64,000 nucleotides of DNA from Candidatus Woesearchaeota archaeon (lineage in GTDB: Archaea > Nanobdellota > Nanobdellia > Woesearchaeales > GW2011-AR4): assembly GCA_016181305.1 (NCBI GenBank), contig JACOZN010000010.1, positions 1 to 64,000 on the forward strand, in the 5' to 3' direction. Both the position numbers and the translations under genes were made by a program. The notes beneath the pieces were generated by a model. That model did not search any database and was not told the origin of the DNA. It worked only from the letters and a program-made list of their open reading frames with translations. Shown here piece by piece: positions 1 to 64,000 of this stretch. The stretch's first letter is position 1, and each line of letters starts with the position of its first letter.

Positions 1-106
1 CAGAAAACATCATAAAAGCAAAAACCAATAAAATAGAGAATAAGAGCAATATATTTATCTTGCCGTCTTGAGAATTAAACAAACTCCTAGTCTCCTCTTT
101 TTTCAT
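1..106 (-). CDS. Partial CDS (N-terminus only, runs off window); secreted or membrane protein
   Basis: ATG at 106 preceded by an AGAGGAGTGA RBS (reverse complement of 111-120). Reads MKKEETRSLFNSQDGKINILLLFSILLVFAFMMFS, with a hydrophobic segment. Confidence 0.6.
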   Translation of the reverse strand, partial: MKKEETRSLFNSQDGKINILLLFSILLVFAFMMFS

Positions 107-289
107 TAATTCACTCCTCTTTATGCGGCGTATATTTAAGGGCTATTGGTTTGGCAGCATATATTTAAATCTTTTGCTTTAGGCATATAGTTTATATACA
201 GCCAGCTTTCCATCCAAGCTTATGCCTGAAAACACCAAACCCCCTTTTCAGGTTGACAAAATGAAATTGTATTTAAACTTTTCGCTATG

Positions 290-538
290 TCAAAAACCAT
301 TAGTCGTAAATTTGAGTAATTTTGCTTATCGCAAACTACCCCAATGGTTTTTGAGCATGCTCAGAAATTTTTGAAATATAGACGGGAAAATACTATTAGT
401 CACTCAATAAAAGTGGTAAAAATTTCTGACATTTAAGGGATAAATATAGAGAACTTTGAATAATCCATTATTTCCACTATTTCATTCAAAGTTCTCTTAG
501 AGAATTTTGACAAAATTGATATATTTCAAAATTCTCTA
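290..538. repeat. Array of four consecutive perfect inverted repeats (12-14 bp arms) in an intergenic region
   Basis: Arm pairs: 290-301/343-354 TCAAAAACCATT, 361-372/418-429 TCAGAAATTTTT, 448-461/484-497 AGAGAACTTTGAAT, 498-510/526-538 TAGAGAATTTTGA. Also a 12-nt palindrome TGAGCATGCTCA at 352-363. Confidence 0.8.
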
Positions 539-576
539 TATAGCCAAACAGCTATTTTGGAAAATATTTTTGGCAA

Positions 577-1026
577 ATGATAAGGAACCAGACAAAAAAT
601 AAGATTATTGCAAGTGATGCAAAACTATGCAGTGATATTTTCTCAAAATCACTTGGCTTGATGTTCTCAAAACAATCAAAAATCGATAAACGATTTTTGG
701 TGCGAGAGAATTCAAAGAATTCTCTGCACACAAAATTCAAGAATTTTGTTGTGCCCAGAAATTCTAAAGAATTTCTCGGGAAGAAAAATAAGGCATTGAT
801 TTTCAAATTCGGCAGGGAAAAAATAATTGCTTTGCACATGGTTTTTGTATTCTACCCGATTGATGTCTTATTTCTAGACAAAAGCAAAATTGTAGTTGAT
901 ATAAAACAAAACTTCAAGCCATTTACATTCTATAAATCAGGGAGAAGGGCGATGTATGCTATAGAACTGCCGAATGGCGTTATTAAAAAAACAAGGACGG
1001 AGATTGGGGATCGAATTAAGTTTTGA
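577..1026 (+). CDS. DUF192 family protein carrying an in-frame palindromic insertion
   Basis: DUF192 motifs 'GLMF', 'LHMVFVFYPIDVLFLD' and 'YAIELPNG'. About 35 extra residues after GLMFSKQ correspond to a hairpin array. Confidence 0.85.
   Translation: MIRNQTKNKIIASDAKLCSDIFSKSLGLMFSKQSKIDKRFLVRENSKNSLHTKFKNFVVPRNSKEFLGKKNKALIFKFGREKIIALHMVFVFYPIDVLFLDKSKIVVDIKQNFKPFTFYKSGRRAMYAIELPNGVIKKTRTEIGDRIKF
677..780. mobile_element. Four-hairpin palindromic element inserted in frame in the DUF192 gene
   Basis: Stems: CAAAAATCG/CGATTTTTG (677-699), AGAGAATTC/GAATTCTCT (705-725), ACAAAATTC/GAATTTTGT (730-749), AGAAATTCT/AGAATTTCT (757-776). Confidence 0.7.
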
Positions 1027-1111
1027 AAAAAATGACTCTGATAAAAATTTATTCAATAACGAATAAAAATCAAACAAAAAGCGGAGCGATAAAAATTGGA
1101 TAATAAAAGAT

Positions 1112-1180
1112 TAAAAATCACGATAGCGACTTTTATAAGCCAGCGTGATTAAAGTAATCCGCTTGTGATTGCATTACAAA
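1112..1180. repeat. 69-bp dispersed intergenic repeat, copy A (copy B at 14962-15030)
   Basis: TAAAAATCACGATAGCGAC-N23-GTAATCCGCTTGTGATTGCATTACAAA. Flanks are 43/46 identical to copy B. Contains the stem AATCAC..AGCG/CGCT..GTGATT. Confidence 0.75.
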
Positions 1181-1194
1181 TAAAAACAACAATC

Positions 1195-1202
1195 TTTAAA
1201 TA
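1195..1202 (+). promoter_or_regulatory. Archaeal TATA box for the tRNA-Trp gene
   Basis: TTTAAATA 28-35 nt upstream of tRNA G1 (1230). Confidence 0.65.
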
Positions 1203-1244
1203 ACGACAATTAAAACTATATCTTATTTCGGGGACGTCGTATAA

Positions 1245-1261
1245 AGGAGCAATCCGTACAG
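1245..1261 (+). other. tRNA intron 1 (17 nt, position 15/16)
   Basis: Central helix GTAT(1239-42)/GTAC(1256-59), 3-nt bulges AA^A and AG^C, inner hairpin GGA-GCAA-TCC. Confidence 0.85.
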
Positions 1262-1285
1262 CCTGGCTATTATCACCGGCTCCAG

Positions 1286-1329
1286 CATTGGAGCGATGAG
1301 TCGCAAGACGATGAATTACTGAAGGTGAT
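1286..1329 (+). other. tRNA intron 2 (44 nt, canonical 37/38) with box C/D-like guide elements
   Basis: Relaxed BHB (CTCC/GGTG helix with one U-U mismatch). Contains TTGGAGC, antisense to the anticodon loop, followed by ATGA, then ACGATGA and CTGA. Confidence 0.85.
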
Positions 1330-1337
1330 ACCGGTGG

Positions 1338-1366
1338 ATTTTAGTAAGAAATTACTAAGAGCCGAA
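1338..1366 (+). other. tRNA intron 3 (29 nt, position 45/46, variable region)
   Basis: Central helix CGGT(1332-35)/GCCG(1361-64), bulges GG^A and AA^A, 9-bp inner stem with a GAAA tetraloop (1339-1360). Confidence 0.85.
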
Positions 1367-1379
1367 ATTAGGGTTCGAA

Positions 1380-1391
1380 ACAAAGCGAAAA
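1380..1391 (+). other. tRNA intron 4 (12 nt, position 59/60, T-loop)
   Basis: Central helix TTCG(1374-77)/CGAA(1386-89), bulges AA^A and AA^T, outer helix is the T-stem. Removal restores TTCGAAT. Confidence 0.85.
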
Positions 1392-1406
1392 TCCCTACGT
1401 CCCCAC

Positions 1407-2900
1407 TTATTTTTTCCTTCTGCCTATTTTTTCCAGAGCCCTAAACAGCGGCCTGTAGAATTCTATCAGCAGGATTATTGCCAAAGAAATCAAAATTCCA
1501 GTGATGAAATAAGGGTAATAATATTTTAGGATTTCTTTTGAGAATGGAAAATCAAACTTCCATGCTGAAAAAAACAGCAATGAAAAAACTGCAATTAATG
1601 AAATCAAAAACCATTTCAGGCTGAATTTTCTTGTTTTGAACTCTGGTTTTTTGGCTTCCTTTGCTTTCTGCCGGGCTTCCCTGGCAGCCTTCAAAGCCTT
1701 TAATCTTGCTTTTCTTACACGATAATTTTTATACGATGTTTTTATCTTATTTTTTATTTGCCGCCTGAGAATAAACAAAATGACTAAAACAAGCAATAAA
1801 ACATAAATATAGTATTGATAATAAACAAATAATGATTTTACATCTGCAAACTTATTTCTTTTCAAAACAACATCAATATTCTTTGAATACGCAATATCGC
1901 CAAAATTGGCATTTATCTTTATTGTATATGTTCCCTCCGGAACATCATTGCCGGGATTTAAATGCAAGTTTACGCCGCCATACTGCTGCGGGTTCACAGC
2001 AATTTCTTTGGCATCGACAGAAACCCAGTCAGGAGCTTCCAGACTGATTTTGTAGCCTGCCTGCCTGATTCCATCATTTTTTATTTTTATTAAAATGTAC
2101 TCTTCTGAATAATAATTTGTTATTTTTGAATCTGAAACAAAATCAGCCTTGTAGCAGCCGTATTTCGGCACAACCTCAATGGATAATTTTTTTTCCGATT
2201 TTATCGACGGCAGGCTTTTTATTGCGGCGCTTACAAACACGTCAAAAACGCCCTTTGCGCCTGCAGGAATATCCGCATTGAACTCAAATTTCCGACTTCC
2301 GCCCGCATCGATGGAATATTTATTTTCATCCATGCTTATCCAGTTAGGCCCCTGGATGCCAAGCTCAAACTCATTTTCCTCATTGCCCTCATTGGCAATT
2401 TTTCCTGTGTATTTTTTAACTGCACCGCCGCAAACCCTGTCATAGCCCTTTTCAAGCTCCAGGCTCAGTGAGTGGCATTTCTCGACGCTTACGTCAATGG
2501 CAAGGCTTCTTTCAATATTTCCAGCCAAAGAAGCGCCATTTACTTTTATGCTGTATTTACCTTCTGCATCACTGCCGGGATTTAAATTCAGGAATACAAC
2601 GCCGCTCTGCTTTTTTGGCAATGCAAATTCATTGGCATTCAGGCTTGCCCAGCCCGGGCCTGCAGCATCCAAAGAATACCTGCTGCCGATATTTGCCTTG
2701 TTTACAACCATTATCGGGATTGATTTTTCCTCATTCTGGCACATATTGTAAGTGCCGCTGTAAAGCTCAAAATCAATGCTTTTTTCGCCCTGCTTCAAGC
2801 CATAAAATTTTCCTGGGGATAATGAGAAGTCCTGCGCATAAGCCCGGCTAATCAAAAACAAGAATACGAAAAGCACCAGCATCTTTTTTATCTGATTCAT
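1407..2900 (-). CDS. Cell-surface protein with signal peptide, several NEW3/Ig-like domains and C-terminal TM helices
   Basis: Likely start is ATG 2900 (MNQIKKMLVLFVFLFLISRAYA) rather than 2978. Repeated 'I.N.G.....Y.L...GP.W.S' beta-sandwich motifs. Three hydrophobic C-terminal segments. Confidence 0.75.
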   Translation of the reverse strand: MNQIKKMLVLFVFLFLISRAYAQDFSLSPGKFYGLKQGEKSIDFELYSGTYNMCQNEEKSIPIMVVNKANIGSRYSLDAAGPGWASLNANEFALPKKQSGVVFLNLNPGSDAEGKYSIKVNGASLAGNIERSLAIDVSVEKCHSLSLELEKGYDRVCGGAVKKYTGKIANEGNEENEFELGIQGPNWISMDENKYSIDAGGSRKFEFNADIPAGAKGVFDVFVSAAIKSLPSIKSEKKLSIEVVPKYGCYKADFVSDSKITNYYSEEYILIKIKNDGIRQAGYKISLEAPDWVSVDAKEIAVNPQQYGGVNLHLNPGNDVPEGTYTIKINANFGDIAYSKNIDVVLKRNKFADVKSLFVYYQYYIYVLLLVLVILFILRRQIKNKIKTSYKNYRVRKARLKALKAAREARQKAKEAKKPEFKTRKFSLKWFLISLIAVFSLLFFSAWKFDFPFSKEILKYYYPYFITGILISLAIILLIEFYRPLFRALEKIGRRKK

Positions 2901-2919
2901 GAAATTAAATTTGACACAG

Positions 2920-4962
2920 TCAGTAATAAGCCTGCATTTCTTCCTGCGCTTCCTCTTCTGAACCGCTGCCCTGCACAAGCCTCTTGACGCCGAAAAATAA
3001 GGCTACTGCGACAAGCAAAACCACAAAGCCGATGAGCAGCACCCCAAGTATATTTTTTAGGTTGGCTGCCAACAGCCCTTTTCCCTCAACAACATTGGCT
3101 TTCAGCGGGATCTGCTTCAGCTCCCTGTCATTGCTTTTTATGGTTGCCACAAATATCTGCTCGCCTTTTGAAGCAGCTGTTGCGGAAGCATAAACATTAA
3201 TTGTTTTCGACTCTTTTGGCTCGAGCACAAATGTGTTTGAGTCTGAAAGCCTGAATCCTGCCCAGTCTCCGCCGTCAAGCAGCAGCGTGTAGGAATTTGC
3301 GTCAGGGCCATTGTTTGTAAGCATTATAGGGTATATAGCTTCGGTGCCGTCATTTTTCATGCTCTGCTTCAGCACCGGCACGTTGATTAAAAGCCTGTCA
3401 TTTACAATCTGCTTTTCCTGATCGCCTTTGCCGAGGATAAAAACAGGAATCTCCTTTACCTCGCTCTCGCTGCCGAACTGCGATGTTACCTCCGACCTCA
3501 AAGTATAAGTTCCAGTAGGCGTATTGTCAAGTATTTTCAGCACGAACTCCTCGCTTGCCTCTGTGCCAAATCCCTCTATGCTGTCTGCAAATTTTGAGGC
3601 TGAAACTCCAAGCTCGGGAATGCTTACTTTTACATTCACGCCGTCAAGAGGCACTACTCCGCTGTTCCTGAACCTTACCTTTGCAATAAGATTTTTGCCG
3701 GCCTCTGCATTGCTTTCAGGGCTCAATGAGATGCTGCTTATAACGAAAGGAAACCTTTTCTTGCTTATCTTCAGGCCATACACTTTCTCCTCTGAATCGC
3801 CTTCAGCGTCAACAACCCTGACTTTAAGCTTGAAGCTGTTCTGCTCAAAGCTGCCAATCAGCGGAAGCTCGAGCTTCTTGACTGTATTTTCGCCTTCAGA
3901 TATGTCAAAGACTGCTGTTGCATCAGCCACAACATCGCCGTTTTCAAAAGCCAGAACAGCGTCTATATGCGCGTCTTCGATGTCTTCAAGCGATGTCAGC
4001 CTTACCCTCAGGTCCAGCTCCTTCTTGCTTTCCCCTATGACTACAAAATTGTTCTCGTTTTCAGCAACAACCCTGCTTTCAACTTCCACACTGTCTACTG
4101 AAATGTCCAAATTCCTTGAACTGCCGCCACCTGAAACTCCATTGCCGTTGCCATCTTTCATCCTAAGTCCATAGACTTTCTGCACTGAATCTCCTTCAGC
4201 GTCTGCAATCCTTACAGCCAGCTCAAACGAGCTGCTGTCCTTAAGCTTGTCAAGCAGCTCAAGGCTAAGCAAAATCGAGGAGCTTGAATCCTGGCTCAAG
4301 TCAAAATTTGAAGAGGCGTCTGCAACAACATTGCCGCTTCTCAAGTCCTTCAAAATCGCCTCAACACGCGCGTCTTCCAAATCCTCAAGGGCTGTGAATT
4401 CAACCAAAACATCAAAATCATTGCTTTCTTCTATGAAATTGGTTCTTGACTCGGCAACAACCTTATTGTTTACAAATACCCTGTCTATTGAAACGTCAAG
4501 CCTGCCTCTTGTCCTTGTATCCCTTGTCTTTATCCCATAGGTTTTCTGCTCTGAATTTCCCCTGATGTCGACAATCTTTACAGTCAAGTCAAACTCGTCT
4601 TCCCTCTTAAGCCCGTCTGTAAGGACAAGGTTCAGCAATACAATGGAGTTTTGCCCTTCAAACATGTCAAAAGTGCCTGTTGCATCTGACACGACATCGC
4701 CGGACTGTCTCCCCCTCAAAACTGCTTCCACGTGCCCGTCGTCAAGCGCCCTCACGGCTGTAAACTCGGCTATGACTGAGAATGCGTTTGCATCATCCAT
4801 AAGGTTGCTTCTTGACTCTGTCACGACATTGCCATTGGCTGTAACCCTGTCAATTGACACGTCAAAGCCTGAAAAGCTTGATGTGCCTGCATAAGAAATA
4901 CCGCTAAATAAAGATGCAAAAACAAGCAATAATGCCGTTAAAGTGAATAGTTTTTTAGCCAT
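2920..4962 (-). CDS. Putative S-layer/surface protein: three ~115-aa tandem repeats, CARDB/NEW3-like domains, C-terminal TM anchor
   Basis: Signal peptide. Three repeats starting D(V/I)S(I/V)D(R/S)V and ending K(T/V)YG(I/L)(K/R), at about nt 4865-3770. C-terminal hydrophobic helix. Confidence 0.75.
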   Translation of the reverse strand: MAKKLFTLTALLLVFASLFSGISYAGTSSFSGFDVSIDRVTANGNVVTESRSNLMDDANAFSVIAEFTAVRALDDGHVEAVLRGRQSGDVVSDATGTFDMFEGQNSIVLLNLVLTDGLKREDEFDLTVKIVDIRGNSEQKTYGIKTRDTRTRGRLDVSIDRVFVNNKVVAESRTNFIEESNDFDVLVEFTALEDLEDARVEAILKDLRSGNVVADASSNFDLSQDSSSSILLSLELLDKLKDSSSFELAVRIADAEGDSVQKVYGLRMKDGNGNGVSGGGSSRNLDISVDSVEVESRVVAENENNFVVIGESKKELDLRVRLTSLEDIEDAHIDAVLAFENGDVVADATAVFDISEGENTVKKLELPLIGSFEQNSFKLKVRVVDAEGDSEEKVYGLKISKKRFPFVISSISLSPESNAEAGKNLIAKVRFRNSGVVPLDGVNVKVSIPELGVSASKFADSIEGFGTEASEEFVLKILDNTPTGTYTLRSEVTSQFGSESEVKEIPVFILGKGDQEKQIVNDRLLINVPVLKQSMKNDGTEAIYPIMLTNNGPDANSYTLLLDGGDWAGFRLSDSNTFVLEPKESKTINVYASATAASKGEQIFVATIKSNDRELKQIPLKANVVEGKGLLAANLKNILGVLLIGFVVLLVAVALFFGVKRLVQGSGSEEEAQEEMQAYY

Positions 4963-5156
4963 TTGCCCCCGCTCTTATTATATACTCTTGTATGTGATAC
5001 TCTGGCAGTAATACTTACCCCTTTTTAAAGTTTTCGTTATTTTATAGTAGTTACATTTATTGGGAAAAGCGGATTCCCTGCATCAATACCCATAAAACCA
5101 CCCGGCACTATATATATAAACCAAAATATATAAACCAAAAACAACTACCAAAATGC

Positions 5157-6245
5157 ATGATAACAATAATAGGAGCAGGCCCTGCAGGCTCTTATCTTGG
5201 CTATTTGCTGGCAAAGCAGGGCAAAAAAGTGGCAATTCTTGAAGAGCATAATATAATAGGCAGCCCTGTGCAATGCACCGGAATAGTCACGCATTCAATT
5301 GAAAAATTCTTCAAGCTGAAAAATGAGGTTATTGCAGAAAAGCTGGACAAAGTTATTGTAGCGGGCAAAAGCAACAGGATAGAAGTGAACGTTGACGAAA
5401 TTGTAATGTGGCGTGACAAATTTGACAAATTCGTTGCAGAGATGGCCGAGGATGCCGGCGCTGAGATTTTATTAAACCATAAATTTATCGGGATTGGCGG
5501 CAGGAATATGATAAAAGCAAGGAACACAAAAAACAACAAAATAAAAGAGATAAAAACTGACGCAATTGTGGGGGCAGACGGCCCTTATTCTGCTGTTGCA
5601 AAGGCAGCAGGAATCAACCCGGCAAGGAGCTATATCGGCATGCAGGCAAAAGTAAAGCTTGCAATGGACACAACTGCGTTTGAGACTTATTTCGGCTCAG
5701 ATTTTCCGAATTTTTTCGGATGGGTTGTTCCAGAGTCAGAAAATACTGCAAGATTGGGCATTGGCTGCTTTGAAAACGCTCAGGAATACTTTTACAGGTT
5801 TCTCAAAAAAAGGACAGGCAAAAAAGATGTGCTTTGTTGGGAATCGGGATTAATACCATTGTACAATCCAAAAAAGCCAATACAAAAAGGCAATGTGTAC
5901 CTGATTGGGGATGCTGCGACTCAAGTCAAGGCAACTACAGGCGGCGGAATCATTCCGTCTCTTAAAGCTGCTCAAACTTTATGCGGCTGCATCGCAAATA
6001 ACAAAGACTACAACAAAGAGTTTAGAAGGCATTCCGGAAGGGAACTCCGCCTGCACTTAATGATAAGGAATATGCTGAACAAATTTTCCGACAGGGATTA
6101 CGACAAGCTTCTTGGACTGATGGCCCAGGAGAAAGTAAGGAAAATATTGAAAAAATATGACAGGGACTCTCCAATACCGCTGGTTGCAAACCTTCTTCTC
6201 AAGGAGCCGAGGTTTTTGTTATTCGGGAAAATGCTTTTTGCCTAA
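5157..6245 (+). CDS. Geranylgeranyl reductase family FAD-dependent oxidoreductase
   Basis: GAGPAG Rossmann motif, 'VGADGPYS', 'FGWVVP', 'LIGDAATQVKATTGGGI'. Confidence 0.88.
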   Translation: MITIIGAGPAGSYLGYLLAKQGKKVAILEEHNIIGSPVQCTGIVTHSIEKFFKLKNEVIAEKLDKVIVAGKSNRIEVNVDEIVMWRDKFDKFVAEMAEDAGAEILLNHKFIGIGGRNMIKARNTKNNKIKEIKTDAIVGADGPYSAVAKAAGINPARSYIGMQAKVKLAMDTTAFETYFGSDFPNFFGWVVPESENTARLGIGCFENAQEYFYRFLKKRTGKKDVLCWESGLIPLYNPKKPIQKGNVYLIGDAATQVKATTGGGIIPSLKAAQTLCGCIANNKDYNKEFRRHSGRELRLHLMIRNMLNKFSDRDYDKLLGLMAQEKVRKILKKYDRDSPIPLVANLLLKEPRFLLFGKMLFA

Positions 6246-6296
6246 CAAAAAGCTTTTAAAACGCACTCTATCCCTCCGAAAAGGTGGTCTGAACTT

Positions 6297-9200
6297 ATGG
6301 AAAGCAAAGAAGATGAAGAGATAACTATAGATGCTAAGAAATCAAAGATTTCTGGCACTAAGCAAATCGGAGATTTGCGAGGTGATCAAAAATCTAAGAT
6401 TTTTGACATCTCCGAAAATTCTGATGAAGAATTTTCGATAGATTTCAGCAAAGTAAAGAGTTTCTTCAAAAGCAAAGGGGAAAAAAAGCCGGATGAGTCT
6501 TCAAAAGAGGGCAAAAAAGATGATGAAGAGATAACTATAGACTTCGGCAGGGTGAAGAACTTCTTCAAAAGCGAAAAAACAGAAGATGCCCATGCTCCGG
6601 CAAAGGAAAAAGATGATGACGAGCTGTCATTTGACTTTGGCAAAATAAAGAAATTTTTCAAATCTGAAGAAAAAGAGGCTGCAGGCGGCGATGACATACA
6701 GGTGAATTGGGGCAAGGTTGCAGATTTCTTCAAAAAATACGGCGTTATATTCATAGCGCTTATCCCGATAATCCTTTCAGTCTATATCAGGATGCAGGCG
6801 GGCTTGCTGCCAATGACAGACAGGTGGGCTGCAGACAGCGTGGTAAACTCCATAAGAGCGCAGATAAGGGCCTCGATTGACCAGCAGTACCCGAATCTGC
6901 CTGACTCAAACAAAAATGCGCTTGTTGACACAGAGCTTCAAAGGGCGATAAGCCAGAACAGCCAGCAGATTGAGCAGCGCATCAGGGAGACCTCAGCTTA
7001 CTTCAAGTCATTTTTTCAGGACGAGAACAACAGAAACTACATGCCGGATATCGACCCGTATTACTGGTTCAGGTACGCAAAAAATATCATTGAGCACGGA
7101 CATCCGGGCGACATACTGAAGGACAACAGGCCGTTTGACACCAGACAGTACGCCCCAAACGGGAGGTTTGTCTTCCCTGACATGTTCCACCCTTATTTCC
7201 TGGCTTATTCCTACAAGGCGCTGCATTTGCTTGTGCCGGACCTGACGCTTATGCGCTCGCTGTTTTACTACCCGATTTTTATCTCAGCATTATGCGTGCT
7301 GCTCGTATTCCTGATCACAAGAAAAATTGCAGGCAACATGGGGGGGCTTTTTGCAGGCGTCATGATGGCAGTCAATTCAGCTTTTCTCGGCAGGACTCTG
7401 TTCGGGCATGCCGACAGCGACGCATGGGTTGTATTTTTCCCTCTTTTGGTGACATGGCTGTTCATCGAGGCGATTGACGGCAAAAAAATAAGAGGGATTG
7501 CGCTTGCAGGATTTTTTACAGGCATGTTTACCTCGACGTGGAGCGGGTGGTGGTATGTTTTTGACTTCCTGATTGCCACTGCTGCAGCCGTTTTGGCCTA
7601 TCTGGCATTGGCTGATTTTTTTGCAGCCAAAAGCATAAAGCCTGCTTTATCCAACCCGGCCATAAGGCGAATGGCGCTTGCAGGAATAGTTTACTTCATT
7701 TCAACTGCCGCATTTGTAACTTTGTTTTCAGGATGGCATACATTCAGCAGCAGCTTTGCAGGCCCCTTCAGCTTTACCTCAATCAAGGCGCCTGTGATTT
7801 CACCGACTGCATTCTGGCCGAATGTGCTGACAACCGTTGCAGAGCTGAACGAAGGCTCGATAAACAACATAATAAACTCCATGGGGGGCATTTTCCTGTT
7901 TTTCATAAGCCTTCTGGGGCTTGTGCTTTCAATATCAAGAAGCGAGGGGATAAAAAAATCTGACTTTGTGTACTTTATCGGAGCTGCCGTTTTCTACGGG
8001 ATTTTATTTATCAGCTTCGGCAGCAGCCCTCCGATATACCAGTCGTTGAAGATATACACGCTGCTGGCATGGATAATGCTGCCTGTTTTAGCCAGAATAG
8101 CGATTTCAATTTACAAAAAAGACTCTTCCTATGATTTCCAGCTTCCCATACTATTGTCGCTTTGGATTGTGTCTACTATGTTCGCAAGCATCAAGGGCGT
8201 AAGGTTTACGCTGCTTTTGGCCCCTGCATTCAGTGTTGCTTTGGGCGTTGCCATCGGAAAAAGCTATACACACCTGTCCAGATGGCTGACAAAGGAATTC
8301 AAAATCCATAAAATAATAAGCAGCGGAATGCTGATTGCGGTGTTGCTGCTGGTTTTTGCCAACCCCATAAAAGGGGCAGTTGCAGCTGCAGGCTCTGACA
8401 TACCGATAGTCAATGACGCATGGTACAATGCATTGAGCACCATAAAGAACAACTCAGGCGAAGATGCCATAATCACGTCGTGGTGGGACTTCGGGCACCA
8501 CTTCAAGGCGCTTACAGGGAGAAGGGTTACTTTTGACGGCACTACCCAGACTGCCACTGCGGCGCATTGGGTTGGCAAGCTGCTGATGGTAAGCGATGAA
8601 AGAGAGGCTATTGGCATTCTGAGGATGCTCGACTGCGGAAGCGACAATGCATTCAACAAGCTGTTTGAAATCACCAATGACTCCCACAAGGTGCTTAAGA
8701 TACTAAACAAGGTTATACTTTTGGACAGGAATCAGGCACAGAAAGAGCTGAAAGCTCTCAAGCTGGATTCAAAGGATATTGAAAAGATACTTTCATTCAC
8801 GCATTGCAGCGAGCCAGAGGCGTACTTTATTGCATCCAACGACATGATAGGCAAAAGCGGGGTATGGGGGCATTTCGGCAGCTGGAACTTTGAAAGGGCT
8901 GACATCTGGCAGAATGCGAGAAAAATGCCGCAGGAGGAGGCTGTCAGCTATATGATTAGGAAGTTCAATCACACAAAAGAGAGGGCAGAGAATATTTATT
9001 TTGAAGTCCAGTCTATAGAAAGCGACAACGAGGCAAATGCATGGATTGCGCCATGGCCCAGCTATGCAGGATTAACCGACTGTGTAAGGAATGACAAAAG
9101 CACCAAAATGTATGTGTGCGGCAACGGGCTGCAGGTGAACTTAAGCAACTATGATGTTTTCGGAATCGGGCAGCAGGGAATTGTAAGGCCGAAGACGGCG

Positions 9201-9569
9201 GCGTTCACGTCAAAAGACGGGCTTTTCAGGAAAGAGTTTGAAGGCGCAACGCTTGACTTTGGAATAACCTTAGTGCCGAAAAGCGAGAATGAGATTACAG
9301 GCATCCTGTCAATGAAGGAACTGGTCGGCGGCATGTTCACGAGAATGTTTTACATGAAAGGGCACGGGCTTAAATATTTCAAAGTGATTGACCATCAGCT
9401 TGTATTTCCCGGCTCCCAGCTTGAAACAGATATTTATGTGTATAAAGTAGACTGGGAAGGCGGAAATGCCACAATAGTGCAGGATTACGCCGATACCTTA
9501 GAGAAGATCAGCAAAGAAGAGAGCAGCGAAGCCACAGAGCCAATAAACAGCGCTGCAGGCAATTCTTAA
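6297..9569 (+). CDS. aglB: Oligosaccharyltransferase AglB (STT3 family)
   Basis: 'DIDPYYW', 'GHADSD', 'TVAEL', 'WWDFGH' (WWDYG variant), 'DGTTQ' and 'DMIGK' motifs. Many TM helices. Acidic repetitive N-terminal extension. Confidence 0.95.
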   Translation: MESKEDEEITIDAKKSKISGTKQIGDLRGDQKSKIFDISENSDEEFSIDFSKVKSFFKSKGEKKPDESSKEGKKDDEEITIDFGRVKNFFKSEKTEDAHAPAKEKDDDELSFDFGKIKKFFKSEEKEAAGGDDIQVNWGKVADFFKKYGVIFIALIPIILSVYIRMQAGLLPMTDRWAADSVVNSIRAQIRASIDQQYPNLPDSNKNALVDTELQRAISQNSQQIEQRIRETSAYFKSFFQDENNRNYMPDIDPYYWFRYAKNIIEHGHPGDILKDNRPFDTRQYAPNGRFVFPDMFHPYFLAYSYKALHLLVPDLTLMRSLFYYPIFISALCVLLVFLITRKIAGNMGGLFAGVMMAVNSAFLGRTLFGHADSDAWVVFFPLLVTWLFIEAIDGKKIRGIALAGFFTGMFTSTWSGWWYVFDFLIATAAAVLAYLALADFFAAKSIKPALSNPAIRRMALAGIVYFISTAAFVTLFSGWHTFSSSFAGPFSFTSIKAPVISPTAFWPNVLTTVAELNEGSINNIINSMGGIFLFFISLLGLVLSISRSEGIKKSDFVYFIGAAVFYGILFISFGSSPPIYQSLKIYTLLAWIMLPVLARIAISIYKKDSSYDFQLPILLSLWIVSTMFASIKGVRFTLLLAPAFSVALGVAIGKSYTHLSRWLTKEFKIHKIISSGMLIAVLLLVFANPIKGAVAAAGSDIPIVNDAWYNALSTIKNNSGEDAIITSWWDFGHHFKALTGRRVTFDGTTQTATAAHWVGKLLMVSDEREAIGILRMLDCGSDNAFNKLFEITNDSHKVLKILNKVILLDRNQAQKELKALKLDSKDIEKILSFTHCSEPEAYFIASNDMIGKSGVWGHFGSWNFERADIWQNARKMPQEEAVSYMIRKFNHTKERAENIYFEVQSIESDNEANAWIAPWPSYAGLTDCVRNDKSTKMYVCGNGLQVNLSNYDVFGIGQQGIVRPKTAAFTSKDGLFRKEFEGATLDFGITLVPKSENEITGILSMKELVGGMFTRMFYMKGHGLKYFKVIDHQLVFPGSQLETDIYVYKVDWEGGNATIVQDYADTLEKISKEESSEATEPINSAAGNS
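6333..6443. mobile_element. 111-bp four-hairpin element inserted in frame in aglB with ATAGAT direct repeat
   Basis: Hairpins at 6337-6353, 6362-6378, 6386-6406 and 6413-6437. ATAGAT at 6327-6332 and 6438-6443. Excision restores EDEEITIDFSKVKSFFK, which matches the next native repeat DDEEITIDFGRVKNFFK. Confidence 0.8.
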
Positions 9570-10241
9570 ATGGAAAAAGGCAATATCTGGGCTGTGATTC
9601 CAGCCTATAACGAGGAAAAGAGCATTGCCGGCATAATCAGGAAGACAAGGCAGTATGCAGGCACAGTTGTAGTTGTCAACGACGGCAGCAAAGACAAGAC
9701 AAAAGATGCCGCTGAAAATGCAGGTGCAGTAGTGCTTACACATGTGATAAACTTAGGCAAAGGAGCTGCGCTGAAAACAGGCTGCGACTATGCTGTCAGG
9801 AAAGGCGCCAGGCGCATTGTCGCGCTTGATGCAGACGCGCAGCACAACCCTGAAGACATTCCGAGGTTTGCGGACAAATTAAAAAAATATGACATTGTAT
9901 TCAGCTACAGGAAGGCAAGCAGGAAAATGCCTTTTGTGCTGCGCTTCGGAAACTGGTTCATATCGAATGTTGTGAAGGCATTGTACGGCATAAGCCTCAA
10001 TGACACGCAATGCGGATTCAGGGCTTTTTCAGGAGAGGCTTACAAAAAAATAAGGTGGAACGCACCTGACTACTCGATGGAATCCGAGATGATAACAAGG
10101 GCGGGAAAGCAAAGGTTAAAATATGTGCAAATACCCATCGAGACAATATACTCTGACAAGTACAAAGGCACCACTGTCATAGACGGCATGAAAATTGTGC
10201 TGAACATGTTTTGGTGGAAACTTTTCAAAAACGGGAAATAG
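9570..10241 (+). CDS. GT2 glycosyltransferase, polyprenol-phosphate sugar synthase-like
   Basis: 'VIPAYNEE', 'VNDGSKD', 'LGKGAAL', 'DADAQH', 'DTQCGFRAF'. Confidence 0.9.
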   Translation: MEKGNIWAVIPAYNEEKSIAGIIRKTRQYAGTVVVVNDGSKDKTKDAAENAGAVVLTHVINLGKGAALKTGCDYAVRKGARRIVALDADAQHNPEDIPRFADKLKKYDIVFSYRKASRKMPFVLRFGNWFISNVVKALYGISLNDTQCGFRAFSGEAYKKIRWNAPDYSMESEMITRAGKQRLKYVQIPIETIYSDKYKGTTVIDGMKIVLNMFWWKLFKNGK

Positions 10242-10247
10242 CGCAAA

Positions 10248-10586
10248 ATGGCGAAAATACTCGGAATCCAGATAGCAGGGATATTGTTTGGGCTGTTCAT
10301 GCTGTATTACTCTTTTCTGAATTACAAAAGAAAAGAGTTTAATGCAAAGGAGTTTGTGTTTTGGATTTTTTTATGGGCTGCGCTTGTTGTTATTGCGCTA
10401 TTCCCTTCTGTACTGGACCCTGTAATAAAGCCATTGGGCTTCTTCAGGGCGCTTGACTTCCTTGTGATGACCGGGTTCCTGTTTCTGACTCTGGCAATTT
10501 TCTATACATACACTGTTGCGAAGAAGAATAGCAAGCAGCTTGAGTCCATCGTAAGGGAGATTGCGATTAAGGGCAGGAAGAAATAA
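10248..10586 (+). CDS. DUF2304-like small membrane protein (usual partner of GT2)
   Basis: Three TM helices, 'GFFRALDFL', C-terminal 'LESIVREIAI'. Directly follows a GT2. Confidence 0.75.
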   Translation: MAKILGIQIAGILFGLFMLYYSFLNYKRKEFNAKEFVFWIFLWAALVVIALFPSVLDPVIKPLGFFRALDFLVMTGFLFLTLAIFYTYTVAKKNSKQLESIVREIAIKGRKK

Positions 10587-10637
10587 AAAGATTTTTTTGG
10601 TGTATAAGTTTAAATAGCCTCTTATCCTACCAATATT

Positions 10638-11777
10638 ATGGTATTTTTAATCAAATTCATTGACAGGCATGCAGGCAATTTGCTGTGCAGCTTTCTGGCA
10701 CTGTTTAATAAAAAGAAGTTAATTGAAAGTTCAAAGATAAATAAAATCTTAGTTGTCCAGCTTTGGGGAATTGGCGAGACAGTTCTGGTGCTGCCTGCGC
10801 TTGAAGCCCTGCGAAAGAATTTTCCAAATGCCGAGATTACCATTCTGGCAACCGCAAGAAACAAGGACGTTTTTTTTGGCAACAAAAGCATTGACAGAGT
10901 CTGCCTGATAAATCCAAATCCGTTTTCAGTTCTTAACTTTATTTTCAAAAATATAAAAAAGTACGACTTGGCTGTGGACATGGAGGAATACCTCAATATA
11001 TCGGCAATTATCTCTTTTTTTGCGGCAGAAAGGGTTGTAGGGTATTCCCACGGCTCAAGGGCAAATCTGTACACTGACAAAGTCAGGTACAACGACAAGC
11101 AGCATGCTGTGCAGACGTTTTTGGACTTGGCGAGAACTCTTAATATTGTTTATGACACAAGCAAACTGCACAAGCTAAATTTTTCTAAAAATGACAAAAC
11201 TTTCATTGATAAATTTTTAAAAAACAATAAAATTCAAAGCAATGACTTTGTTGTATGTGTTGCCCCGGGGGCTGCCGAGTCGGCAAAAGCAAGAATGTGG
11301 CCGTATGAAAGGTATGCAGAGCTTTGCGACGAGATAATAAGCAGGCACAGGGCGAAGGTAATTTTTATAGGGAATGCCGGCGAAATTAGTCTGGTGGGCA
11401 GCATACAGCAAAACATGGAGAACAAGGAAAAAACTATCAATGCCGCCGGAAAGGTTACATTAAACCAGTTATTCTGCCTCATAAGCAGGTGCAGCCTTTT
11501 CATAGGCAATGACGCCGGGCCAATGCATATTGCAGCAGCGCAAGGCGTGAAAACTATCGGGCTGTTCGGGCCAAATTTGCCTGTGAGGTTCGGGCCTTAC
11601 GGGAAGGGAAACATCGGGCTGTACAAGGGCTACAACTGCGAGTTCAGCCCGTGCATTAACGTGCACAAAGGGGAAGTGCCAGACTGCCTGTATCCCAGGA
11701 ATTCCAACGACTACCAGAAGTGCATGAAGAACATCAGCGTTGATGATGTGCTGAAGGAAGTGGAGAAAGTGATTTAA
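10638..11777 (+). CDS. GT9 family (heptosyltransferase-like) glycosyltransferase
   Basis: 'LVVQLWGIGETVL', 'KARMWPYERY', 'LFIGNDAGPMHIAAAQGVKTIGLFGP'. Confidence 0.9.
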   Translation: MVFLIKFIDRHAGNLLCSFLALFNKKKLIESSKINKILVVQLWGIGETVLVLPALEALRKNFPNAEITILATARNKDVFFGNKSIDRVCLINPNPFSVLNFIFKNIKKYDLAVDMEEYLNISAIISFFAAERVVGYSHGSRANLYTDKVRYNDKQHAVQTFLDLARTLNIVYDTSKLHKLNFSKNDKTFIDKFLKNNKIQSNDFVVCVAPGAAESAKARMWPYERYAELCDEIISRHRAKVIFIGNAGEISLVGSIQQNMENKEKTINAAGKVTLNQLFCLISRCSLFIGNDAGPMHIAAAQGVKTIGLFGPNLPVRFGPYGKGNIGLYKGYNCEFSPCINVHKGEVPDCLYPRNSNDYQKCMKNISVDDVLKEVEKVI

Positions 11778-11877
11778 AATATATATAAAATACCATTAAT
11801 AAGTAGTTACAGAACGATAGATTTATAAATTCTAGTTTCTTTCATATTTTAAATGTGTGGGGTTTTTAGAAAGTAAA

Positions 11878-12519
11878 ATGGAAGTTCAACCAACCAGCAA
11901 GTACGCACTAAAAGCTAAACAATCGGCTGAAAGATTGGGATTGGGTTTTAGAGTATATTCTTATTCTAAAATACTGGAGGCGGTTGCTCCAGAAACAGAC
12001 CCTATCAGAAAGTGCTCTGAAGTAACAGGTACAGAGTTTGGGGAACAACTTAAGTTTGCCCTTGCATCTGATATAAAACTTGACGGAATAGAATATGGGC
12101 ATCCGGCAATTGGAGTTGTAAGCTATAATGACAGAATTGATTTCAGGAAGATGGCTGAAGCGCTGATTAAGAGAGGCATACACCCAAAACTTAAGACAAA
12201 TCAATTTTCCACTCGAAAAGCAGACCCAGCAAAACTGGGAATAGAACCAGGCTATATTGGAATTAATCAAAATGCAGAATATCCTGGAGTTAGTTTTGAC
12301 TTATCTGAGCGACCATATCGAGCGTATGCGCCAGTTCCATACATATTCGATCTTTCAATACAAAACCTGCCTAGAATATGTTTTCCAACAGGAAAGGGCA
12401 AAGCTGATGAATTAGTAGTTGTTTCTTCTAATGCTCCTTTAGAAGACAGATTAAGACTTTTTTTAGCTGGATTTATTGGGGAAGAAAAGTTTATTCTTGA
12501 TGAAATAAGGCAGAGATAG
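11878..12519 (+). CDS. Hypothetical protein, possibly a degenerate YbaK/aminoacyl-tRNA deacylase fold; AT-rich relative to neighbours
   Basis: Long ORF (track start 11857, ATG at 11878). 'VVSYNDRIDFRKMA', 'LGIEPGYI', 'YIFDLSI' and 'FPTG' loosely follow the YbaK pattern. Confidence 0.5.
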   Translation: MEVQPTSKYALKAKQSAERLGLGFRVYSYSKILEAVAPETDPIRKCSEVTGTEFGEQLKFALASDIKLDGIEYGHPAIGVVSYNDRIDFRKMAEALIKRGIHPKLKTNQFSTRKADPAKLGIEPGYIGINQNAEYPGVSFDLSERPYRAYAPVPYIFDLSIQNLPRICFPTGKGKADELVVVSSNAPLEDRLRLFLAGFIGEEKFILDEIRQR

Positions 12520-12550
12520 CTATACACATTGTTTAATTATTAAATCAGAA

Positions 12551-13303
12551 TTAACCACCGAAATGCATATATTCCCCATATGTAAAAAATCCAACCAACT
12601 GCTTCATTCTCGCCAATTTGGGAAACAGGTCTTTTTCGAGGCTGCTTACGCTCTCAAACAATTCAAATATTTCGGGCTTGAATATATAGATTCCGGCATT
12701 GACGATATTGGTTGAGTAATGCCTTGGCTTCTCCTCAAAATCAACAATCAGGTCCCCGTCAAGTATTGCTGTGCCGTAGCTGCTTGGCTTTTCCCTTGTC
12801 ATCAGGCCCATTGCTGCAAGCTTTTCCGAATCAGAGTGCTTTTTAATCATCTTGAGCATATCAAAATCGTTGTAAGTGTCGCCCGACATGACAACAAAGC
12901 TGCCGCTTATCTTTTCCTTTATGGACTTCAATGCATCCGCATTTCCTCTAGCCTGCCTTTCTATGATTTCTGCATTTATTTTTGCGTCTGAGATTTCGCC
13001 CAAAAGCAGGTTTGTATTTTTGGTGTGCTGCGTGATTATGTACAGGTTTTTTATGCCGTGCCTGTGAAAAAAATCAATCTGCTGCCTTATCAAAGACTTG
13101 CCTTTTACCACCTTTAGTGCAACTGGCTGATGCTCGCCCTTGAGCAGAAGGACTGCTACGCTTACAGACTGCTCCTGAAGCCCTTTTTTGAGGAAGTACT
13201 CAATTGCCTGGCTCCTGCTCCTTATCACAGAGCCATCCACCTTTGAGTCAACGAGCCTGAGCAGTGAGCTGTCAAGCGATATTGCTATTTTTGGCTTTGC
13301 CAT
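12551..13303 (-). CDS. Ribbon-helix-helix (CopG-like) domain fused to a degenerate sugar-phosphate nucleotidyltransferase domain
   Basis: N-terminus 'KIAISLDSSLLRLVD...SRSQAIEYFL' is RHH-like. C-terminus has 'SGDTYNDFD', 'DFEEKP', 'VNAGIYIF' and 'SLEKDLFP', but lacks the LAGGxGTR motif. Confidence 0.8.
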   Translation of the reverse strand: MAKPKIAISLDSSLLRLVDSKVDGSVIRSRSQAIEYFLKKGLQEQSVSVAVLLLKGEHQPVALKVVKGKSLIRQQIDFFHRHGIKNLYIITQHTKNTNLLLGEISDAKINAEIIERQARGNADALKSIKEKISGSFVVMSGDTYNDFDMLKMIKKHSDSEKLAAMGLMTREKPSSYGTAILDGDLIVDFEEKPRHYSTNIVNAGIYIFKPEIFELFESVSSLEKDLFPKLARMKQLVGFFTYGEYMHFGG

Positions 13304-13411
13304 GGTATTAGGTATGAAAAAGTAGTAGAAAGTATGACTATTTAAACTTTTGTATTTTATTGACTAAAAATGCCTAAAAAATCGAAAGGTTTAAATATAA
13401 GTTTTAATTAA

Positions 13412-13430
13412 AGTATGAAATATTCATACT
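13412..13430. promoter_or_regulatory. Perfect palindrome (candidate operator) between TATA box and start of gmhA
   Basis: AGTATGAA-ATA-TTCATACT downstream of TTTAAATA (13390-13397). GTATGA half-sites also at 13312-13317 and 13332-13337, inside the divergent regulator promoter. Confidence 0.6.
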
Positions 13431-13442
13431 AAGGTGTTGCTG

Positions 13443-14012
13443 ATGCAGAATAAAATAAAAGCAATGATTGAGGAAAGCGCTGAAACAAAAAAAATGTGCG
13501 CAGAATTGGCGCCGCAAATAGAGAGGGCTGCAAAAATAGTGGTTAAAACATTAAAAAATAAAAAAAAAATCCTTTTGGCAGGCAACGGCGGCTCTGCAAC
13601 ACAAGCTAGTCACATAGCCGCAGAGTTTGTCGGGAGGTACAAGCTTGAAAGAAAAGGTTTGCCTGCAATTGCCTTCACAGCTGACTTGGCAGCGATAACT
13701 TCAATAGGCAATGACTATGGATTTAATGCCGTGTTTGAAAGGCAAATTGAAGCCTTGGGTAACAAGGGGGATGTGTTTATAGCTTTGTCCACGAGCGGAA
13801 ATTCTCAAAACATAATCAATGCTGTCGAGAAGGCAAAAAAAATTGGCATTAAAGTCATCGGGCTTCTTGGAAAGAATGGCGGAAAAATGAAAAATAAATC
13901 TGATGTTGAAATGATAGTTCCATCTGAAAACACTCCCAGAATTCAGGAAGCTCATCTCATGATTTTGCATATTATATGCGAATTGGCTGAAAAGGAGTTG
14001 TTTGGGAAATAA
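13443..14012 (+). CDS. gmhA: D-sedoheptulose-7-phosphate isomerase
   Basis: 'GNGGSATQASHIAAEFVGRY', 'TSIGNDYGF', 'STSGNS', 'PRIQEAH'. AGGTG RBS favours ATG 13443 over the track start 13434. Confidence 0.95.
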   Translation: MQNKIKAMIEESAETKKMCAELAPQIERAAKIVVKTLKNKKKILLAGNGGSATQASHIAAEFVGRYKLERKGLPAIAFTADLAAITSIGNDYGFNAVFERQIEALGNKGDVFIALSTSGNSQNIINAVEKAKKIGIKVIGLLGKNGGKMKNKSDVEMIVPSENTPRIQEAHLMILHIICELAEKELFGK

Positions 14013-14910
14013 AATGCTGGACTTCACAAAAATAAAGACAATCTCTATAAACCAGAGAAAGAATAAGGTTAAGCTAAGTGATTTAGTTAAGCCTGCAAAT
14101 TCCAAGATATTGATTGAGTCAAAAGAATTTGATGATTTGGTAAAAAAAATGATTTCTGCTTACAGGAACAAAAAGCAGATAATTCTGATGATGGGCGCAC
14201 ATGTCGTAAAAGTCGGCATGAGCCTTTTGATAATTGATTTGATGAAAAAAGGGATTATAAAGCATATTGCAATGAACGGCGCAGTCCCGATTCATGACTT
14301 TGAGCTTGCGCTCATAGGAGAAACATCGGAGTATGTTGAAAAGACAATCGAGGACGGCACATTCGGAATGACAGAGGAAACAGGAAGGACATTGAATGAA
14401 GCAATAAAAGAAGGCGCAAAAAACAGCTATGGCATGGGCTATGCAATCGGAAAGAAAATAAACGACTTGAACCTGCCAAATAAGGAGTACAGCATCCTGT
14501 ACAATGCCTACAAGCTTGGAGTTCCGGCAACCGTGCATGTTGCAATCGGCACAGACATAATACACCAGCACCCGAACTGCGACGGCGCTGCCATCGGAAA
14601 GACAAGCTACCACGACTTTAAGGTTTTTGCTGAAAGTGTGAGCAGGCTCGAAGGCGGTGTTATCATTAATGCAGGCTCGGCAGTCGTGCTGCCTGAGGTT
14701 TTTTTAAAGGCTCTTACAATCGCAAGAAACCTTGGATTTAAAGTCGAGAAAATTACGGCTGCAAATTTTGACATGATAAACCATTACCGCCCGAGGGAAA
14801 ATGTCGTCCAGAGGCCGACTTCGCTTGGAGGGGAAGGATTTGTAATAATTGAGAGGCATGAAAAAACCATTCCTACACTGCACAGGAAAATTGTTGAAAA
14901 TATCCGATAA
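14002..14910 (+). CDS. Conserved hypothetical protein with deoxyhypusine-synthase-like fold
   Basis: 'ILMMGAHVVKVG', 'AMNGAVPIHDFELA', 'GTFGMTEETG', 'GVPATVHVAIGTDIIH', 'GSAVVLPEVFLKAL'. Confidence 0.65.
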   Translation: MGNKMLDFTKIKTISINQRKNKVKLSDLVKPANSKILIESKEFDDLVKKMISAYRNKKQIILMMGAHVVKVGMSLLIIDLMKKGIIKHIAMNGAVPIHDFELALIGETSEYVEKTIEDGTFGMTEETGRTLNEAIKEGAKNSYGMGYAIGKKINDLNLPNKEYSILYNAYKLGVPATVHVAIGTDIIHQHPNCDGAAIGKTSYHDFKVFAESVSRLEGGVIINAGSAVVLPEVFLKALTIARNLGFKVEKITAANFDMINHYRPRENVVQRPTSLGGEGFVIIERHEKTIPTLHRKIVENIR

Positions 14911-14961
14911 AATCGTAATAAACAAAGCTGATAAAAATAATTTGCTGACGAAATAAAAAAA

Positions 14962-15030
14962 TAAAAATCACGAGAGCGACCTTTAGATGCTTAGGAGAAG
15001 AAGGTAACCCGCTTGTGATTCCATTACAAA
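14962..15030. repeat. 69-bp dispersed intergenic repeat, copy B
   Basis: TAAAAATCACGAGAGCGAC-N23-GTAACCCGCTTGTGATTCCATTACAAA; same length as copy A at 1112-1180. Confidence 0.75.
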
Positions 15031-15034
15031 CAAA

Positions 15035-16006
15035 ATGAAACAAAGGCTGCTGAAAATTTTGGAGAATTTCAAGAACAAGAAAATACTTGTGATAGGCGAC
15101 ATAATGCTCGACAAGTACCTCTGGGGGGACGTGTCAAGGATAAGCCCCGAGGCGCCTGTACAGGTTGTGAATGTATTGGGGGAAACTTACGAGGCAGGGG
15201 GGGCTGCAAACGTCGCAAGCAACATTTCAGCGCTTACAGGAAAGGCTTTTATGGCCGGAATTGCGGGAAATGATGATGCAAAGGACATTTTATTGGGGGA
15301 ATTAAGCAGGAAGGGCATTAACACAGATGGCATTTTTCTTGACAAGGGCAAGCCCACCACGCAAAAAATAAGGATAATCGGCAAAAGCCAGCAGCTTCTA
15401 AGGGTGGACTACGAGAAGAAAGAGCACGTGCACAAGGAAATTGAAGATTCAATAATAAAATTCCTGGAAAGGACTATAAAGGACGTGGACGTTGTTGTGA
15501 TATCCGATTATGCAAAAGGTGTTATAACCCCGGATGTCTGCAGCAAAGCGATACGGCAGGCCAAAAGCAGCGGCAAAGCCATAATTGTAGACCCAAAGCC
15601 GAAGCACAAAAACCTGTATGAAAATGTAACTTTGATTACTCCAAATAATGCCGAGGCAAGCGAGATGACGGGAATAGAAGACGGCGACGAATCTGTGGCT
15701 GAAATGGGGGAAAAATTGGTGAAAACCCTTAACACAAATGTCTTGATAACAAGAGGCGAGAAAGGAATGTCCCTGTTCGGTCTGGACGGGAAAACCGCCA
15801 GCATACCTGCAAAGGCAAAGGAAGTCTACAGCCTTATAGGAGCCGGAGACACTGTTGTTGCGGCAATAGCGCTTGCAATAGCCTCAGGAGCCAGTTTGGA
15901 GGAGGCAGCCACCATATCCAACATTGCGGCAGGCATCAAGGTAGGGAAGATTGGGACTGCTTCTGTCAGCATCGAAGAGATAAAAATGGAAATTGAGAGC
16001 GTATGA
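15035..16006 (+). CDS. rfaE1: D-glycero-beta-D-manno-heptose-7-phosphate kinase (RfaE domain I / HldE kinase)
   Basis: 'LVIGDIMLDKYLWGDVSRISPEAPV', 'GGAANVA', 'SDYAKG', 'VDPK', 'GAGDTV'. Confidence 0.93.
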   Translation: MKQRLLKILENFKNKKILVIGDIMLDKYLWGDVSRISPEAPVQVVNVLGETYEAGGAANVASNISALTGKAFMAGIAGNDDAKDILLGELSRKGINTDGIFLDKGKPTTQKIRIIGKSQQLLRVDYEKKEHVHKEIEDSIIKFLERTIKDVDVVVISDYAKGVITPDVCSKAIRQAKSSGKAIIVDPKPKHKNLYENVTLITPNNAEASEMTGIEDGDESVAEMGEKLVKTLNTNVLITRGEKGMSLFGLDGKTASIPAKAKEVYSLIGAGDTVVAAIALAIASGASLEEAATISNIAAGIKVGKIGTASVSIEEIKMEIESV

Positions 16007-16533
16007 CATCGGCTGTTTTTGTTGACAGGGACGGCGTATTGGTTGAGGACAAGGGCTATGTCCACAAGCTAGAAGACTTCAGGATGATTCCAAATGCGGC
16101 TGAGGGGCTGAGGCTATTAGGAGGTTATAAGCTTTTTATCATAACAAACCAGGCCGGGCTTGGAAAAGGCATATTTACTATGGGAGATTTTAACAAGTTC
16201 AGCAGCCATCTGCTTAAGGAACTTGGAAAGCACAGCATTAAGATTGAAAAAATGTATTTTTGCCCCCACAAGCCCGAGGACAACTGCGAATGCAGGAAGC
16301 CAAAGACAAAGTTTTTGAAGGACGCCGAGATGGAATTTGGCATTAATTTGAAGAAGTCATTCGTCATAGGGGACAGGAAAAGCGATTTTGAGATGGGAAG
16401 AAGCATGGGATGCAGGACTATACACGTGCTTACCGGAGACGGAGTAAAGCACAAAAATGAGGTAACTCCCGATTATTTTGCAAAGGACTTGGTTGATGCC
16501 GCACAATGGATAATTGAAAATGACAAAAAATAA
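16003..16533 (+). CDS. gmhB: D,D-heptose-1,7-bisphosphate phosphatase
   Basis: HAD motif 'FVDRDGVL', 'ITNQAG', Zn-binding 'CPHKPEDNCECRKP', 'IGDRKSD'. Confidence 0.9.
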   Translation: MTSAVFVDRDGVLVEDKGYVHKLEDFRMIPNAAEGLRLLGGYKLFIITNQAGLGKGIFTMGDFNKFSSHLLKELGKHSIKIEKMYFCPHKPEDNCECRKPKTKFLKDAEMEFGINLKKSFVIGDRKSDFEMGRSMGCRTIHVLTGDGVKHKNEVTPDYFAKDLVDAAQWIIENDKK

Positions 16534-17005
16534 GATAAAAACAATCAGCCAGCTGGCCCATATATCCCTGAAACTTAAAAGGCAGAATAAGAAAATTGTC
16601 ACAACTAATGGTGTTTTTGACATACTGCACCTGGGGCACGTAAAATGCCTTGAAGCTGCAAAAAGGCTTGGTGATGTCCTGATTGTCGGGGTTAATACTG
16701 ACGCTTCAGTCAAAAAAATCAAAGGCGACAAAAGGCCGGTTAACGGCGAGAAATCAAGAATTGGGGTGCTGGCAGGGCTTGAAAGCGTTGACTATGTTTT
16801 TCTTTTTGGCGAAAAGGACCCAAGAAAATGGCTGGGCAAAATAAAGCCAAATGTCCATGCAAAGGCTGGCGACTATAAGCTGAATGAAATCATTGAAAAA
16901 GATGTTGTTGAGAAAAACGGGGGGAAGGTTGCATTGATTCCAGTGCTTAAAGGGCACTCAACAACCAGCTTGATAAATAAAATTCTAAAAGCCGAAAATC
17001 AATAG
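16514..17005 (+). CDS. rfaE2: D-glycero-beta-D-manno-heptose-1-phosphate nucleotidyltransferase (RfaE domain II)
   Basis: 'TNGVFDILHLGH', 'VGVNTDASV..KGDKRP', 'KAGDY', 'GHSTTSLI'. Confidence 0.93.
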   Translation: MKMTKNKIKTISQLAHISLKLKRQNKKIVTTNGVFDILHLGHVKCLEAAKRLGDVLIVGVNTDASVKKIKGDKRPVNGEKSRIGVLAGLESVDYVFLFGEKDPRKWLGKIKPNVHAKAGDYKLNEIIEKDVVEKNGGKVALIPVLKGHSTTSLINKILKAENQ

Positions 17006-17036
17006 TTTTTTAAACATTTTGGGGTTTTTCTTGTGT

Positions 17037-17735
17037 ATGCCAAAGCTGTCAGTTATAGTCCCTGTTTATAACGAGGAAAGGACAATCGCAAGGGTTATTG
17101 AAGAGGCAAAAAATACAGAAATAAAAGGCATGGCAAAAGAGATTATTGCAGTTGATGACTTTTCAACAGACAACACAAGGGAAATGCTGAGAAGGGCAAA
17201 AGGCAAGCATGTAAAAATCCTCTTCCATAAAAAGAACATGGGAAAGGGCGCTGCGGTTAAAACAGGCATCAGCAACTCAACAGGCGACATTATACTTATC
17301 CAGGATGCTGACCTGGAGTACAGCCCAAAGGAATACGGCAGGCTGCTTGAGCCGATAATAAACGGAAATGCGGATGTTGTTTACGGCTCAAGGATAAATG
17401 CCATAAGGAAGAACCTCAAAAAAATGTACAAGCTCCACTATATCGGGAACGTGCTTTTGACGCTGCTGACTAATTTGCTTTACAATGCCAATATAACTGA
17501 CATGGAAACAGGATACAAGGTTTTCAGGAAGGAAGCTGTAAACGGCATAAATTTAAGGGCAAGAAGGTTTGACTTCGAGCCTGAGATAACAGCCAAGCTG
17601 CTCAAGAAAGGCTATAAGATACATGAAGTGCCGATAAACTTTTTCGGGAGAAAATTCAGCGAGGGCAAAAAGATAACATGGATTGACGGGCTCAAGGCAA
17701 TATACTACCTTTTCAAATACAGGTTTGCTGATTAA
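17037..17735 (+). CDS. GT2 glycosyltransferase, polyprenol-phosphate sugar synthase-like
   Basis: 'VIVPVYNEE', 'VDDFSTD', 'GKGAAV', 'QDADLEYSP', 'DMETGYK', 'FDFEPEIT'. Confidence 0.9.
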   Translation: MPKLSVIVPVYNEERTIARVIEEAKNTEIKGMAKEIIAVDDFSTDNTREMLRRAKGKHVKILFHKKNMGKGAAVKTGISNSTGDIILIQDADLEYSPKEYGRLLEPIINGNADVVYGSRINAIRKNLKKMYKLHYIGNVLLTLLTNLLYNANITDMETGYKVFRKEAVNGINLRARRFDFEPEITAKLLKKGYKIHEVPINFFGRKFSEGKKITWIDGLKAIYYLFKYRFAD

Positions 17736-17736
17736 A

Positions 17737-18459
17737 ATGAAGCCGGACATCACAATGTTTTTTCCAGCATATAACGAGGCGGAAAACATCCCAAAATTGG
17801 CCGAGTCTGCGGAAAAAGTCCTGAAGAAAGCTGCAAATAATTACGAGATTCTTGTTGTTGTATATGAAGGCTCGACAGACGGCACGATAGATGTGGTGAA
17901 AGGGCTGGCAAAAAGAAGCAAAAAAATAAGGCTGGTTGTGCAGCCAAGGGACAGGAAGGGAATAGGGTATGCAAATATTATGGGCTTTAAAAATGCGAGA
18001 TATCCGTACATATTTTATGCTGATGCCGACAACCAGTTTGACCTTGGCGAGTTCAGGAAATTTGTGCCTTACATAGGCAAGTACGACATTATAGCCGGGT
18101 ACAGGATAAACAGGCAGGATCCGCTGATGAGGATAGCAGTGTCAAGAATCTACAATGCCATTATGCGGCTTTTGTTTAACGTGAAAGAGCGCGACCTGGA
18201 TTGCGCGTTTCGCCTGGTGAGCAAAAGGGTTATTGACAGCATCAGCCTTAAATGCCGCACAGGGGTTGCAACAACAGAGCTTTTGGCAAAGGCAAGGGCA
18301 ATAGGCTTTAAGATAAAGGAAATCGGGGTGGGGCACTACCCGAGGAGATTCGGGCAGCCTGTGTTTGAAGGCAGGTTTCTGAATTTGCCGAAGCCAAGAG
18401 TCGTCATAGACCTGCTGAAGGAAATAAGAATGCTTTACAGGGATTTGGAGCAAAAATGA
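17737..18459 (+). CDS. GT2 glycosyltransferase, polyprenol-phosphate sugar synthase-like
   Basis: Likely start ATG 17737. 'FFPAYNEAEN', 'EGSTDGT', 'DADNQFD', 'DLDCAFRL'. Confidence 0.88.
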   Translation: MKPDITMFFPAYNEAENIPKLAESAEKVLKKAANNYEILVVVYEGSTDGTIDVVKGLAKRSKKIRLVVQPRDRKGIGYANIMGFKNARYPYIFYADADNQFDLGEFRKFVPYIGKYDIIAGYRINRQDPLMRIAVSRIYNAIMRLLFNVKERDLDCAFRLVSKRVIDSISLKCRTGVATTELLAKARAIGFKIKEIGVGHYPRRFGQPVFEGRFLNLPKPRVVIDLLKEIRMLYRDLEQK

Positions 18460-19160
18460 GGTACTCCATTGTGATACCTGCACATAACGAATCTGAAAAT
18501 CTGGTGAGGCTGCTGAAAAGCGCCTGTTCTGCACTGCAAAAAACAAATGAAAAATTTGAGATTATAGCTGTAAATGACAACAGCACTGACGACAGCCTTG
18601 AAATGCTGAAAAGCCTGAAAAGGCAGATAAAAGAGGTTGTAATTGTAAACAGGACAAAAAACCCAGGGGTCGGCTATGCAATAAGGGAAGGGCTTGGCAA
18701 TGCAAAAGGCGATGTGATTATAACAATGGACGGCGACTTGAGCCATGACCCTTCTGAAATTCCAAAATTTCTTGGGCTTCTTAACGGCTATGACATGGTT
18801 TGCGGCTCAAGATACATAAAAGGCGGAAAAGCTGACATGGCTTTGGGCAGGGTTGTGATAAGCGGCTTGTTCAACTTTGTTTTCAGGGTTCTTATAGGGC
18901 TTCCAATCAGGGATTTCACATCAGGATACAGGGCATACAAAAGGGAAGTTGTAAAAAAAATAAGGCTGAAAAGCAAGACATTCGGCATTTACATAGAAAT
19001 TCCCATAAAGGCGCACCTTGCAGGGTTCAGGCTTGCAGAGATTCCCATAAGCTATCATAAAAGGGAATTTGGCAAGTCAAACTTGAACTATTTCAGGCAG
19101 GGTCCTGAGTATTTCAAGGTTATTTTTGAGGCGCTGAGAATGAAGTTTTTTTGGAAGTGA
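18456..19160 (+). CDS. GT2 glycosyltransferase, dolichol-phosphate mannose synthase-like
   Basis: 'IPAHNE', 'NDNSTD', 'MDGDLSHDP', 'CGSRYIKGG', 'DFTSGYRAY', 'GKSNL'. Confidence 0.9.
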   Translation: MRYSIVIPAHNESENLVRLLKSACSALQKTNEKFEIIAVNDNSTDDSLEMLKSLKRQIKEVVIVNRTKNPGVGYAIREGLGNAKGDVIITMDGDLSHDPSEIPKFLGLLNGYDMVCGSRYIKGGKADMALGRVVISGLFNFVFRVLIGLPIRDFTSGYRAYKREVVKKIRLKSKTFGIYIEIPIKAHLAGFRLAEIPISYHKREFGKSNLNYFRQGPEYFKVIFEALRMKFFWK

Positions 19161-20780
19161 TTATTCTTTTACAAAAACAAATCCTTTATCAGTCTGCTGC
19201 CATTTGCCTTTGACATCGTAAACAAGCCACGAATACCCAATGTAATCGACTGGCTCAAAGTTCTGCTTGAGCCATTGGTAGCAAACCCATTTCTGGAACT
19301 GGAGGCTGTTTGCAGGGACAAGTATTCTGCCTGTGACAGGCTGGCATCCCGGATCAACCAAAACATCTTTATTTTTTTGCACGTATTTTTTTACCGAGTC
19401 CAAGTCCTGCTCCCAATCCAGATTGGAGTCGATTGTGTACTTGTAGCCGTTTTTCACGCCTGTGAATTCGTTGAAATAGGCAAGATGGTGGGGGAACACA
19501 AGCAAAGAGCTTGCCAAGTACCATAAAGCCGAGGCTGCTATTAATGCTGTTACAATTTTATTTTTTGGGATGCCCTCTTTCAGTATCCTGGCTGAAAAGA
19601 GGCAAAGCAAAGGATAGGCTGAAAGCACGTGCCTGTAGCCTATGGCGAGCTTGCTGAAAAAAGTAAGCATGAAAAGTATAAGGAAAATGTATGAAATCAT
19701 GAATATCTCCGGGATTGTGAGCTTCCTGAAATATAAAAACCCCAAAAAGATGAGAACAAAAATTGCAATCGGTGTTTTTATCAACAGGTGCAGGATGTAA
19801 TAGCTCCTGAATCTCTCTGCAATTTTCCCCCAGAAGAAAAATCCCCTTACTTCGTCCTTTGCCTGCCACTGGGCCTGGTCGTGCCCCAGCACATACTGCT
19901 TTGGCAACGGGATTGGAACCCAATTGACTAGATTATTTTCATAAAGATTCCTGAAAGCGGAGCTCATGAATTCCTGCTTGCTGTATTTGCTTAACGGCGT
20001 GAAAGTGCCCTTGAAAAGGTATGCCGTGTTTATTATCAGCAAGCCTATTACAAAAACAATAAATAAAGACAGAACGATATCGGATATTTTTTTTGTATTT
20101 TTATTCTGAAAATTAAACAAAAAATTTGCATTAAAATCCCTGAAAAAATAAATCATTAGGCAGTACAGGATAAATGCCGGGATTAAAAAAACTGAAAGCA
20201 TTTTGGTTATTTGCGCCAAACCAAAGCCTATTCCAGCGATAACAAGATTTTTCTTTGTTGGGTTGCTGATGTACTTCCAGAAAGTGTACATTGAAAGGAA
20301 AATAAACAAAGCTCCCCCAATGTCTGCTGTGACAAGGCTTCCAAAAGCCAGCATGTTTGGAGAAAATGAGTACAAAAACAATGCAAAAAGCCCTGCCTTC
20401 ATCCCATACAAGTCCCTTGCCCAGAGAAAGACAAAATAGCCGAGCAAAACCATGAAGAGCAATGGGATGAGCCTTGCTATAATGAGGAGATTTTTTGGGA
20501 ATAAGCCGGGCTTGCTGTTGATATAATCAATTTGCGTGCCCTTGTCAAAATCAATGAACTTGCTTTTGTCCTTGACGAACAATAAAGGCAAAGCAGCCAA
20601 AGTCGCAGTCAAGGGAGGGTTGTTTATTCCAATGTCCCAAATGCCTGTCGTAAGGTAGCGATAGCCTGAATTAAGATGAAAGGTTACCTCGTCAATTGTC
20701 CTGGATTTAGTAACGGCAATATAAAGCCCTTGCACAAAAACCAAAAAAAGCAATAATGCCACTATGTGTTTTGATTTCAT
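19161..20780 (-). CDS. GT-C fold membrane glycosyltransferase (ArnT/PMT-like)
   Basis: 'TIDEVTFH', 'NNPPL', 'ALFLYSFSP', 'TADIG', 'TK', 'DSNLDWEQDL'; about 11 TM helices. Confidence 0.8.
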   Translation of the reverse strand: MKSKHIVALLLFLVFVQGLYIAVTKSRTIDEVTFHLNSGYRYLTTGIWDIGINNPPLTATLAALPLLFVKDKSKFIDFDKGTQIDYINSKPGLFPKNLLIIARLIPLLFMVLLGYFVFLWARDLYGMKAGLFALFLYSFSPNMLAFGSLVTADIGGALFIFLSMYTFWKYISNPTKKNLVIAGIGFGLAQITKMLSVFLIPAFILYCLMIYFFRDFNANFLFNFQNKNTKKISDIVLSLFIVFVIGLLIINTAYLFKGTFTPLSKYSKQEFMSSAFRNLYENNLVNWVPIPLPKQYVLGHDQAQWQAKDEVRGFFFWGKIAERFRSYYILHLLIKTPIAIFVLIFLGFLYFRKLTIPEIFMISYIFLILFMLTFFSKLAIGYRHVLSAYPLLCLFSARILKEGIPKNKIVTALIAASALWYLASSLLVFPHHLAYFNEFTGVKNGYKYTIDSNLDWEQDLDSVKKYVQKNKDVLVDPGCQPVTGRILVPANSLQFQKWVCYQWLKQNFEPVDYIGYSWLVYDVKGKWQQTDKGFVFVKE

Positions 20781-20782
20781 TT

Positions 20783-23113
20783 TTAAATCGTTATGGTTAA
20801 GTTTTTTGAATCACTTAAAGTATTGTTTTTGGTGGTAGCATTAACATTGAACACCCCAGATGCCGTGAAATTATAATCAATATAAATAAACATCTGCTCG
20901 CTCGGCTGCAATATGCTGTTTGAAGTGGCATTTATGACATTGCTGTTTTTAGTGTCAAAAGTCCAGTTGACTCCTGTCAAATTTGTGTTTAAGGAATTTC
21001 TAATTATAAACTCGAAGATTCTTTTGCTGCCTGATTCATTTACAACGCTTAAATTATAAGCCTGTATATGCTTTATGTCTAGTGTTATGGTTTTAGAATC
21101 TGAATATGTTTGGTTTGTAACAGAAGCAATGGGGTTGAATGTTCCGGTTTTGCCATAGTCATAGTTTACAAATATGAATACTGTTTCATTCGGCTTTATA
21201 GAGGTGAATTGCTGGGTTGAGTTTATGATGCTCCCCTCTGCTGTTGTCAATGACCAGTTTACATTTGTTAGGTTTTGCAGCAGATTATTTTGAGCCTGTA
21301 TTTCAAATATTACATTGGTTACATCAATGTTAGCAGCGCTGAAGCTTGTTATTGCCAAATCTCCTACACCAACAGTAGAACTCAAAGAAGATGATATTGT
21401 TGTAGACTGGCTTAATCCAGTTGCATTTGCCTTTACATTGTAGCTGCCTTCATCAGAGAAGTTGTATTGCAAGTAAACAAATGCTCTTTCTCCTGAGGCC
21501 ATAGAGCTTATGTTTGAAGTGCTGTTAATTACATAACTGTTATTTGTATCAAACCACCATTGAACATCTGTAACTGCTGTATCTCCATCGTTCAAAATAA
21601 CAAATTCAAAGATTTTTAATGTTCCATTGGTGTACATTGCGGTTATTGATTCTATAGCCAAAGAAACAACTGTTGGAGGAGTGTTCTGCGCAATGTTGTT
21701 GCTTTCATTGCTTTCATCAACCAGATTGTCAAAGTCAGCAATAGCTGTGAATAGAGAAGTATTTGAGCTATTTGTTGCATTAAATCTATAAGTTATATTT
21801 TCACCAGCACTTAAAAATGCCAAGCTTCTGTTATTGTTATAAGTGATATTGTCAAATACTTCCAAAAATACATTAAATGCTGGAACATTGCCTATATTAC
21901 TTAAATTGATAGTTACATTGGTTGTATTAGTTGTTTGGTTAAATATAATCTCTATAGCTACTTTTAAATCCGGCAATGGCGGCCTTTCGTAATCAGTGTA
22001 AAAGCTCTGGTTTGTAGTGTAAGCATTAAAGATTATATCCTTTGTGTCATTGCCTATGGCAAGCTTTGCAAAGCTTAATACATAAGGACCATTAATTTTA
22101 GTTTTATAGATTTCAGAGCCGTTAATCAAGGTTTGAACTGTCTGATTTCCTAAGGCTAAAGTTTGGGTTTTATTAAGACTTATAACAAAGTTATTGAATT
22201 GGTCATATAAATCGTAAGTTATGTTATAAGTGTCTGCTATTTTGACATTTATAGTAAAGTTGATTTCTAAGAATTCTGACAAGTTGTTAGCATTTGTGTC
22301 TAGTCTACTGTCTGTAATAGATTTAATGTAAGAAGTTTTTGCAAAATCTTCATAGTTATAAATTGAAGTATTTTGATTAAAATCAAATATTTTGTTGCCA
22401 ATAACAATAGTATCTATAGTGAAATTGCTACTATAATGAGTGCTTTTTATTGTTTCATTATCAAAGTCTATGGAAACTACTTGAAAGCCATTGATTAATG
22501 ATTTTTCTTCAGTTTTTGATATTTTTGATGAGTTATAAGCTAAGGTGACGGTTATGTTTGTGGTTATCACTTGAGTTGAATTTATTGTTAAATTAATTCT
22601 GATAAAATTGTTATTTATATTTTCATCTGTTATTTTGGTTATGTTTGTACCTGCTTCGTAATTCAAATAAGTATTTGTTTCAGTTTTATATTTTCTGAAT
22701 ATCAAAGTTCCATTAATATCATTAATTGTTAAAGTATAATTAAACTTATTTTGTGATAAAATTTCTGTACTAAAACTGATAATAGCGTAATTGTTTGTTG
22801 AATTAATGTAGGTTGTAGTATCATTAATTAAAATTATATTTTTATCTATTATTTCTACAATAAAAGTATAATTATCTGAAGTTGCATTATTAGTTGTTAT
22901 ATTTATTATTAGCGTGTCGTTTAAGCCATTGCTATTTTTATCAATCATATAGTCTGTCTGATTAGTGACATTTAAGTTTCCATTGTAGTAGTTATAATCA
23001 AATGAGTCTATAAGTTGTTGAACGGTCATGTTAGCTGCTGAAACTGCTTGTATAGTTATAAATAAGACAATTAAGTACAATATTGGCTTTATTAATTTAT
23101 TAATCATTCTCAA
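20783..23113 (-). CDS. Secreted Asn/Thr-rich surface protein with CARDB-like domains and three C-terminal repeats
   Basis: Signal peptide. 'PDLKV...NIGN...ADFDNLVDESNESNN' CARDB motif. Three 'IFE..I.N.....T.V.W.FDT....VINST' repeats. Confidence 0.75.
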   Translation of the reverse strand: MRMINKLIKPILYLIVLFITIQAVSAANMTVQQLIDSFDYNYYNGNLNVTNQTDYMIDKNSNGLNDTLIINITTNNATSDNYTFIVEIIDKNIILINDTTTYINSTNNYAIISFSTEILSQNKFNYTLTINDINGTLIFRKYKTETNTYLNYEAGTNITKITDENINNNFIRINLTINSTQVITTNITVTLAYNSSKISKTEEKSLINGFQVVSIDFDNETIKSTHYSSNFTIDTIVIGNKIFDFNQNTSIYNYEDFAKTSYIKSITDSRLDTNANNLSEFLEINFTINVKIADTYNITYDLYDQFNNFVISLNKTQTLALGNQTVQTLINGSEIYKTKINGPYVLSFAKLAIGNDTKDIIFNAYTTNQSFYTDYERPPLPDLKVAIEIIFNQTTNTTNVTINLSNIGNVPAFNVFLEVFDNITYNNNRSLAFLSAGENITYRFNATNSSNTSLFTAIADFDNLVDESNESNNIAQNTPPTVVSLAIESITAMYTNGTLKIFEFVILNDGDTAVTDVQWWFDTNNSYVINSTSNISSMASGERAFVYLQYNFSDEGSYNVKANATGLSQSTTISSSLSSTVGVGDLAITSFSAANIDVTNVIFEIQAQNNLLQNLTNVNWSLTTAEGSIINSTQQFTSIKPNETVFIFVNYDYGKTGTFNPIASVTNQTYSDSKTITLDIKHIQAYNLSVVNESGSKRIFEFIIRNSLNTNLTGVNWTFDTKNSNVINATSNSILQPSEQMFIYIDYNFTASGVFNVNATTKNNTLSDSKNLTITI

Positions 23114-23304
23114 ATAGTCTCGTCTGCTTTATCGTATCCTGTATTAACTTCCAGATAAGCCGGAATTGGTTTCTGAATAAAAGGTCTCAAAACATAATTG
23201 TTTGTTTTTGGCTCTGATGTCTGGTTGTTGGGGATTCTTTGATTGATCAATCTATTGTAAAGTAAATAGATTTTCTGTTTTTTGATGAAGTTTTTGGCTT
23301 TCAT
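23110..23304 (-). pseudogene. Short ORF/relic containing a copy of an internal segment of the 1504-aa protein
   Basis: 23126-23229 is colinear with 25254-25357 (18 mismatches in 104 nt). Encodes NNQTSEPKTNNYVLRPFI...YLEVNTGYDKAD. Confidence 0.7.
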
Positions 23305-23307
23305 TTT

Positions 23308-23634
23308 TTAACCCCACTTAAAGGGTATCAAAATTACCAATCCTAAAAAAAACTGAAAAAGTGATAATAGTAGTAAAGTCAAGATTAAGATAATGTATAT
23401 AACAAATAAAAATCCACTAAAAAATATACTAATTTTTCTTAATTTATATTCAAAACATGATATTAATATAATCAATAAAGATAAGTTCAAATTAAATGGA
23501 AATTGGTTTAACAAAACTCTAGTCTCTAAATAAATTATTAATAGTGGTAAACCGCCTAATAATAATACTAATAAAAAATTAAATTTAATAGTATCAACCA
23601 AAGAATTCTTTTTTATTTTTTTTATTAATTCCAT
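23308..23634 (-). CDS. Small, very AT-rich three-TM membrane protein
   Basis: 108-aa hydrophobic ORF starting 4 nt after the stop of the 1504-aa gene. Confidence 0.6.
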   Translation of the reverse strand: MELIKKIKKNSLVDTIKFNFLLVLLLGGLPLLIIYLETRVLLNQFPFNLNLSLLIILISCFEYKLRKISIFFSGFLFVIYIILILTLLLLSLFQFFLGLVILIPFKWG

Positions 23635-23638
23635 TTTT

Positions 23639-26600
23639 TCACCCTGTTTTATTTAACAATAAAAACTCATAACTAGTTCTATTTTTACCATTTACTAAAT
23701 CTGTTATAATAGATTTAGTTATAAATGAATCAGCAAGACTTAGTAAACTAACTGGAGCAGCATGAGCACCTATACTTAAATAATAGAACTTTTGATTTGA
23801 ATTTACATTAGAGTATATAGCATCTTCATCTTCTTTTGTAACTACTAAATCTGTTTTGGTGAAATAAATTGATGGAATACCAAATATATTTCCATATGGT
23901 ATTGGTGTGGTTCCCCTAATTAAAACAAATCTATTAACATTAATATTGTTTCCTAGTTGATTGTCAGAGTTACTTTCAATAAAATTAAGGTATTTATCTG
24001 CTAAATTATAAGATATTGCGCCATCGGATAAGGATAAGATTCCAGCTGCCGTTTTACATTCTAAATCGGTACTCGACGATACCTCAAGAAGAGCTTTCCC
24101 TACATCATTTGGAGAAATATGATTTTTAGAAATTAACTTTTGCCTTAATTGATTCGCATATTTCCCCCAACATTTAGAATAAAGTGATTCATTTATAAAA
24201 GCCCCCGGACACCCAACTCCAACAAAAGTATCAACAGGAGTACTAGCCAAATCCATCAACTGGTAACTTCCAGTTGTAGTATCAAAATAATATCCTGCAT
24301 TATTCTTTCCAGCAGACCAATTCTTTAATGAATCTAATGCCACTCTACATCCATTACTGAAGCCAGCGTAATCAAGTTTATTCTGCCCAGAATACTTCTC
24401 TACACCGGCAATCAACGCAGTCCAGTAATAATCCACCAAATCCTCATACTTGTAATTAGGACAGGTGTCACAATCTTGTGTAGGACCTCCTGTTAATTCT
24501 ATTAACCATGTATCTCTTGCGTTTTCTGGGTCAGAAGATAGTTCTTTGCCAAAAGATTCCCATGTTAAAAGATTGCTCCATAACCCTCTTGCTAAAACAA
24601 CAGGTTTTGCATTTTTTACAATTGCATCTTTAAAGTTAGCAGAATAATCTGTGTTTACATTTTTCAGTCTTAAAGTAGTGTTTTGCCCATAAGAAGTACC
24701 ATCTGTTGTTTTTACTGTCTTAATAGCAATCTCAAAATTATTGTCATTCAATATTCTCTCAACAACTGCTTTAAAGTTGTTGCTTCCTCTTTGATTGTAG
24801 AATGGTTTGTTTTCAATGCTATGGAATAAGTCCATCACAGATATTCCAGTCACATCAAAATTATCTAGAATAATGGTTCTCTCATCAAAGGAAGAACTTC
24901 CTTCTGTTAAAAATAATGATTGCGCTGATACCAGCTTTTTAACAGCGGCAATATCACCTTCTATCTCCTTGCCATAAGCTACAACATATCTTCTGTTAAA
25001 GTCATCTTTGTTCCAGAAACCTCCTGCAATCCCAATATAAGGTGTATATCCAATATAAGCGTTATTATATTTGATTGACTTACCATCAAAAAAATAAGGA
25101 TTTTGCATTCTACCAATAGTTTTAGAAGTATAGGGATTTACTTTATCTTTAAAAGTATCACCATTCTTTCCCACTATTATGTTCAGATAATTTGAAGATA
25201 AAGAAGGTTGTTTATCGATAAATAGCTCCAAATAACTTTCTATAGCTTGGTCAGCTTTATCATAACCTGTTTTAACTTCCAAATAAGCCTTTACGGGATT
25301 TCTAATAAAAGGTCTTAAAACATAATTGTTAGTTTTAGGCTCTGATATTTGGTTGTTTGGGTCAACATAGATGTTTAAATAATCAACATTTGTAGTATCA
25401 AGATTTACTACAATTTCTGCTGTAGTATTTGTGTTAGATACAGGTACAATGCTGCTATTTTCTCTTTCAGTTAATCCTGTATTTTTATTCTGACCTCTAA
25501 TTGTAACATTAACATTTGAGTTAATATTTTCAGTATGAATTGTTACATTAATGCCATAAATATTGCCATTGACTTGTCTAACTTTTATATCGCTTAACGA
25601 AATAAATAAGTCAGATGAGTTAACACATATATTGCAGTCAAAAATAATTGTGTCGTTGTCATTTTGGAAATCCAAAGATGATTGCTTTTGTGAAGGAGTG
25701 CATAATTTAGAAGCGTTATGCGAGCAATAAGCTGAGATATTGTATTTTAAGCCACACGCAGCATTTGTGAAGTTTATTTTATGCTCCCCATTATTGTTTG
25801 TAGTCCCATTTTGAAGATTATTGACTTTGATTATATCATTTTCTCTTGGCTTGCCTTTAGAATCAACAGACACAGCATAAATGCTTCCGCTGCACAAAGA
25901 AACGCATGGGTTAGGTACAACTTGATTTTTGAATGAAACTATTTGCCCAGTCAAATCAGGATTACACCGTGTTCCTGAGGAGCAGCTTGGATTAGCATAG
26001 TTAACCCAGTCGTCTGTTGGTGGGTTGCCAGTTATAGAGCCTCTTCCTTGTATTTGATAGGCTAAAGCTCCTTCACATATTGAACGTTTTATGTCAAATA
26101 CATAATAACTTGGTGAGTCTGATGTTGCTATTTGGTCTTGTGCACTAGCACAATAATGGTAAGAAACAACTTCTGCATACCTTGGAAATAGTTGTTGGGA
26201 GGTATTGGCTATGCTATGATTTATCCCTATGCCACCTTCCTGACAAACATCTCCTGAACCACCCTCATTGCAGACTTGATAGAAAGCTCTATAGCTAGAA
26301 GTTGTGCCAAAACTAGATGAAAAAGTAGCACAATCTGTCTTTGCAGTTGCATTTTTATATCTGCATTCATCAAAATCAGGTACGCCGCTTAAATCCGAAT
26401 CATAGTCAAAACATTCTGCATCTAAGCCTGCCTGCTGGTCATAATTATGTACTTTTAAGACTCCATTGAGCCAAACTTTGCCATCAGTTGTTGTTGAACC
26501 ATCTAAACTAAAATCATCATGCAATACGGCAGATGCAGAAAGTAATTTAATTGTTTGATTTTCGCTTATTTTGTAGAGATATTTATATTGGTTACCATCC

Positions 26601-28153
26601 CTGAATATTTTAATCCAATAATAACCATTTGCAAAATCGACGTCATCAACCGTACCATTAGCTGTTTTCCATAATTGATATTGATTTGGATCGCTAAAGT
26701 AATTTGTTATGTTATAGACTTCATAATAGTATGTTTCTCTTATGAAAGTGTAATTTGTTGTATTTAACTTAACCTGCACCAATCCATACCCAAATAAATC
26801 ATCCTTTCCAGATTGTCCTAAATCCAAGGCGTCATTCCTTAATTTTGCCCTTATCTGCTCATTTGTTAAGGATTTATTAAAAGATTTAATCAAGGCTGCA
26901 ACTCCTGCAACATGAGGGGCAGCCATGGAAGTGCCTGATGAAACAGAGTATTGATTGTTTAATGATGTTGAATTAATGTCAACTCCCGGAGCAACTAATT
27001 CCTGCTCAAAGCCATAAGACGAGAAAGAAGCAAGATTGTCATTTGAATCAACTGCTCCGACTGCTATGACTGTATCATATTTTGCAGGATATAAAATATT
27101 GTCTGTTCCTTCATTTCCCGATGCGGCAACTAAAACAATATTGTTATTGTAAGCTTCCTGCAGGACTTCCTTAAATATTTGGGAATAAGAATTGAAGCCG
27201 AAGCTCATGCTTGCAATGTCCATGCTGTTATTTATAGCCCATTCAATGCCTGCAATTGCGTTGCTTAAGTCTCCTATAGAGCCTTGCATTATCTTAACGG
27301 AATATAAGCTTACTTCTGGAGCGACTCCTACCAATCCTTCATCATTCAATAGAGCGGATATAACCCCAGCTACCGATGTGCCATGACCATTGCTGTCAAA
27401 ATAATCGTTGTCAACAAACGAAACTCCCCCAGCAACAGCCAAATCATTATGCGCTCCAATTCCAGTGTCCAAAACAGCAACTTTTACATTAGAGCCCTTG
27501 CTTGAATTCCATGCAGAATCAGCCTTAATCTTCTTAATGTTAAATGGGATATTGTCACCTAAAACTTTCACCTCTTGTTCCAATTCTATAAACTCTATTT
27601 CATTGTCTTCAATCAAATCTTCTATGTCTTCTGCTTCGCCTCTTATCTTAGTTACTTTAAATTTTTCAATTTTCTTCTCTAAAGTAACATTAACCAATTC
27701 ATTCTCATCTATTGAATCCTTGAATTTAATTATATAATTCTTGATTTCTTTTTTGTCTTTAATATTTTTGAGATATTTTTCAGTTTCGTTATTCAGCTTG
27801 TTTTTATTTAACTCGACTATTTTTGTTAAATTTTTTATTGGTATTTCTGGCAATGTTATGTTTGTTGTTTTATTTAATGTTAAGTTGATGCTTTGGTTCG
27901 TAGTTAAATTATCTATCAGTAAGCTTAAATTAGTGCTTTGGTTTATAGAAATATTTTCTGTTGGAATAGTTAAATTTGCTGTTTCATTTATTGTTGTTTG
28001 ATTTAAATTAATTGATTCATTTAAATTTATAAAACTGGAATTATCCGTAGAATTAAGCACCTGTGCACTTACAAAAACAACAGCGCCAAAGAGCAAGGCA
28101 AGTAATGCAACCAAACTCAACTCGCCATTTTTGTTTTTTGACACTTTTGGCAC
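23639..28153 (-). CDS. Large secreted multidomain protein: S8 subtilisin, Cys-rich/CARDB-like middle region, C-terminal alpha/beta hydrolase
   Basis: S8 triad motifs 'VAVLDTG', 'DSNGHGT', 'GTSMAAPHVAG'. C-terminal 'PVVLARGLWS', nucleophile elbow 'AGFSNG', 'TDLVV', 'GAH'. N-terminal signal/TM segment. Confidence 0.88.
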   Translation of the reverse strand: MPKVSKNKNGELSLVALLALLFGAVVFVSAQVLNSTDNSSFINLNESINLNQTTINETANLTIPTENISINQSTNLSLLIDNLTTNQSINLTLNKTTNITLPEIPIKNLTKIVELNKNKLNNETEKYLKNIKDKKEIKNYIIKFKDSIDENELVNVTLEKKIEKFKVTKIRGEAEDIEDLIEDNEIEFIELEQEVKVLGDNIPFNIKKIKADSAWNSSKGSNVKVAVLDTGIGAHNDLAVAGGVSFVDNDYFDSNGHGTSVAGVISALLNDEGLVGVAPEVSLYSVKIMQGSIGDLSNAIAGIEWAINNSMDIASMSFGFNSYSQIFKEVLQEAYNNNIVLVAASGNEGTDNILYPAKYDTVIAVGAVDSNDNLASFSSYGFEQELVAPGVDINSTSLNNQYSVSSGTSMAAPHVAGVAALIKSFNKSLTNEQIRAKLRNDALDLGQSGKDDLFGYGLVQVKLNTTNYTFIRETYYYEVYNITNYFSDPNQYQLWKTANGTVDDVDFANGYYWIKIFRDGNQYKYLYKISENQTIKLLSASAVLHDDFSLDGSTTTDGKVWLNGVLKVHNYDQQAGLDAECFDYDSDLSGVPDFDECRYKNATAKTDCATFSSSFGTTSSYRAFYQVCNEGGSGDVCQEGGIGINHSIANTSQQLFPRYAEVVSYHYCASAQDQIATSDSPSYYVFDIKRSICEGALAYQIQGRGSITGNPPTDDWVNYANPSCSSGTRCNPDLTGQIVSFKNQVVPNPCVSLCSGSIYAVSVDSKGKPRENDIIKVNNLQNGTTNNNGEHKINFTNAACGLKYNISAYCSHNASKLCTPSQKQSSLDFQNDNDTIIFDCNICVNSSDLFISLSDIKVRQVNGNIYGINVTIHTENINSNVNVTIRGQNKNTGLTERENSSIVPVSNTNTTAEIVVNLDTTNVDYLNIYVDPNNQISEPKTNNYVLRPFIRNPVKAYLEVKTGYDKADQAIESYLELFIDKQPSLSSNYLNIIVGKNGDTFKDKVNPYTSKTIGRMQNPYFFDGKSIKYNNAYIGYTPYIGIAGGFWNKDDFNRRYVVAYGKEIEGDIAAVKKLVSAQSLFLTEGSSSFDERTIILDNFDVTGISVMDLFHSIENKPFYNQRGSNNFKAVVERILNDNNFEIAIKTVKTTDGTSYGQNTTLRLKNVNTDYSANFKDAIVKNAKPVVLARGLWSNLLTWESFGKELSSDPENARDTWLIELTGGPTQDCDTCPNYKYEDLVDYYWTALIAGVEKYSGQNKLDYAGFSNGCRVALDSLKNWSAGKNNAGYYFDTTTGSYQLMDLASTPVDTFVGVGCPGAFINESLYSKCWGKYANQLRQKLISKNHISPNDVGKALLEVSSSTDLECKTAAGILSLSDGAISYNLADKYLNFIESNSDNQLGNNINVNRFVLIRGTTPIPYGNIFGIPSIYFTKTDLVVTKEDEDAIYSNVNSNQKFYYLSIGAHAAPVSLLSLADSFITKSIITDLVNGKNRTSYEFLLLNKTG

Positions 28154-28173
28154 CTCTTTTGAATCACCTCCAG

Positions 28174-29631
28174 CTACTTAGTTGCATTAATCATTAATTC
28201 TATAGTCTTAGTTATGTTTGTGCTTGTTATGTTTGACATCTCTAAAATATATAGCACAGGAGTCAGATTAAACATATTCACATGCTGCTCTCCTTTAGTT
28301 ACATAGTTAAATGCCCATGCTTTACTGCCTTTCTTTGCCATTCTATCGAAAGTTCCTTTAGTTTGCCCATTTGATAGATTTCTGGCATAAATCTGCACTT
28401 CTGTGTAGTTAGTGTAGCCACTTAATAAGGCATTTTGAATGCCAGCACCTATTGCTGAATCTCCGCTTGTCTCTAACCCCATTATTGTTAAACTTAAAGG
28501 ACCGCTTGTGCTTTTCCCAGATTCATTCATGTTTCCAGAAGAGTCTTTGCAGCTTAGATAAGCTATAGAATCCTCATAAACCATCTCGTCTTCCGGTTTT
28601 AAATCGCATGCATGCTCAATTGTGCCTTCTCCTGACGTGCAATTCCTCAAGCTACCTATTTGGGTATAGTTCAAGCTGCTAGTTGCTATAGCACAATATG
28701 CAGCTTCGCTTGTATTAAAGTAAAGCGTTGGCGTTGTATCGCTAGTGCTGCAAGGATTTGAGGGATTTGTATTCCAGTTTGTGCATGAAGAGCCTTGATC
28801 GCTATAATTTGTTATAGTAGGTGGTGTTGTGTCTGGGGTTATAGTCACATTTAAGCAATTACTTCCATTATACATGCACATTACATCAGTATCTACTGCA
28901 CAGCTTCTGCTTAATATAACAACATCAGAAAAGTTTAGGTTTTTACCGCCTCCTACATGCGAACCTGATTGGTATTGGACATTAATATGGAATAAACAAG
29001 GTGGCAAGTCAGCGACTGTGATAGTAGTAGCTGCTAATAATACCCCATCTCGCAAGTAGCTTAAATTTGTTCCTCTTAAATTTAAGGTGTGGTGATGCCA
29101 TCCGCCACTAAAGGTATTATTTCCATTAAAAATTTTATCGGCTGTGTTATATTGCAGATTAATATATCCATTTGGTGACTCGCTATGAATTCCCCAATGA
29201 GGTCTTCCTGCTGAATTATCTTTGTCTATACAATTAAACAGCCATTGCTCACTTGGCGCTTCTGCTGCAAAATCAACATCATGCTGAACCCATCCCATAA
29301 CGCAAAAATCCCCCGCAAAACCATAGTCATTAGAATTATTTTGCGACGTCATATATTGATTTGTATGGTCTAAGAAAGCAAATGAGCCATTTGGCGTTGT
29401 ATAAGAGTCTGGAACTGCATATTTAATGTTTGTCCCAGTAATGGTTAAAGATTTTTTAAGCGATGAATAATCAATTTGACTGCCACCTGTTGCATTCATT
29501 CTAAACCATCCCGTAAGATTGCTTTGATTCATATTAGGGACTGCTGATTGATTATTCAAACCAAGAGCATTAACATCGAAAATAAAAAGTATGAAGAACA
29601 ATGCCAAAACCAAAATAATTACCTTTCTCAT
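28174..29631 (-). CDS. Secreted protein with LamG/concanavalin-A-like domain and Ig-like C-terminal region
   Basis: Signal peptide, 'GWFRMN', 'FCVMGWV', 'GWHHHTL', 'YLRDG', 'NFSDVVIL', 'DTTPPTIT'. Confidence 0.7.
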   Translation of the reverse strand: MRKVIILVLALFFILFIFDVNALGLNNQSAVPNMNQSNLTGWFRMNATGGSQIDYSSLKKSLTITGTNIKYAVPDSYTTPNGSFAFLDHTNQYMTSQNNSNDYGFAGDFCVMGWVQHDVDFAAEAPSEQWLFNCIDKDNSAGRPHWGIHSESPNGYINLQYNTADKIFNGNNTFSGGWHHHTLNLRGTNLSYLRDGVLLAATTITVADLPPCLFHINVQYQSGSHVGGGKNLNFSDVVILSRSCAVDTDVMCMYNGSNCLNVTITPDTTPPTITNYSDQGSSCTNWNTNPSNPCSTSDTTPTLYFNTSEAAYCAIATSSLNYTQIGSLRNCTSGEGTIEHACDLKPEDEMVYEDSIAYLSCKDSSGNMNESGKSTSGPLSLTIMGLETSGDSAIGAGIQNALLSGYTNYTEVQIYARNLSNGQTKGTFDRMAKKGSKAWAFNYVTKGEQHVNMFNLTPVLYILEMSNITSTNITKTIELMINATK

Positions 29632-30266
29632 TTTCCCACCTCCATCAGAGCCAATTTGCTTAGGTAGAAAGTAGGATCTTCCTCAACAAAGTCTTCTCTG
29701 GAATTCTTATAGAAAACCCTTACTTTATTATCACAAATTTCAAATTTCTGGCAGCTTTTCCCGCCTTTGCAGTCAGTAAACTGCCCTTTAAATGCGCCAT
29801 CCTCATTGGAGACGCAGGTTACAATCAGGCAATTGTTTTCAGTATTTTGTATGCAGGCTCCCCATTGAGAAAAATCGATTTCTTTTTTCTCGACTACAGC
29901 GCCTTTATTGATTGAAACAATAAACTTATCATGAGGCTTGCATTCTGTTAAGTTCCTTGCAAAAGTAATTTCACCTGTTTTGCATTGAAAATTCCAAGTT
30001 GATTGCTGCGGAGAGCAAGCTGTATTTGACCCAGAGGTGTTCAAGCACAGCGTATAGTTGTTGTAATAGGTGCAGTCTCCGTATAATGGCTGAATTTCAT
30101 CATAAAAGCTTGTAGTGCATGTTTCTTGCTGTTCAATGCTTATTGTTGGAGTTGCTTGGCTTGTTTTGCTTACTACACTGGTTATTGGGCTTATCTGGCT
30201 TAATGCAGTTGCCATCAGCAAAACAACTATCACGAACATTAACACAAATAGATTTATTTTTTTCAT
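29628..30266 (-). CDS. Secreted Cys-rich hypothetical protein
   Basis: Signal peptide, about 12 Cys, GAGGTGG RBS, overlaps the next gene by 4 nt. Confidence 0.7.
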   Translation of the reverse strand: MKKINLFVLMFVIVVLLMATALSQISPITSVVSKTSQATPTISIEQQETCTTSFYDEIQPLYGDCTYYNNYTLCLNTSGSNTACSPQQSTWNFQCKTGEITFARNLTECKPHDKFIVSINKGAVVEKKEIDFSQWGACIQNTENNCLIVTCVSNEDGAFKGQFTDCKGGKSCQKFEICDNKVRVFYKNSREDFVEEDPTFYLSKLALMEVGK

Positions 30267-30468
30267 AGAAAACCACCTCTGGCTTTGATTATAAATTGAA
30301 CAAGATTATTGGGCATATCAAAATTTAGAGAAAATAGCCTATTCAGTATTTCCCTTTTTTTAATGACTAACCACCCTGAAGAACTGCCCTAATCTTGACT
30401 TATTTAAACTTTCCTATTTATTCTCCTATCTGTAGATAATTTTAAATACCTTCTTCATAATCCAGAGC

Positions 30469-31944
30469 ATGGAAATGACACAGCAAAAAGGATTTCCGGT
30501 AACAGACGCTTATGACTCGATGTTCGGAAGCGAGGCTAAGGAAGAGGAGCATTTTTTGCCGCATATACTTCCATTGAGCCTGAACAAGCAGCTAATCCAT
30601 TCAGTGATGGAAAAGGCAGGCAAGGGGAAAAAATGGGTGCTTGCCTTTGTCATAGGGACAAAGCCATGCTTCTACAAATTCTATGGCTCGATTGTGGCTG
30701 CGAACAAGGCAGGAATACCAAATTTCATAATCAACTCCAACCAGCATTATGATGATGTGCTTACAAGGGGCTTGACAGAATTCAATCTGCAGAATCATGT
30801 TGCATGCAACCTTGCAATAAGGGGCGACCTGGCGCAAAAGTCCGCTGAATTGATGATGAAGGTAAGCTGGCTTGCAAGGCACCTGAAAAAAAACTGGCCT
30901 GGGGTTACAGTTGTGCCTGTTGTTTTGGGCGACACGATAATGACTGCGATTGTGCCTGCTGCATGGATGTTCTCAAGGGTTGAAAAAGCAATACAGGTTG
31001 AAGCAGGGCTGAGGTCAATGGCTCCTGAAGTCATGAAGCGCTACAAAAATGTCGACATTCAGACTTTTATAGACCAGCAGTTTTACGGCAAGTGGCTTTT
31101 GCTGAGGAACGAGCCTTTCCCCGAGCAGTGGGATACCTACACTTCTGCTGCAGGCTCTGAATTTTTATTTGCGCCTGTAAGCCTCAACAGGGAGCATTTA
31201 ATCAGGGAAGGCTATCCTGAAAGCAGCATATGGGTTGTCGGGGGAGTTGTAGTGGATGCGCTTGAGCTGAAAAGAAAGGAAAAAGCAGAGAAAAGCGTTT
31301 TTGATGTTTTTCCGCAGCTTGAAAAGGGAAAATGGATTAGGGTGGATATACACCGAAGGGAAAATCTGACTCCGACAAGGTTCAAAGCCATAATAGGCGC
31401 TGTGCAGGAGCTTGTAAAAAAGGGCTATAATGTGAATTTCATAGAGATGAGCGCCACAAGAAACGCCCTTGACTACTACAAGATGAGGGATTTGATAAAC
31501 AGGCTGAAAAAGCAAAAAAATTTCCTGCATACAAACGTGTGGCCCGAGTACTCAAATGTTGTGGAGTTTTTCGAGTCAAAAAACTGCATGGCTGCATTGA
31601 CAGACTCTGGCGGCGTGCAGGAGGAGCTTAACCTGATTGGGAAACCGTGCCTAACATGCAGGATAAGCACAGACAGGCCTGAGACGGTGTTTGATACCAA
31701 AAGCAACATTCTTGTCCCGCCAATAAGCAGCGATTACATATTGAAGCTGATAACCCACATAGCAAAAGATGAAAGCTTGCTCAAGAAAATGGCAAATGCG
31801 AAAAGGCTTTACGGCTCCAATGTGGGCGGCAAGATAATGCTCGTTCTCTCAAAGCTGATGGCGAAAGGGGAAAGGCCTTTCAAATGGTCGCATGAGGCGC
31901 TGGGGTTATGGAAAGAAAAGGACAAGGGTGTGGAATATCTCTAA
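30469..31944 (+). CDS. Divergent UDP-N-acetylglucosamine 2-epimerase family protein
   Basis: 'GTKPC' (canonical GTRPE), 'VLGDT', 'VEAGLRS', 'DIHRREN', 'TDSGGVQEE'. Confidence 0.82.
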   Translation: MEMTQQKGFPVTDAYDSMFGSEAKEEEHFLPHILPLSLNKQLIHSVMEKAGKGKKWVLAFVIGTKPCFYKFYGSIVAANKAGIPNFIINSNQHYDDVLTRGLTEFNLQNHVACNLAIRGDLAQKSAELMMKVSWLARHLKKNWPGVTVVPVVLGDTIMTAIVPAAWMFSRVEKAIQVEAGLRSMAPEVMKRYKNVDIQTFIDQQFYGKWLLLRNEPFPEQWDTYTSAAGSEFLFAPVSLNREHLIREGYPESSIWVVGGVVVDALELKRKEKAEKSVFDVFPQLEKGKWIRVDIHRRENLTPTRFKAIIGAVQELVKKGYNVNFIEMSATRNALDYYKMRDLINRLKKQKNFLHTNVWPEYSNVVEFFESKNCMAALTDSGGVQEELNLIGKPCLTCRISTDRPETVFDTKSNILVPPISSDYILKLITHIAKDESLLKKMANAKRLYGSNVGGKIMLVLSKLMAKGERPFKWSHEALGLWKEKDKGVEYL

Positions 31945-34171
31945 GCTGAAGATTTTGCTCAAAGAGCACATATACATAATAATCCTGCTTTTATTGTCAG
32001 TCTTGTTTTTTTACAGCATTTTAAGCCACAACAGGATTCTGAACAACATACATTACATCAACGACATGACATTCCTGTCTTATAATGTCAGGGACTCGGT
32101 TTTCAGCCAAAAATCGCTGCATTTGTGGACTCCTTATTTTTACTCAGGGCAGCCTTTGATGGCTATACCGGAGAGCTATCTTTTTGACCTGAATTTCCTG
32201 TTCATTCTGATATTCAGGAACATATACCTTGCAATGAACCTTGCAGTGATATCATATTTTTTCCTTGCCGGACTGGGGATGTACTTATTGATTATAAGCT
32301 TCAAAAAAGGCAGCAGGGCTGCTTTCATCTCTGCATTGGTTTACATGCTCAACGGCTTCATGCATTCCTTTATAATTTCAGGGCATTTGAATATTCTTGA
32401 AAGCTATGCGCTCATCCCATTTGTATTTTTGTTTGTGTACAGGGCCGTCAAAAACGAGAAATGGCTTTCAGACTCCATAATAGCAGGATTGTTTTTTGCC
32501 ATGATGGTTCTTGCAGGAGGCATAATATTTTTTATTTACACCGGGTTTTTGATAGGAATTTTTTTGGCTTTCAGCATTGTAGGGAGAGGCTTCCTGAAAA
32601 GGCTGCTGAAGGTTTTTTTAATCGGGAGCGTGCTGCTGCTGGCATTGGTCGGGTTTGCCGCAATAAAATTGCTGCCGGCTTTGGAATTCGAAGGCATTTC
32701 AAACAGGAACGCCGGAGTTTCATACACGGAATACCTGGGCTATCCGGTCAAATTAGCTGACTCATGGCATGTGTTTGTCTCAAATATAGGCTTTGACGGG
32801 CTTTCAGGGGCGTTGGGGATTGCCGCGTTTATTCTGCTGGCTATGGGCATTTTTTCATATAGGAGCAAAAACGTCATTTTCTTCCTTATTGTGGTTGCTG
32901 TTTCCATAATGCTTGCCTCAGGCTCTTTTTTGGCTGAAATGTTCTACAACTATGTCCCCGGGTTTGGCAAGATGAGGCACATTGAAAGGGCCATGGTCCT
33001 TTTTGTCTTTTCAGCGTCAGTGCTTGCTGCATATGGCTTTGAGAATTTGAACACCAAATTAAGCAAAATTAAATTCAAGAATGCAGCTTATCTCTTTGTT
33101 GTCGCTTTAATAATTATCGAGCTTATTTCACTGCACAAAATGCCTTCTTCTGTCAAGGTTATAGACGCAAAAGACATCCCAATATTGGCGCATATAAGCA
33201 AGGACAAGGATTTCTACAGGACAATTAACATGGGGCTAAAGGAGATTATCGGCGCCGCAGGCTACAACTATAATGCGCAGCTTGGAATACCTGAAGCCAA
33301 GGGCGGCGGAGGCATATGGGTCAACGATTATGCCAGCTATCTGGCAGTTGCGCATCAGTACGCGCCGAGCAAGCTTTTGGGCATCTTGAACGTGAAATAC
33401 GCGATATCCGACAGGGAGCTTGACATTCCGAACTTCAAGCCTGCCGGGAAGTTTGCAGAATGCAGGGAATGCGCTGTGTGGAACGCATTCGGGCCTTACC
33501 TTTACGAGAACCTTGAATTATTGCCGAGGGCTTATTTTGTTGAGAACGCGATTTTGGTTGTCGGCAACAAGGATGCCTCAAGGCAGCTGATTTACTCCTT
33601 AATGCTTGACGGCAAATTCAACCCGAAAAATACTGCTGCAATGCAGGGAAAGGAAAGGATTGAAGGCTATGAAATTAATTTCTTAAAAAATTTTGATGTT
33701 GTTATATTAGCGCCGGGCTCTGTAAGCCAGGAAAGCGTTCCCATTCTCAGGGAGTATGCCCAAAATGGCGGCATTCTGCTGCCTGACATCTTAAGCGGAA
33801 AGAATGCTGTGTCGAGCGAGGAACTGGAAAATGCATTAAGCAAGCTGAAGGGAGGCTATGCAGAAGCCAAGATAACAAAATACTCAAACAATGAAGTAGA
33901 GGTTGATGCAAAAGGCAGGGGCTTCCTTGTATTAAGCGAGGTTTTTGCCCATTACCCCGGATGGAAGGCATTTGCAAATGGAAAGGAAATCGGGCTTTTG
34001 AAGGCGGATAATGCAATAACGGCTGTACTTCTCAACAATTATGATAGTATCATCTTCAAGTACAATCCAAAGTCTTTTAAGCTGGGAAAAGCCATCACTG
34101 CTGCAACAATAATCATTGTGCTGATTTATTTTATAGCAGCATTCTACCTAAAAAGGAAAAATGGACGATAA
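31928..34171 (+). CDS. YfhO-like GT-C membrane protein
   Basis: 'LWTPYFYSGQPLMA', 'ALVYMLNGF', 'LPRAYFV', 'LVLSEVFAHYPGWKAFANG'. Start uncertain (GTG 31928; track 31892). Confidence 0.8.
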   Translation: MWNISKLKILLKEHIYIIILLLLSVLFFYSILSHNRILNNIHYINDMTFLSYNVRDSVFSQKSLHLWTPYFYSGQPLMAIPESYLFDLNFLFILIFRNIYLAMNLAVISYFFLAGLGMYLLIISFKKGSRAAFISALVYMLNGFMHSFIISGHLNILESYALIPFVFLFVYRAVKNEKWLSDSIIAGLFFAMMVLAGGIIFFIYTGFLIGIFLAFSIVGRGFLKRLLKVFLIGSVLLLALVGFAAIKLLPALEFEGISNRNAGVSYTEYLGYPVKLADSWHVFVSNIGFDGLSGALGIAAFILLAMGIFSYRSKNVIFFLIVVAVSIMLASGSFLAEMFYNYVPGFGKMRHIERAMVLFVFSASVLAAYGFENLNTKLSKIKFKNAAYLFVVALIIIELISLHKMPSSVKVIDAKDIPILAHISKDKDFYRTINMGLKEIIGAAGYNYNAQLGIPEAKGGGGIWVNDYASYLAVAHQYAPSKLLGILNVKYAISDRELDIPNFKPAGKFAECRECAVWNAFGPYLYENLELLPRAYFVENAILVVGNKDASRQLIYSLMLDGKFNPKNTAAMQGKERIEGYEINFLKNFDVVILAPGSVSQESVPILREYAQNGGILLPDILSGKNAVSSEELENALSKLKGGYAEAKITKYSNNEVEVDAKGRGFLVLSEVFAHYPGWKAFANGKEIGLLKADNAITAVLLNNYDSIIFKYNPKSFKLGKAITAATIIIVLIYFIAAFYLKRKNGR

Positions 34172-36140
34172 AAAATATGAGAGGATTGAAGCTATCGCAT
34201 TTGCGCTTGCACTCATTCCATTATTGGTTTATTCTGTCCATGTTACCGACTGGAAAAGCTCGTATCGCGAGATGTGGTATGTGTGCCTTGACTACATGGG
34301 GCAGGGCGCTTTGTACGGCGGGCAGCCGTTCTGCGAGCAGGGCGGTCCTTTTTTGTACCTGCCTCAGCTTATTTTCAAGAAGCTCTTTGGGAATTTCCAG
34401 ATTTTGACTGGTATAATGATTACAGCCCTGTATATAGCTGCTTTCTTTTTAATGACTAGGGTTTCAAAAAAAGAAACCGGAAAGCCAAACTACGCTTTTA
34501 TCGGGCTGCTTGTGCTGGCATGGCTTTACCCATGGAGCAGCTCCTACAACTACCCGTTTGGCGGCATGATTCTGTTTTTCGGATTTTATATTTTGTATTA
34601 TTCTGCCCTTAGATTTAAGGAGGTAACTGCAGGAATCCTGTTCGCAATTGCCGTTTATGTCAATATCGCAATGCTGATGCCCATACTGATAATAGCTGCG
34701 TTCTATGCGTTCAGAGTTGGCTTGGTAAAAATTGAAAGGAACGAATCAAAGAGCTTCAAAGTGTCAATAAGGTACAAAAAAATAGCCAATATTTTCATAA
34801 TATTCATTCCTGTTCTGCTGTTTTCAATCCTGTTCAGGCTGATGTATCCCAATATATTCAAGTACATAATATTCGCGCATCTTGAGGAGCCCGTACTTAC
34901 ATTCTGGCAGGCATTAAAGGACATGGTTCCTTTTGGATATGTAAACCAGTCTGTTTTCATAGTATATGTTGTGCTGGCTTTCTGCTTTCTTTTGTTCATC
35001 AGGACATTCAGCGTGATTCCTGTGCTTGGCGCACTTGAATTCTGGGTGCTGCTGAACGACCACCAGCATTTTGGCGGCCTGTATTTCGGCAGAAACCACT
35101 TCCTGACTTTCCTGTTTATTATACTTACTTTTGCAATACTCAAGGAGAAGGTGAAAAGGGCATCTTTTGAAAGAATTGCATTGTATTGCGGGCTGTTTCT
35201 TGTCATTGTGTATCCTGCGATAGTTCCACTGCCTTTTGCGCATGATTTCATAGGCAAAAAGCTTGATACCGGGATTTCAAACTTCCAGAAAGAGGTCGGA
35301 TATGGAATTAATTTTGTGCCAAAGCAGGATGGCAATATTCTTGCAGAGTATCCCGAGCTGCTTACAGGCTATGATTTTGATTTTGACATGGAAAGGCTTG
35401 ATGTTGCATCTGACACTGAATACAGGATAAACATAGACGAGTTTTCAGGGCCGAGGCTGGCAAAACTGGGCGTTACAAATTTAACAGGCTGGAGCGCCCT
35501 GAAGCTTGACGAAGCCAAGGCAAAGGCAAATGAGGAAAGGCTTGCTGAAATAAGAAGCCTGATGCATGTCAAGAACTACAGCATGATTGCCATTGGCCCA
35601 AGGTCAGGCGCCACTTTGATTGCACAGGCATTTGAGGGCATGCCTCCTGAGTTCAAGGGGCAGTACTGCAAATTGATTGCGCCCAATATGGAGCATCTGC
35701 CTGTAACAAGCATACATATTGCGACGATATACCTAAAAGACATAAAAGACTGCCAGACAACATTTGTCAGAATGGTTGACTACTATGGCAGGATATTTGA
35801 CAGGATATGCAAAAAAAGCAGGTTTGCAGCCAATAATGTTGTCAATATAATCTTAGGGGCTGTCGGAAGGCAGAAAAATTGCGATAAAGGGGGCAATTTT
35901 GTCGATAATTTTAACCACATTGCTTTCTTTCCCGAGCATCTGGCTTTTATTTTTGGAGCAATGGCTTTGTTTTTGATTTTGTACATTCCTGCCCTTAAGA
36001 AGCACAATAAATTCACCAAAAAATCGCGCATGATTTATTATATTATTATCATTGCGATGGTTGCTATTGCGGCTTATCTCGTGATGAAGTCATACTCTGA
36101 TTACAGGGAGTTTTTGGGGATTGTGGGGAGCGTGAGGTGA
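34161..36140 (+). CDS. Polytopic membrane protein, possibly GT-C-like
   Basis: About 11 TM helices, N-terminal loop 'GALYGGQPFCEQGGPFLYLP', soluble Cys-containing C-terminal domain. Confidence 0.6.
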   Translation: MDDKKYERIEAIAFALALIPLLVYSVHVTDWKSSYREMWYVCLDYMGQGALYGGQPFCEQGGPFLYLPQLIFKKLFGNFQILTGIMITALYIAAFFLMTRVSKKETGKPNYAFIGLLVLAWLYPWSSSYNYPFGGMILFFGFYILYYSALRFKEVTAGILFAIAVYVNIAMLMPILIIAAFYAFRVGLVKIERNESKSFKVSIRYKKIANIFIIFIPVLLFSILFRLMYPNIFKYIIFAHLEEPVLTFWQALKDMVPFGYVNQSVFIVYVVLAFCFLLFIRTFSVIPVLGALEFWVLLNDHQHFGGLYFGRNHFLTFLFIILTFAILKEKVKRASFERIALYCGLFLVIVYPAIVPLPFAHDFIGKKLDTGISNFQKEVGYGINFVPKQDGNILAEYPELLTGYDFDFDMERLDVASDTEYRINIDEFSGPRLAKLGVTNLTGWSALKLDEAKAKANEERLAEIRSLMHVKNYSMIAIGPRSGATLIAQAFEGMPPEFKGQYCKLIAPNMEHLPVTSIHIATIYLKDIKDCQTTFVRMVDYYGRIFDRICKKSRFAANNVVNIILGAVGRQKNCDKGGNFVDNFNHIAFFPEHLAFIFGAMALFLILYIPALKKHNKFTKKSRMIYYIIIIAMVAIAAYLVMKSYSDYREFLGIVGSVR

Positions 36141-36211
36141 ATTTATCATATAGCAAAATTTAAATATTGCTCGAAAAAGCCTCACTTAATTGATTTTCAA
36201 GGGGTGCTGAA

Positions 36212-37249
36212 ATGAATGTCTTGATAACAGGCGGATGCGGCTTTATAGGCTTCAACCTGTCAATGTTCCTGAAAAAGAAGGGATTCAATGTCATTGCAAT
36301 GGACAATCTTGTAAGAAGGGGCACTGAGATTTCCAGAGCCGTGCTTGAAGACAACGGAGTGGAGTTTGTGCATGGCGATGTAAGGAACAATGAAGACTTC
36401 AGCAATGTTGACAGGAAGATAGACTTGATATTGAACACTGCGGCAGAGCCCTCTGCAATCGAAGGCTACAAAAACCCTTATTTTGACTTCACCAACAATT
36501 CGCTGTCAGTCATCAACATACTTGAGCTTGCGCGAAAGAACAAGATAAAGATAATCCAGTGGAGCACGAACAAGGTTTACTCAGGCGACAAGATAAATGC
36601 CATAAAGACAAAAGAGCTTGGAACAAGGTTTGAGTATGATGACGAGCTTTACAAAAACGGCATTGACGAAAGCTTTCCTATTGACGGTAATGACCATTCC
36701 ATCTATGGCCTGACGAAGCTGACAGCTGACTTGTTCTGCCAGGAATATGCAAACGCATTCAACCTGAACATCATTGTGAACAGATTCAGCTGCCTTGGGG
36801 GAGAATGGCAGTGGGGCCTGCCGAAGCAGGGATGGTTCAGCTGGTGGCCTATTGCATTTGCCTACAAGTTTCCGATAACTTACATAGGGTGGAAGGGCAA
36901 GCAGCTGAGAGACGTGCTTTACATAAAGGACATCTGCGAGCTTGTAATGAAGCAGATAGACAGTATTGATGATTTTAAGGGGGATGTTTTCAATGTCGGC
37001 GGGGGAGTGAAAAACACAATGTCGCTGATTGAAGCTACGAATTACCTTGAAAAAAAGCTCGGCTCAAAGCCCGCCATAAAAACAGAGCAAACACCGAGAA
37101 GGGCTGACCAGTGCGTTTATGTAAGCGACATAAGAAAGGTTTCAAAGACATTCAACTGGCAGCCAAAAGTGAGTCCTGAAGCAGCGTTGGACAGCATCCT
37201 GAAATGGGTGATGGAAAACAGGCAAATGCTTGACAAGGTTTACAAGTAA
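36212..37249 (+). CDS. NAD-dependent epimerase/dehydratase (CDP-paratose 2-epimerase-like)
   Basis: 'LITGGCGFIG', 'STNKVYS', 'SIYGLTK', 'NRFSCLGG', 'RRADQCVYVSD'. Confidence 0.88.
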   Translation: MNVLITGGCGFIGFNLSMFLKKKGFNVIAMDNLVRRGTEISRAVLEDNGVEFVHGDVRNNEDFSNVDRKIDLILNTAAEPSAIEGYKNPYFDFTNNSLSVINILELARKNKIKIIQWSTNKVYSGDKINAIKTKELGTRFEYDDELYKNGIDESFPIDGNDHSIYGLTKLTADLFCQEYANAFNLNIIVNRFSCLGGEWQWGLPKQGWFSWWPIAFAYKFPITYIGWKGKQLRDVLYIKDICELVMKQIDSIDDFKGDVFNVGGGVKNTMSLIEATNYLEKKLGSKPAIKTEQTPRRADQCVYVSDIRKVSKTFNWQPKVSPEAALDSILKWVMENRQMLDKVYK

Positions 37250-37260
37250 AGGTTTCTATT

Positions 37261-37977
37261 ATGAGGCATAGCTTATCTGTCATAGTCGCGTGTTACAACG
37301 AGGAAAAAAACATAGCCCGCACTTTGAAAAGGATAAGCAAGATAGTCCCTTACGCCGAGATTATTGCAGTTGACGACGGCAGCGCTGACAGCACTTCCGA
37401 AGCTGCAAAAAAGGCAGGCATAAAAAATCTCAAAGTTGTATGGTACAGGCAGAACATGGGCAAGGGCTATGCAATAAGAAAAGGGGTTGATGCTGCAAAA
37501 GGGGCTGTGCAGGCGCAGGTTGACGCTGACTCGCAGTTTCCGCCTGAGGAGCTGCCAAGGCTGATAAAGCCGATTCTTGATGATAATGCCGATGTTGTCT
37601 TTGCATCGAGGTTTGTTAAGGGGAGCACTATACAGAAAGGCTCGCTGACAAAAATGAGGAGGCTGGCTAATTTTGTAGTCTCGGGGTTTACGTCAATTTT
37701 GGCTGGAAAAAGGTTTACAGACGTCAATGCAGGGTTCAAGGCATGGAAAACCAGTGCAATAAGGGACATTGATTTTCGGTGCAGGCATTTTGCATACGAG
37801 CCTGAAATTGCGATAAAGGGCATTGACAAAGGCTACAGGTTTGTCGAAGTGCCTGTCAATTACAAGGGAAGGCAGAAGGGCATCAGCAACGTTAAACTTT
37901 TAAGGGACGGGATAATCATACCATTGTATTTATTAAGGCTGAAATTATCGCTTGTGAAAAAAAGGATTTTTGGCTGA
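37261..37977 (+). CDS. GT2 glycosyltransferase, polyprenol-phosphate sugar synthase-like
   Basis: 'CYNEE', 'VDDGSAD', 'MGKGYA', 'DADSQF', 'DVNAGFKA', 'FAYEPE'. Confidence 0.9.
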   Translation: MRHSLSVIVACYNEEKNIARTLKRISKIVPYAEIIAVDDGSADSTSEAAKKAGIKNLKVVWYRQNMGKGYAIRKGVDAAKGAVQAQVDADSQFPPEELPRLIKPILDDNADVVFASRFVKGSTIQKGSLTKMRRLANFVVSGFTSILAGKRFTDVNAGFKAWKTSAIRDIDFRCRHFAYEPEIAIKGIDKGYRFVEVPVNYKGRQKGISNVKLLRDGIIIPLYLLRLKLSLVKKRIFG

Positions 37978-37978
37978 C

Positions 37979-39619
37979 ATGAAGCTTTCAGGCTTGCTGG
38001 AAAACGCATATTTGATCCTGGTATTCTCAGTCTTATTGCTCATCGGCAATGCAAATTTATGGAATCACCAGCTGTCGCATGATTTTCCTTATGGATACCT
38101 TGCGTCTGACGCGTTCCAGCACCAGATCAGGGCTGACGCAATAAAGGACGCAGGCAATTTCAGATACGAGGCAAGCTACATATCGCATGGCTTTGAGAAC
38201 GCAGTCGGAAGATACCCCCCGGTCATTTATCATCTGGCTGTAATGTTTTCATATCTGTCAGGGCTGCAGGTTTATGATGCAATATACTTCATTGTTTTTC
38301 TTTTTGCGTCCTTAGCTGCAATGCTTATGTATATCATAATTAGAGGCGCTAATAAGAACGCTGCATTGATTGCCCTTCCAATGTCATTGCTGATATTCGC
38401 AAACCCAAACTACCTTGGCTTTGCATGGGGGCACTGGCCTTCAATACTCGGGCAGTTTTTCCTCATAGCCCTCTTCTGGGGCATTCACAGGATTGGCATA
38501 GAAAAATCATTTCTGCTCATCGGGATTTTTTTAAGCGCTATAATCATGACTCATACCTCTGAGATTGTCTTTGCAGGGTTTTTCATTCTTGCTGTTATGG
38601 CGGCAAATTTTCTGCTTAAAAAATTCAATGCCAAGGACATAAAAAAATTGGCATTTGCCGGGATTTTAGCATTGATATTAACAGCCTATTATCTGATAAT
38701 TTTCCTAAACAGCTGGTTTGTTGTACAGCCGTACCAGTTCAGCGTAAAGCCAGTATGGGAGGGCAACCCGGGATTTTACCTTGCAGATTTCAAGATTTTG
38801 CTGGTGTTCATCCTGATTGGGCTGCTGCTTTTTTTTGCCACAATTAAAAACACCAATGCTGCTTTTCTGGCAGGCATAAGCATGCTGGTGATGGGCTACG
38901 GCAACTATTTCGGGTTTGACTGGAGGGCTTTCCAATTGAGGTTTTTATGGCCGATTTATCTCTCTGTATTTTTTGGATTTGCTGTCTATTATATTTTGAA
39001 ATTTTTCATAAAGAACTGGAATCTTATTTATTCAATCCTGGCAAGTGCGGTTTTTCTGGCGCTTTTATTGGGCTTGGTTAATGTTCCTTTTATTCCACAT
39101 TACCAGAAGCTTGAAACTCGGGGCATAATGGATGGATTTCATTGGCAGGCTTTAAGGTGGCTGAGCGAGAATACCCCAAGCAGTGCAAAGATTTATTTCT
39201 TTTACGGCGACATCTACAGCCAGGATGCCCTGCTGAGGAACTCCAAAAGGGTGCATTCTCAGGTTGACCCCAATGATTTTGTAAATGCAATAAACAGCAG
39301 GAAGGTTATGAGGCAGTATGCAACAGAGCTGCCTGGAGACGGAGGGGGGGGCATTGCCTACAGAAAGTCATTTTTATCATTCGGGCTTTATAACAACGAG
39401 GTGCCTGAAGACTATTTTTGGGGAAAAAAGGACATATGCCGGTTTGACTATTTTGTTTTTGACAAAGCGTCAAATCAGCAGGCGCTGGCGCAGTATAATT
39501 TAATTATAGCAAAAAAACTGGTGGAAAAAAAATCCGAGCCGGTTTTTGAAAATCAGATTGTTGCCATATTGAAAAACAACAAAGTAGGAGGCGACTGCAT
39601 TGAGGAAGGAAACTTTTGA
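37979..39619 (+). CDS. GT-C-like polytopic membrane protein (paralogue of 40280..41830)
   Basis: 'PYGYLASDAFQH', 'YPPVIY', 'WGHWP', 'WLSENTP'; about 11 TM helices. Confidence 0.7.
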   Translation: MKLSGLLENAYLILVFSVLLLIGNANLWNHQLSHDFPYGYLASDAFQHQIRADAIKDAGNFRYEASYISHGFENAVGRYPPVIYHLAVMFSYLSGLQVYDAIYFIVFLFASLAAMLMYIIIRGANKNAALIALPMSLLIFANPNYLGFAWGHWPSILGQFFLIALFWGIHRIGIEKSFLLIGIFLSAIIMTHTSEIVFAGFFILAVMAANFLLKKFNAKDIKKLAFAGILALILTAYYLIIFLNSWFVVQPYQFSVKPVWEGNPGFYLADFKILLVFILIGLLLFFATIKNTNAAFLAGISMLVMGYGNYFGFDWRAFQLRFLWPIYLSVFFGFAVYYILKFFIKNWNLIYSILASAVFLALLLGLVNVPFIPHYQKLETRGIMDGFHWQALRWLSENTPSSAKIYFFYGDIYSQDALLRNSKRVHSQVDPNDFVNAINSRKVMRQYATELPGDGGGGIAYRKSFLSFGLYNNEVPEDYFWGKKDICRFDYFVFDKASNQQALAQYNLIIAKKLVEKKSEPVFENQIVAILKNNKVGGDCIEEGNF

Positions 39620-39959
39620 AATGATGAGAAAGGAATTGGCTAAACTGGGAATTTTATTTCTGCTGTTTATTTTAATATTCAAGATAATATACTTCAATGA
39701 GAGTTTTTTTGTTGTGTTCAGGGCAGTGATTGCAATTTTCTGGATGTTTGCATTGCCCGGCTATTTCCTAATGCTTTACTGGCATGAGAAGCTTGAGTTT
39801 CTGGAGAGATTGATTGCCGGGATTGCATTAAGCGCTGCAGTGATTGGAATCAGCAGCTATTATGCTGGTTTGATAGGGCTAAATATAAAATACCATACGA
39901 TAATTCTGCCTGCTGTGTTGATAGTTTTAGGAATAATCATCAATTTTAGGAAGCAGTAG
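39600..39959 (+). CDS. Small three-TM membrane protein (DUF1616-like)
   Basis: 'LPGYFL...LERLIAGIALS'; overlaps the upstream gene. Confidence 0.7.
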   Translation: MRKETFEMMRKELAKLGILFLLFILIFKIIYFNESFFVVFRAVIAIFWMFALPGYFLMLYWHEKLEFLERLIAGIALSAAVIGISSYYAGLIGLNIKYHTIILPAVLIVLGIIINFRKQ

Positions 39960-39962
39960 AAT

Positions 39963-40283
39963 TTAACTTTTTTTCATGTATTTCTTAGCCATGAAAGCAA
40001 TTACAATCAATAAAATGAAGGTTATTGCTATTGCAGCCCTCAATGAAATTACCAAGCCAAGCAAATAAACAACTGACGGGAATATGCCGACGCCTATAAA
40101 GAAAGCAAAGACTATTTTTTCCTGCGCAGATAAATCAAAATTGTTTAGTATCAGATAAGCTGGCAGGATAAATAACAAAATTGTTCCTGCTATTGTCCTT
40201 AAGCCTGTTATTCCGAGGGCTGCAAAGAAGAATATTGCTGTTAAAGCCAAAATTATTGCCATGAATATTTTGTTTTCTTTCAT
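39963..40283 (-). CDS. Small three-TM membrane protein (DUF1616-like), paralogue of 39600..39959
   Basis: 'LPAYLIL...EKIVFAFFIG'; overlaps the upstream gene by 4 nt. Confidence 0.7.
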   Translation of the reverse strand: MKENKIFMAIILALTAIFFFAALGITGLRTIAGTILLFILPAYLILNNFDLSAQEKIVFAFFIGVGIFPSVVYLLGLVISLRAAIAITFILLIVIAFMAKKYMKKS

Positions 40284-41830
40284 TTTAGCCTGTAAATCCT
40301 TATGTTATTTTTGTCATAAAGCAAAGTATATTTTTTCAGCTCATTTGATTCAAACTGCCTCAGTTTTTCAATGCCTGCCCTGTCATTCAGAAGGATTAAA
40401 TCAGTGTAGTCAACCATAAGATAATCCTGTGCTGTTGGCAGGTTCTCAAAAAAGCGGTTTAGCCTTTGCGAGAAAACCGCCATCCACGGCAGATGCCTGT
40501 ACAATGGCTCCGGAACCCCGACAACAGAGACATTGGAAGTTGGAGGTATATTGGCTCTTGCCCATTCGCTTGCCTCGTATTGTGATGGGGTAATCCTGCC
40601 AAGCCCTGCATAAGCATTTTTTAATGTTTCAGCGCTTTTTCCATTGATTGAAATTATTAAAACAGCAATTACTATGAATATGCCATACTTGATATAATCT
40701 TTATATTTGGACTTGATAAATGACGCCAAAGACAATGCCCCTATTGCTGTAATAGGCGCAAATATATGCGCGGATGCTGAAAGCGAGCGGTGTAAAAATG
40801 CTGCCTTTCCGATTATGTCGCGGTGCAGGACAAGATACAGGCTGACAAGCCATGCAAGCATGAGCAAGTCATTTCCCTGCCTTCTGAACGCCAAAACAGC
40901 TATGCCCAGAAGCAGGAAAGGCAAAGTCCACAAGCCGTGCATTTCCCCGAATGAGAAGTATGACTCCGGGACAGAGCCTGTGAAATCCTTTGGATTCGGA
41001 GCCCAGTGAACAAGCCTTGAAAGCCCGAAGCCCTTTTTTGCCTCTTCCCCCTTGACACCAAAGCGCGCAAACGTGTTGCCTGTCTGGTATGGGAAGATTG
41101 CGAGCATTACAATTATTATCAAGGCGCACAGAAGAATGTGCTTGAAATTAAACGGCGCTTTTCTTTCCTTGATGAGCAGGAATACGAACAAAACAGCTAT
41201 TCCGAGCAAAGAGTGAAATGCCGCCAACTGGTGCATGTAAAGGTTTATCCCGAATAATATTGCTGTTAAATAAAGATAGACTGTTTTTTCCTTTCCATCA
41301 GCATAGGATGTATAGTATCTGTAAAAGCAGTATAGGATTAAAGGCACATATGCATATGCAAGCCTTTCAGGCCACTGCCCCCACAGGAAAGGCAGGAAAT
41401 CAAGAGGCGAGAACACTAAAAACAAGGCTGAAAGCAAAGCAGGCAAAAACCCGAATAAGGAGTTTATTACAAAATACACTGATATTATTATTGCTGTTGA
41501 GAAAACTGCATTGAGGATGTAAATTGGCACTATTCTTTCGCCTGCTACCGCCTGTATTACTGCAAATGCCGTATGGAATGGCGGGTAGTACCACAATGTG
41601 TGCGGCTTGTAAATGTTGTCTGTGCCGTACCTGAAGTCAATGTAATGGGGCAGGTTCACAAGCGACTTGTCATTGACTGCCATATAATCAGCGACTTCAA
41701 CATGGGATATTGCATCGTACTCTCCGTAAGGCAGCCTGTTTTTCTGCAAAGGCTGGGTCCAGATGTATATTGCCGATAAGTAAAGGGCAATGAATATGAG
41801 TGTTTCAAGCCATGACTTGTTCAGCTTCAT
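40280..41830 (-). CDS. GT-C-like polytopic membrane protein (paralogue of 37979..39619)
   Basis: 'PYGEYDAISH', 'YYPPFH', 'WGQWP', 'WARANIP'. Confidence 0.7.
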   Translation of the reverse strand: MKLNKSWLETLIFIALYLSAIYIWTQPLQKNRLPYGEYDAISHVEVADYMAVNDKSLVNLPHYIDFRYGTDNIYKPHTLWYYPPFHTAFAVIQAVAGERIVPIYILNAVFSTAIIISVYFVINSLFGFLPALLSALFLVFSPLDFLPFLWGQWPERLAYAYVPLILYCFYRYYTSYADGKEKTVYLYLTAILFGINLYMHQLAAFHSLLGIAVLFVFLLIKERKAPFNFKHILLCALIIIVMLAIFPYQTGNTFARFGVKGEEAKKGFGLSRLVHWAPNPKDFTGSVPESYFSFGEMHGLWTLPFLLLGIAVLAFRRQGNDLLMLAWLVSLYLVLHRDIIGKAAFLHRSLSASAHIFAPITAIGALSLASFIKSKYKDYIKYGIFIVIAVLIISINGKSAETLKNAYAGLGRITPSQYEASEWARANIPPTSNVSVVGVPEPLYRHLPWMAVFSQRLNRFFENLPTAQDYLMVDYTDLILLNDRAGIEKLRQFESNELKKYTLLYDKNNIRIYRLK

Positions 41831-41909
41831 GAAAAGCCCTAATTTACAGGTGTTTATAAAGATTTAGCTATCAGAAACCTTTAAATTAAGCCAATATTTC
41901 TTTTTATGA

Positions 41910-42917
41910 ATGAAAATTTTGATAATAAAGCTCGGCGCAATAGGGGACGTGCTGAGGACAACCGCCATATTGCAGGGCTTGAAAGAAAAGTACAGGAATT
42001 GCTATATTAGCTGGGCAACCAAAAAAGAGTCTTTTGGCATTTTGAAGAACAATAAATTCATTGACAGGATATTTTTGATTGGCAATGGGGCAAAAAATGA
42101 GCTAAAAGAAAAAGAATGTGATTTAGTCATAAGCTTGGATGATAATTATGAAGCTTGCGAATTTGCTTCTGGTGTAAATCCAAAAAAATTAGTTGGGGCT
42201 TACCTAAAAGATAATAAAAGAGCCTATACAAAAGACTCTGCCTTGTGGTTTGACATGGGATTGATTTCAAGGTTTGGGAAGAAAAAAGCTGATATCCTAA
42301 AGGCAAAAAACAAAAAAACGTATCAGGAAATAATGTACAAAATGCTCGGGCTGAAGTACAAAAAGCAGGAGCCTATATTGAACTTGACTAAAAAGGAGCT
42401 TGATTTTGGCAGAGAGTTTGCGCAAAAAAATAAAATAGGCAAAAAAGATTTGGTTATCGGCATTAATACAGGTGCAGGGGGAAGATGGCATGACAAGAAG
42501 CTAAGCATTGAAAAGGCTGCTGAGTTGGTTGATGAATTGAATAAAATAAAAAATGCAAGGTTATTGCTTTTTGGCGGCCCTGAAGAAAAGGAAAGAAATG
42601 GGCGGATAAAAAAATTAATTAAAACAAAAATAATTGATGCTGGCTGCAGCAACTCATTGATGGAATTTGCCTCTTTGGTCAATTTATGCAATATCTTGGT
42701 AACTTCTGACAGCCTTGCAATGCACATTGGAGTTGCCCTGAAAAAGAAGGTTGTTGCATTTTTCTGCCCCACAAGCCCCTATGAGATTGAATTATACAAC
42801 AGGGGGATAAAGATAGTGCCGAGAAAAGGGTGTGTCTGCTGCTACAAAGAGAAATGCGATATTACTCCGGAGTATGATGTGGATGAGATTGTGAGGGGTG
42901 TGAAAAAGTTAATTTAA
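41910..42917 (+). CDS. GT9 family (heptosyltransferase-like) glycosyltransferase
   Basis: 'IKLGAIGDVLRTT', 'GINTGAGGRW', 'LVTSDSLAMHIGVAL', 'FCPTS'. Confidence 0.88.
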   Translation: MKILIIKLGAIGDVLRTTAILQGLKEKYRNCYISWATKKESFGILKNNKFIDRIFLIGNGAKNELKEKECDLVISLDDNYEACEFASGVNPKKLVGAYLKDNKRAYTKDSALWFDMGLISRFGKKKADILKAKNKKTYQEIMYKMLGLKYKKQEPILNLTKKELDFGREFAQKNKIGKKDLVIGINTGAGGRWHDKKLSIEKAAELVDELNKIKNARLLLFGGPEEKERNGRIKKLIKTKIIDAGCSNSLMEFASLVNLCNILVTSDSLAMHIGVALKKKVVAFFCPTSPYEIELYNRGIKIVPRKGCVCCYKEKCDITPEYDVDEIVRGVKKLI

Positions 42918-44518
42918 CTTTTTTTCTTAAATATAAGCTTATACCAGAAGATTACACCAAATCCAAAAATTACTAATAATGTTGTACCGGCTACAAATTC
43001 CCTGGTCTTTAGTTTTGACAATAACTGGGTTGCACCCCTTCTTGCAATTTGATTTAAACTTTCATTTTTCAATGTTAATCCAGAAGTTTGAGTCGTTTGT
43101 GCTGCTACTTGAGGCTCTATTTTTGCATTCTTCGCTTCGGTTATTGATTCTTCTTCTTTTACTTCACATTTTTTACTAGTTATCAGAGGTTTTGATTCTT
43201 CGGGACATGGAGTTTCCTGTGAATGCTGAGGAACTTTGACGAAGTTGCACTGCCTTGTTTGTAGTCCATCAATGCAATCACTCCATTCACTACATTGCCA
43301 ATCCATATTGCAAACATAACTAATGCCGCTGCCGCCTCCACCACTTCCGCCTCCGCCGCCTCCAGAGCTGCCACCGCCAGAAGAGCTTCCTGAACTGCCA
43401 CCGCTACTATCCCCGCTACTGGCAGGCGCCTCTTGGGTAGTATAGGTGCTAAATTGTGTAACATTAAAAATCAAAGTACCATCTGAATAATTCACTATTT
43501 TGCATATTGTATCTGGGCATTCAATGCCATCTTTCAAAATTTTTGGGGTTGTATTGTATGTTAGATTATATAGATAAAGTGTGGAGCTTTTGTTTAATGA
43601 CGGAATAGCGCTGCTGTTTATTTCAATTCTATTGCTGGAGATTTTTATATATTTACTAATATCTGATACTCCATCCAGACTTACAGCTTCGGCAAATTTT
43701 ATTTTGCCAGAATCAACTTGTTCAAAAGTCAGGTTCTCTATCCTTGACATATTGACTTGGGTAAAATCCGTTGTTTCGCCTGAAAAATTACCTATTACAA
43801 TTAAAGTGAATCTTCTTGTTCCAGTTATGCTTTCAAAACCTGCGGCATCTGTACAAGCAATACTCCAATTATAGTATTGTATACTTTCAATAGTTGTTGA
43901 AATATTTATTTTAATTTCTATCCAATTCATTATTATAGAGAAGTAGTCTGTCTTATTTACTTTGTTATTGAATATTAAAGAACAGTTTGCCAGTGGTGAT
44001 GCATCAGTTATAGAATATGCAAATGTTAATTCTTTTGAAATATTATTTGAAATATTTGAATTATCTACACTAAAAGCGCTATTATTTACTGGTCTATTAA
44101 TATTAGAAATTATTGGGGGGAGTCTATCCAGAGTTATTCTTTTGGATGATACCGCTGTAGTAGAAGCAGTATTATTTATCCTGAAGCTAATGTTATAAAA
44201 ATGCTGGTCTGCATTTGAAATGTTCCAAGGATAAGAACAATTCCCGCTTAAATAATCAGCTGAATAATTTGTAGTAACATTGACAGTAGACCATTCTACA
44301 TTGCAATCACCATCTTCAGCTATACATAACTCGCAAGAGTTATTAGCATTAAAGCCAACCCCAGAGTCTGAAAAATTAGCAAATAATACCAAGTTATCGA
44401 TTGTAGTTATATATGAGGATAGAGATTTATCAATCTCAATGATAGGAATCGCTCTAACGTATAAAACTGACACTAACAAAAATAGCGAGGCAATTAGCAG
44501 CAAGGCTGGTTTCTTCAT
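42914..44518 (-). CDS. Membrane-anchored surface protein: Ig-like domains, Gly/Ser linker, TSP1-like Cys/Trp module, C-terminal TM
   Basis: AAGAGGAGA RBS before ATG 44518. 'DRLPPII', 'GGSSGGGGGGSGGGG', 'CNMDWQCSEWSDCIDGLQTRQC'. Confidence 0.75.
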   Translation of the reverse strand: MKKPALLLIASLFLLVSVLYVRAIPIIEIDKSLSSYITTIDNLVLFANFSDSGVGFNANNSCELCIAEDGDCNVEWSTVNVTTNYSADYLSGNCSYPWNISNADQHFYNISFRINNTASTTAVSSKRITLDRLPPIISNINRPVNNSAFSVDNSNISNNISKELTFAYSITDASPLANCSLIFNNKVNKTDYFSIIMNWIEIKINISTTIESIQYYNWSIACTDAAGFESITGTRRFTLIVIGNFSGETTDFTQVNMSRIENLTFEQVDSGKIKFAEAVSLDGVSDISKYIKISSNRIEINSSAIPSLNKSSTLYLYNLTYNTTPKILKDGIECPDTICKIVNYSDGTLIFNVTQFSTYTTQEAPASSGDSSGGSSGSSSGGGSSGGGGGGSGGGGSGISYVCNMDWQCSEWSDCIDGLQTRQCNFVKVPQHSQETPCPEESKPLITSKKCEVKEEESITEAKNAKIEPQVAAQTTQTSGLTLKNESLNQIARRGATQLLSKLKTREFVAGTTLLVIFGFGVIFWYKLIFKKKS

Positions 44519-44652
44519 TAAAATTCTCCTCTTATGGAAAAACAAAAAAAAACCACTTTTTAGTATATAAAATGAACAATTTATTTAAACTTTCCTATAA
44601 AATTTAAGAGGATAACTAAATTTATAAATGCCCATATATGCCATTGAAATAG

Positions 44653-45369
44653 ATGAAAACCTTTGTAATGATTCCAACATACAATGAAAGCGAGAATATA
44701 AAGAATTTGATAAATAAAATTCTAAAATTAAGGATAAATAATTTGCATATTGCTGTAGTTGACGACAACAGCCCTGACGGGACATGGAAAATAGTGCAAG
44801 ACATCTCCAAAGCCAAGAAAAATGTCCATCTTTTATTGAGAAAAAAAGACAAAGGAAGGGGCTCGGCTGGAAAAGACGGCTTTATTTACTGCCTGAAGCA
44901 TGGTGCTGATGCAATAGTCGAGATGGACGCAGACATGTCGCACAATCCCAAATACATTCCCGAAATGCTGAAAGGGATAAAAAACCATGACATTGTGCTT
45001 GGCTCCAGACGGGTTAAAGGCGCCAAAGAGGTCGGAAGGGGCTTTATAAGAAGATTGATAACTTATATTGCAAATTTATACATAAGGCTGATGCTCGGCA
45101 TAAAAGTCAGGGACTGCAACTCGGGATTCAGGTGCTTCACAAGGGAGATCATGGAAAAGATACAGCCTGAAAAGCTTGAGTCAAAAGGTCCCTCGATAGT
45201 GCAGGAAGTCTTATTCAAGGCGCACTTAAAAAACGCAAGGATAAAGGAGATTCCGATAGTTTTTGTCAACAGGACAAAAGGGCATTCAAAGCTTGGGATT
45301 CCGCAATTAGCTACCGGGTATTTCATGGTGCTGAAACTGAAAATGCTGTCAGTAATGGGGAGAATATGA
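44653..45369 (+). CDS. GT2 polyprenol monophosphomannose synthase-like
   Basis: 'IPTYNESENI', 'DDNSPDGT', 'MDADMSHNP', 'DCNSGFRCF', 'GHSKL'. Confidence 0.92.
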   Translation: MKTFVMIPTYNESENIKNLINKILKLRINNLHIAVVDDNSPDGTWKIVQDISKAKKNVHLLLRKKDKGRGSAGKDGFIYCLKHGADAIVEMDADMSHNPKYIPEMLKGIKNHDIVLGSRRVKGAKEVGRGFIRRLITYIANLYIRLMLGIKVRDCNSGFRCFTREIMEKIQPEKLESKGPSIVQEVLFKAHLKNARIKEIPIVFVNRTKGHSKLGIPQLATGYFMVLKLKMLSVMGRI

Positions 45370-46382
45370 AGATAGCGATTTTAACCCCGACATTCTCGCA
45401 CTACAGCGGGATAGACAGGGTTGTGCAGCAGCAGGCAGAAGAATATGCAAAAAAAGGGCATAAAGTTGCTGTTTTTGCGCTTGAAGGCGGCATAAAGCCA
45501 AAAAATTTCAGGCTTGAGCTGCTTGGAATGCCAAAAAGCCTGTTTTTGCAGAGATTGTACAGGCTGTTTTTCTTCCTTGATTTCATTAAAATAAAAAAGG
45601 CTGCAAAGAAGCTCAAGAATTACGATATTGCCATATCGCACCAGTACCCGATGAATTTAATAGCCTCGAGGGCAAAAAAGTATTACAAAACAAAGTACAT
45701 TTACCACAACCACGGCATTGGCTATGACTATCTGTTCGGCAGCATTTTTGAAAAATTATACATGAAATTGTTTGGGTGCTTTACAAGGCTTTCCCTGAGA
45801 AATGCCGATTCTGCCTTTTCTGTCAGCAAATTCCTGAGAAACGAGCTGATGGGGGAAACAGGAATTAAGAGCAAAGTTTTATACAATAAAATCAATCCAA
45901 GATACAAAAAAAAACTGGATGGCTCAAAAATAAGAAAAAGGCTGGGCATAAAAAACAATGAAAAATTATTATTCTTTATCGGAAGGCTGTCGCCGCACAA
46001 GAATGTGCACACTTTATTGAAGATTTTTGAACTGGTTAATGAGGAAATGCCAAGCGCAAAGCTGCTTATCATTGGAAAGCCGACTTTCAGGGGCTATTTC
46101 AGGAAATTGAAGGCAATGGCAGGCAGGAATGTAATCTTTAAGGAGTCCATAGAAGACAGTAACCTGCCTTATTGCTATGCTGCATGCGACTTGTATGTGA
46201 CTGCATCTTTATGGGAAGGCTTCAACCTGCCGATTGCAGAGGCGCAGGCATGCGGCAAGAAGGTTGTTGCATTCAGCATCGGCTCGCATCCTGAAGTTGT
46301 TAAAAATGGAGTTTTAGTAAAAGAAGGCGACATTAAAGGATTTGCAAATGCCGCAATAAAAATACTGGAATCTAAACAATAA
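45366..46382 (+). CDS. GT4 glycosyltransferase
   Basis: 'SGIDRVV', 'GRLSPHKN', 'SLWEGFNLPIAEAQACG'. Confidence 0.92.
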   Translation: MKIAILTPTFSHYSGIDRVVQQQAEEYAKKGHKVAVFALEGGIKPKNFRLELLGMPKSLFLQRLYRLFFFLDFIKIKKAAKKLKNYDIAISHQYPMNLIASRAKKYYKTKYIYHNHGIGYDYLFGSIFEKLYMKLFGCFTRLSLRNADSAFSVSKFLRNELMGETGIKSKVLYNKINPRYKKKLDGSKIRKRLGIKNNEKLLFFIGRLSPHKNVHTLLKIFELVNEEMPSAKLLIIGKPTFRGYFRKLKAMAGRNVIFKESIEDSNLPYCYAACDLYVTASLWEGFNLPIAEAQACGKKVVAFSIGSHPEVVKNGVLVKEGDIKGFANAAIKILESKQ

Positions 46383-47328
46383 ACTTAGGCTTAAACATAT
46401 ATTTCTCGCTGAAAACTTTTAAAATGTAAGAATCATCTGCTTTTCTGAATTTCTGGGCTTCTTTTCTTTTTTCGAGGATTTTATTGAAATTGAATAATAT
46501 ATAGAATACCGCCTTTATCCTTGCAAAAGCAATAGCAAACTGGAAGCTTAGGATATCCTTTGTTATTGCAATAAGCCTCATAAGCAACGCATAAGGCAAA
46601 TATAGGACTATATGCCTAAAATCCATTATCCTGAAAAATGTAGTAAGCAAATTCCTCTCCATCAGAAATGCCGTAAAGGCTTTGCTTTTTTTCCGGGTTG
46701 TGACTGCATGCATATGGTACATCACAGCCTTCGGCTCAAAGACAGCCTTTTTGCCGCTGAGCCGTATCCTCATCCCCAAATCCAGATCTTCCGCATAGAT
46801 GAAATAATCAGGCTCAAACAAATATCCAAACAAATCAACAAAATCCTTTCTTATCAAGCCGACACCGAGATAAGGAATCTCTCTGGAACTTCCATTTCCT
46901 CTTATATGCCCGTTGTAGAATGCCCTTGAAACCCACGTGCCTCCTGATTTCAGCTTTCTGTCATAAAAATTGACAAGCCTTGGCGCAGCCATCGCAACCT
47001 CTTTATCGGAGTTTATGGATTCAACCAAAAATTTGATGCAGTCCTTGTCAAGCTCCATATCATTATTGAGAAACAGGATATACTCCCCATTGCAATGCTC
47101 CAGGGCAGAATTTATGCCGGAATAGCCAAGATTTTTTCCATTTTCAACGAGCTTTACATTTTTGTAATTCTTTCTGACAAGCTCCTGGCTGCCGTCGCTT
47201 GAGCTGTTGTCTGCAACTATTATTTCATAGTTTTTAAAGGATGATTTTTTAATAGAATCAACAAGCGCCTTCAGAAGCCCTTTGCCGTTGTAGTTAACTA
47301 TTATAATTGAAACTAAGCCTTTTTTCAT
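46372..47328 (-). CDS. GT2 glycosyltransferase (rhamnosyltransferase-like)
   Basis: 'IIIVNYNG', 'DNSSSDGS', 'FLNND', 'FIYAEDLDLG'; likely start 47328. Confidence 0.88.
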   Translation of the reverse strand: MKKGLVSIIIVNYNGKGLLKALVDSIKKSSFKNYEIIVADNSSSDGSQELVRKNYKNVKLVENGKNLGYSGINSALEHCNGEYILFLNNDMELDKDCIKFLVESINSDKEVAMAAPRLVNFYDRKLKSGGTWVSRAFYNGHIRGNGSSREIPYLGVGLIRKDFVDLFGYLFEPDYFIYAEDLDLGMRIRLSGKKAVFEPKAVMYHMHAVTTRKKSKAFTAFLMERNLLTTFFRIMDFRHIVLYLPYALLMRLIAITKDILSFQFAIAFARIKAVFYILFNFNKILEKRKEAQKFRKADDSYILKVFSEKYMFKPKFIV

Positions 47329-47857
47329 TTTTCTTCTTGACAACCCTGAGCGTGAAGTCTATTTTCACTATTATTTCGCCGAGCAGATAGCTCATTAAAT
47401 GCCTTAAGTCCAAGACATTTGGAAACAATGACTTTGGCACAGGCAGAGGCGGAATAATCCATCCTATTTTTGACGGAATCAATTTGATTTTCTCGAGCCT
47501 GAAGCCCGGGTAAGAGTCGTATTTCCTGTCGGTTTCAGTGAAAAATTTCATGCTGTCGACGTTAAAAAAATAGTAATGGTTTGGATAGAATGCCCCTGAC
47601 GAGTGCCAGTATGGCACAATAAGCCTCACAACAGCTCCGTGCTTTGATATGCGGTGTATTTCCTGCATTGCCATGAACAAATCTTTCAAGTGCTCAATCG
47701 CGTCCCTTCCGTAAACCTCGTCAAAATAATTGCTCGGGAAAGGCCATGGGTACTTGTCAAGGTTGTGCACTATGTCAACCCCTTTTATTTTTGACTTGTC
47801 AAGGTTGATGTAGCCTTTTTTTATGTCTGCGCCGCACCCAAAATTAAGCTTTTTCAT
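47294..47857 (-). CDS. Class I SAM-dependent methyltransferase-like protein
   Basis: 'LNFGCG', 'WPFPSNYFDEV', 'IEHL', 'EIHRISK'. Confidence 0.82.
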   Translation of the reverse strand: MKKLNFGCGADIKKGYINLDKSKIKGVDIVHNLDKYPWPFPSNYFDEVYGRDAIEHLKDLFMAMQEIHRISKHGAVVRLIVPYWHSSGAFYPNHYYFFNVDSMKFFTETDRKYDSYPGFRLEKIKLIPSKIGWIIPPLPVPKSLFPNVLDLRHLMSYLLGEIIVKIDFTLRVVKKKNEKRLSFNYNS

Positions 47858-48270
47858 TTTATTAATTCTGCAGGGTAAGTGTCCGGGTTTTTTGGATTGT
47901 AGGGCGTGTCAACATAGTACAGCAGGTAAAGCATATCCTTGCCTATGTTCTTGAACCCGTGCGCTGTTCCTGCCTTTATCCTGACCAGCTTCAGTTCATC
48001 TTCACCAAATATGGCTTCCTGCATTTTGCCTGTTTTCATGTCCTTCAAAACCAGCTTCATCTTTCCCTTAATGACGCAATACCACTCGTTTTTCTTCCTG
48101 TGGTAATGGTTTGCCTTGCACACGCCAGGATGCGCTGTTGTTATGTTAACCTGCCCAAACTTGCTGCCAATAATTTCAGGCTTGAATATTTCAGCAAGCC
48201 ATCCCCTGCCGTCCCTATGCACTGCAATGCTTTTTGTCTCCAAGCTCATTTTATTCTGTACTTTTTCCAT
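47854..48270 (-). CDS. Cupin-fold NDP-sugar isomerase/epimerase (WxcM/RmlC-like)
   Basis: 'HRDGRGWLAE', 'PGVCKANHYH', 'AHGFKN'. Confidence 0.82.
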   Translation of the reverse strand: MEKVQNKMSLETKSIAVHRDGRGWLAEIFKPEIIGSKFGQVNITTAHPGVCKANHYHRKKNEWYCVIKGKMKLVLKDMKTGKMQEAIFGEDELKLVRIKAGTAHGFKNIGKDMLYLLYYVDTPYNPKNPDTYPAELIK

Positions 48271-48968
48271 CTTTTTGTCGAAAGGCTCATGTCAACTGTC
48301 AATGGCGGGCCGTTGTACTCTTTCAGCGCCATCCTGCCGACATTCCTTGAGCCGGCAAGCAGCGCCAATTCGTACATGCTCATTCTCTTGCCGCCTGCAA
48401 TATGGATGATGCCTATTGGCTTTTTTTTGCAGACATCACTGATGCCTTTTGCCACCCCCTCAGCAAACAGATAAGTCCCGAACCTGTCAGTGAACGCCTT
48501 TGGGTACTTCCACTGCTGCTTTGGCGCAAAATTTGTCCTTATGATGCATGTATTGCCGTATTGCCTTGTTGCAATCTCGCCGCATAACTTTGTAAGGGAG
48601 TAGTAATTTTTCGGGCTCGGAACATCGTCTTCTGTGTAGAATTTATTGTGTTCTCCTGCAAAAACGCATGCTGTTGACATATAAATAAGGTAGCAGTTGT
48701 TGTCCAGTTTTTTTAGTGTGTTGACTATATTTTGCGTGCCCTCTACATTTACAGCCCATGCTTTCTGCTTGTCTTCCTCGCACTCTCTTATGCCGACTAA
48801 TGCTGCCGCATGTATCAAAATGTCTGGCTTGTAGCTTAAAATTACCTTATTGACAGACTTTGGATTAGCTATATCCATTTCTTTATGTGTCGGGCAGAAT
48901 GAATTCCTGAATACTTTTTTTAGCGACTGCCCAAGGGCTCCTGAAGCGCCTGTTACTAAGACTTTCAT
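48246..48968 (-). CDS. rfbD: dTDP-4-dehydrorhamnose reductase-like SDR
   Basis: 'LVTGASGALG', 'HAAALVG', 'STACVFAG', 'YYSLTK'. TATA at about 48991-48998 supports ATG 48968. Confidence 0.75.
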   Translation of the reverse strand: MKVLVTGASGALGQSLKKVFRNSFCPTHKEMDIANPKSVNKVILSYKPDILIHAAALVGIRECEEDKQKAWAVNVEGTQNIVNTLKKLDNNCYLIYMSTACVFAGEHNKFYTEDDVPSPKNYYSLTKLCGEIATRQYGNTCIIRTNFAPKQQWKYPKAFTDRFGTYLFAEGVAKGISDVCKKKPIGIIHIAGGKRMSMYELALLAGSRNVGRMALKEYNGPPLTVDMSLSTKRWKKYRIK

Positions 48969-49013
48969 GGCACGAAGTACTTTGGTGCCATATTTAAAGC
49001 TTATCTTAGAAGT

Positions 49014-49175
49014 GGCTTTGTGTAGAAAGTATGTTTTGCCATCTTTATTTGTGAGCATCTTTAACAAATGTTATTCAGCAAAAAGGAAATTGCAATGGGA
49101 ATTTTTGCAATAAATAATCTGCTTAACATGCGAACTGATGGCAAAACCGATTTAAAGCGACTTTTACACAAAGCC
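49014..49175. mobile_element. 162-bp MITE-like nested inverted-repeat element between divergent promoters
   Basis: Terminal IR GGCTTTGTGTA (49014-24)/TACACAAAGCC (49165-75). Inner IR GTTTTGCCATC (49033-43)/GATGGCAAAAC (49137-47). Flanks TTAGAAGT and TTAGAAAC. Confidence 0.65.
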
Positions 49176-49214
49176 TTAGAAACGTTTATAAATCAAGGAC
49201 ATGTCTTTTGCCGA

Positions 49215-50498
49215 ATGAAAACCATAACAATAGTGGGCCTGGGCTATGTCGGCTTGCCTGTGGCATGCCTGTGCGCAGAAAAGGGCAACAAGGTTTACGG
49301 GCTGGATGTGGACAAGAGCAAGATAGAGCTAGTCAACAAGAACCAAAGCCCTATTGATGACGAGTACCTGATCAGCAAATTAAAAAACCTGAAAAAAGGC
49401 ATATCGGCAACAGCCAACCCGGCTGAATGCATACCGAATTCTGATGTCATCATAGTATGCGTGCCAACCCCTGTAGACAGGAACAATTCGCCTGACTTGA
49501 CAGCCTTGATGGAGTCTGTTTCAGCAGTCTCGAAGTTCATCAGGCAGGGCACACTTTTAGTAATAGAATCAACAATTTACCCCGGCACGATTGAGGAAAT
49601 TGCCGTTCCGATACTGAAAAAGCAGAAGTTTGACGCTTATAAAAACGACATTTTTGTGGCGCACTGCCCTGAAAGGATTGACCCGGGCAACAGGAAATGG
49701 AATGTTGAAAACCTGCCAAGGGTTGTTGGAGGAGTAACAAAGGAAGCTGGAAAGAAGGCTGCCGAGTTTTACAGGAGCATAATAGATGCAGAGGTTGTTG
49801 AGCTTAGCAGCGTCAAGGCTGCTGAAGCAACCAAGATAATGGAAAACACATTCAGGGATGTGAACATAGCATTTGTCAACGAGATGGCGCAGAGCTTTGA
49901 CAGGGCAGGCATTGACGTAATTGAGGTCATTAAAGGCGCTTCAACAAAGCCGTTTGCATTCATGCCGCATTATCCGGGAGCTGGGGTAGGGGGGCACTGC
50001 ATAAGCATTGATCCTTACTATCTGATTGAAAAAGCGAAGCAGCTTGGATTCAACCACAGGTTCTTAATGCTCGCAAGAGAGATTAACAGCAGCATGCCGC
50101 ACTATACAGTTGAGCTGCTGGAAAATGAAATGAGAAAACTGAAAAAAACAATCAAGGGCGCAAAAGTCGGGGTGCTTGGCATAGCGTACAAAGCGAATGT
50201 TGATGACATCAGGGAAAGCCCTGCATTTGAAATCATAAATATACTGAAAACCAAAGGCGCTGATGTTTTTGTCTTTGACCCGCATGTGGGCAAAGGAAGC
50301 AACGTAAAAGATATGAACGAGCTGCTGAACAAAAGCGACTATATTATCCTGGCAACAGACCACATTGAGTTCAAAAACATGGACTTAAGCTTGTTAAAGA
50401 AAAACAGGGTATTGGCAGTTATAGACGGCAGGAATTGCCTGGACAAGGAGAAGATAAAGGAAATGGGCATACTTTACCACGGAATTGGAAGGGGCTAA
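49215..50498 (+). CDS. wecC: Nucleotide-sugar dehydrogenase (UDP-N-acetylhexosamine dehydrogenase, WecC/WbpA-like)
   Basis: 'VGLGYVGLP', 'CVPTP', 'ESTIYPG', 'CPERIDPG', 'KIMENTFRDVNIA', 'GVGGHCI', 'YKANVDDIRESP'; start 49215. Confidence 0.88.
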   Translation: MKTITIVGLGYVGLPVACLCAEKGNKVYGLDVDKSKIELVNKNQSPIDDEYLISKLKNLKKGISATANPAECIPNSDVIIVCVPTPVDRNNSPDLTALMESVSAVSKFIRQGTLLVIESTIYPGTIEEIAVPILKKQKFDAYKNDIFVAHCPERIDPGNRKWNVENLPRVVGGVTKEAGKKAAEFYRSIIDAEVVELSSVKAAEATKIMENTFRDVNIAFVNEMAQSFDRAGIDVIEVIKGASTKPFAFMPHYPGAGVGGHCISIDPYYLIEKAKQLGFNHRFLMLAREINSSMPHYTVELLENEMRKLKKTIKGAKVGVLGIAYKANVDDIRESPAFEIINILKTKGADVFVFDPHVGKGSNVKDMNELLNKSDYIILATDHIEFKNMDLSLLKKNRVLAVIDGRNCLDKEKIKEMGILYHGIGRG

Positions 50499-50501
50499 TA
50501 G

Positions 50502-50858
50502 ATGAAAAACTTAGCACCAGATTTAACTAGGCAGAGATTGTTAATAGAAGGATTCTATAAAATAAAAGTGGATAGAAAAATAATAGGGAATTATTTTAAG
50601 CATATTACAAAATCATTAAAGTTAAGGATATATGGTAAACCAATAATTTTTTCTCCAGGGGGCATTGGAAAAGAAGAAAATCAAGGCTATGATGCTTTTG
50701 TACCGTTAATTGATTCTGGTATTGCAGTTTATATATGGTCAAATGCAAAGTTTTTCTCAATAGTGATTTATACATGCAAAAGTTTTAATGATAAAGAAGC
50801 TATAGCTGCCACAAAGAGGTTTTTCAAATCAAGTAAGGCAGTTTTTAAGAGTTTTTAA
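50502..50858 (+). CDS. S-adenosylmethionine decarboxylase proenzyme-like small protein
   Basis: 'RQRLLIEG', 'GYDAFVPLIDSGIAVYIW', 'IYTCKSF' follow the AdoMetDC (SpeD) pattern. Confidence 0.6.
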   Translation: MKNLAPDLTRQRLLIEGFYKIKVDRKIIGNYFKHITKSLKLRIYGKPIIFSPGGIGKEENQGYDAFVPLIDSGIAVYIWSNAKFFSIVIYTCKSFNDKEAIAATKRFFKSSKAVFKSF

Positions 50859-50868
50859 TATAATTAAA

Positions 50869-51774
50869 TCAATTATTCTTCATACTCTCTAGAATCTTCT
50901 TAATCCCTTCCCTTACCATTGTCTTTGGCTGCCATCCGAGGCTTTTCATTTTTGAGATGTCGGGAATCCTGTACTCTATCTCCCTTTCTTTCAGCCTTGT
51001 TTCCTTCCCGAACCCTACTTTGACAATTTCGGACTTGCTTTTTGCCAGTTCCTTTATAATCTGCGCCAATTCAAGTATTGTTGTCGGCTGGCTGTTGCCT
51101 ATGTTGTACGCTTCGCAATTTTTTCCTTTTTCTAAGACTTTCATGACTCCGTCTGCAATATCCCCGACATAAGTGAAGCATCTTGTCTGGGCGCCGTTGC
51201 CAAAAACCTTTATCGGCTCGTTTTTCAATGCCTTGTTCAAGAAAATTGGAACAACCCAATTGCTCTCCTGCCCAGGACCGTAGACATTGAAGAACCTCAC
51301 AATCCTAATGTTCGTGTTGAACTCCTGATTGAAGGCTTTTGCATAAATCTCAGCAGCAAGCTTTGATACTCCGTAAGTTGACACAGGGCCTTTCACGCTG
51401 TCTTCTTTTATCGGAAGCTCTCTCGGCTCGCCGTACACTTCAGACGAGGACGAGTAAATCATGCTTTTGACTCCCGCATCAATTGCCGACTTGAATACAT
51501 TGACAGAGCCCTCAAGGTTTATCTTCATGGTTTCCAGGGGCTTTTTGTCGGAGTTGTCAACTCCAAGCAGCGCGGCAAAATGAAAAACTGCGTCGCATCC
51601 CCTGATGTCATCGGCTATTTTATCAAGAATTGACTTCTTCACGAACTCGAGTCTTTTATGCCTTATCCCGGGCTCTTTCAAATCAAGAATTTTCACGCTA
51701 TGCCCGTTTTCAAGAAGATGGCCTGTTATGCAAGTGCCTATAAACCCAGAGCCCCCAGTTACTAATATTTTCAT
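50869..51774 (-). CDS. NAD-dependent epimerase/dehydratase (UDP-hexose 4-epimerase-like)
   Basis: 'LVTGGSGFIG', 'SSSEVYGEP', 'YGVSK', 'RFFNVYGPGQ', 'TRCFTYV'. Confidence 0.9.
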   Translation of the reverse strand: MKILVTGGSGFIGTCITGHLLENGHSVKILDLKEPGIRHKRLEFVKKSILDKIADDIRGCDAVFHFAALLGVDNSDKKPLETMKINLEGSVNVFKSAIDAGVKSMIYSSSSEVYGEPRELPIKEDSVKGPVSTYGVSKLAAEIYAKAFNQEFNTNIRIVRFFNVYGPGQESNWVVPIFLNKALKNEPIKVFGNGAQTRCFTYVGDIADGVMKVLEKGKNCEAYNIGNSQPTTILELAQIIKELAKSKSEIVKVGFGKETRLKEREIEYRIPDISKMKSLGWQPKTMVREGIKKILESMKNN

Positions 51775-51861
51775 TGGCACGGCAAACTTTGGATTATTTA
51801 TAAACTTATCGAGGGGATTTTCTTGAATAGATTTATAAATTGATATTTTTTACAGGGTATA

Positions 51862-53028
51862 ATGAGATACCTGAAATATGCATTGCACGGGCTGAAGCCC
51901 TCGAATTTCTACAGCATCAGTTCAATTTCCCTGAAAAATTTCCTGAATAAAAAATACAATGCTTATTCAAGCGACGTGCATATAAAAGCAGCCATGGAGT
52001 GGCTTGTCAATGCGCAAAATGTGGCAGGAGATGGAGGGGTAAGCGCAATGTACTCCCTGGTTGGGGGCTGGGCTCCCTCGTATGTTGAAACAACAGGCTA
52101 CATAATATCAACATTCTTCAATTACGCGGAAATCTCAAAAAATCCTGCATACAGGAAAATGGCAGTAGAGATGGCTGAGTTTGAGCTGAAAAACCAGCTG
52201 CCAAGCGGGGCTTTTCCTGGGGCAGGCAGGAAAGATACCCCAATTGTGTTCAACACAGGGCAGGTTATTTTCGGGCTGTGCAGGTCTTACCAGGAGACAA
52301 AAGACGAGAAGTACAAAAAGGCTGCTGAAAAAGCAGCTGACTGGCTTGCATCAGTAATGGACAATGACGGCTGCTGGAGAAAAAATGACTATCTTAATCG
52401 CATACACACTTACAACACCAGAACAGCGTGGGCGCTTCTTAATGCGCACAAGATAAGCGGCAATGAAAAATACAAAGAAGCTTCGATAAAAAACATTGAT
52501 TGGGCATTGGCACAGCAGCTTGAAAACGGATGGCTAAGCAACAACGGATTTTTTCCGGAGCAGGAGCCGCTGGTTCACACAATAGCTTATTCCATAAGGG
52601 GTATTTTGGAGTCTGCAATATACCTGAGGAAAAAGAAATATCTTGAGTCTGCAATAAAGGCGGCAAAGCCGCTTGCAGAAGCCCAAAGGGAGGACGGCTC
52701 GCTGGCCGGGAGCTTCAACAAAGAGTGGGAAAGCAGCGTAAAATGGAGCTGCCTGACAGGGAATTCGCAGATGTCAATAATCTGGCAGAAGCTGCACATG
52801 ATAACAAAAGATGAAAAATTTCTGGATGCTGCCAAAAAAAGCAATGCTTTCATGAAAGGCATGCAGGACATAAATTCTACAAATCCTGCAATAAGGGGCG
52901 CTATCCCGGGCGCTTTCCCGATTTACGGGTGGTATGCCCCGCTATGCTTCCCGAACTGGGCTGCCAAGTTCTTTGCAGATGCCTTGATGCTGGAAAGCAA
53001 CAGGAAAATAGCTGAAAAGCTTGCCTAG
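51862..53028 (+). CDS. (alpha/alpha)-barrel protein (prenyltransferase/glycoside hydrolase/epimerase-like) typical of glycan clusters
   Basis: Repeated 'AA.WL..Q..DG.W' units, 'SYVETTGYII', 'FNTGQV', 'CLTGNSQ', 'NWAAKFFADAL'. Confidence 0.7.
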   Translation: MRYLKYALHGLKPSNFYSISSISLKNFLNKKYNAYSSDVHIKAAMEWLVNAQNVAGDGGVSAMYSLVGGWAPSYVETTGYIISTFFNYAEISKNPAYRKMAVEMAEFELKNQLPSGAFPGAGRKDTPIVFNTGQVIFGLCRSYQETKDEKYKKAAEKAADWLASVMDNDGCWRKNDYLNRIHTYNTRTAWALLNAHKISGNEKYKEASIKNIDWALAQQLENGWLSNNGFFPEQEPLVHTIAYSIRGILESAIYLRKKKYLESAIKAAKPLAEAQREDGSLAGSFNKEWESSVKWSCLTGNSQMSIIWQKLHMITKDEKFLDAAKKSNAFMKGMQDINSTNPAIRGAIPGAFPIYGWYAPLCFPNWAAKFFADALMLESNRKIAEKLA

Positions 53029-53918
53029 CCTTTTGTGCTGTAGATTGTGATATTTTTCTTTGCCAACCTTTCCATGCAGTCTGCAACATCCCTTGCCTTT
53101 ATGACCCTCAATTCTGTGCCGAAAAATGGGAATATTCCCATGAGATTTTCCTCCAGAAAGTGCTTTTCAAGCATGTTGTTGTCCCTTATCCTGTACAGAT
53201 TCGGCAAATGCCACCTTGCATAGATTACTTTTTTGCTCCCGTTATTGAAAGTGACAAGAACTTTGTTCGGCTTTGTCCAAACCTTGAACGGAAACTTTTT
53301 GTACCTGTCCTCGACGATGTGGATTGAGGAGTTTGCAAGCTGGTCAACTCCTATAAGGAAGATTTTTGCATCCAATTCATAAAGCCTGTAGAACGGGCTT
53401 TTGCCTGCATAAGGGCTGCTGCATTTTTCATGCCCGCCTGCAAACCATTTTGCATTTTTGCCCTTGGCTATCAATGAGTGTGTCGGGGACACGCTCCTGA
53501 AAACATTTTTCATATGCCTGAATGTCTCGGGAACGCTGCCTGTGTAGCAAGGGGTTTTTTTAACGTCAAAAACATACATTTTCTTTTTTTTGTCATAATG
53601 CAGGGCTGAGAATGCAGGCATAACCAATAATCCTTTGCTGCCTATTACATCAAGAAAAGAGTCAATAAGGGCTTTTGCGCCGCCGTCAATGTAGCCAATC
53701 CTGCTCAATGACGAATGCACTATGACTGCATCGCCTTTTTTAAGCCCTGCCTTTTGCAGCTCTTTCTTTATGCCTTCTTTTGTTATTTTGCCCTGAAGCT
53801 GTATCCTGAGCAGCCTTGCTTTTTTTACAATGTTGCCGTAAAGGAACTTCTGGACTGCAAAAGGGAGAAAATGCTTTATCCGTGCCTTTATCCTGCTTTC
53901 TCTTACTTTGCTTTCCAT
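53025..53918 (-). CDS. AAC(3) family N-acetyltransferase-like protein
   Basis: 'GDAVIVHSSLSRIG', 'LVMPAF', 'GSVPETFR', 'RSVSPTHS', 'SSIHIVE'. Confidence 0.85.
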   Translation of the reverse strand: MESKVRESRIKARIKHFLPFAVQKFLYGNIVKKARLLRIQLQGKITKEGIKKELQKAGLKKGDAVIVHSSLSRIGYIDGGAKALIDSFLDVIGSKGLLVMPAFSALHYDKKKKMYVFDVKKTPCYTGSVPETFRHMKNVFRSVSPTHSLIAKGKNAKWFAGGHEKCSSPYAGKSPFYRLYELDAKIFLIGVDQLANSSIHIVEDRYKKFPFKVWTKPNKVLVTFNNGSKKVIYARWHLPNLYRIRDNNMLEKHFLEENLMGIFPFFGTELRVIKARDVADCMERLAKKNITIYSTKG

Positions 53919-54036
53919 ATAGCCTGCAAATTGCGCCTTATTTTTAAAATTTCCTAATAGGGCAAATGAGGTTCTGGTGCGTTAAAGGTTGATTTGCCCT
54001 AAAATCAACAAAATGGTGCGTTATGGTTGGTAAGAA

Positions 54037-54306
54037 TTAGAGTTGTGAAACATCATTCACTTCATTAATAATTCTTGAGACTTCTTTCATTTTGTGAGGA
54101 TTAATTGCCAACTCCTTGTTATTATTAGAACTTTTTGATTGGAGAAGGAAGTTGTTGATAAGATATTTTAAGGCTATTTCAGTGAGACCCCAACGCTTGA
54201 GTTGCGTTATCTCAACATGGATTCCTCCAATCCTATGTTTATTTATTAGTTTTCTAAGTATGTGTTTCATAGAAGCTAAATCATTATTATCTATAACCAT
54301 ACGCAC
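54037..54306 (-). CDS. Small hypothetical passenger protein (possible toxin or winged-helix protein)
   Basis: 89 aa, 'KLINKHRIGGIH...LAINP..MKEV'; has its own TATA box (reverse complement of 54321-54335). Confidence 0.6.
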   Translation of the reverse strand: MRMVIDNNDLASMKHILRKLINKHRIGGIHVEITQLKRWGLTEIALKYLINNFLLQSKSSNNNKELAINPHKMKEVSRIINEVNDVSQL

Positions 54307-54406
54307 ACAACACCTGTTATTATATATAAAGTTTTCCTATTATTTTATACAACATTGCTTAAATTAAATAGAAATATTTAAATAGTAGTATGTTAATACC
54401 ACCTGT

Positions 54407-54859
54407 ATGTCAAAAAAAACAATACAAGTAGATACTTCTCTTTTCATTAAGGCAGTGGGAGATTGCATTAGAAATAAGATTTTAGAATTTTTTATTGAAG
54501 GTAGAGAATTTGACTACCCTATAAAATATTTGGCAGAAGAAATAGGAGTCAATAGGAATACCCTATATAAGGCAATAGACGAATTATTATCAAGTAAATT
54601 GATAGCTTTTTCAAGAAGAATTGGGTCATCAAAATTTTACAAATTAAATTTATCCGACCCGATTGCTTTGGACTTTGTTAAATTATTTGACAAAATTATC
54701 AATATAGAAATGGAGAAATATATTGAAAGAGAGAAACCCATCTTTGGTAATGATATAAACTTTACATTGATTACTAAAGATTATCCTGAAATGGGCGAAT
54801 CTAACATAAAATATTGTAACATTAAAGAAGGATTGATAGAAATAAGAGAAACGGCTTGA
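54407..54859 (+). CDS. Winged helix-turn-helix DNA-binding protein
   Basis: 'RNKILEFF...YPIKYLAEEIGVNRNTLYKAIDEL...RRIGSSKFYKLN'. Confidence 0.8.
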   Translation: MSKKTIQVDTSLFIKAVGDCIRNKILEFFIEGREFDYPIKYLAEEIGVNRNTLYKAIDELLSSKLIAFSRRIGSSKFYKLNLSDPIALDFVKLFDKIINIEMEKYIEREKPIFGNDINFTLITKDYPEMGESNIKYCNIKEGLIEIRETA

Positions 54860-55185
54860 TGTGTATTGAAATGAAAAAGGAAAAACAGGAAAACAAAAAA
54901 GAAGAAAAGCCAGATATGTTAAGGCCTCAAAACCACGTTAAAATTTATGCAACAAATTCTTTCTTAGGATGTAGCAAACAGGATTTCAGAATAAACCTAT
55001 GTAATGAAAAAATAAGGAATGAAAAAAATACTAAATGGGGGTATATTATAGATGCTACAGTAATCCTCACACCAATGGGTGCGAAGAAAACATTTAACTC
55101 TTTAAAGAAATGCTTAGAAGAGTTTGAAAAGGAGCATGGTAAAATAGATATAGACCAAGAAGAAGACAAAATAAAATTTGATTAA
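54856..55185 (+). CDS. DUF3467-like small protein
   Basis: 'KIYATNSF...DFRINL...ATVILTPMGAKK...LEEFEKEHGKI'. Confidence 0.65.
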   Translation: MMCIEMKKEKQENKKEEKPDMLRPQNHVKIYATNSFLGCSKQDFRINLCNEKIRNEKNTKWGYIIDATVILTPMGAKKTFNSLKKCLEEFEKEHGKIDIDQEEDKIKFD

Positions 55186-55358
55186 TTTTTAAAAATAAAT
55201 TAGAGCTAATGACTTCTGCTTTTAGGAATTACTACAATTTCATAAGACCTCATTCAACTTTAGGAATAACGCCAACACTTAAAGCTGGGATTGGCGTTGA
55301 AATGGAAGGCAACAGATGGATGGCTCTTTTGAAAAAGAGTTTTGATAGCATGGGGTGA
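55182..55358 (+). pseudogene. C-terminal remnant of a DDE (IS6-like) transposase
   Basis: Not in the ORF track. Reads ...AFRNYYNFIRPHSTLGITPTLKAGI...NRWMALL, a typical DDE/integrase C-terminal motif. The N-terminal part is missing. Confidence 0.8.
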
Positions 55359-55363
55359 TTATA

Positions 55364-55879
55364 ATGAATGAACAAGCAGATTACTATCTTAAAAAGGATG
55401 ATTATACTTTCATATTTAAAGATATTTTTGATATAATTAATGATAAACATTTAGAATTAAGAAAAAAATTGCTTACTGGAGAAATTTCCAAAAGTAAGTA
55501 TGATGAGGAATATTCTAAAGGAATTGATATTATTGGAAAAGCGTCAAAGTCGAAAAACACGAAAAAAGAATTTATCAATGAGTATTTAAAGTTTAAATTT
55601 CCTGAAAAAATAGCCAAAGAACAATGGAAGCACGAAAGAGAGCATTATAATAAAATAAAACAGAAAGGAAACAAAGCTGAAATTAGAATTATTTATCTTA
55701 TAATAAGGGAAAATTTACAGAAGGTTGGTTTAATTCCAGTAACTCTGGATTGGAGCTTTGACTCATTAGAAGGGTGGTCATTAGATAAGTTTAGAGAACA
55801 TTCTTTAGAACTTTTAGATGTTAAATCTTTAAGTGATATGGATATAAAACAAAAAGAAGTATTAAGCAACCAACCATAA
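55364..55879 (+). CDS. Hypothetical passenger protein
   Basis: Charged, AT-rich 171-aa ORF whose end overlaps the inner part of the right TIR. Confidence 0.6.
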   Translation: MNEQADYYLKKDDYTFIFKDIFDIINDKHLELRKKLLTGEISKSKYDEEYSKGIDIIGKASKSKNTKKEFINEYLKFKFPEKIAKEQWKHEREHYNKIKQKGNKAEIRIIYLIIRENLQKVGLIPVTLDWSFDSLEGWSLDKFREHSLELLDVKSLSDMDIKQKEVLSNQP

Positions 55880-55971
55880 TGCAACAAAAAGGCAAAAAAT
55901 GACAAAACAACCGCTTACGCACCAGAACCGCAAATGAAAAATTTTATAAACCGACCTGATTACTTCGGGCT

Positions 55972-56832
55972 ATGGCAAAAATAACAATTGTGGTGCCTGT
56001 TTTCAACGAGGAAGAGGCGATAAAGAGCGCTATAGATGATGTAAAGAATTCGCTGAAGGGCCTCAAGGATGATTTTGAGATAACAGCAGTGAATGACGGA
56101 TCAACAGACGGCACAGGAAAAATACTGCATTCCATAAAAGGCATAAAAATCATCGAGAACAGCGAAAACAAAGGCTATGGGTCCTGCCTCAAGCGCGCCA
56201 TAAGGGAGTCAAATTCAGACTATATTCTCATAATAGACGGGGACGGCACCTACCCGGCAGGCAAAATACCGGAGCTTGCAGGAAAGTCAAGGCAGAATGA
56301 CATGGTTGTCGGCGCAAGGACAGGCAAATACGTGAAAATGCCTTTTTTCAGGAAGCCTGCAAAATGGCTTCTGAAGCACTTTGCCCAGTACCTGACAAAG
56401 ACAAAAATACCGGACTTGAACTCAGGGATGAGAATATTCAGGAGGGAGATTGCAGCGAGGTACATGAACTTGTTTCCGGACGGGTTTTCGTTCACGACAA
56501 CCCTTACAATGATTTGCCTTACAAACGGGTTAAAGGTCGAGTACGTGCCGATAAACTACTACGATAGAAAAGGCAAGTCAACAATCCACCCAATCAGGGA
56601 TTTCATCGGCTTCAGCAACCTCATATTCAGGCTTACAATTTTCTTCAAGCCGCTGAATGTCTTTATCCCAATCAGCGCTGTTTTATTTCTGGGAGGCGTT
56701 GCAAAGCTTACAAGGGACTTCATCCTGCTCAACCAGTTCGGGCTTGGGGGGGCGCTGCTCATACTAACCTCTATCCAGATTGCATTTTTGGGCATACTGG
56801 CTGAATTGGTGATTAAAAGGACATCTGTTTGA
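55972..56832 (+). CDS. GT2 glycosyltransferase with C-terminal TM helices
   Basis: 'VPVFNEEE', 'NDGSTDGT', 'NKGYG', 'DGDGTYP', 'DLNSGMR', 'GFSFTTT'. Confidence 0.9.
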   Translation: MAKITIVVPVFNEEEAIKSAIDDVKNSLKGLKDDFEITAVNDGSTDGTGKILHSIKGIKIIENSENKGYGSCLKRAIRESNSDYILIIDGDGTYPAGKIPELAGKSRQNDMVVGARTGKYVKMPFFRKPAKWLLKHFAQYLTKTKIPDLNSGMRIFRREIAARYMNLFPDGFSFTTTLTMICLTNGLKVEYVPINYYDRKGKSTIHPIRDFIGFSNLIFRLTIFFKPLNVFIPISAVLFLGGVAKLTRDFILLNQFGLGGALLILTSIQIAFLGILAELVIKRTSV

Positions 56833-56838
56833 ATTAAA

Positions 56839-58722
56839 ATGTGCGGCATCTGCGGCTTTAATTTCGAAGACAAAAGGCTTCTGAAAAGCATGGCTGATGA
56901 AATAAGGCACCGGGGCCCAAATGCAGCAGGCTATTTTACCAGTAAAAATGTATCGCTCGGCAGCAGAAGGCTGAGCATAATTGACCTGTCAAAGGCAGGC
57001 AACCAGCCAATCTACAATGAAGACAAGTCCATTGCCCTTGTCTACAACGGGGAGATTTTTAATTTCATTGGGATAAGGGAGGATTTGGGAAAAAAACACC
57101 GATTTATATCAAATACAGATTCTGAAGTCGTAGTGCACGCGTATGAGGAGTACGGCATTGACTGCCTGAGCCATTTCAACGGATTCTGGGGATTTGCATT
57201 GTACGATAGCAAAAGGAAAATTCTTTTTCTTGCAAGGGACAGGCTTGGCATAAAGCCATTGTATTATTACTATGACGGAAAGAAGCTTGTTTTTGCGTCT
57301 GAAATTAAGGCTATATTAAAGGATCCCGGCATCAAAAGAAAAGTCAATTACAAAGCGCTCAGCGACTTCATTACATACAGGTATATTCCGTCTGATTTGA
57401 CAATATTCGACGGCATAAAAAAGCTGAAGCCCGGGCATTATGCATTGCTTGACCTGAAAACCGGAAAGCTGAAGGTTGAAAAGTACTGGGATGTTCCATT
57501 AAAAACCAAAAGCAGGGGCAAAGCTATTGTTGAGAAGGACATCATAAGCCTCTTAAGGGACTCTGTGGAAAAAAGGCTGATAAGCGATGTCCCTCTTGGA
57601 GTTTACCTAAGCGGAGGCATAGACTCTTCAAGCATAGTTGCCATGATGAAATATTTTACTAACGAGATAAGCACCTTCTCGCTTGCATTCGAGCATGACA
57701 AGATAGGCAATGAGCTGGGCTATGCCAAGAAAGTTGCAGAGCATTTCGGAACAAGGCACAAAGAAATTACAATAAGCACGAACATTGTGAAAGACTTGCC
57801 GAAGATTGTGTGGCACCTTGACGAGCCTATGGCAGACCCTGCTGCTGTGCCGGTCTACTATCTGTCGAAAGAGGCGAAAAAGAGCGTGACTGTGATACTG
57901 ACCGGGGACGGCGCTGACGAGCTTTTTGCAGGCTATGACCAGTACAAATTTCTGGCTTTGGGGCATAAGATGAGGTTTTTGCCGCATCCGATCAAGAAAA
58001 TGCTGCCAGCATCTGCAAAGATGATTCCAAAATCCATGCTGGACAAAATCTACAGGTATTCGTCTGCAACAGGCGAGCAGATGTTTGGCAGGATGGGCAG
58101 GATGCTGCTGAGCATCAAAACCAACAAGGCAAAAGCCTATGCAGAGGTGGTTGGTGTTTTTGACGATGATGAAAAAAAAGAACTGCTTAATTTTGATTTT
58201 AGAGATAATTACAATGCAATAAACAGGGGGTTCTTCTCCAAAGGTGATTTTTTAACACAGCTGGCCTATTATGACGTGAAGAATTACCTGGCAGAGGACC
58301 TGCTTATGAAGCCTGACAAGATGTGCATGGCGCACAGCATAGAGGCAAGAGTCCCTTACCTTGACTACAGGCTTGTTGAGTATTCTTTCAGCATACCTTC
58401 CAGTTTAAAGCTCAGGAACAGCAAGACAAAATACATACTGAAAAGTGCGCTGAAAAATTATCTTCCAAAAGATATTATTTACAGGAAAAAGCAGCCGTTC
58501 CAGATGCCACTGGATGAATGGTTTTCAAAAGAACTGAAGAGCTATTTTTTAGACTTGCTTGAAGAGCCAATAAATTCAAAGCTGTTCAACAAAAGATACA
58601 TCAAGAAGGTATTTGACAATTATGAAAGCTCAAAGCTCTATTACGGAAGGCAGCTGTGGAGCCTTGGGATGTTTAACCTTTGGCATAAGATTTTTATTGA
58701 TGGGGAGAAAATCAACGCTTAA
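56839..58722 (+). CDS. asnB: Asparagine synthase (glutamine-hydrolysing) family amidotransferase
   Basis: N-terminal 'MCGICG', 'HRGP', 'NGEIFN', 'LSGGIDSS', 'GDGADELFAGY', 'SIEARVPYLD'. Confidence 0.93.
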   Translation: MCGICGFNFEDKRLLKSMADEIRHRGPNAAGYFTSKNVSLGSRRLSIIDLSKAGNQPIYNEDKSIALVYNGEIFNFIGIREDLGKKHRFISNTDSEVVVHAYEEYGIDCLSHFNGFWGFALYDSKRKILFLARDRLGIKPLYYYYDGKKLVFASEIKAILKDPGIKRKVNYKALSDFITYRYIPSDLTIFDGIKKLKPGHYALLDLKTGKLKVEKYWDVPLKTKSRGKAIVEKDIISLLRDSVEKRLISDVPLGVYLSGGIDSSSIVAMMKYFTNEISTFSLAFEHDKIGNELGYAKKVAEHFGTRHKEITISTNIVKDLPKIVWHLDEPMADPAAVPVYYLSKEAKKSVTVILTGDGADELFAGYDQYKFLALGHKMRFLPHPIKKMLPASAKMIPKSMLDKIYRYSSATGEQMFGRMGRMLLSIKTNKAKAYAEVVGVFDDDEKKELLNFDFRDNYNAINRGFFSKGDFLTQLAYYDVKNYLAEDLLMKPDKMCMAHSIEARVPYLDYRLVEYSFSIPSSLKLRNSKTKYILKSALKNYLPKDIIYRKKQPFQMPLDEWFSKELKSYFLDLLEEPINSKLFNKRYIKKVFDNYESSKLYYGRQLWSLGMFNLWHKIFIDGEKINA

Positions 58723-59659
58723 ACCTGTTTTCCATGTACCACTCGCACAATATCCTGAGCCCCTCCTCAACTTTTGTTTTTGGGCTGTAGCCGAGAAGCT
58801 TTTTTGCCTTTGAAATGTCTGCATAGGTTTGCTTGACATCACCGGGCTGCATTTTTTCCTTTACAATCTTTGCTTTTTTGCCGAGGTTTTTCTCGATTAT
58901 GCCTATGAATTCCCTCAGCTCCACAGGATTTCCGCAGCCCAGGTTTATAATTTCATATTGGGCATCCAAATCCATGCTTTTCATGATTCCGGAAACAACA
59001 TCCGCTATGAAAGTGTAGTCCCTTCTTGTTGAGCCGTCGCCGTACATTTCTATCTGCCTGCCGTTGGCAATGCTGTCAACAAACTTGTAAGGAGCCATGT
59101 CAGACCTGCCGCAAGGCCCGTAAACTGTGAACAGCCTAAGGCACACGCTTGGAATCCTGTAAAGCGAGCTGTATGTGCAGCACAACAGCTCCCCTGCTTT
59201 TTTTGTAGCAGCATAAGGGGATATCGGGGAATTTGTAATGTCATCTTCAGAAAACGGCACTTTGTCCCTGTTGCCGTATACGCTTGAGCTTGATGCAAAA
59301 ACAAATTTTTTAATTTTATTATGCCTCGCAAGCTCCAGCAGGTTCAGGGTGCCCCTCACATTGACTTCCTCGTAAATGAAAGGGTTCTGTATGCTTGGCC
59401 TTACGCCAACCATGGCAGCAAGATGTACTATCTTGTCAATCTTGTTCTCGGAAAATATCTTCTGCAGGCCTGCAAAATTCCTTATGTCCTCCCTGTAAAG
59501 CCTGACTTTAACATCCTTTATGTTCTGCTCCTTGAATTCGGGATTGTAATAATCGTTGAAGTTGTCCACTCCGACAACGCTGTGCCCCTGTCTGACAAGC
59601 TCTTTTGAAGCCCGGCTGCCTACGAATCCTGCTGCCCCTGTAACCAGTATTGCGCTCAT
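58712..59659 (-). CDS. NAD-dependent epimerase (UDP-glucuronate 4-epimerase-like)
   Basis: 'LVTGAAGFVG', 'HLAAMVGVRPS', 'SSSSVYG', 'SPYAATK', 'FTVYGP.GRSDMA', 'QPGDV..TYAD'. Confidence 0.9.
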   Translation of the reverse strand: MSAILVTGAAGFVGSRASKELVRQGHSVVGVDNFNDYYNPEFKEQNIKDVKVRLYREDIRNFAGLQKIFSENKIDKIVHLAAMVGVRPSIQNPFIYEEVNVRGTLNLLELARHNKIKKFVFASSSSVYGNRDKVPFSEDDITNSPISPYAATKKAGELLCCTYSSLYRIPSVCLRLFTVYGPCGRSDMAPYKFVDSIANGRQIEMYGDGSTRRDYTFIADVVSGIMKSMDLDAQYEIINLGCGNPVELREFIGIIEKNLGKKAKIVKEKMQPGDVKQTYADISKAKKLLGYSPKTKVEEGLRILCEWYMENRFKR

Positions 59660-61164
59660 TTTCTTTTGTAGATTACGACATTAGTTTCGTTGTTTTCATA
59701 AACCTTTTGGAAATAAGGCAGGTAGTAAGCCATTGCGTCCTTTTTTATCGGACTGTGGACTTTGCTGTTGATGTCCAGAATATAGCCTATTTTTTCCATG
59801 GGGGGCTCAAGGCTTGGCACAAGGTTGTAGCCTGTGCCTCTTGCAGGAAATGACTGCCTTCCAATCCTGTAGCCAAGGCACTGCCCGGGAACAATAAACA
59901 ATGCGTTCTTGCCAGTGTTTTCCTCAACCCACTCAAAATCCTTGTCAAGATTTTTCCATTGATGGGTTATTACTGCGGATTTGACGGCCTCTGAAACAGA
60001 AAATACAAAAATGAATAAAACCAGAAAAGCAACTGCAATTGTCTTATTCAGCTTGAGCAGCCTCTTGATTCCGAATGCCCACAAAATGCCGAGAAACGGC
60101 ACAGCTGTGAGCATGTACCTTGTTGATGTGTTGCCGTAATTGAACTGGTAAAAGTAGAGGAAGAACAGGTAGGGCAGCACAACCCAGAGCGCAAGCCGGA
60201 AATTTTTATTTCTGAAGCACTTCTTTTTGAAAATGAATAAAAGCGGCACCAAGGATATGATTGTAAAAACAACCCACAGGGCTATCCCGGTACTGAACAG
60301 ATTATTTCTGAACAAAAACAGATTTTCGTATTTTCCATCCGGGACTCCAAACAATGCAAGATGAACCTCTATGTAAGCGTCCTGCACATTAAGCATGTAA
60401 GCAAGCTTGTCGGGCTTGAAGTCGTGGGCTGACTTGTAATAGCCGCCAAAAAAGGAATTGAGAAACGGCCAGACCGGGTTGTGCAGCAGCGTGTAATTTC
60501 TTGCATACCATGGAGATGCAACCAAAAATCCTATCATGAAAAAAACGAGAAATTTGCCAAAAAAATTTTTCCTGTATTTTCTGAAGATAAGGTAGGCAAG
60601 GGCAGGCGCCATGAACAAGGAGTTTATCCTGCCAAGCAATGAAAGCCCGAATGCAATGGACGAGAAGTAAAACCTGCCAATAAGCAAAAGGTAAAAGCTA
60701 AGCAAGGCGAAAAACGCGCCTGCCATGTCTATGTGCGCTGTTGTCGAGTGGTAGGTGCTCAAAGGCAGGAATGATGTGAATATTACTGCAAGCAACGCTG
60801 TGTATTTGTCAAAAAGCCTTCTTGAAATCAGGAATGCAAGCACGACCATGCCGCTCCCGAACAAAGGGCTCACCATGCCTATCCCAAGGCTGCCTTTGCC
60901 GAATATCCCGAATAAATTGTAGAGAACTGCCCCTGCAACATGGAACAACGGCTCATGCGCAAATATCTCCCTCCCGATGTAGTCAAAAAGCGGGAACCTC
61001 AGATTCTTGGCGAGGAAGCTTGCCGCAGAGGCGTGGTAGCAGGGATCGCCGCCCTCGATTGTGTAGGAAGCGATGGCAAACCTCAGGATAACGGCAAAAA
61101 TGATTATGGATATAGTTAATTTCGAAATGAAATCTTGCTCTCTGAAATTTTTTATTATATTCAT
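59656..61164 (-). CDS. GT-C fold membrane glycosyltransferase (ArnT/PMT-like)
   Basis: 'GGDPCYH', 'HEPLFH', 'HIDM', 'SPWYARNY..HNPVWP', 'WVEENT'. Confidence 0.8.
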   Translation of the reverse strand: MNIIKNFREQDFISKLTISIIIFAVILRFAIASYTIEGGDPCYHASAASFLAKNLRFPLFDYIGREIFAHEPLFHVAGAVLYNLFGIFGKGSLGIGMVSPLFGSGMVVLAFLISRRLFDKYTALLAVIFTSFLPLSTYHSTTAHIDMAGAFFALLSFYLLLIGRFYFSSIAFGLSLLGRINSLFMAPALAYLIFRKYRKNFFGKFLVFFMIGFLVASPWYARNYTLLHNPVWPFLNSFFGGYYKSAHDFKPDKLAYMLNVQDAYIEVHLALFGVPDGKYENLFLFRNNLFSTGIALWVVFTIISLVPLLFIFKKKCFRNKNFRLALWVVLPYLFFLYFYQFNYGNTSTRYMLTAVPFLGILWAFGIKRLLKLNKTIAVAFLVLFIFVFSVSEAVKSAVITHQWKNLDKDFEWVEENTGKNALFIVPGQCLGYRIGRQSFPARGTGYNLVPSLEPPMEKIGYILDINSKVHSPIKKDAMAYYLPYFQKVYENNETNVVIYKRK

Positions 61165-61239
61165 CTATCCTCGGCATTGGCGCATGTTTTATAATGTTTT
61201 CGGAAACATTTAAATAGTAAACTCTATACTTTTCGGCTG

Positions 61240-62298
61240 ATGAAGAGGATAAAGGTTGTTGTGTGGGACGGCGACAACACGCTCTGGAACGGGACTGTTT
61301 TCTATAAGGACAAGGAGAATGTAAGCCTGAAGCCCGGCACAAAAGAGGCTTTGAAGGAGCTTGACAAAAGAGGCATAAAAAGCACGATATGCAGCAAAAA
61401 TTATTATGAGGACGTTGAGTCGATTCTTAAAAAATTTGAGATTGCAAAATATTTCCAGCACCCCCAAATTGGGTGGGGGCTGAAATCAGACGCGATAAAG
61501 AATCTCGCAGGAACGTTCAATGCGCAGTTTGACGAGATGATCTTTGTCGACGATGACCCGTTCCAGCGCGCAGAGGTTGCATCGCAAATACCGGGCATAA
61601 ACATAGTGCCGATTGACGACCCGATAGACATACTCGGACTGGAGGGGGTCATGCCCCTGAATGCAAGCGAAGAGGACAGGAAAAGGGTGCAGCTACTGAA
61701 AGAGCAGAGGAACAGGGAGGAGGCTGAAAAAAATTTCAAAGGGGATTACAGGGATTTCCTGAAGCAGTGCAGCATGGTCATGACCGTTAGGCCGATAGAA
61801 GAGGAAGACTGGACAAGGGTAACCCAGTTGCTGAACAGGACAAACGAATTGAATGCGACGGCAAACAGGTACACCCTGGAGCAGCTAAAGGGGTCTTATG
61901 AAAAAAATAACGATGTCATAATGGTTGTTGAATTAAAGGACGTGTTTGGGGACTACGGAATCATTGCAGAGACTATACTGGAAAACAGGGATTACGGGTG
62001 GTTTGTAAGGGACTTGGCGGTTTCGTGTAGAACAATGGGCAGGGGCATTGGAAGCGCATTGGTTGTTGCTGTGCTGAACTATGCAAAGGAAAACGGCATC
62101 AAAAAAGTTGTCGGGAGGCTTGTCGAAACAGAGTCAAACTGGCGCATCAGGCCGCTTTACGAAAAGCGCAATTTCAGGAAAATCTCGTCTGACGACAAGG
62201 CAACATCGTATGAGTTTGACCTGTACAAAGACGAGATGCCCGAGTACCCCCCGTGGATGAAGGTTAATTTCCTTATGAAAGAGATTGCGAAGGAATAG
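61240..62298 (+). CDS. FkbH-like HAD-IIIC protein with C-terminal GNAT-like domain
   Basis: 'VVVWDGDNTLWNG', 'FVDDDPFQRAEV', 'RVTQLLNRTNELN', 'DVFGDYGII', 'SCRTMGRGIG'. Confidence 0.88.
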   Translation: MKRIKVVVWDGDNTLWNGTVFYKDKENVSLKPGTKEALKELDKRGIKSTICSKNYYEDVESILKKFEIAKYFQHPQIGWGLKSDAIKNLAGTFNAQFDEMIFVDDDPFQRAEVASQIPGINIVPIDDPIDILGLEGVMPLNASEEDRKRVQLLKEQRNREEAEKNFKGDYRDFLKQCSMVMTVRPIEEEDWTRVTQLLNRTNELNATANRYTLEQLKGSYEKNNDVIMVVELKDVFGDYGIIAETILENRDYGWFVRDLAVSCRTMGRGIGSALVVAVLNYAKENGIKKVVGRLVETESNWRIRPLYEKRNFRKISSDDKATSYEFDLYKDEMPEYPPWMKVNFLMKEIAKE

Positions 62299-62503
62299 TT
62301 TTGTTTTTTATTCTATTATTTTAATTTTTATTTGGGTATCGCGCACCTCACATTGATGCAAATAAGCTTGTAAAAATTAGTTTATACAATTGAAAATATG
62401 CCAAAAAACAAGAGATAGTATTATTTGATAGTATTATTTATTTTCTATATTGTAAATTACTCTAAAATCCGATTTATTTTCCATATTGTTTTCAATATTG
62501 AAG

Positions 62504-63598
62504 TTAATTTAACTTGCTTGTAAGAACCTTAAAAATCCTTTCTGCTGCTTTGCCGTCCCAAAACTGCGGTATTTTGGCTTTAACGGCATCTCCTTTGATA
62601 AGCCTTTGGCATACCCTGGTAATTTTTGCCTTATCTGTGCTTACTACCATGTTAGTGCCTTGGCTTATGGTCACGGGCCTTTCCGTGTTGTTCCTTAAAG
62701 TCACGCAGGGCACTCCAAGAACAGTAGTTTCTTCCTGAATGCCTCCTGAGTCAGTAAGCACAAACCTGCTGCCTGACATGAGGCACAAAAAGTCAAGATA
62801 ACCCAATGGCTTTGTTATTATGAGATTATCGATGCTTCTGATTCTTTTGTCCAGCCCAAATGACTCCAGGTTTTTTTTTGTCCTTGGATGCAAAGGAAAT
62901 ACTATTTTTATTTTTGCGCCTATGGCTTCCAGAATATCCAGTATGTTTTCAAAGGACTTCCTATTATCTACATTGCTTGGCCTGTGCAGGGTTAAAACAC
63001 AATAACCTTTTTTACGCAGCTTTAACTGCCCAAGTATTTTGGATTTTTCAGCTTTTTTCCTGTGGCTCAGTAAAGTGTCAATCATCACATTGCCGACAAA
63101 AAAGATTTTGTCCCTGCTTATGCCTTCATTTAAAAGGTTTTTATTCGCGCTTTTTTCAGTTGTAAACAAAAAATCGCTTATTTTGTCCGTGCGTATGCGG
63201 TTGATTTCCTCGGGCATGGTGTTGTCAAAGCTCCTTAATCCTGCCTCAACATGCGCAACCTTAATGCCCAATTCATGCGCTGCCTCTGCCCCGGCAACTG
63301 TTGAATTTACATCCCCCACAACAATAACTAAGTCGGGCTTTTGCCTTTCAAGCGCAACTTTGATTATTTTTTTAAGAAAGCTTCTTTGCTCATCCACTCC
63401 AATGCCCGTTTGGCAGACTAAGTGTTCATCCGGTTTTGGCAATCCAAGCTCCTCAAAAAAAAGCCTGCTCATGGAAAAATCATAGTGCTGCCCGGTATGA
63501 ATCAAAACATGCCCTATTTTATGCCTCTTGAACTCAGTAACCAGCGGAGCTATCTTCATAAAATTCGGCCTTGTGCCGACAATGCTTGCAATTTTCAT
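62504..63598 (-). CDS. wecB: UDP-N-acetylglucosamine 2-epimerase (non-hydrolysing)
   Basis: 'GTRPNFMK', 'HTGQHYD', 'VGDVNST', 'HVEAGLRS', 'PEEINR', 'TDSGGIQEE'. True start is probably 63598, not 63892. Confidence 0.93.
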   Translation of the reverse strand: MKIASIVGTRPNFMKIAPLVTEFKRHKIGHVLIHTGQHYDFSMSRLFFEELGLPKPDEHLVCQTGIGVDEQRSFLKKIIKVALERQKPDLVIVVGDVNSTVAGAEAAHELGIKVAHVEAGLRSFDNTMPEEINRIRTDKISDFLFTTEKSANKNLLNEGISRDKIFFVGNVMIDTLLSHRKKAEKSKILGQLKLRKKGYCVLTLHRPSNVDNRKSFENILDILEAIGAKIKIVFPLHPRTKKNLESFGLDKRIRSIDNLIITKPLGYLDFLCLMSGSRFVLTDSGGIQEETTVLGVPCVTLRNNTERPVTISQGTNMVVSTDKAKITRVCQRLIKGDAVKAKIPQFWDGKAAERIFKVLTSKLN

Positions 63599-63648
63599 CG
63601 GGAAAAGCAACCCAAATATATTTAAATAGTTTCCTATTGCAGGATAGC

Positions 63649-64000
63649 ATGAAAAAAACCAGGATAGCGAGCGTAATCCCGCCTCATGTAACAACGCAGT
63701 CATTTGTAAACCTCTCAAAAGTCTATTCCTACATCTCAAAAAAATACAATGCCGAGATAACGGTGTTTGCTGATGACAAGCTGGATTACAAGCCAAAAAG
63801 CCTGAAAACAAGGAGGGTTTTCGGGATTGACGGCCATTTCGGGCTGTACAAGATTTTGTTTTTTCTTGGCTTGCCCAGGTTTTATTATCCAAGGCTTGTA
63901 GAGGAGCTTGATGGCTTTGATGTCATAGAGTCAAGCACTCCGGAGTTTTACATCTATGCCCTGCAGGCTTACCATGCAGCAAAGAGATATAAATCGAGGC
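63649..64000 (+). CDS. Partial CDS (runs off window), probably a GT4 glycosyltransferase N-terminal domain
   Basis: Open frame from ATG 63649 (MKKTRIASVIPPH...LDGFDVIESSTPEFY...) after TATA TTTAAATA at 63621-63628. Confidence 0.6.
   Translation, partial: MKKTRIASVIPPHVTTQSFVNLSKVYSYISKKYNAEITVFADDKLDYKPKSLKTRRVFGIDGHFGLYKILFFLGLPRFYYPRLVEELDGFDVIESSTPEFYIYALQAYHAAKRYKSR

Follow-up and report, generated by a model that had tools for sequence, protein, structure and literature searches.

The window, by which we mean the whole 64,000-nucleotide stretch of woesearchaeal DNA analysed here, displays on its plus strand a 176-nt tRNA-Trp gene (1230-1405), which is placed between an ORF on the same strand (577-1026) and an ORF on the opposite strand (1407-2978). 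Removal of the four introns listed in Table 1, whose sites are given as Sprinzl numbers, leaves a 74-nt tRNA-Trp(CCA) that ARAGORN calls over its full length. The initial annotation had proposed this product from four lost segments, and its coordinates, lengths and positions proved exact. The spliced product has a complete acceptor stem (7/7), and U8, A14, G18G19, A21 and A73 are all present. Its anticodon arm consists of the stem ACCGG/CCGGT with C26-G44 and of the loop CUCCAGA, which includes G37, and the CCA anticodon (1282-1284) lies inside exon 2. The variable loop has 4 nt (GGAU), the T arm reads TAGGG-TTCGAAT-CCCTA, and the D stem is weak, having a U.U beside its three pairs (G10.U25, U11-A24, A12-U23 and U13.U22). 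No CCA end is encoded in the gene. Archaeal tRNA-Trp is identified by the anticodon CCA, the discriminator A73, the pair G1-C72 and a class I variable loop; all of these are found here and in all 29 loci parsed in the comparison described below.

Table 1. Features of the tRNA-Trp gene and of the element within its second intron (positions in the window)
Feature	Position	Strand	Description
TATA box (TTTAAATA), archaeal promoter	1195..1202	+	centre ~31 nt upstream of tRNA position 1
Exon 1	1230..1244	+	tRNA positions 1-15: acceptor 5' strand, U8, D-stem 5' strand, A14, A15
Intron 1	1245..1261	+	17 nt, position 15/16, HBh' motif
Exon 2	1262..1285	+	positions 16-37: D loop, D-stem 3' strand, anticodon-stem 5' strand, C32-G37
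Intron 2	1286..1329	+	44 nt, canonical position 37/38, relaxed hBH motif
Intron 2, antisense UGGAGC	1289-1294	+	followed by spacer G1295
Intron 2, AUGA	1296-1299	+	box D'-like
Intron 2, 3-bp stem with GCAA loop	1300-1309	+	covarying stem
Intron 2, GAUGA	1310-1314	+	box C'-like, followed by 3' tail 1315-1329
Exon 3	1330..1337	+	positions 38-45: A38, anticodon-stem 3' strand, G44, G45
Intron 3	1338..1366	+	29 nt, position 45/46, HBh' motif
Exon 4	1367..1379	+	positions 46-59: end of variable loop, T-stem 5' strand, T54-A59
Intron 4	1380..1391	+	12 nt, position 59/60, hBH motif
Exon 5	1392..1405	+	positions 60-73: U60, T-stem 3' strand, acceptor 3' strand, discriminator A73
T-run, likely archaeal transcription terminator	1410..1415	+	read directly from the sequence

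We measured the BHB motif as a 4-bp central helix (H) between two 3-nt bulges, with the cut after the second bulge nucleotide; this geometry was taken from the canonical 37/38 case, in which the 5' exon and the intron both terminate in the 4-nt strand of H followed by two bulge nucleotides. Introns 1, 3 and 4 have fully paired central helices (4/4). In intron 1, GTAT (1239-1242) pairs with GTAC (1256-1259) between the bulges AA|A and AG|C, and the inner helix is 3 bp long (GGA/TCC) with a GCAA loop. In intron 3, CGGT (1332-1335) pairs with GCCG (1361-1364), with the bulges GG|A and AA|A and an inner helix of 9 bp closed by a GAAA loop, and in intron 4, TTCG (1374-1377) pairs with CGAA (1386-1389), with the bulges AA|A and AA|T and the 5-bp T stem as the outer helix. 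The central helix of intron 2, CTCC/GGTG, is paired at 3 of its 4 positions because of a U33.U mismatch, and its outer helix is the anticodon stem (7 bp). Since only one bulge is closed on both sides in each of the four introns, all four motifs are relaxed (HBh' or hBH) and none is a full hBHBh'. The 4-bp helix, the two 3-nt bulges and the cuts after the second nucleotide are thus as initially described, but the motifs are weaker than claimed, being relaxed and, in intron 2, mismatched. A BHB motif with at least one flanking helix occurs at all four junctions, which are defined independently by the relatives; a motif of such quality is reached by 0.42% of random cut pairs of equal lengths in the window.

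When BHB-like segments were removed from the locus in every combination, we obtained 146 full-length products acceptable to ARAGORN, with several anticodons, 28 of them being tRNA-Trp. Chance can therefore account for a cloverleaf when the cuts are chosen, and as the in-silico splice proves little alone, the case for the gene rests on the relatives. The same cut numbers read as linear coordinates also gave an ARAGORN-accepted product, with U37 and the variable loop AAAT; this was rejected in favour of cuts at the Sprinzl numbers, with which the BHB geometry and the intron-less relatives agree. Unlike the cloverleaf, the comparative data are beyond chance, and we take them as decisive.

A DNA search of 60 related genomes returned orthologous loci in 29 of them, giving 30 loci with the present one. 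The parsed set comprises 29 loci (28 relatives and the present locus), and the remaining one (L014) was dissected by hand. When spliced in silico, each of the parsed loci yields a 73-75-nt tRNA-Trp(CCA) with an acceptor stem of 7/7, from precursors with one intron (2 loci), two (13), three (6) or four (8). The two single-intron loci keep the 37/38 intron only. The same four-intron layout is shared by eight species-level genomes of one genus (the present locus, L003-L008 and L010), and L014 apparently has four introns as well, at sites that are partly different (15/16, 37/38, 53/54 and 59/60). Across the loci the introns range from 17 to 32 nt (intron 1), 16 to 186 nt (intron 2), 24 to 30 nt (intron 3) and 12 to 100 nt (intron 4).

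Each of the three non-canonical introns is missing from some relative exactly at the predicted junction. Intron 1 is found in 19 of the 30 loci, always with a central helix of 4/4 and an inner helix of 3-7 bp, and is precisely absent in 11, in which exon 1 joins exon 2 directly and runs into CCTGG. Intron 3 is present in 17 loci, all with a central helix of 4/4, and absent from 12 of the 29 parsed ones; in the relatives without it, positions 44-48 in the variable loop read TGAT, GGAT or GAAT, which matches the GG|AT found here. At the site of intron 4, 15 of the 29 parsed loci, including the present one, carry an intron of 12-100 nt with a central helix of 3-4/4 and the T stem, and the other 14 show an unbroken TTCRAAT T loop. 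The stems of the tRNA covary: the anticodon stem occurs in nine complementary forms (such as ACCGG/CCGGT, GCCGG/CCGGC, TTCGG/CCGAA and GCTGG/CCAGC), the T stem in eight (such as TAGGG/CCCTA, CAGAG/CTCTG and CGGCG/CGCCG), and the acceptor pairs 5:68 and 6:67 also covary. About 25 of the 30 loci carry a promoter-like sequence, aacaaYaatcTTTAAATAacg, at -35 to -31, around -33, and nearly all relatives have a T-rich tract 3' of A73. We also searched for a nested BHB intron in the 31-nt insert that intron 2 carries in four relatives (L007, L008, L009 and L020), and no convincing motif was found in it. Altogether, this survey of 29 orthologous loci, which the initial annotation had recommended, revealed the same exons throughout, with covarying stems and one to four introns.

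Two other readings of the locus were weighed against these data. The gene could have fewer true introns, in that one or more segments, for example the 29-nt hairpin at 45/46 or the 12-nt intron 4, would be kept in the mature RNA, where they would lengthen the variable arm or widen the T loop. The 45/46 segment is indeed a stable 9-bp hairpin resembling a class II variable arm, and the EndA of this genome resembles the strict-specificity alpha4 type. However, both segments sit in exact BHB geometry, with central helices of 4/4 and cuts after the second bulge nucleotide; relatives precisely lack each of them, and their sequence equals the predicted spliced product. Moreover, tRNA-Trp is a class I tRNA, and a 19-nt T loop would destroy the contacts between T loop and D loop. 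We therefore regard retention of these segments as very unlikely. The locus could otherwise be a decaying pseudogene, or the tRNA an artefact of cuts chosen to yield a cloverleaf, as the 146 acceptable products with several anticodons at this one locus might suggest. Against this, the same exons recur in 29 further genomes, where changes in the stems compensate each other and the acceptor stems are perfect; the four-intron layout is kept in eight species-level genomes, the present one included, and the promoter is conserved. A standard finder also recognises single-intron orthologues as tRNA-Trp, and searches of the genome revealed no second tRNA-Trp. With so much against it, decay or artefact is hardly credible. 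We conclude that 1230-1405 very probably holds the sole tRNA-Trp(CCA) gene of this woesearchaeal (DPANN) organism and that the gene is functional, with four introns to be cut by EndA and exons to be joined by RtcB.

At 1230-1405, neither ARAGORN, run with and without its intron mode, nor Rfam RF00005 (gathering threshold and E<=10) returned anything, as had been anticipated for standard finders from the sequence. As a positive control, ARAGORN called the two single-intron orthologues (L024 and L027) tRNA-Trp, and it missed all loci with at least two introns; Rfam gave no tRNA match even in the single-intron orthologues. Rfam also reported snoRNA-like matches at 1158-1239 and 1465-1549, which we dismissed as noise, both being below threshold and the latter lying within the ORF 1407-2978(-). 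In the 78%-complete assembly (1.07 Mb, 22 contigs, 41% G+C), BLAST and tRNA finders revealed no second tRNA-Trp, which answers a check proposed at the outset, and exon 2 is the sole 24-nt match in the genome. A loose structural scan for a further copy proved non-specific and was set aside. No paralogues of the four introns were found elsewhere in the genome. ARAGORN detects only four intron-less tRNAs in these 1.07 Mb, and the anchor step of a SPLITS-like whole-genome census returned 23 tRNA-like spans of 71-206 nt. The combinatorial step of this census gives many alternative solutions per locus, so that intron counts are given for the tRNA-Trp gene only.

The genome has one EndA gene, encoding a 196 aa protein with an N-terminal and a catalytic domain (PF02778 and PF01974), and the relatives, closed genomes among them, have a single EndA too, of about 180-250 aa. 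A single EndA of such size fits the homotetrameric alpha4 type. The closest EndA genes come from Candidatus Woesearchaeota, Nanoarchaeota and Nanoarchaeia archaeon, many of them from groundwater. RtcB is encoded on contig C1. We took (alpha-beta)2, epsilon2 and loop-bearing alpha4 as the EndA forms known to cut relaxed motifs; in DPANN, one study ties the loop-bearing alpha4 form to tRNA gene disruption and predicts disrupted tRNAs that have escaped detection (PMC5829648). The EndA found here aligns without gaps to the strict-specificity alpha4 enzyme of M. jannaschii (query residues 32-196, accuracy 0.90), and it lacks the six extra residues found between the catalytic Tyr and His in the N. 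equitans alpha subunit, so that cleavage of one-sided motifs is an assumption of the pathway that we propose. In this pathway, the gene would be transcribed from its own TATA promoter into a precursor of about 180 nt, the single EndA would cut out the introns at 15/16, 37/38, 45/46 and 59/60 at their relaxed BHB motifs, and RtcB would ligate the five exons, with CCA added later.

The precursor fold suggests that the cuts could follow an order. The central helix of intron 3 occupies C40-U43, which is the 3' strand of the anticodon stem and part of the outer helix of the intron 2 motif; since both motifs need this strand, they exclude each other. When constrained to show the introns 1, 3 and 4 motifs, the precursor folds at -61.0 kcal/mol, close to the unconstrained minimum (MFE) of -61.5, and a fold constrained to the intron 2 motif with the anticodon stem reaches -52.6 kcal/mol, which is 8.9 above the ground state. 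The ground state and the RNAalifold consensus of eight four-intron precursors agree in two pairings of intron 2: its tail (GGUGAU) pairs with AUCACC, the anticodon stem's 5' strand, and its UGGAG with CUCCA of the anticodon loop. The tail pairing covaries in several relatives (AUCGCC/GGCGAU and UCUUC/GAAGA) and is not universal. The ground-state fold would thus offer the motifs of introns 1, 3 and 4 together, and the canonical intron would be removed after intron 3, whose helix holds the strand that the intron 2 motif needs. The folding suggests that intron 2 is removed last. The proposal in the initial annotation that central helices borrow exon strands, with ordered splicing as a consequence, agrees with the use of C40-U43 by intron 3 and with constrained folds that favour introns 1, 3 and 4 first.

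Intron 2 also carries a conserved element (Table 1). In 29 of the 30 loci it has the same order of parts, namely U-GGAG or U-GGAA, two variable nucleotides, (A/C)(U/C)GA, a 3-bp stem and (G/A/U)AUGA; the sole exception (L019) has a 16-nt intron 2 without it. The loop of the stem ranges from 2 to 116 nt across loci, and the stem covaries (U-A, C-G or G-C at pair 2; C-G, U-A or A-U at pair 3), with 65 of 69 stem cells paired, a value equalled in 0 of 2000 shuffles. The antisense is complementary to A36-C32, and here also to G31, giving a duplex of 4-6 bp, with 4 bp in the GGAA variants. The spacer between it and xUGA varies in sequence but measures exactly 2 nt in each of the 29 loci, and this constancy keeps the G that faces C34 at the fifth nucleotide upstream of the D'-like box throughout. 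In box C/D RNPs, the fifth nucleotide upstream of box D or D' is the position that specifies 2'-O-methylation.

The element looks like a box D'/C' pair and would fit a K-turn, in which the stem is the canonical helix, GAU the bulge, and the two GA dinucleotides form the tandem G.A/A.G. An internal D'/C' pair capable of a K-turn or K-loop, a geometry read from the sequence only, is found in 29 of the 30 loci. A terminal pair of box C (RUGAUGA) and box D (CUGA) was sought in intron 2 and not found, with only 3-4 nt preceding the antisense; the CUGA at 1319-1322 is CUAA in close relatives. Downstream of GAUGA, we found no complementary stretch with a D box that could make a second guide for position 39. 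The antisense is short when compared with usual box C/D antisense elements, which have about 8-12 nt and end next to box D or D'. We also considered that a circularised intron 2 might form a C box (GUGAU|CA) beside the CUGA, and rejected it, since the relatives conserve neither of the two. The genome has adjacent fibrillarin and Nop5 genes on contig C9; L7Ae was not found in the 78%-complete assembly and is present in 20 of the 20 relatives searched. For want of a terminal C/D pair, a second guide and a guide of normal length, we class the element as one that works like a reduced guide and not as a member of the family.

What, then, does the element do? We lean, by a narrow measure, towards a reduced, cis-acting guide for Cm34, which would be the counterpart of the box C/D RNA nested in euryarchaeal tRNA-Trp introns. 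The constant C34 register at a spacer of exactly 2 nt in 29 loci and the fibrillarin and Nop5 genes argue for it; Cm34 is, moreover, the known product of the euryarchaeal tRNA-Trp intron guide (PMC11408192, PMC4090602). The same observations count against the other interpretation, that the element is no methylation guide and serves as a structural K-turn or hairpin with a decoy for the anticodon loop in splicing, or is a relic of a full box C/D RNA. This is quite possible, if not our preference: the antisense has only 4-6 bp, the terminal C/D pair and second guide are missing, and in the predicted ground state the element and the 3' tail (GGUGAU/AUCACC) tie up the anticodon loop together with the 5' strand of its stem, which frees C40-U43 for the helix of intron 3. 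Guide and scaffold might also be combined. The 37/38 intron would then be a minimal, single-K-turn box C/D half-mer acting in cis, at once a Cm34 guide and a folding scaffold that fixes the order in which a plain alpha4-type endonuclease makes its four cuts, and methylation would be tied to the final round of splicing. In the scaffold role, the antisense would hold the anticodon loop and the 3' tail the 5' strand of the anticodon stem, leaving C40-U43 free for the 45/46 motif. We consider this combined model speculative and, taken as a whole, rather unlikely.

Several known systems resemble the locus in part. Reviews put the highest number of introns in an archaeal tRNA gene at three (PMC4033280, PMC8450103). 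In the Asgard Atabeyarchaeia, however, a tRNA-Trp(CCA) with three introns predicted by tRNAscan has four observed ones, in a table with four-intron columns (PMC11291895, Supplementary Data 4, Valentin-Alvarado 2024), and a preprint describes up to five intervening sequences in a single Asgard tRNA gene (10.64898/2026.10.13.758758, October 2026). The initial view that four introns would be exceptional is thus outdated, the Asgard four-intron tRNA-Trp (PMC11291895) and genes with up to five (10.64898/2026.10.13.758758) having overtaken it; the four-intron tRNA-Trp gene described here is striking and above the reviewed maximum of three, yet not unprecedented. As predicted here, in the multi-intron tRNAs of Thermoproteales and ARMAN-2 one intron leaves before another motif forms, and finders likewise miss the genes (Sugahara 2007/2008; PMC4033280, PMC8450103). 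They differ in their reviewed maximum of three introns per gene, as compared with four in the woesearchaeal gene, and in having (alpha-beta)2 or epsilon2 enzymes where a single alpha-type EndA is found here; in addition, Thermoproteales have transposing intron families, whereas the introns of this gene have no paralogues in the genome.

The Asgard genes are alike in having four introns, tRNA-Trp(CCA) included, and D-arm introns that annotation misses. Few of their intron families are common to several genes, which resembles the absence of intron paralogues here; they belong, however, to a different superphylum and, according to PMC5829648, have an L1-loop EndA. The euryarchaeal tRNA-Trp intron contains a complete box C/D RNA, which directs the formation of Cm34 and Um39 (Clouet d'Orval 2001; Singh 2004; cited in PMC11408192, PMC4090602 and PMC7994747). 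This intron shares with the present one the tRNA, the 37/38 site, the target C34 by the N+5 rule, and K-turn-like GAUGA and xUGA boxes. Euryarchaeal introns have a median length of about 65 nt, C, D', C' and D boxes, and two guides (C34 and U39), whereas the intron found here has 44 nt, one box pair and one antisense of 4-6 nt, and neither a terminal C/D pair nor a guide for position 39. The three introns of the Cyanidioschyzon merolae tRNA-Ile (PMC3728597) interrupt the D arm, the 37/38 site and the T loop of that tRNA, and the flanking introns leave before the canonical one, as predicted here. That tRNA belongs to a eukaryotic nucleus, and its splicing order was shown experimentally, whereas that of the present gene is deduced from folding only.

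The finding overturns nothing in current understanding. It raises the question of how a small, single EndA that resembles the strict M. jannaschii type handles one-sided motifs, and the locus can be used to test whether the fold of a precursor encodes its splicing order. A tRNA-Trp locus with one to four introns at fixed sites within one genus is a natural allele series for the gain and loss of introns. If the element in intron 2 is a guide, the euryarchaeal arrangement, in which an intron guides Cm34 of its own tRNA, would extend to DPANN in a much smaller form. Finally, the apparent lack of tRNAs in Woesearchaeota genomes reflects genes fragmented beyond the reach of standard finders, which bears on their annotation and on estimates of their completeness.

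The T-loop insertion at 59/60 of the tRNA-Trp gene in the window recurs in no fewer than six further tRNA-like genes in the same genome (G000), located on contigs C1, C2, C16 and C19, and the helix (TTCR/YGAA) and bulge (AAN|T) at those insertions are the same as in tRNA-Trp. Only two of the 23 tRNA-like spans found in this genome, of 71 and 75 nt, are free of insertions. We identified a single splicing endonuclease (EndA) in G000, which can be aligned without gaps to the strict-specificity enzyme of Methanocaldococcus jannaschii; yet, despite this M. jannaschii-like EndA, one-sided motifs are present at non-canonical sites in the introns of G000. The match to the ligase RtcB (G000:C1:23155-24485) is split, with profile positions 1–50 lying in a separate upstream piece that contains four stop codons.

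Examples of tRNA-like genes carrying a 59/60 insertion, and the EndA gene, in G000
Feature	Location	Strand
tRNA-like gene with 59/60 insertion	C1:63474-63612	
tRNA-like gene with 59/60 insertion	C1:54714-54822	
tRNA-like gene with 59/60 insertion	C2:6416-6621	
tRNA-like gene with 59/60 insertion	C2:59321-59467	
tRNA-like gene with 59/60 insertion	C16:8232-8323	
tRNA-like gene with 59/60 insertion	C19:98392-98485	
EndA, 196 aa, alpha-type	C21:33477-33737; ORF L001:1474-2064	minus

Eukaryotic box C/D snoRNA models matched positions 1465–1549 of the window weakly and below threshold, and this stretch includes GTGATGA at about 1501. Since it falls within a 523-aa ORF (1407–2978, minus strand), these matches are probably due to chance.

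The orthologous tRNA-Trp locus L014 (G033:C78) is without the 45/46 intron and displays insertions on both flanks of the T loop, 22 nt at 53/54 with a 4/4-paired central helix and 29 nt at 59/60 with a 3/4-paired one. With these insertions, L014 appears to have another four-intron layout within the same genus, differing from that of the window gene. At locus L008 (G008:C166), the anticodon stem combines the 5' strand of loci L016 and L030 (TTCGG) with the 3' strand of the window gene (CCGGT), resulting in a U27·U43 mismatch; this mixed stem could mark an allele that arose by recombination, a chimeric assembly or a copy in decay. One second tRNA-Trp-like match was found on another contig in each of the genomes G008 and G021.

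Intron 2, at 37/38, also varies in size among relatives. In loci L007, L008, L009 and L020, its 5' end carries an insert, CGAATGCAACTTnAAAGTTGCTCGCGTG, that is conserved and about 31 nt long. This insert forms a 6–7-bp hairpin and separates the 5' splice site from the antisense to the anticodon loop; no convincing bulge-helix-bulge motif that would make it a nested intron was found. The loop of the K-turn-like stem contains inserts of 116 nt in L009 (G020:C36), 44 nt in L025 (G029:C1) and 35 nt in L021 (G001:C1), bringing the intron to lengths of up to 186 nt. The xUGA and GAUGA boxes beside the enlarged loop are unbroken in all three loci; thus, insertions in this loop appear to be tolerated.
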